A DNA stretch of 15,595 nucleotides, taken from contig RDOE01000073.1 in NCBI GenBank assembly GCA_011364975.1, forward strand, positions 1-15,595, given 5' to 3'. Under the pieces are notes generated by a model. The model saw nothing but the letters and a program-made list of their open reading frames with translations, had not been told where the DNA came from and ran no database searches. Origin of the DNA: Promethearchaeota archaeon. GTDB taxonomy: Archaea; Asgardarchaeota; Lokiarchaeia; Sigyniarchaeales; SOKP01. The position numbers and the translations under genes were made by a program. This document shows, one piece after another, positions 1-15,595 of the stretch. Position 1 is the first letter of the stretch. Every line of letters starts with the position of its first letter.

Positions 1-275
1 CATCACAATCCCACAAACACTTATTACGAGCCGAAAGAACAATAATTCTACAGAAATATTTTTAAATAAAGGAGTGACATATATTACATTGGTTATTAGG
101 ATTTAAAAAACCTTAAATTCTAAAATAAAACACATAAAAATAAATACCAGATTATTACATGTTACTATTGCAAAACAAATAAAAAAGTAACAAATCGATC
201 AAAATTTTACATTAACCCAATAAAATACTGTGAAATTGATCAAAAAAATTAACAACAAAAAAAAAGTGAAAAAAA

Positions 276-1202
276 ATGTCTTATAGAGACCGCTTACGAT
301 CTGCGAAAGTTAGTTCAATGGAAGAGACAAGTTGCTCAGATCAATGTTGTGATAACCCTTCTGTCGAATCAAGAGATGGTGATGTCGTTTGTTTAAACTG
401 TGGAATGATTCAAAGCCGTAATTTGGTTGGGAATGAGCGCCGTGCGTATACTGTAGAAGAAGTAAACAAGCGTCGCCGAACTGAACCACGATGGCGTGAA
501 TTTGGACCACGAACCATGTTACCAAATTCGAAAATCGATTCAAAAGGGAGATTGATTAATGCAAAAGGAAAAACCCTTTTCTCTAGATTATCAAAGATTC
601 AAAATTCATTAATTTCAAGCATCGAGAGAAACTTCTGGGAAGCAAAACCAAAGTTGAAAATGTTAACTTCAAAGATGAACATTCCTGAATACATTAAAGA
701 GACTGCATGGAAAATCTATAGTGTTGTAGCGAGAAAGAAATTGACCATGGGGAGGTCAATTGATGGTTTTATAGCTGCTTCATTATATGCTGCTATTCGG
801 GTACACGAATTTCCACGATTACTTGAAGAAGTATGCGATGCTTCTATGACTCCTCGAAGAACAGTCCACAGAAGCTTAGGCATGGTGGTAAAGGAAGTTT
901 TACCTGAGTTAAACCTCAGATATAAACCGATTACGGCAGAACAATTAGTATTTCGATTTGGTAATGATTTAGGATTACCAATGGATGTTCAAAAGAAAGC
1001 AATTAATATGCTTACCGAAGCCTCAAAAAACGGATTATTACGAACAGGTAAGGATCCGAAGGGTTTAGCCGCCAGTGTTATTTATATGGCAGCCAAAGCA
1101 AGCAACTGTCGCAAGACTCAAGCGGAAGTCTCGGAAATCGCCAAGGTTACCGAAGTCACCCTTAGAAGTCGCTCTAAACAAATTAAAAGCAAATTAGCAT
1201 AA
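276..1202 (+). CDS. tfb: Archaeal transcription initiation factor B (TFB/TFIIB family)
   Basis: N-terminal Zn ribbon (CCDNP...VVCLNCG), two cyclin-like repeats (GRSIDGFIAASLYAAIR...PRLLEEV; GKDPKGLAASVIY) and a C-terminal BRE-binding HTH (TQAEVSEIAKVTEVTLRSRSKQI). SD-like GTGA at 266-269. Confidence 0.95.
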   Translation: MSYRDRLRSAKVSSMEETSCSDQCCDNPSVESRDGDVVCLNCGMIQSRNLVGNERRAYTVEEVNKRRRTEPRWREFGPRTMLPNSKIDSKGRLINAKGKTLFSRLSKIQNSLISSIERNFWEAKPKLKMLTSKMNIPEYIKETAWKIYSVVARKKLTMGRSIDGFIAASLYAAIRVHEFPRLLEEVCDASMTPRRTVHRSLGMVVKEVLPELNLRYKPITAEQLVFRFGNDLGLPMDVQKKAINMLTEASKNGLLRTGKDPKGLAASVIYMAAKASNCRKTQAEVSEIAKVTEVTLRSRSKQIKSKLA

Positions 1203-1225
1203 GAATTTAAGAACTAACGTGAAGA

Positions 1226-1280
1226 TTTTTTTATATTATTTTTTCTAATTTTCTATTTTTTCTTTATTTATTTTAAGTTT
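1226..1280 (+). terminator. Probable archaeal oligo(T) terminator of tfb
   Basis: T7 run at 1226-1232 followed by several more T-tracts, 24 nt after the stop codon. Confidence 0.45.
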
Positions 1281-1355
1281 TAATAAGGGAGAATATAATT
1301 TTATAACTTAAGAGTGTATTATTTACTATAGTTACTTAGTTAACATAGTGATAAT

Positions 1356-2579
1356 ATGGATCCAATTCAAATTTCTATGTTTATTATCTCTCTAGTTATC
1401 GGATATATCCTTGGAACCATTAATCCGGGATATCTTATTGGAAGGATGAAAGGGATTGATATTCGTCAAGTAGGCACCAAAAATCCTGGAACTTCTAATG
1501 TATGGCATACATTAGGCAAGAAATATGGTATTTTAACTGCAACGTATGACATTTTTAAAAGTTTAATCGCTTGTATTATTGCAATCTATGCATTGGGATT
1601 AAATTATTTTTTTGCTCAATTTAGTGGGATAGTTGCAATAATTGGTCATTGTTTTCCATTTTATCTTGGATTTCGGGGAGGAAAAGGAGTAGCATCAGCT
1701 ATCGGGATGTTACCTTATTATGTTTCAATGTATATGTCTTCTACTGTACCATTCGACTTAACTATGATCTATCTTGTAATATTTTTGTTAATAATTGCTT
1801 TATTGTTCATTTATATTACACATTTGCTCAGTATGTTGGCTTGGATTATGTTTCCAATTATGGGGTTTGCGTCTTTTATATTATATCCTGGAAATGCTTT
1901 TAACATCTTTTTCGTTATTATCCTGTCATATTTAGTTGGATTTGTAACATATAGCGCAGTAATTAATAAGAAATTCCCCTTAGAAGGAAAAATTTTTAAA
2001 GCAGATTGGATTCGGATGGGTTTGCGTCTATTGACTATATTTTTCCTCGTATTTTATGACCTTTTCGACAAATCAACTGCCTTGGTGATTATCATTATTT
2101 TTGGGGCACTTTTTATTTCAATAGATCTATTTAGGATTATAAAAGGAAAAGAAGATGATGAAAAACCACCCGAATCCAGGGGGCTATATCGTAAAGGGGA
2201 AACTAAGAAATTTTCTTCGATTAGTATCTATGTAGTAGCTTTTTTTATGTCTATTCTCCTATTTCCTAGAGAGATTGCTTTTAGTGCTACTGTTTATCTC
2301 ATTTTCGGTGATATTTTTGGTAAAATCTTTGGGTTAGGATTTGGAAAACACAAACTACTCAATAAAACCGTTGAAGGAACTTTAGCGTATGCAGGATGCA
2401 TGTGTTTATCGGGGTATATACTATTTATGCTCTTAGATATCTCTCCGATAATTCTTATAATAGGAGGAATCGCAGCACCTATTACAGAATTATTGTCGTT
2501 GGAAATGAATGATAATTTTACAGTGTCATTAATAAGCGGAACGGTTATGATGTATACTGCTTTCTTAATGGGAATTTAA
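1356..2579 (+). CDS. PlsY-like glycerol-3-phosphate acyltransferase fused to a CTP-dependent lipid (diacylglycerol/polyprenol) kinase domain, paralog 1
   Basis: PlsY signatures GYILGTINPGY, DIRQVGTKNPGTSN, YDIFK and GHCFPFYLGFRGGKGVA in aa ~1-205. Kinase signatures FGDIFGKIFGLGFGKHK, KTVEGTLA and NDNFTV in aa ~218-407. Hydrophobic throughout. SD-like GTGAT at 1348-1352. Confidence 0.85.
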   Translation: MDPIQISMFIISLVIGYILGTINPGYLIGRMKGIDIRQVGTKNPGTSNVWHTLGKKYGILTATYDIFKSLIACIIAIYALGLNYFFAQFSGIVAIIGHCFPFYLGFRGGKGVASAIGMLPYYVSMYMSSTVPFDLTMIYLVIFLLIIALLFIYITHLLSMLAWIMFPIMGFASFILYPGNAFNIFFVIILSYLVGFVTYSAVINKKFPLEGKIFKADWIRMGLRLLTIFFLVFYDLFDKSTALVIIIIFGALFISIDLFRIIKGKEDDEKPPESRGLYRKGETKKFSSISIYVVAFFMSILLFPREIAFSATVYLIFGDIFGKIFGLGFGKHKLLNKTVEGTLAYAGCMCLSGYILFMLLDISPIILIIGGIAAPITELLSLEMNDNFTVSLISGTVMMYTAFLMGI

Positions 2580-2593
2580 AATCTTTAATATCC

Positions 2594-2622
2594 TTTTTTT
2601 TATTTATTTTAATCTTTATTTT
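2594..2622 (+). terminator. Probable oligo(T) terminator after paralog 1
   Basis: T8 at 2594-2601 plus further T-tracts just after the stop codon. Confidence 0.45.
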
Positions 2623-2879
2623 TCTATAAAGTATGCGTTACATTAAAATATAGACAAAAATTTAATGCAGGAAATTATATTTAAGGTACTTAAAATATAA
2701 AAAGTCACATTTCCGGCTTAAACTAATTAAAGGTTAAAAATTAAGTTTAATAAGTAAATTATTTTTGTCTCTTTATTTGGTATACCTAAATGTTTAAAAA
2801 TTACATTAACTAAACTTTAAATGTATGTCTAATACTATAATATTTTGAAATACAATGCTGAAGATGGTTAGGAAGTTAA

Positions 2880-4085
2880 ATGCAACCTTTTGAGATATTT
2901 ATAACAATTTTATGTATACTTATTGGATATATTATAGGCTCAGTAAACCCCGCCTACTTTTTTGGAAAGTATAAGGGGATAAACCTTAGAGAAGTAGGTA
3001 CAAAAAACCTTGGAACAGCAAATACATATTGGACTTTAGGTTTTAGGTATGCGGCACCTACTGCGTTTTATGATACGTTTAAAAGTTTATTTGTAATTTT
3101 AATTGCACTGTTACTAGGAGTAAACCTTTTTTTTGCCCATATCTGTGGATTAATGACAATTATAGGGCACATATTTCCTTTTTATTTAAGATTTAGAGGA
3201 GGACAAGGAGTAGCAGCTGCTACAGGAATGTTACTCTATTATTTATTGAATTATTTTATTTTAAATTTTTTTTATTTCTTCTTTATGTTTTATTTGATAT
3301 TAATCGTAATTATATTTACTTATATCACAAGAGCAGGTAATTTATTAAGTCCGTTAGTACTTCCCCTTTTAGGTTATTCTGTTTGGGTTACTTTTCCTGG
3401 AAATATATTTAATCTCTTCTTCACGATAATTCTTGCACATATAACAGGGATTGGTACCTATAACGTGATTAAGCGTCGAATGGTAAAAATAGAAGATGAG
3501 AATTTTCGAACTCATTGGTGGCGAGTTGCAGCACGTCCATTTGCTACTCTTTTTCTAGTATTTTATGCATTTCAACCACAAACAAACACTTTATTTTTTA
3601 TTGGTGTGATTTCCTTATTTTTTATAATCTTTGATATTTATCGCTTTATTCATAAACAAGCGGACGAATTGATAACTACTAAAGTAAAAGCACTATTAAG
3701 AAAGAATGAAATGAAGAAATTTTCTTCTATGACTATTTTCTTAGTTGCCCTGTTTATTACCATTTTGCTTTTTAGAAAAGAAGTAGCTATCGTATCCTCA
3801 GTATTTTTAATATTTGGAGATTCATTTGGAAAAGTATTTGGTTTAGCTTATGGGCGGCATAAATTACACGATAAATCATTAGAAGGAACACTTGCGTATG
3901 CTGGCAGTGTGCTAATTATGGGATATATTTTGTATACTACAATCCCAATTTCATTACCCGTCCTCATCTTAGGAGGAATTTCTGCTCCAGTAGTTGAATT
4001 TTTCTCCATGGGTGTTAATGACAATTTAACAGTACCTTTAATTACGGGGTCAATTATGACGGTTGCCCTTATCACAGGACTATGA
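2880..4085 (+). CDS. PlsY-like acyltransferase / CTP-dependent lipid kinase fusion, paralog 2
   Basis: GYIIGSVNPAY, NLREVGTKNLGTAN, YDTFK and GHIFPFYLRFRGGQGVA; C-terminal LLRKNE, FGDSFGKVFGLAYGRHK, KSLEGTLA and NDNLTVP. Confidence 0.85.
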   Translation: MQPFEIFITILCILIGYIIGSVNPAYFFGKYKGINLREVGTKNLGTANTYWTLGFRYAAPTAFYDTFKSLFVILIALLLGVNLFFAHICGLMTIIGHIFPFYLRFRGGQGVAAATGMLLYYLLNYFILNFFYFFFMFYLILIVIIFTYITRAGNLLSPLVLPLLGYSVWVTFPGNIFNLFFTIILAHITGIGTYNVIKRRMVKIEDENFRTHWWRVAARPFATLFLVFYAFQPQTNTLFFIGVISLFFIIFDIYRFIHKQADELITTKVKALLRKNEMKKFSSMTIFLVALFITILLFRKEVAIVSSVFLIFGDSFGKVFGLAYGRHKLHDKSLEGTLAYAGSVLIMGYILYTTIPISLPVLILGGISAPVVEFFSMGVNDNLTVPLITGSIMTVALITGL

Positions 4086-4096
4086 TTAAAATCAAT

Positions 4097-4119
4097 CTTT
4101 TCTTCATTCTATTTTTTTT
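4097..4119 (+). terminator. Probable oligo(T) terminator after paralog 2
   Basis: Pyrimidine tract ending in T8 at 4112-4119. Confidence 0.4.
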
Positions 4120-4183
4120 ATTACAATTATCTTTAAATTATAAAAATAAGATTAAATTTGTTAACCCTATATAATTTGCAGTT

Positions 4184-4984
4184 GTGTCGTACATTGAGAA
4201 GAAATACAAAGAAAAGATTTCAGAGGTATTTAAAGATTTAGACCTCTTGGATAAAGATATTTTGGAATTATTTCAAGAAAAATCTATAAAAAAATCTGAT
4301 AAAATTGCTAAATTATGTTCCCTATGTACGAAGAATGTAAACTTAATTCTTAAAAAGTATTATCCTGAGATTAAGGAGATTAACGATAAACTCCAGATCA
4401 AATCTGTTTTAAAATTTTATTTTGATCTAATCGATAAGATAACAGATTTTATTAGAAATGTTGAAAATTTCACCCAGCTTGATGAAAGATATTATGATAA
4501 TATGATAAAATTTCTAAGAGAGAAAGAGGAGCTAATTTCTGGTAAATATAAAGAATTATCCCGTCGTGAATTAACCATGTTTTATGATAAAACTACACGC
4601 GATAACCTCGAAAAAATATTAGAAATGAAACTAAAAAGTAAAAATAGAGAATTTTTTACATTTGGTCCTTTAGAAGAGGAAATAAAGAAGATCGCAAGGA
4701 TTAATGGTGCCGATCAAATTCAATTTTTCAGATATAGCGCTATTTTAAAAGATTTAGATTTAATAGCTAATCCAAAAACAATAATCAATTATTCTATACA
4801 TTCTGATGATGAGAGAAAATTAAAACAAATTGGAACCGCGGTCAAATCATATTTAATATCAAAAGGCTATGACGCAATTATATTAATCGTAGAATTATCA
4901 GATATTGATTTAGAGAGAGAAATATTGACAGGGAGTATCATTACTAATGCAAATCTATTTTACGATGAAAATGTCAATGGATAG
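4184..4984 (+). CDS. Hypothetical soluble protein: helical N-terminal region plus a C-terminal region resembling a reduced QueG/reductive-dehalogenase-like domain without Fe-S motifs
   Basis: 266-aa ORF with GTG start and a natural K/E/I/L-rich composition. C-terminal motifs LEEEIKKIARINGAD, PKTII, YLISKGYDA and GSIITNANL. The domain assignment is by eye only. Confidence 0.75.
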   Translation: MSYIEKKYKEKISEVFKDLDLLDKDILELFQEKSIKKSDKIAKLCSLCTKNVNLILKKYYPEIKEINDKLQIKSVLKFYFDLIDKITDFIRNVENFTQLDERYYDNMIKFLREKEELISGKYKELSRRELTMFYDKTTRDNLEKILEMKLKSKNREFFTFGPLEEEIKKIARINGADQIQFFRYSAILKDLDLIANPKTIINYSIHSDDERKLKQIGTAVKSYLISKGYDAIILIVELSDIDLEREILTGSIITNANLFYDENVNG

Positions 4985-5166
4985 CTTCTAAAATGTAATT
5001 GTTTTTTTGTATCATTAGGAATAGAGTTTTTATAAAAATTAGATATAATTTCTCTCTTAATTTTTAAGGTTTTTTCATGTATTCATTAAAATTTGGATGT
5101 TTAAAAGTTATATTTATATAAATTTGAAAACCTAATTTATTAAATACTAGATATTTATTTTAAAAA

Positions 5167-5172
5167 GAGGTG
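5167..5172 (+). promoter_or_regulatory. Shine-Dalgarno sequence for paralog 3
   Basis: GAGGTG 5 nt upstream of the TTG at 5178. The resulting N-terminus (MNPFEI) aligns with those of paralogs 1 and 2 (MDPIQI, MQPFEI). Confidence 0.75.
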
Positions 5173-5177
5173 TTAAT

Positions 5178-6401
5178 TTGAATCCATTTGAAATCTCTTT
5201 ATTTATTATAAGTTTAATTATAGGTTATTTAATTGGTACAATCAATCCTGGATACATTTTCGGAAGGATAGTGAAGAAGATTGATTTGAGAGAAGTTGGG
5301 TCAAAAAATGCCGGGACTTCAAATACTTATAAGGTATTAGGAATTAAATATGCGGTACCCACTGCTCTTTACGATATATTTAAAGCCGTTATTGCGGTGA
5401 TTATAGCTTTATTGATGGGTTTAGATGCTTTTTGGGCCCAATTTAGCGGGATCATGACTATAATAGGTCATATATTTCCTTTTTACCTTAATTTTCGAGG
5501 TGGAAGAGGAGTTGCTGCCGCAATAGGGATGTGGTTGTTTTACGTGGGTTTGTATTGCTATTTAAATTTAATATTTATTTTTATGGTGGGGTATTTTGTA
5601 TTACTAGCAACAATTTTCTCTTATATTACTAGGCGTTTTAATTTAATACCTGTCACCTCTTTCTCCCTGATGATTTTCTTTGTATTTATTCATTATTCTG
5701 CATTTAATTTCATTTATAACATCTGGTTTAGTTTAATCGTGGCACATATCATTGTATTTACGATGATTGATTTTTTCACTGAAGTTGAGATTAAAATTGA
5801 TGATGAAAGCTTCACCGGCCATAAATGGCGCATAGTTTTACGATTTGGAACGATTATTTTTCTATTTTTCTATGAATTTATTTCATTAGAGATATCCTTA
5901 TTATCTATTAGTCTATTTGCTCTGTTTTTTATCGTTCTTGACCTCCGAAGGTTAATAAGGGAATATGGAAAAGATTCCCCAGAAGAAAAATCATCCAAAA
6001 CAGAAGTTATGTATAGAGAGAAGGAAAAGAAGAAGTTTTCTTCAATTAGTATTTACATTGTTGCCTACTTTTTTACTTTAGTTATATTTCCTAAACCAAT
6101 TGCTATTACTGCTGCAACTTTCTTAATTTTTGGAGACACTTCCAGTAAATTTTTCGGATTAGCATTTGGAAAGCATAAAATATTAAATAAAACTCTCGAA
6201 GGAACCCTCGCATATGTAGGAGTTGTATTAATTAGTGGATATCTTCTTTACGAATTATTAGATATATCGCCTATAGTTATTATTTTAGGTGGAATATCCG
6301 CACCCATAACTGAATTATTAACCTTAGATATGAACGATAATTTCACCGTTCCAATTATAAGTGGAGCTATCATGTTTGCAGCTTTCTCTGTGGGTCTATA
6401 A
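5178..6401 (+). CDS. PlsY-like acyltransferase / CTP-dependent lipid kinase fusion, paralog 3
   Basis: GYLIGTINPGY, DLREVGSKNAGTSN, YDIFK and GHIFPFYLNFRGGRGVA; C-terminal FGDTSSKFFGLAFGKHK, KTLEGTLA and NDNFTVP. Confidence 0.85.
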   Translation: MNPFEISLFIISLIIGYLIGTINPGYIFGRIVKKIDLREVGSKNAGTSNTYKVLGIKYAVPTALYDIFKAVIAVIIALLMGLDAFWAQFSGIMTIIGHIFPFYLNFRGGRGVAAAIGMWLFYVGLYCYLNLIFIFMVGYFVLLATIFSYITRRFNLIPVTSFSLMIFFVFIHYSAFNFIYNIWFSLIVAHIIVFTMIDFFTEVEIKIDDESFTGHKWRIVLRFGTIIFLFFYEFISLEISLLSISLFALFFIVLDLRRLIREYGKDSPEEKSSKTEVMYREKEKKKFSSISIYIVAYFFTLVIFPKPIAITAATFLIFGDTSSKFFGLAFGKHKILNKTLEGTLAYVGVVLISGYLLYELLDISPIVIILGGISAPITELLTLDMNDNFTVPIISGAIMFAAFSVGL

Positions 6402-6509
6402 TATTCCCAATTTGGTTTTTCTTTTTATTATTTTGGAGTAATATGAGTTAAGATTGATAATCTTTAGAAAAATATTTAACGTTCACATCATTTTTAATTT
6501 TGATTAAGT

Positions 6510-7985
6510 ATGGATGATAACAAATCTGAAGTTCCTCTAACAGGTATTACAGTAAAGAAGGAAGAAGATTTTTCAGAATGGTACACTGAGTTATTAAATA
6601 AAGCAGAATTAGCAGATATTCGATATAATGTTAAAGGGTTCATTGTATATAGAGAATGGGCAACAATTACAATAAGAAAAATGTTTAAAAAAACAGAAGA
6701 CCTACTAGAAAAAAAGGGGCACCTTCCCTTAACTATGCCTTCACTAATTCCTGAATCTAACTTTTTATTAGAAGCGCAACACGTCGAAGGGTTTGCTCCT
6801 GAAGTATTTTGGGTTACCGAAGCGGGTAGTTCGGGTAAATTACCAGAACGGTTAGCGTTACGTCCTACAAGTGAGACAGCACTTTATAAGATGTATGCGT
6901 TATGGTTAAGAAGCTATAAGGATCTGCCTTTTAAGAGATACTTATCTTGCCAAGTTTGGAGGTATGAAGGAAAAATGACGAGACCATTTTTTAGAGGTCG
7001 GGAATTTCATTGGATTGAATCTCATAATGTTTTCGCCACAATGGAAGATGCAATGAAACAGGTTAAAGAAGATATGGATTCAACCTACCAGATTCTTCAA
7101 GATGAGTGTTGTATTCCAATTATATTTTTTCAAAGACCAGAATGGGACAAATTTGCAGGAGCCGTTCATACCTATGCAGCAGATGCATTAATGGGTTCTG
7201 GGAAAGTATTACAGCTACCTTCGACTCATCTTTTAGGCCAAAATTTTGCTAAACCATTTCAGGTTAAATTTGTTGACAATGATGGAGAAGAGAAGTATGC
7301 TTATCAGACTTGTTATGGACCAGCTCAAAGCAGAAATTATGGTGCAATGATTGCTTATCTTGGGGATGATAAAGGTTTAGTGTTACCATTCGATTTAGCT
7401 CCAGTTCAAATCGTTATAGTTCCAATCTTTTTCAAAGGTAAAGAGAAATTAGTTTTGGATAAGGCAAGCGAAGTTTTTAAGCAATTAGAGGAGAAATATG
7501 TCGTTAAGATCGATGATCGGGACGAATCAGTTGGTAGCAAATTCTATTATTGGGAACTACGCGGAGTGCCTATTCGAATAGAAATTGGACCAAAAGATAT
7601 TCAAAAGAAACAGTTTGTGGTCGTTAAAAGACATGATGGGCAAAAATTTATTATAAAAGAGACGGAATTAGTAAAAAGAATTGATGAAATTGCTCAAAAC
7701 TATACTAATGAAATCAAAAAGAAATCCTTAGTGGATTTTGAATCTCAAATTGAATTAGTGTATGAAAAAGACTCCGCAATTCAGGCCATTAACAACGGAA
7801 AAATCGTCGCATGTGGCTTCTGCTCTATAGATTTTGATGGTGAAAAATGCGCAGAAGTAGTTGAAAAGGAAATTGGTGCGTTTGTTAGAGGTAAAAGAGT
7901 AGATGAGGAAAAGCATGAATTTGCCAACTGTTTGATTTGTGGGAAACCTGCTGGATGTACTGTCTACATCGCTAGAGCATATTAA
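6510..7985 (+). CDS. proS: Proline--tRNA ligase, archaeal/eukaryote type
   Basis: DFSEWY, HVEGFAPEVFWVT, LALRPTSET, motif 2 (WRYEGKMTRPFFRGREF), anticodon-binding domain (APVQIVIVPI...GVPIRIEIGPKD), C-terminal Zn-binding CLICG and terminal ARAY. Confidence 0.97.
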   Translation: MDDNKSEVPLTGITVKKEEDFSEWYTELLNKAELADIRYNVKGFIVYREWATITIRKMFKKTEDLLEKKGHLPLTMPSLIPESNFLLEAQHVEGFAPEVFWVTEAGSSGKLPERLALRPTSETALYKMYALWLRSYKDLPFKRYLSCQVWRYEGKMTRPFFRGREFHWIESHNVFATMEDAMKQVKEDMDSTYQILQDECCIPIIFFQRPEWDKFAGAVHTYAADALMGSGKVLQLPSTHLLGQNFAKPFQVKFVDNDGEEKYAYQTCYGPAQSRNYGAMIAYLGDDKGLVLPFDLAPVQIVIVPIFFKGKEKLVLDKASEVFKQLEEKYVVKIDDRDESVGSKFYYWELRGVPIRIEIGPKDIQKKQFVVVKRHDGQKFIIKETELVKRIDEIAQNYTNEIKKKSLVDFESQIELVYEKDSAIQAINNGKIVACGFCSIDFDGEKCAEVVEKEIGAFVRGKRVDEEKHEFANCLICGKPAGCTVYIARAY

Positions 7986-8056
7986 CTTATTATGATTTAT
8001 TTGGATAATATTAAATTTATTTAAACACTATCATAAATAGCTTTTAAAGAAACATA

Positions 8057-8245
8057 GTGAATTTGATGGAAAATAAAGAAAAAGTGGTTGACATATTTAA
8101 GAGTAGTAAGAGTCCCCTAAGACCAGGAGATATTGCTGCTAAAAGTGGAATCGATTCAAAGGAAATTTCAACCATAATTAAAGCATTAAAGGAAGAAGGA
8201 AGGGTTTATTCACCTAAGCGCTGTTATTATGCCCTAAAAGAGTGA
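8057..8245 (+). CDS. Small winged-helix DNA-binding protein (true start may be ATG at 8066)
   Basis: HTH pattern PLRPGDIAAKSGIDSKEISTIIKALKEEG followed by the wing RVYSPKRCYY. Confidence 0.8.
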   Translation: MNLMENKEKVVDIFKSSKSPLRPGDIAAKSGIDSKEISTIIKALKEEGRVYSPKRCYYALKE

Positions 8246-8387
8246 ATTATTAGAGAAGTGCATATACCCTTTACAGGAACATTCAGATACAATTGGATAT
8301 TTTAACGATAGACTATTTATTCTATAACATTTTTTTTGAAACACTTAGAAGTCAATTAATAGCCTTGACTCTGGAGAAACAGCACCC

Positions 8388-8606
8388 ATGTTTGGTTATG
8401 AAATTCCTTTAGTCAATCCTATAAATTTTCGTTATAACCAGAGGAGTATGTCCTTTGATTTAGTGTTTCCTAAAAAATTTGGGAAGAAAAAGGTTTTCAT
8501 CACAATTATTCCAAAAGAAATATTAAAAGGGGTAAATAAAAAAGAGTACAAAGATAATTATGAGCTTTTAATAGATATATACGATTTTATTTGTAGTATG
8601 AAATAA
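8388..8606 (+). CDS. Hypothetical protein, possibly a 5'-truncated gene remnant
   Basis: 72-aa ORF with protein-like composition. The frame is open from 8349, after a TAG at 8346-8348. No recognisable motif. Confidence 0.4.
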   Translation: MFGYEIPLVNPINFRYNQRSMSFDLVFPKKFGKKKVFITIIPKEILKGVNKKEYKDNYELLIDIYDFICSMK

Positions 8607-8634
8607 AGCAACCAAAAAAATAGACAAAATAAAG

Positions 8635-8928
8635 TTATCGTTCTGTGTAACCTATAAATCCCGCGATTAAAATTAATATTCCACCTGCTAAGCTACTAAA
8701 TATTATTGCGATTATTCCTATGCCAACATACAAGAGCCAATTCATTGGTACTGGATTACCTGGTCTTATTACACTAAATAAAACTATAACTGCTAAAACA
8801 ATAGATACTATAAGGATCGCAACTCTAGAATAATCATAATTTCTCTCATTAAATCCTAGTAAAGTCTCAATTAATGTAATTGCACCCCCAATCCCAGCCA
8901 ATAATCTCATTAAATCTTCTTCTCTCAT
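8635..8928 (-). CDS. Small hypothetical membrane protein (3-4 TM helices)
   Basis: 97 aa with Gly-rich hydrophobic segments (AGIGGAITLI; LAGGILILIAG). GGGA lies upstream of the ATG, and a T7 tract on the minus strand (8614-8620) follows the stop. Confidence 0.75.
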   Translation of the reverse strand: MREEDLMRLLAGIGGAITLIETLLGFNERNYDYSRVAILIVSIVLAVIVLFSVIRPGNPVPMNWLLYVGIGIIAIIFSSLAGGILILIAGFIGYTER

Positions 8929-9106
8929 ATTATATTCCCATTTTCTTATTTTTTCATTTTTTGTTCTTATGCTTGGCTATATATACTCTTCAAAAATAAA
9001 TTTGATAATATAAAAGCAATTGGAATAACTTTTAATTAAAGAGAGAGAATACTATAAAACGCTTGACAATTTGCTTATTCATTTTACATTTATGAACAAC
9101 TATTTG

Positions 9107-9136
9107 TGTGCTAAAATATCTTTTTTTGTGCTAAAA
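9107..9136. repeat. Direct repeat TGTGCTAAAA x2, 20-bp period
   Basis: Exact 10-mers at 9107-9116 and 9127-9136, in the divergent intergenic region 8929-9205. Confidence 0.8.
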
Positions 9137-9205
9137 GAACATATTTTCATTTTTTGTTATCATTTAAATAAGAAATGTATTATATAATTAGATAGAAAAC
9201 CCTAG

Positions 9206-9754
9206 GTGATAAAAATAGTCCTATCTAAATCTTCATTTTACATGATTGATGATTGTTTTATTAATTGGGATAAGGGAACTGGAGGTTATAATACGCCACC
9301 AATCATTGGATGTGTAATTTCTGATAAAGATGGGAAAAATATCGCTACTTTTGAGATATTTCATAATGCCTTAAATCATTTTATATTAGGAGAAGAAAGT
9401 AAAAATAATTCGTTTAATTCTGATTTAGTTCCTATGTATACGAGTGCAATAGAACTGCTCTCAGAGGAATTGCATATTGATAATTTACCTTATATCGATA
9501 TAAAGGGTTCCAATATTAAATTACATATCATATTCAATTTTGAACATTTTACGGTTACTCTTTTCTTGCATCCGTCTGTTGATTTTGAGAAGTTAGAAAA
9601 AGTGACAAGGAATTACCTTTCAAACTTATTTGAAGAATTTAATGATGAATTTCAAGGATCAAAAGAAATAAGTTCAAAAGAATTTATATATTTTCTTGAG
9701 CGAGTTGGTTGGAACTGGTTGTTGAATCTAAATTATGAATATGTATCATTTTAG
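9206..9754 (+). CDS. Hypothetical protein with a longin/roadblock (profilin-like) fold; start uncertain
   Basis: Pattern beta-beta (IIGCVISDKDGKNIATF), helix (DLVPMYTSAIELLSEEL), three strands (YIDIKG, IKLHIIF, FTVTLFL), then helices (LEKVTRNYLSNLFEEF...). An alternative in-frame ATG is at 9242. Confidence 0.65.
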   Translation: MIKIVLSKSSFYMIDDCFINWDKGTGGYNTPPIIGCVISDKDGKNIATFEIFHNALNHFILGEESKNNSFNSDLVPMYTSAIELLSEELHIDNLPYIDIKGSNIKLHIIFNFEHFTVTLFLHPSVDFEKLEKVTRNYLSNLFEEFNDEFQGSKEISSKEFIYFLERVGWNWLLNLNYEYVSF

Positions 9755-9917
9755 TTGAAAAATTAAAATGAAATTAAAATAACTTCTTTTTTATAATTTA
9801 TAGATTTAAGTTGAATTATAGTTGCGTCAATATGTGAGGTTAGATAGAAAAATAAATTTCTTCCAATAACTTTTAACTTTATAATATTTTTATTCTTTAA
9901 GGATATTTTTTAACTTT

Positions 9918-10553
9918 TTGATTATGGGAATTAGGGGATACTCCTATGAACGAGTCATAGGAAGTCATATTATATTAATAGGGACTATTGTAGGGCTTTT
10001 GGTTTTAATTGCATCCATTATTCTCTATATATCTTGGGACCCTACATTCAGCTTTATGACACATTGGATTAGTAATTTAGGAATAGGTCCTAATGGATCG
10101 AGTAGTTTATTTAATGGAGGAATGATTTATGCAGGTATTATGATTTGGTTTTATAGTCTTATATTAGCTCGATATCTTCATAAAAATGGCGCATTAAAAT
10201 TGTTAATTATTATTTGTTTCGGATGTGGATTAGTGTTAGGTGTTGGACTTCTTCTTACAGGAATTTTTCCAATGGAATTGGTCTTTGGTATGCATAATAT
10301 TGCTGCAGGATTATTTTTCTATGGAGGCATGTTCAGTTGTATGTTTTATGGAATTACTGCTTACATCACTCCAAACATCTCTAAATTTTACGCAGCATCG
10401 GGTTTCTCAGCAGCGATGATTTTTCTCCCTTATCTTATACTAAATTTGTTGCCAATTTATATAGGGATCATAAAGTTAGCAGAATGGGCTGTATTTTTTG
10501 TGGTTCCTTTCTGGGTCATGTCTCAGGGCTTTTTAATGTTACTTGGTAAGTGA
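9918..10553 (+). CDS. DUF998 / Frag1-like multi-pass membrane protein (start possibly ATG at 9924)
   Basis: About 6 TM segments. Motifs HWISNLG, FNGGMI, GIFP, HNIAAGLFF and EW are typical of DUF998 proteins. Confidence 0.7.
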   Translation: MIMGIRGYSYERVIGSHIILIGTIVGLLVLIASIILYISWDPTFSFMTHWISNLGIGPNGSSSLFNGGMIYAGIMIWFYSLILARYLHKNGALKLLIIICFGCGLVLGVGLLLTGIFPMELVFGMHNIAAGLFFYGGMFSCMFYGITAYITPNISKFYAASGFSAAMIFLPYLILNLLPIYIGIIKLAEWAVFFVVPFWVMSQGFLMLLGK

Positions 10554-10636
10554 GGCTTATTTTGATATTATTAAATCCAAACATTTAAGAAAATTATTTC
10601 TTTTCCTTTCAAAAAGGAATAATATAAGGATTATTT

Positions 10637-11542
10637 ATGGAAAGTTTCATTCGACCACTTTCAGAAGAATTTAAGAGTATTTATTTTATAGAAGGTGAAA
10701 GAAATGCTCGCTATCCTTATTCACATTCGATGATATTTGGAGATTATTTAATTGATACGGGGATATCTCCAAAACGGTTAAGAAAAGTTATTAAATCTTT
10801 CCAAATTAACCATGTGCTTTTAAGTCATTGGCATGAGGATCATATCTCTGGCAACTATTTAATTAAGAATAAAAGATTTTATTGTCATGAAAAAGACAAA
10901 CCAATTATCGAAGATATCAGTAAAATGAATTTATATTATAATACTGAAAATACTCCAGTTGGTGAGGAATTAAAAAACCTACTTGATGTATTGCGAATGC
11001 AAAATACTTTTGTGGATTATACTATAGAAAATGATCAAACATTTCAAATATCAGCTGATTTAGATTTGCAAGTAATACATACACCTGGTCATACAGCGGG
11101 TCACTGTGGTTTTTACGAGAAAAACTCAAAAATTTGTTTTTTTGGAGATATAGATCTTACAAAATATCCATATTATGGAAGTATTGACGCATCATTAATA
11201 GAATTCGAACATTCAATCGAGATACTAGAGAATTTGGACATTGAAATTGCGGTCACAGGTCATAAAAATCCAATAATTGGTAAATCAGAAATTAAAGAAG
11301 AGTTTGAAAGATATAAATTGATCCTCAAACAGAGAGATGAGAGGATATTAATGAGATTCAGAGAATTTGATAAACCAATTAATTCAATCGATCTTCAAGG
11401 TCAGAACCTTATCTATACAAAGTATACTATCTTCAAAAATTTCGAATTAATAAGTGAAATATTGATGCTGAATAAACATTTTGAAAAATTAGAAAAAGCT
11501 GGGCAAATAATTAAAGAAAAAAATGGATTTATCCTCAATTAA
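10637..11542 (+). CDS. Metallo-beta-lactamase-fold hydrolase
   Basis: LIDTG, HxHxDH (SHWHEDH), HTPGHTAGH, FFGD and VTGH. SD AAGGA upstream of the ATG. Confidence 0.92.
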   Translation: MESFIRPLSEEFKSIYFIEGERNARYPYSHSMIFGDYLIDTGISPKRLRKVIKSFQINHVLLSHWHEDHISGNYLIKNKRFYCHEKDKPIIEDISKMNLYYNTENTPVGEELKNLLDVLRMQNTFVDYTIENDQTFQISADLDLQVIHTPGHTAGHCGFYEKNSKICFFGDIDLTKYPYYGSIDASLIEFEHSIEILENLDIEIAVTGHKNPIIGKSEIKEEFERYKLILKQRDERILMRFREFDKPINSIDLQGQNLIYTKYTIFKNFELISEILMLNKHFEKLEKAGQIIKEKNGFILN

Positions 11543-11548
11543 TACAAA

Positions 11549-13027
11549 TTAAGATTTTTCTTTATCTTTAGCTAACTTTTCAAGTTTGCTTGGCATTCCT
11601 TCATCATGAGAAACTGATTCTGGAAGCTTCCTCATGATCTCTTTGATATTTATTCCTCTTTTTTGAAGAGTTCCTTTTCTTATCCAATATACAATTGCAC
11701 CTATACCTGTGAATGGAAAGACAATTATAGCAATAATTGCACCTGCATCTGGATCAGTAAATAGAAGTAACAAAAATAACAAAGAAAATATCGCACCAAG
11801 ACTTCCAATAATTTTTAATGAAGTGGGAGAGGGTTTAAAACCTGCATTTTCATGCCATTCTGGAAACTTTTTTTTAAAGATGATTGCACCGATACAAAGT
11901 GGGATTTGAATAATTAACACCACTACTCCAACAATTGCACTCAAAAGTGCAGCTGCTATTTCAATTGTTATACTTGAATCAAGTGCTGTCAATAGAGGTA
12001 TAAATGTTATTAGGAAAATCATTCCCACAACCAATAGAAGTGTTAGAGCATGAATGGGTGTCTTTTGTTTTTCATGAACTTTAGAAAATCTTTTTGGAAA
12101 GAGAAATTCTCGGCTGATCATTAAGATATCTCTAGAATAAGCCATATAGGATGGATGTATGGTAGAGGCTATAGCAATAGCAATAAGGATAGCCATAAAA
12201 ACAACCATACCTTGGGGAAGTAAGCTCCCAGTTAAAATAATCTCTATAACTGTTCCAACTGGAGCATTCCATGGTTGAATTCCTGCAACCATTAAAGCTT
12301 GTAGAGTATATAATGTAATTAATAGAATAAAACTAATAAATAAGGCTCTTGGGATATTTTTTCTGGGATTTTTAACCTCCCCAGCAACATCTAATATTAA
12401 AGTAAACCCCACATAGGAAAAGAAAAAAACCAAAGCTGCAAATAGCACGGGACTTAAACCTAAAGGGAAAAAGTTAGTAAAGTTTGAAGGATTAAATACT
12501 GGGATTGCTGCTACAATAAATATCACCATTACTAAAATATCACCTAAAAGAGTAATAATCAATTCGACTAATCCCGAGAATTCGATTTTAATCCAATTTA
12601 GAAAGTAAAAAGCAACCAATACTAATAACCCAATAACTATTACAAATATCATTTCCATTTCAGCAGGAATTAGGAAAGCATCAGCCAAGAATACACCAAA
12701 AGTAGTCGCTAAATATGCTAATGTAGACCCTACCGCTAAAATAATTAGCCATACTGCCATAAAGCCTCCAAATCCACCTAAAATTCTGCTGCTTATGACA
12801 TAAGAACCCCCAGCTACAGGAAAAGCTGACCCCAGATAAGCTGAAATATAAGCGACAAAGATTGCCGGTATAACGGCAATTAAATATGCGAGAAACATAG
12901 CTGGTCCAGTCCTAGAAAGATAAGCAGCCGGATTCACCCATATTGAAGCTCCAATTACCATCCCTACAATGATGAAAATAGCCATCGGTAAATTTAAACC
13001 ACGTTTTAATTCTTTATCTTCAACCAT
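11549..13027 (-). CDS. APC-superfamily amino acid permease
   Basis: About 12 TM. ELKRGL, GMVIGASI, FPVAGGSY, FFSYVGF, AGEVKNPRKNIPRAL and FPKRFSKVH..QKTP. Convergent with the MBL gene, with 6 nt between the stops. Confidence 0.93.
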   Translation of the reverse strand: MVEDKELKRGLNLPMAIFIIVGMVIGASIWVNPAAYLSRTGPAMFLAYLIAVIPAIFVAYISAYLGSAFPVAGGSYVISSRILGGFGGFMAVWLIILAVGSTLAYLATTFGVFLADAFLIPAEMEMIFVIVIGLLVLVAFYFLNWIKIEFSGLVELIITLLGDILVMVIFIVAAIPVFNPSNFTNFFPLGLSPVLFAALVFFFSYVGFTLILDVAGEVKNPRKNIPRALFISFILLITLYTLQALMVAGIQPWNAPVGTVIEIILTGSLLPQGMVVFMAILIAIAIASTIHPSYMAYSRDILMISREFLFPKRFSKVHEKQKTPIHALTLLLVVGMIFLITFIPLLTALDSSITIEIAAALLSAIVGVVVLIIQIPLCIGAIIFKKKFPEWHENAGFKPSPTSLKIIGSLGAIFSLLFLLLLFTDPDAGAIIAIIVFPFTGIGAIVYWIRKGTLQKRGINIKEIMRKLPESVSHDEGMPSKLEKLAKDKEKS

Positions 13028-13176
13028 AATAACTTTACACTTATGTCTAATTTGCTAATAAATGTATTCGATAAAATATCAAATTATATCATTTTTAGAT
13101 TAGATTCTATTTAAACTTTTAATATTTTTTAAAATTAGGTACGGTTATGAATGAAATACGATGTAAATTCAATTTT

Positions 13177-14376
13177 TCAGAATCGTTTGTTTAATCTCTC
13201 AAGTAAGTTCTTCTTTCGTTGAAGTTTCTTTTTTAATTGATTTAAAGCGTCTTCGACAGCAAATTCATAGAGGGATATGCCTTTATTATTCGCTCCATTT
13301 ATCACCTCAAAAGTTTTATCAGTTATTTTTGATTTAATGAATTCGAAGATTTCATCAGCATTTTTAGCTACTTTATTAACCAAGATTGCTAAAACTTCCC
13401 CCGCATTAGCAACAAAATCAGGAAAAGCAATAATTTCTTTCTCTTTTAAAGTATCCACGATGCCCTTTTCATATGGGATATTAGCAGCGGGAACAATTGC
13501 GATAGCATCAATCCTATCTACATTATGTTTATTAATTACATCAGGACGTGCTCCTGGAATTATGAAGTCTGTTCTATAATCTTTAGAAATTTCAAAGAGC
13601 TTTTCTTTTTCGAGGTGTAGCACATTTTTACTTTCAAATTGATTAACTAAATCATCACCATAACACTGTTTAAGTTTTAGTAATTCTTGAATATCAAATC
13701 CATCATCATCAAAAATTGCGCCTTTGATGGTGGATAACCCGGTCAATATAAAGCCCAGCTCATCTAAAGCTATAGCTAAAGCAGTACCTACTTTCCCAAA
13801 TCCTTCTAAAATAACTTTGGGTTTTTTATCGGTATCTCTTTGAATTGGAGAAATCTTGCTGAGATTATGATAAATTACCTCTAAGCAGTTTACTACCCCA
13901 TATCCAGTAAATAACTCTTCCACAGGAATTTCATGCTTTTTTAATCCGATTGCTTTAGGAGCAAGATTAGGAATTCCCATGATGTTAAATATTTTAAGTA
14001 AATCACGGTCATCTGTACCCATATCGGGTCCAGGATAATAAACATCATTTTTAACATACGTTTCAATCGCATTAGCAAAACCAGTTAGTAAGATATTCTT
14101 ACTTTCTGTATCGAGAGGATCTCCCCAAATTCCTGCCTTAGCACCACCTACTTTGAGCCTATAAGCACAAAATTTCAAGGACATGGCTCGAGCTAATCGT
14201 ATCATTTCATCTAAAGAGATATCCGGTGCAAGTCTTACACCACCAGCAGGTATGCCATTTACTGTATTATCTATAACTAATACCGCGTTAAGATTAATAG
14301 AGGGATTTTTAAGAATAATTATCTCTTCTGGCCCAATATCGTCTAAGAGAGAATAATCTTTTATATTGAAATTCAT
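13177..14376 (-). CDS. Glu/Leu/Phe/Val dehydrogenase family protein, probably not glutamate-specific
   Basis: GGVR, AMSLK (K68), GGAKA (K80), GPDMGT, TGYGV, Rossmann GFGKVG, AANIP and PDFVANAG. Confidence 0.9.
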   Translation of the reverse strand: MNFNIKDYSLLDDIGPEEIIILKNPSINLNAVLVIDNTVNGIPAGGVRLAPDISLDEMIRLARAMSLKFCAYRLKVGGAKAGIWGDPLDTESKNILLTGFANAIETYVKNDVYYPGPDMGTDDRDLLKIFNIMGIPNLAPKAIGLKKHEIPVEELFTGYGVVNCLEVIYHNLSKISPIQRDTDKKPKVILEGFGKVGTALAIALDELGFILTGLSTIKGAIFDDDGFDIQELLKLKQCYGDDLVNQFESKNVLHLEKEKLFEISKDYRTDFIIPGARPDVINKHNVDRIDAIAIVPAANIPYEKGIVDTLKEKEIIAFPDFVANAGEVLAILVNKVAKNADEIFEFIKSKITDKTFEVINGANNKGISLYEFAVEDALNQLKKKLQRKKNLLERLNKRF

Positions 14377-14522
14377 CTTAATGTCTATTTGATCAACTTT
14401 AAAATTGTAATATAGTTAATTCTTAATTAAGTTAATATTAAATCTTAATCATATTTTTGATTATTATGTAAATAAGTCGATTTAATTACAAAATTTTTTT
14501 AATATCATTAATTTTGATTCTT

Positions 14523-15595
14523 ATGGATAATAAACAGCCAATATTATTTGAAGCCTATCCAAATTTGGAAGGCAAGGTCCCTTGGATTCCAATTCTAACA
14601 AATATTCCTACTAATATTGATCGTTTAACAGAATTAGAGAAGCATTTTGGGATAAATAATGGAAGAATTTATATTAAACGAGATGATAAAAATCATCACA
14701 TTTATGGTGGGAATAAACTTAGAAAATTTGAGTTTATTTTTGGGAAAATTTTAAAAAATAAAAAGAAGGCAGTGGTGACTAATGGTGGAATTGGGACTAA
14801 TCATGGGTTAGCGTGTGCGATTGTCTGTAAACAAATGAAACCCCCTCTTAAATGCCAATTATATCTTTTTAACCAACCAATAACATGGCATGTTCAAAGA
14901 TCATTACTGTTATTGAATTATTTTGGTGCTAAAATCCATCTTGGAAAGGGAGATATCGGTACTTTCGTTAAGTTTCTATTTTTTAAACTACTACATCCTA
15001 AATACTTCCTGATGTTTCCGGGAGGATCCCCTTTATTTGGAATAGGCTCACCATTAGGTACAGTTGGTTTTGTTAACGCAGCTTTTGAATTGAAAAAGCA
15101 AATAGGGGAAGGAATAATACCTGAACCAGATATAATATTTGTAGCAGGTGGTTCAGTAGGTACAGCTGCAGGACTTATTGCTGGTTGTAAGTTAGCGAAG
15201 TTAAAAACAAAAATACATGTTGTTGCTGTGTATACTGATTTAACCTCAAATCCATCCTCTGTTAAGAAGAATTCTAATAAAGTTATTAAGTATCTAAGAA
15301 AGAAAGACAAATTCCTTCCAAATATAGAAATAACAGAATCAGATTTTGAATTTATTACCGGATATTTGGGAACGGGTTATGGTACTAAAACAAAAAGAGG
15401 ACAAAATGCTGTTGATAAAGTATATGAGATAGAAGGAAGCAGAAGAGATTTTAAACTTGAAACAACTTACACCGGAAAAACAATGGCTGCAATGTTTGAT
15501 TACTTGAACCAAGAAGAAAATAAAAACAAAATTACCTTATTTTGGAACACCTATAACTCAAATGATTTAGATGAGTATCTTAGAGAAACTAATTT
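14523..15595 (+). CDS. D-cysteine desulfhydrase / ACC deaminase family PLP enzyme (3' end outside the window; absent from the ORF track)
   Basis: Manual translation from ATG 14523: MDNKQPILFEAYP...YIKRDD...YGGNKLRKFEF (PLP Lys at 14715-14717)...GGIGTNHG...FPGGS...GFVNAAFEL...IFVAGGSVGTAAGL...GTGYG...LETTYTGK...LFWNTYN. No stop codon before 15595. Confidence 0.9.
   Translation, partial: MDNKQPILFEAYPNLEGKVPWIPILTNIPTNIDRLTELEKHFGINNGRIYIKRDDKNHHIYGGNKLRKFEFIFGKILKNKKKAVVTNGGIGTNHGLACAIVCKQMKPPLKCQLYLFNQPITWHVQRSLLLLNYFGAKIHLGKGDIGTFVKFLFFKLLHPKYFLMFPGGSPLFGIGSPLGTVGFVNAAFELKKQIGEGIIPEPDIIFVAGGSVGTAAGLIAGCKLAKLKTKIHVVAVYTDLTSNPSSVKKNSNKVIKYLRKKDKFLPNIEITESDFEFITGYLGTGYGTKTKRGQNAVDKVYEIEGSRRDFKLETTYTGKTMAAMFDYLNQEENKNKITLFWNTYNSNDLDEYLRETN

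Follow-up and report, generated by a model that had tools for sequence, protein, structure and literature searches.

The two domains joined in the proteins described here have relatives with described functions. In the PlsY of Aquifex, G3P is held by a clamp of S35, R45, K104, N180, and H177; in the account cited, most of the activity was lost with R45K, with S35T, and with any of the exchanges tried at H177, and T41A crippled the enzyme (PMC5700162, from which the roles of the donor-pocket residues below are also taken). Bacterial PlsY is described as taking both G1P and G3P (PMC13400652). In the passages cited for Dgk1 (PMC2459266) and dolichol kinase (PMC11542857), the described substrates are alcohols only; the latter source also describes variable, non-homologous N-terminal domains supporting the catalytic C-terminal domain of dolichol kinases. 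The lipids reported from the cultured Lokiarchaeon are exclusively archaeal, according to citations in PMC13400652 and PMC9385802.

The window, i.e., the whole stretch of DNA analyzed, was an entire contig of 15,595 bp (C176) from a genome of 3.74 Mb in 200 contigs (99.25% complete, 6.09% contamination). According to its ORF list, three fusion genes were encoded on the plus strand between tfb and proS (Table 1). The first-pass annotation had described an array of three co-oriented two-domain paralogs of about 400 aa at this place. The coordinates matched exactly, and the motif FGD..K.FG..FGKHK...K(S/T).EG...NDN was present in all three copies, but the array was not contiguous: an unrelated conserved gene separated copies 2 and 3. 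The TTG start of copy 3 lined up with the starts of copies 1 and 2 in the alignment. A Pfam search of the window ORFs also bore out the reported absence of plsX, plsC, acp, and fak genes.

Table 1. Features of the window (the whole contig of 15,595 bp); halves of the fusion genes are given below each copy.
Feature	Position	Strand	Remarks
tfb (archaeal TFIIB)	276-1202	+	PF00382 E 4.6e-35; upstream neighbour of fusions
Copy 1	1356-2579	+	407 aa, ATG start
Copy 1 (paralog group A), PlsY-like half, aa 1-205	1356..1970	+	PF02660 E 3.6e-35; 5xj5 match
Copy 1, CTP_transf_1-like kinase-type half, aa 206-407 + stop codon	1971..2579	+	alignment A3 member
Copy 2	2880-4085	+	401 aa, ATG start
Copy 2 (paralog group C), PlsY-like half	2880..3488	+	PF02660 E 3.1e-28
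Copy 2, kinase-type half + stop codon	3489..4085	+	profile A3 E 3.8e-83
Unrelated conserved gene	4184-4984	+	266 aa, GTG start; between copies 2 and 3
Copy 3	5178-6401	+	407 aa, TTG start
Copy 3 (paralog group B), PlsY-like half	5178..5804	+	PF02660 E 1e-33
Copy 3, kinase-type half + stop codon	5805..6401	+	profile A3 E 1.6e-72
proS (archaeal/eukaryal-type, class-II ProRS)	6510-7985	+	downstream neighbour of fusions

Among the neighbors, proS passed TIGR00408 (466.1 bits vs. a cut-off of 437), and tfb scored 202.6 bits with NF001658, below the cut-off of 384. We failed to find a Pfam or NCBIfam family or a PDB relative of the intervening gene in profile and structure-database searches; its 440 relatives were all unnamed or 'hypothetical', and the organism names given for them were only Asgard. 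Over the 80 places compared (79 loci fetched from reference genomes and the window), the order tfb, fusion(s), intervening-type gene, proS recurred, with tfb at 27, the intervening-type gene at 34, and proS at 29 places. The intervening-type gene is counted as a syntenic neighbor of the fusions rather than as a functional partner. The conserved neighbor order and the even G+C content of the window (0.26–0.36) mark the contig as archaeal and non-chimeric.

An ORF of about 400 aa matching both halves was found in all 79 fetched loci, and 35 of these fusion ORFs came from at least 10 bacterial groups. Within the phylum of the window, the fusion was encoded in 39 of the 68 genomes of a single family and in none of the 232 genomes of other families; it also occurred across many bacterial phyla, tiny CPR genomes among them. 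One protein carried the halves in reversed order (P0257, kinase half at aa 31–208 and PlsY at aa 226–390). By these counts, the fusion is a conserved family kept as a unit. It is thus not peculiar to Asgard archaea; the wide bacterial spread considered in the first-pass annotation is real, while published descriptions or characterization of such a fusion were not found in our literature searches.

Each copy had a PlsY domain in its N-terminal half, matching PF02660 (G3P_acyltransf) at about aa 15–194, and, behind it, a conserved C-terminal domain (ca. 200 aa). The PlsY fold of the N-terminal half was indicated by a sequence match to 5xj5 (E 1e-24) and a Foldseek match to 5xj7 (E 6e-6, TM 0.69); seven helices were present in the AF2 model of this half of copy 1. 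All three copies remained below the cut-off of the PlsY equivalog TIGR00023 (86–107 bits vs. 137), so that the initial identification as PlsY holds for the fold and not for a canonical G3P acyltransferase.

Residue conservation was counted over 92 archaeal and bacterial fusions. The acyl-phosphate pocket was retained: H92, G102, G103, and G105 in all 92, N42 in 91, and N37 in 78, with I or V at the latter position in one Asgard paralog group. The position of the carbonyl-binding T41 carried a hydroxyl residue in 49 fusions. In the clamp, the S35 position was occupied by T (56), S (14), or D (13), the R45 position by K (27), R (25), or H (22), and the K104 position mostly by Q (67; K in 9). S35, R45, and K104 never occurred together (0/92), no His aligned with H177 (0/92), and an H..N motif was seen in six fusions. 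In the canonical PlsYs encoded by the same bacteria, in contrast, S35, R45, H177, and N180 were present in 10/10 and K104 in 9/10 cases. The N-terminal half is therefore predicted to be a PlsY domain with an intact donor pocket and a rewired G3P clamp, i.e., not a canonical G3P acyltransferase. The clamp appears rewired rather than erased, and G3P or G1P may be bound by other means, since the R45 position was basic in 74 fusions, S or T stood at the S35 position in 70, a new K or R appeared at position 36 in 59, and Asn was found at the N180 position in 59 by one alignment, though not by another.

By its motifs, the C-terminal half belongs, as a distant member of kinase type, to the CTP_transf_1 superfamily, which includes dolichol kinase, phytol kinase, and Dgk1; this agrees with the original proposal of a CTP-dependent lipid kinase. 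PF01148 was matched by 13 of the 30 C-terminal halves of alignment A3 (best E 6.7e-6). None of the three halves of the window reached the Pfam cut-off: that of copy 1 alone had no Pfam match, and only that of copy 3 matched PF01148, weakly (E 0.0027, 18 bits vs. a cut-off of 24). A stand-alone relative (P0215) did pass it. The half of copy 2 was the top match to profile A3 in the source genome and carried all conserved motifs. Against an overall identity of about 30%, R220, R224, G341, and N387 (copy 1 numbering) were present in 92/92 fusions, D319, E282, E378, and D386 in 91, K323 in 90, and K337 in 85, E340 falling in the same range (85–92). The AF2 model of this half of copy 1 had a pLDDT of 90.3. 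The kinase half thus looks active.

Our tentative reading is that the fusion combines a lipid kinase, which would make a lipid phosphate, with a PlsY half that would transfer to a non-canonical acceptor. The Ala at the T41 position of copy 2, the weak fold match to CdsA (see below), and the sub-cut-off Pfam scores of the C-terminal halves of the window count against it. The gene content of the carriers fits the 'self-contained' system proposed initially: neither PlsX nor FakB/DegV was found in the source genome or the 10 other Asgard genomes with the fusion, nor in five CPR-size genomes, which included a complete chromosome of 0.64 Mb.

In a doubtful alternative, the kinase half would supply acyl-phosphate and the PlsY half would acylate G3P or G1P to lysophosphatidic acid, a PlsX-free start of ester or hybrid lipids to which PlsC-type enzymes would add the second chain. 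All full-length PF02660 matches in the source genome and the 10 other Asgard genomes were fusion-length frames, the others being two short fragments (93 aa in G002; below the cut-off in G003), and no second PlsY type was found in the source genome. The lack of plsX extended from the window to this whole genome. A GpsA C-domain was not found in this genome, a point against the lysophosphatidate route. PlsC-type genes were present: three tandem matches on contig C159 and genes in 9 of the 10 other Asgard genomes. One of the eight FGGY-family kinases of the source genome could be a glycerol kinase making G3P, bacterial PlsY takes both G1P and G3P (PMC13400652), and the basic residues at positions 45 and 36 could rebuild the phosphate grip. 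Two bacterial genomes with PlsC and CdsA lacked both PlsX and a canonical PlsY: G015, a perhaps incomplete draft with no PF02660 match beyond the fusion, and G027, a complete Spirochaetaceae chromosome with only the fusion and a divergent short PlsY-like gene. In G021, also a perhaps incomplete draft, PlsX was present and the fusion was the only PF02660 match. The fusion may thus be the only usable PlsY in some bacteria (G015, G021). However, G021 was the exception among 11 PlsX-bearing bacterial genomes; the other 10 encoded a canonical PlsY (ca. 200 aa, 150–187 bits) beside the fusion (110–125 bits), and the fusion is therefore not its replacement there. PlsC and CdsA, which could use lysophosphatidate, were found in none of the five CPR-size genomes keeping the fusion; the fusion therefore does not depend on the other steps of the phosphatidate pathway. 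The altered clamp positions include changes that cost Aquifex PlsY most of its activity (PMC5700162), and the archaeal lipids of the cultured Lokiarchaeon also argue against this route. Because of the sub-equivalog scores and the rewired clamp, the PlsX-independent route to ordinary G3P ester lipids suggested by the first-pass annotation is not the best reading.

It is rather unlikely that the kinase half acts as an ordinary kinase of lipid alcohols (polyprenol/dolichol, phytol/geranylgeraniol, diacylglycerol, or archaeol) and that the PlsY-like half performs no acyl transfer but either stands in for the variable structural domain at the N-terminus of dolichol kinases or binds or hands on the lipid phosphate made by the kinase. 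Such a function would agree with the alcohol substrates of the characterized relatives (PMC2459266, PMC11542857), with the variable N-terminal domains of dolichol kinases (PMC11542857), and with the incomplete conservation at T41 and N37. Stand-alone C-domain proteins of 186–224 aa also exist, and none of the four checkable genes had a PF02660 match on its contig. On the other hand, the conservation of H92, the GGxG loop, and N42 (91–92 of 92) goes far beyond the needs of a scaffold, and the reversed-order fusion argues for the functional coupling of two activities. More obvious candidate prenol kinases than the fusion are also encoded in the source genome, namely two proteins of the same kinase type (about 360 aa each) and the product of a DUF92-like gene beside GGGPS and a geranylgeranyl reductase.

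It is very improbable that the C-terminal half is a cytidylyltransferase like CdsA or CarS, which would form a CDP-activated lipid from what the PlsY half makes or from some other lipid phosphate. CdsA was the only solved fold relative and took the top three Foldseek rows, although weakly (E 0.18–0.30, TM 0.27–0.39); the nearest Atlas clusters were auto-named 'phosphatidate cytidylyltransferase' (score 0.89, a lead only), and hhalign against 11 bacterial CdsAs gave 91% probability (E 9.8e-7). The latter match, however, covered only the first conserved block, GD..G..GR.K..KT.EG (69 columns); the signature KR..G.KD..PGHGG.LDR.D of the second half, invariant in the 11 aligned CdsAs, had no counterpart, and in its place stood an E...DDN tail common to the C-terminal half and its stand-alone relatives. 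The genome, moreover, has its own CarS. That the genes are decaying copies or the contig a bacterial or chimeric mis-assembly is scarcely credible in spite of the contamination of the bin, given intact frames, every conserved residue of both halves in all three copies, orthologs of each copy in related genomes, and the conserved archaeal neighbors at even G+C.

The other two copies had 45% and 51% full-length identity to copy 1, and both halves diverged equally among the copies (46–50% for the N-terminal and 44–51% for the C-terminal half). The triplication is a lineage-specific expansion, and it is precisely at the clamp positions that the three paralogs differ. Copy 1 had T41 at the S35 position, H51 at R45, and K110 at K104, with H98 (H92) and the GGxG loop retained; the same clamp positions were T, W, and Q in copy 2 and S, K, and R in copy 3. 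By paralog group, the K104 position was K (A), R (B), or Q (C), and the R45 position H (A), K (B), or K/H/W (C). The orthologs from three related genomes largely kept these states, a pattern suggestive of three different acceptor specificities.

In the scheme that we infer for a lipid kinase coupled to a non-canonical transferase, from catalytic steps to topology, the fusion would sit in the membrane with about 14 helices and have two catalytic halves that are coupled, both opening, as helix counts suggest, to the cytoplasmic face. The C-terminal half would most likely use CTP to phosphorylate a membrane lipid, at best guess a free fatty acid, giving acyl-phosphate by a third way in addition to PlsX and FakAB; against this step, no CTP_transf_1 family member is known to phosphorylate a carboxylate. 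The N-terminal half, with its phosphate-hole pocket intact, would pass the activated acyl group onto the hydroxyl of an acceptor that is bound unlike G3P in canonical PlsY, probably a lipid, or another polyol or phosphate head group. This would place the enzyme in salvage or remodelling rather than at the committed step in the making of bacterial-type phospholipids, and the three copies would be duplicates with three acceptor specificities. What is often cited as the "bacterial PlsY of Asgard archaea" is then probably a self-feeding enzyme of lipid activation and transfer, rather than an ordinary first step in the synthesis of bacterial lipids.

The genome assembly of the archaeon was 3.74 Mb in length and consisted of 200 contigs, with a completeness of 99.25% and a contamination of 6.09%; the window is one entire contig (C176). 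The three co-oriented two-domain paralogs reported in the first-pass annotation were recovered as open reading frames with PF02660 matches (E 1e-28 to 1e-35); the array that it described is interrupted by an unrelated gene. The copies were 45–51% identical pairwise, and divergence was equal in the PlsY-like N-half and the kinase-type C-half; therefore, they arose by whole-gene duplication.

Genes of the window with their coordinates and strands
Feature	Position	Strand	Basis or remark
tfb	276-1202	+	ORF and family matches
Fusion copy 1	1356-2579	+	~400 aa; PF02660 over the first ~190 residues
Fusion copy 2	2880-4085	+	~400 aa; PF02660 over the first ~190 residues
266-aa gene, unrelated to the fusions	4184-4984	+	between copies 2 and 3
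Fusion copy 3	5178-6401	+	~400 aa; TTG start; PF02660 over the first ~190 residues
proS	6510-7985	+	ORF and family matches
ORF without family	8635-8928	-	Pfam/NCBIfam comparison
ORF without family	9206-9754	+	Pfam/NCBIfam comparison
DUF998 membrane protein	9918-10553		rest of window
Metallo-beta-lactamase-fold protein	10637-11542		rest of window
Amino-acid permease	11549-13027	-	rest of window
Glu/Leu-type dehydrogenase	13177-14376	-	rest of window
PLP-dependent enzyme, truncated at contig end	14514-15593		rest of window

The gene order tfb–fusion(s)–266-aa-type gene–proS was recurrent: among 80 places (79 fetched loci and the window), tfb was present in 27, the 266-aa-type gene in 34, and proS in 29. 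Base composition was even along the window. By this recurrent order and even composition, the contig is archaeal, and the bacterial or chimeric origin that had been considered for it was not borne out.

The soluble protein encoded between copies 2 and 3 had no Pfam, NCBIfam, or PDB relative in the family and structure searches. Its 440 relatives at ~60% identity were all unnamed or "hypothetical", and the organisms named for them were Asgard only. The gene was better conserved than the fusions that it adjoins, and it may simply belong to an ancient arrangement of genes that includes tfb and proS. Comparison with the ESM Atlas gave a best score of 0.88 with ~100 shared features, which is a lead only.

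All three N-halves exceeded the gathering score of PF02660 (121.9, 99.4, and 117.2 bits for copies 1, 2, and 3, respectively; cut-off 24.1), and all remained under the cut-off of the equivalog TIGR00023 (86.0, 85.6, and 107.0 bits, respectively; cut-off 137.2). The sole solved sequence relative of the N-half was Aquifex PlsY (5xj5, E 1e-24; E 3.9e-27 by profile). With the full-length AlphaFold2 model of copy 1 (pLDDT 80.1, pTM 0.77), Foldseek retrieved only five PlsY chains at E <= 0.001 (best E 6e-6; target-normalised TM 0.64–0.69). The N-half is thus modelled as a seven-transmembrane-helix PlsY fold.

In Aquifex PlsY, the acyl-phosphate is bound by H92, T41, N37, and the backbone of the GGxG loop (K104-A107, the "phosphate hole"), while G3P is bound by the phosphate clamp S35, R45, K104, and N180 together with S142 and H177 (PMC5700162). 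These positions were compared in an alignment that combined 92 fusion proteins and 10 canonical PlsYs of the same bacterial genomes. The donor pocket was retained: H92, G102, G103, and G105 were each present in 92/92 fusions, N42 in 91/92, and N37 in 78/92. The T41 position carried S or T in 49/92 fusions (S, A, and S in copies 1, 2, and 3), the A40-T41 pair of Aquifex PlsY being represented in the fusions by T40-x.

The G3P clamp was altered. The residue counts among the 92 fusions were T 56, S 14, and D 13 at the S35 position, only R 25 with K 27 and H 22 at the R45 position, and Q 67 and K 9 at the K104 position. S35, R45, and K104 never occurred jointly, and a His aligned with H177 was found in 0/92. 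The canonical PlsYs had S35, R45, H177, and N180 in 10/10 and K104 in 9/10. The S35/R45/K104 equivalents were T/H/K in copy 1, T/W/Q in copy 2, and S/K/R in copy 3. The clamp appears to be rewired rather than erased, because a basic K, R, or H persists at the R45 position in 74/92 fusions, a novel K or R occupies position 36 in 59/92, and an Asn may correspond to N180 (59/92 by one alignment, not by another, so that this count is alignment-dependent). With equivalog scores below the cut-off and a changed clamp, the N-half is probably not a canonical acyltransferase for G3P. Compared with PlsY of Aquifex aeolicus (5XJ5-5XJ9), the fusions are alike in the seven-helix fold and in the phosphate hole (H92, GGxG, N42), but they are about twice as long owing to the fused second enzyme domain, fall below the equivalog cut-off, have not kept S35, R45, K104, and H177 (N180 being uncertain), and have no PlsX or Fak partner that could be found in the genome of the archaeon.

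Regarding the C-half, no Pfam cut-off was reached by any of the three window copies on their own; PF01148 matched copy 3 alone (E 0.0027, 18 bits; cut-off 24). In an alignment of 30 C-halves from archaea and bacteria, 13 members matched PF01148 at E <= 0.1 (best E 6.7e-6), and a stand-alone relative (P0215) cleared the cut-off with 24.3 bits. Comparison of this alignment with 11 bacterial CdsAs by hhalign gave a probability of 91.2% (E 9.8e-7) over 69 columns, comprising the GD..G..GR.K..KT.EG block only. The signature of the second half of CdsA, KR..G.KD..PGHGG.LDR.D, invariant in 11/11 aligned CdsAs, was left unaligned by hhalign and was without a counterpart in the fusions. Its place is taken by G..A...E....DDN.TVP, and the E...DDN tail is common to the stand-alone relatives and to two ~360-aa proteins of the genome. 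Near-invariant polar residues (copy 1 numbering) were R220, R224, G341, and N387 in 92/92 fusions, D319, E282, E378, and D386 in 91, K323 in 90, and K337 in 85.

With the C-half model (pLDDT 90.3), Foldseek yielded nothing at E <= 0.001; its top three rows were weak matches to CdsA (E 0.18–0.30, probability 0.44–0.80, TM 0.22–0.39). The CdsA of Thermotoga maritima (4Q2E/4Q2G) was the only solved structure recovered in this way. The C-half shares the first block with it (91% profile match) but differs in the missing second-half signature, in the weakness of the structural match, and in its shorter length (~7 helices in 200 aa versus ~265 aa). No match to the C-half profile was found among PDB sequences at E <= 10, the full-length profile retrieving PlsY only, and the best ESM Atlas score of the C-half was 0.89, a lead only. 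On these profile comparisons, the C-half is predicted to belong, distantly, to the CTP_transf_1 superfamily without being a CdsA-type cytidylyltransferase.

We predict that it belongs to the subgroup of CTP-dependent lipid kinases (dolichol kinase, phytol kinase, Dgk1), because the CdsA signature is missing and because the block GD...K...K(S/T)xEG is present, which we take to be the motif of these kinases; the sequences compared were C-halves, stand-alone relatives, and CdsAs. The likeness to Sec59/DOLK, VTE5, and Dgk1 extends to a catalytic membrane domain of ~200 aa with this presumed motif. Unlike them, the fusions carry a PlsY fold as the N-terminal partner in place of a variable helical domain, the window copies remain under the Pfam cut-off, and a carboxylate substrate would be novel for the family. 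Dolichol kinases and Dgk1 belong to the CTP_transf_1 family, in which a conserved Asp is essential (PMC2459266, PMC11542857).

The C-half was at one point regarded as the only dolichol-kinase-like domain of the genome, PF01148 being empty there; this was rejected, since the 30-member alignment finds the two ~360-aa proteins and one 249-aa relative as well. The former (L106, C54:50079-50600; L107, C125:25593-26144) have the core GD...KT.EG...DDN preceded by a different N-terminal membrane region of ~170 aa, and they are likelier candidates for the polyprenol or dolichol kinase of the archaeon. Similar frames of 345–390 aa were present in 9/10 other Asgard genomes, none being listed for the remaining one (G006). 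The 249-aa membrane protein, a distant relative of the C-half (E 2e-6) and weakly DUF92-like, is encoded in a lipid gene cluster (L108, C128:68476-71441) after GGGP synthase and a geranylgeranyl-reductase-like flavoprotein.

Seven helices were predicted in the N-half and seven in the C-half (AlphaFold2 models). Counted from the cytoplasmic PlsY end, they put every conserved polar residue of the C-half at a cytoplasmic helix end or loop, including the K/R-rich loop 264–287; from these helix counts, both pockets would open to the cytoplasm. The two-chain structure prediction of the N-half against the C-half scored 0.28 (mark 0.32).

PlsX and the FakA/FakB pair, both soluble or peripheral, are the two known sources of acyl-phosphate and use acyl-ACP or ATP. 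We failed to find PlsX (PF02504), FakB/DegV (PF02645), the C-domain of GpsA, or any PlsY beyond the three fusion copies in the 99.25% complete genome of the archaeon. The archaeal ether-lipid genes GGGPS, CarS, and geranylgeranyl reductase were present, along with three tandem PlsC-type matches and eight FGGY kinases. Searches for G1P dehydrogenase and the N-domain of GpsA gave weak, ambiguous Rossmann or Fe-ADH matches. The PlsC-type matches (PF01553; L004-L006, C159:6194-8130, minus strand) comprise two in one 555-aa frame, which is so a double-domain acyltransferase, and a third in a 253-aa frame. Frames of 553–568 aa with two PF01553 matches each occurred in 7/10 other Asgard genomes; therefore, "Asgard PlsC" is likewise atypical.

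Gene content was surveyed in 30 other fusion-bearing genomes. PlsX was found in 0/10 Asgard archaea, 0/1 Thermoplasmatota, 0/5 CPR-size genomes, 0/2 Spirochaetaceae, and 0/1 Hydrothermota, and in 11/11 of the remaining bacteria. In 10 of these 11 PlsX-bearing bacteria, a canonical PlsY of ~200 aa (150–187 bits) was encoded besides the fusion (110–125 bits), so that where PlsY exists the fusion does not take its place; the other one (G021) had the fusion only. In the five CPR-size genomes, one of them a complete chromosome of 0.64 Mb, neither PlsX, DegV, PlsC, nor CdsA was found while the fusion was retained, so the rest of the phosphatidate pathway is not required. The archaeal and CPR fusions are without a known acyl-phosphate supplier.

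When one genome per species was scanned, 567 stretches encoding relatives were obtained, and 79 loci were kept; a ~400-aa ORF matching both halves was present in 79/79. As labelled, the archaeal loci belonged to Asgard MAGs and one Thermoplasmatota. The bacterial ones belonged to WOR-3, Latescibacterota, Aminicenantes, Hydrothermota, KSB1, a PVC-group bacterium, Acetothermia, Thermotogae, Spirochaetaceae, MAGs of "Eubacteriales", Clostridia, and Actinomycetota, and Saccharibacteria, Berkelbacteria, and Nealsonbacteria. At E <= 1e-3, the C-half profile matched 6158 representative proteins, of which 339 remained at E <= 1e-30, with length peaks near 400 aa (fusions) and at 186–224 aa (stand-alone). 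Within the phylum of the archaeon, the fusion was found in 40/301 sampled genomes, its own included (E <= 1e-40). All 40 carriers fell into its own family (39/68 genomes besides its own), and the fusion was absent from 232/232 sampled genomes of 29 other families; therefore, the phylum labels of MAGs overstate its archaeal spread. Fusions from MAGs labelled Hod-, Hermod-, Odin-, and Thorarchaeota (L013, L021, L024, L035, L038, L042, L045, L049) were near-identical to, and interleaved with, Promethearchaeota-labelled ones, and the submitters' labels on these MAGs look unreliable.

Several variant architectures were encountered. The domain order was reversed, kinase half first, in P0257 (431 aa), and an additional N-terminal region of ~165 aa preceded the PlsY half in P0213 (570 aa). 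A split form encoded by adjacent genes was rejected: none of four stand-alone C-domain genes (in the fusion-bearing genomes G011, G012, G021, and G022) shared its contig with a PF02660 match. Stand-alone PlsY-like genes of a third type (~200–230 aa, 120–141 bits), lacking the canonical H..N motif, were detected at L096 and L098-L101 (genomes G011-G013, G026, and G027), in several bacteria alongside canonical PlsY and the fusion. On a Berkelbacteria chromosome, a canonical-like PF02660 domain (162 bits) was situated inside a 516-aa ORF within a 596-aa open frame (L102, G025:C1:289000-291500), which may be yet another PlsY fusion.

The genes gap, pgk, and tpiA followed the fusion in 8, 6, and 5 loci, respectively, of Aminicenantes-type and "Eubacteriales"-labelled MAGs (L054, L056, L058, L062-L065, L075); thus, the fusion adjoins the triose-phosphate steps feeding glycerol phosphate. 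In 15 Asgard loci (L011, L020, L022, L025-L028, L032-L036, L038-L040), a 586-aa alpha/beta-hydrolase (BD-FAE/Abhydrolase_3, esterase-like) was encoded 1–3 genes upstream of the fusion, and in 14 loci a LarA-like gene was found at the same distance. Such an esterase could release fatty acids.

Phylogenetic analysis of 92 fusions grouped the 56 Asgard rows in one starred clade (99), with five bacterial rows as its sister. Copies 1 and 3 belonged to starred ortholog groups A and B, joined at a support of 100 and each represented in three related genomes (L007, L008, L009); copy 2 (group C) was placed, with a weak support of 80, with the commoner Lokiarchaeial type. Of the 28 genomes of the same genus (own included), 4 had 3–4 matches, and the others had 0–2. 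The residue at the K104 position was K in group A, R in group B (K in one member), and Q in group C; at the R45 position, it was H in group A (N in one member), K in group B, and W, K, or H in group C. These states were largely kept among the orthologs of each group, and the differences form a pattern that would be expected of subfunctionalisation at the acceptor site.

Rooting of the N-half tree on canonical PlsY placed the Asgard clade within a ladder of bacterial fusions, with several weak supports (75, 13, 98, 68, 86, 76, 5, 57, and 99). A single clade of all bacterial fusions was not rejected by the AU test (p 0.525); thus, the phylogeny favours neither direction of transfer. A bacterial origin of the fusion is more economical on its distribution, because its carriers belong to many bacterial groups but, among archaea, to one Asgard family and one Thermoplasmatota.

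The reading that we prefer, and rate as a serious possibility at somewhat under an even chance, is that the fusion would be a coupled activate-and-transfer enzyme whose kinase half makes a lipid phosphate and whose PlsY half transfers the acyl group to a non-canonical acceptor. The kinase-type half would phosphorylate a membrane lipid using CTP. A fatty acid would be the likeliest substrate and acyl-phosphate the product, because conservation in the N-half is highest in the donor pocket and the searches revealed no other supplier. The PlsY half would then hand the acyl group to an acceptor gripped otherwise than PlsY grips G3P. The C-half would do the job of PlsX and FakAB, the supply of acyl-phosphate to a PlsY-type domain. 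This analogy would be functional only: the C-half is unrelated to them by sequence or fold, is an integral membrane domain, and is proposed to use CTP. To our knowledge, phosphorylation of a fatty acid is chemistry unprecedented in the CTP_transf_1 family. More speculative, and in our estimate rather unlikely as a whole, is the full version of the coupled enzyme: a self-sufficient two-step acylation in which acyl-phosphate made by the CTP-dependent kinase domain would be passed within the membrane to the rewired PlsY domain, the three paralogs serving three acceptors (e.g., ether-lipid intermediates or lysolipids).

An acyltransferase acting on G3P or G1P, as the first-pass annotation envisaged, is unlikely given the altered clamp, even though some gene complements would suit it. 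One fusion-bearing genome (G015) has PlsC and CdsA with neither PlsX nor another PlsY, and in the complete Spirochaetaceae chromosome G027, which has PlsC and CdsA, PlsX/DegV was not found and the PlsY complement consisted of the fusion and a divergent short PlsY-like gene only. Also improbable, in our view, is a conventional lipid-alcohol kinase whose PlsY-like half does not acylate; it would ask for no new kinase chemistry, and it has to be set beside a donor pocket with four residues kept in every fusion. A cytidylyltransferase in the C-half is very improbable, its CdsA likeness ending with the first block, and an artefact or dead gene is scarcely credible, the three frames being intact with every conserved residue in place.

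The plsY and plsC homologs of Asgard archaea have been treated as possible ester-lipid genes, and the "PlsY homologs" have been cited as a hint that the archaeal ancestors of eukaryotes could make bacterial-type ester lipids (PMC6737245, PMC6431249, PMC9385802, PMC13400652), their function being one that "remains to be elucidated" (PMC9385802). In the passages of the literature on Asgard PlsY and dolichol kinase that were covered, no mention of a fused second domain was found. The two-domain fusion, the rewired clamp, and a distribution confined to one family in the sample searched lessen the weight of these homologs as an argument for G3P ester membranes. They also point to a putative, undescribed activate-and-transfer enzyme common to many uncultured bacteria and minimal CPR genomes. 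Since the three paralogs differ in their clamp residues, they form a natural series in which specificity could be studied experimentally. On the full version of the coupled enzyme, an Asgard archaeon and lipid-scavenging CPR bacteria would gain ester-linked or hybrid lipids without the classical bacterial pathway. If the kinase half does make acyl-phosphate, this would be new enzymology and would add a third way of forming acyl-phosphate in biology to those of PlsX and FakAB, and it would explain how a PlsY-type enzyme is fed without PlsX or Fak.
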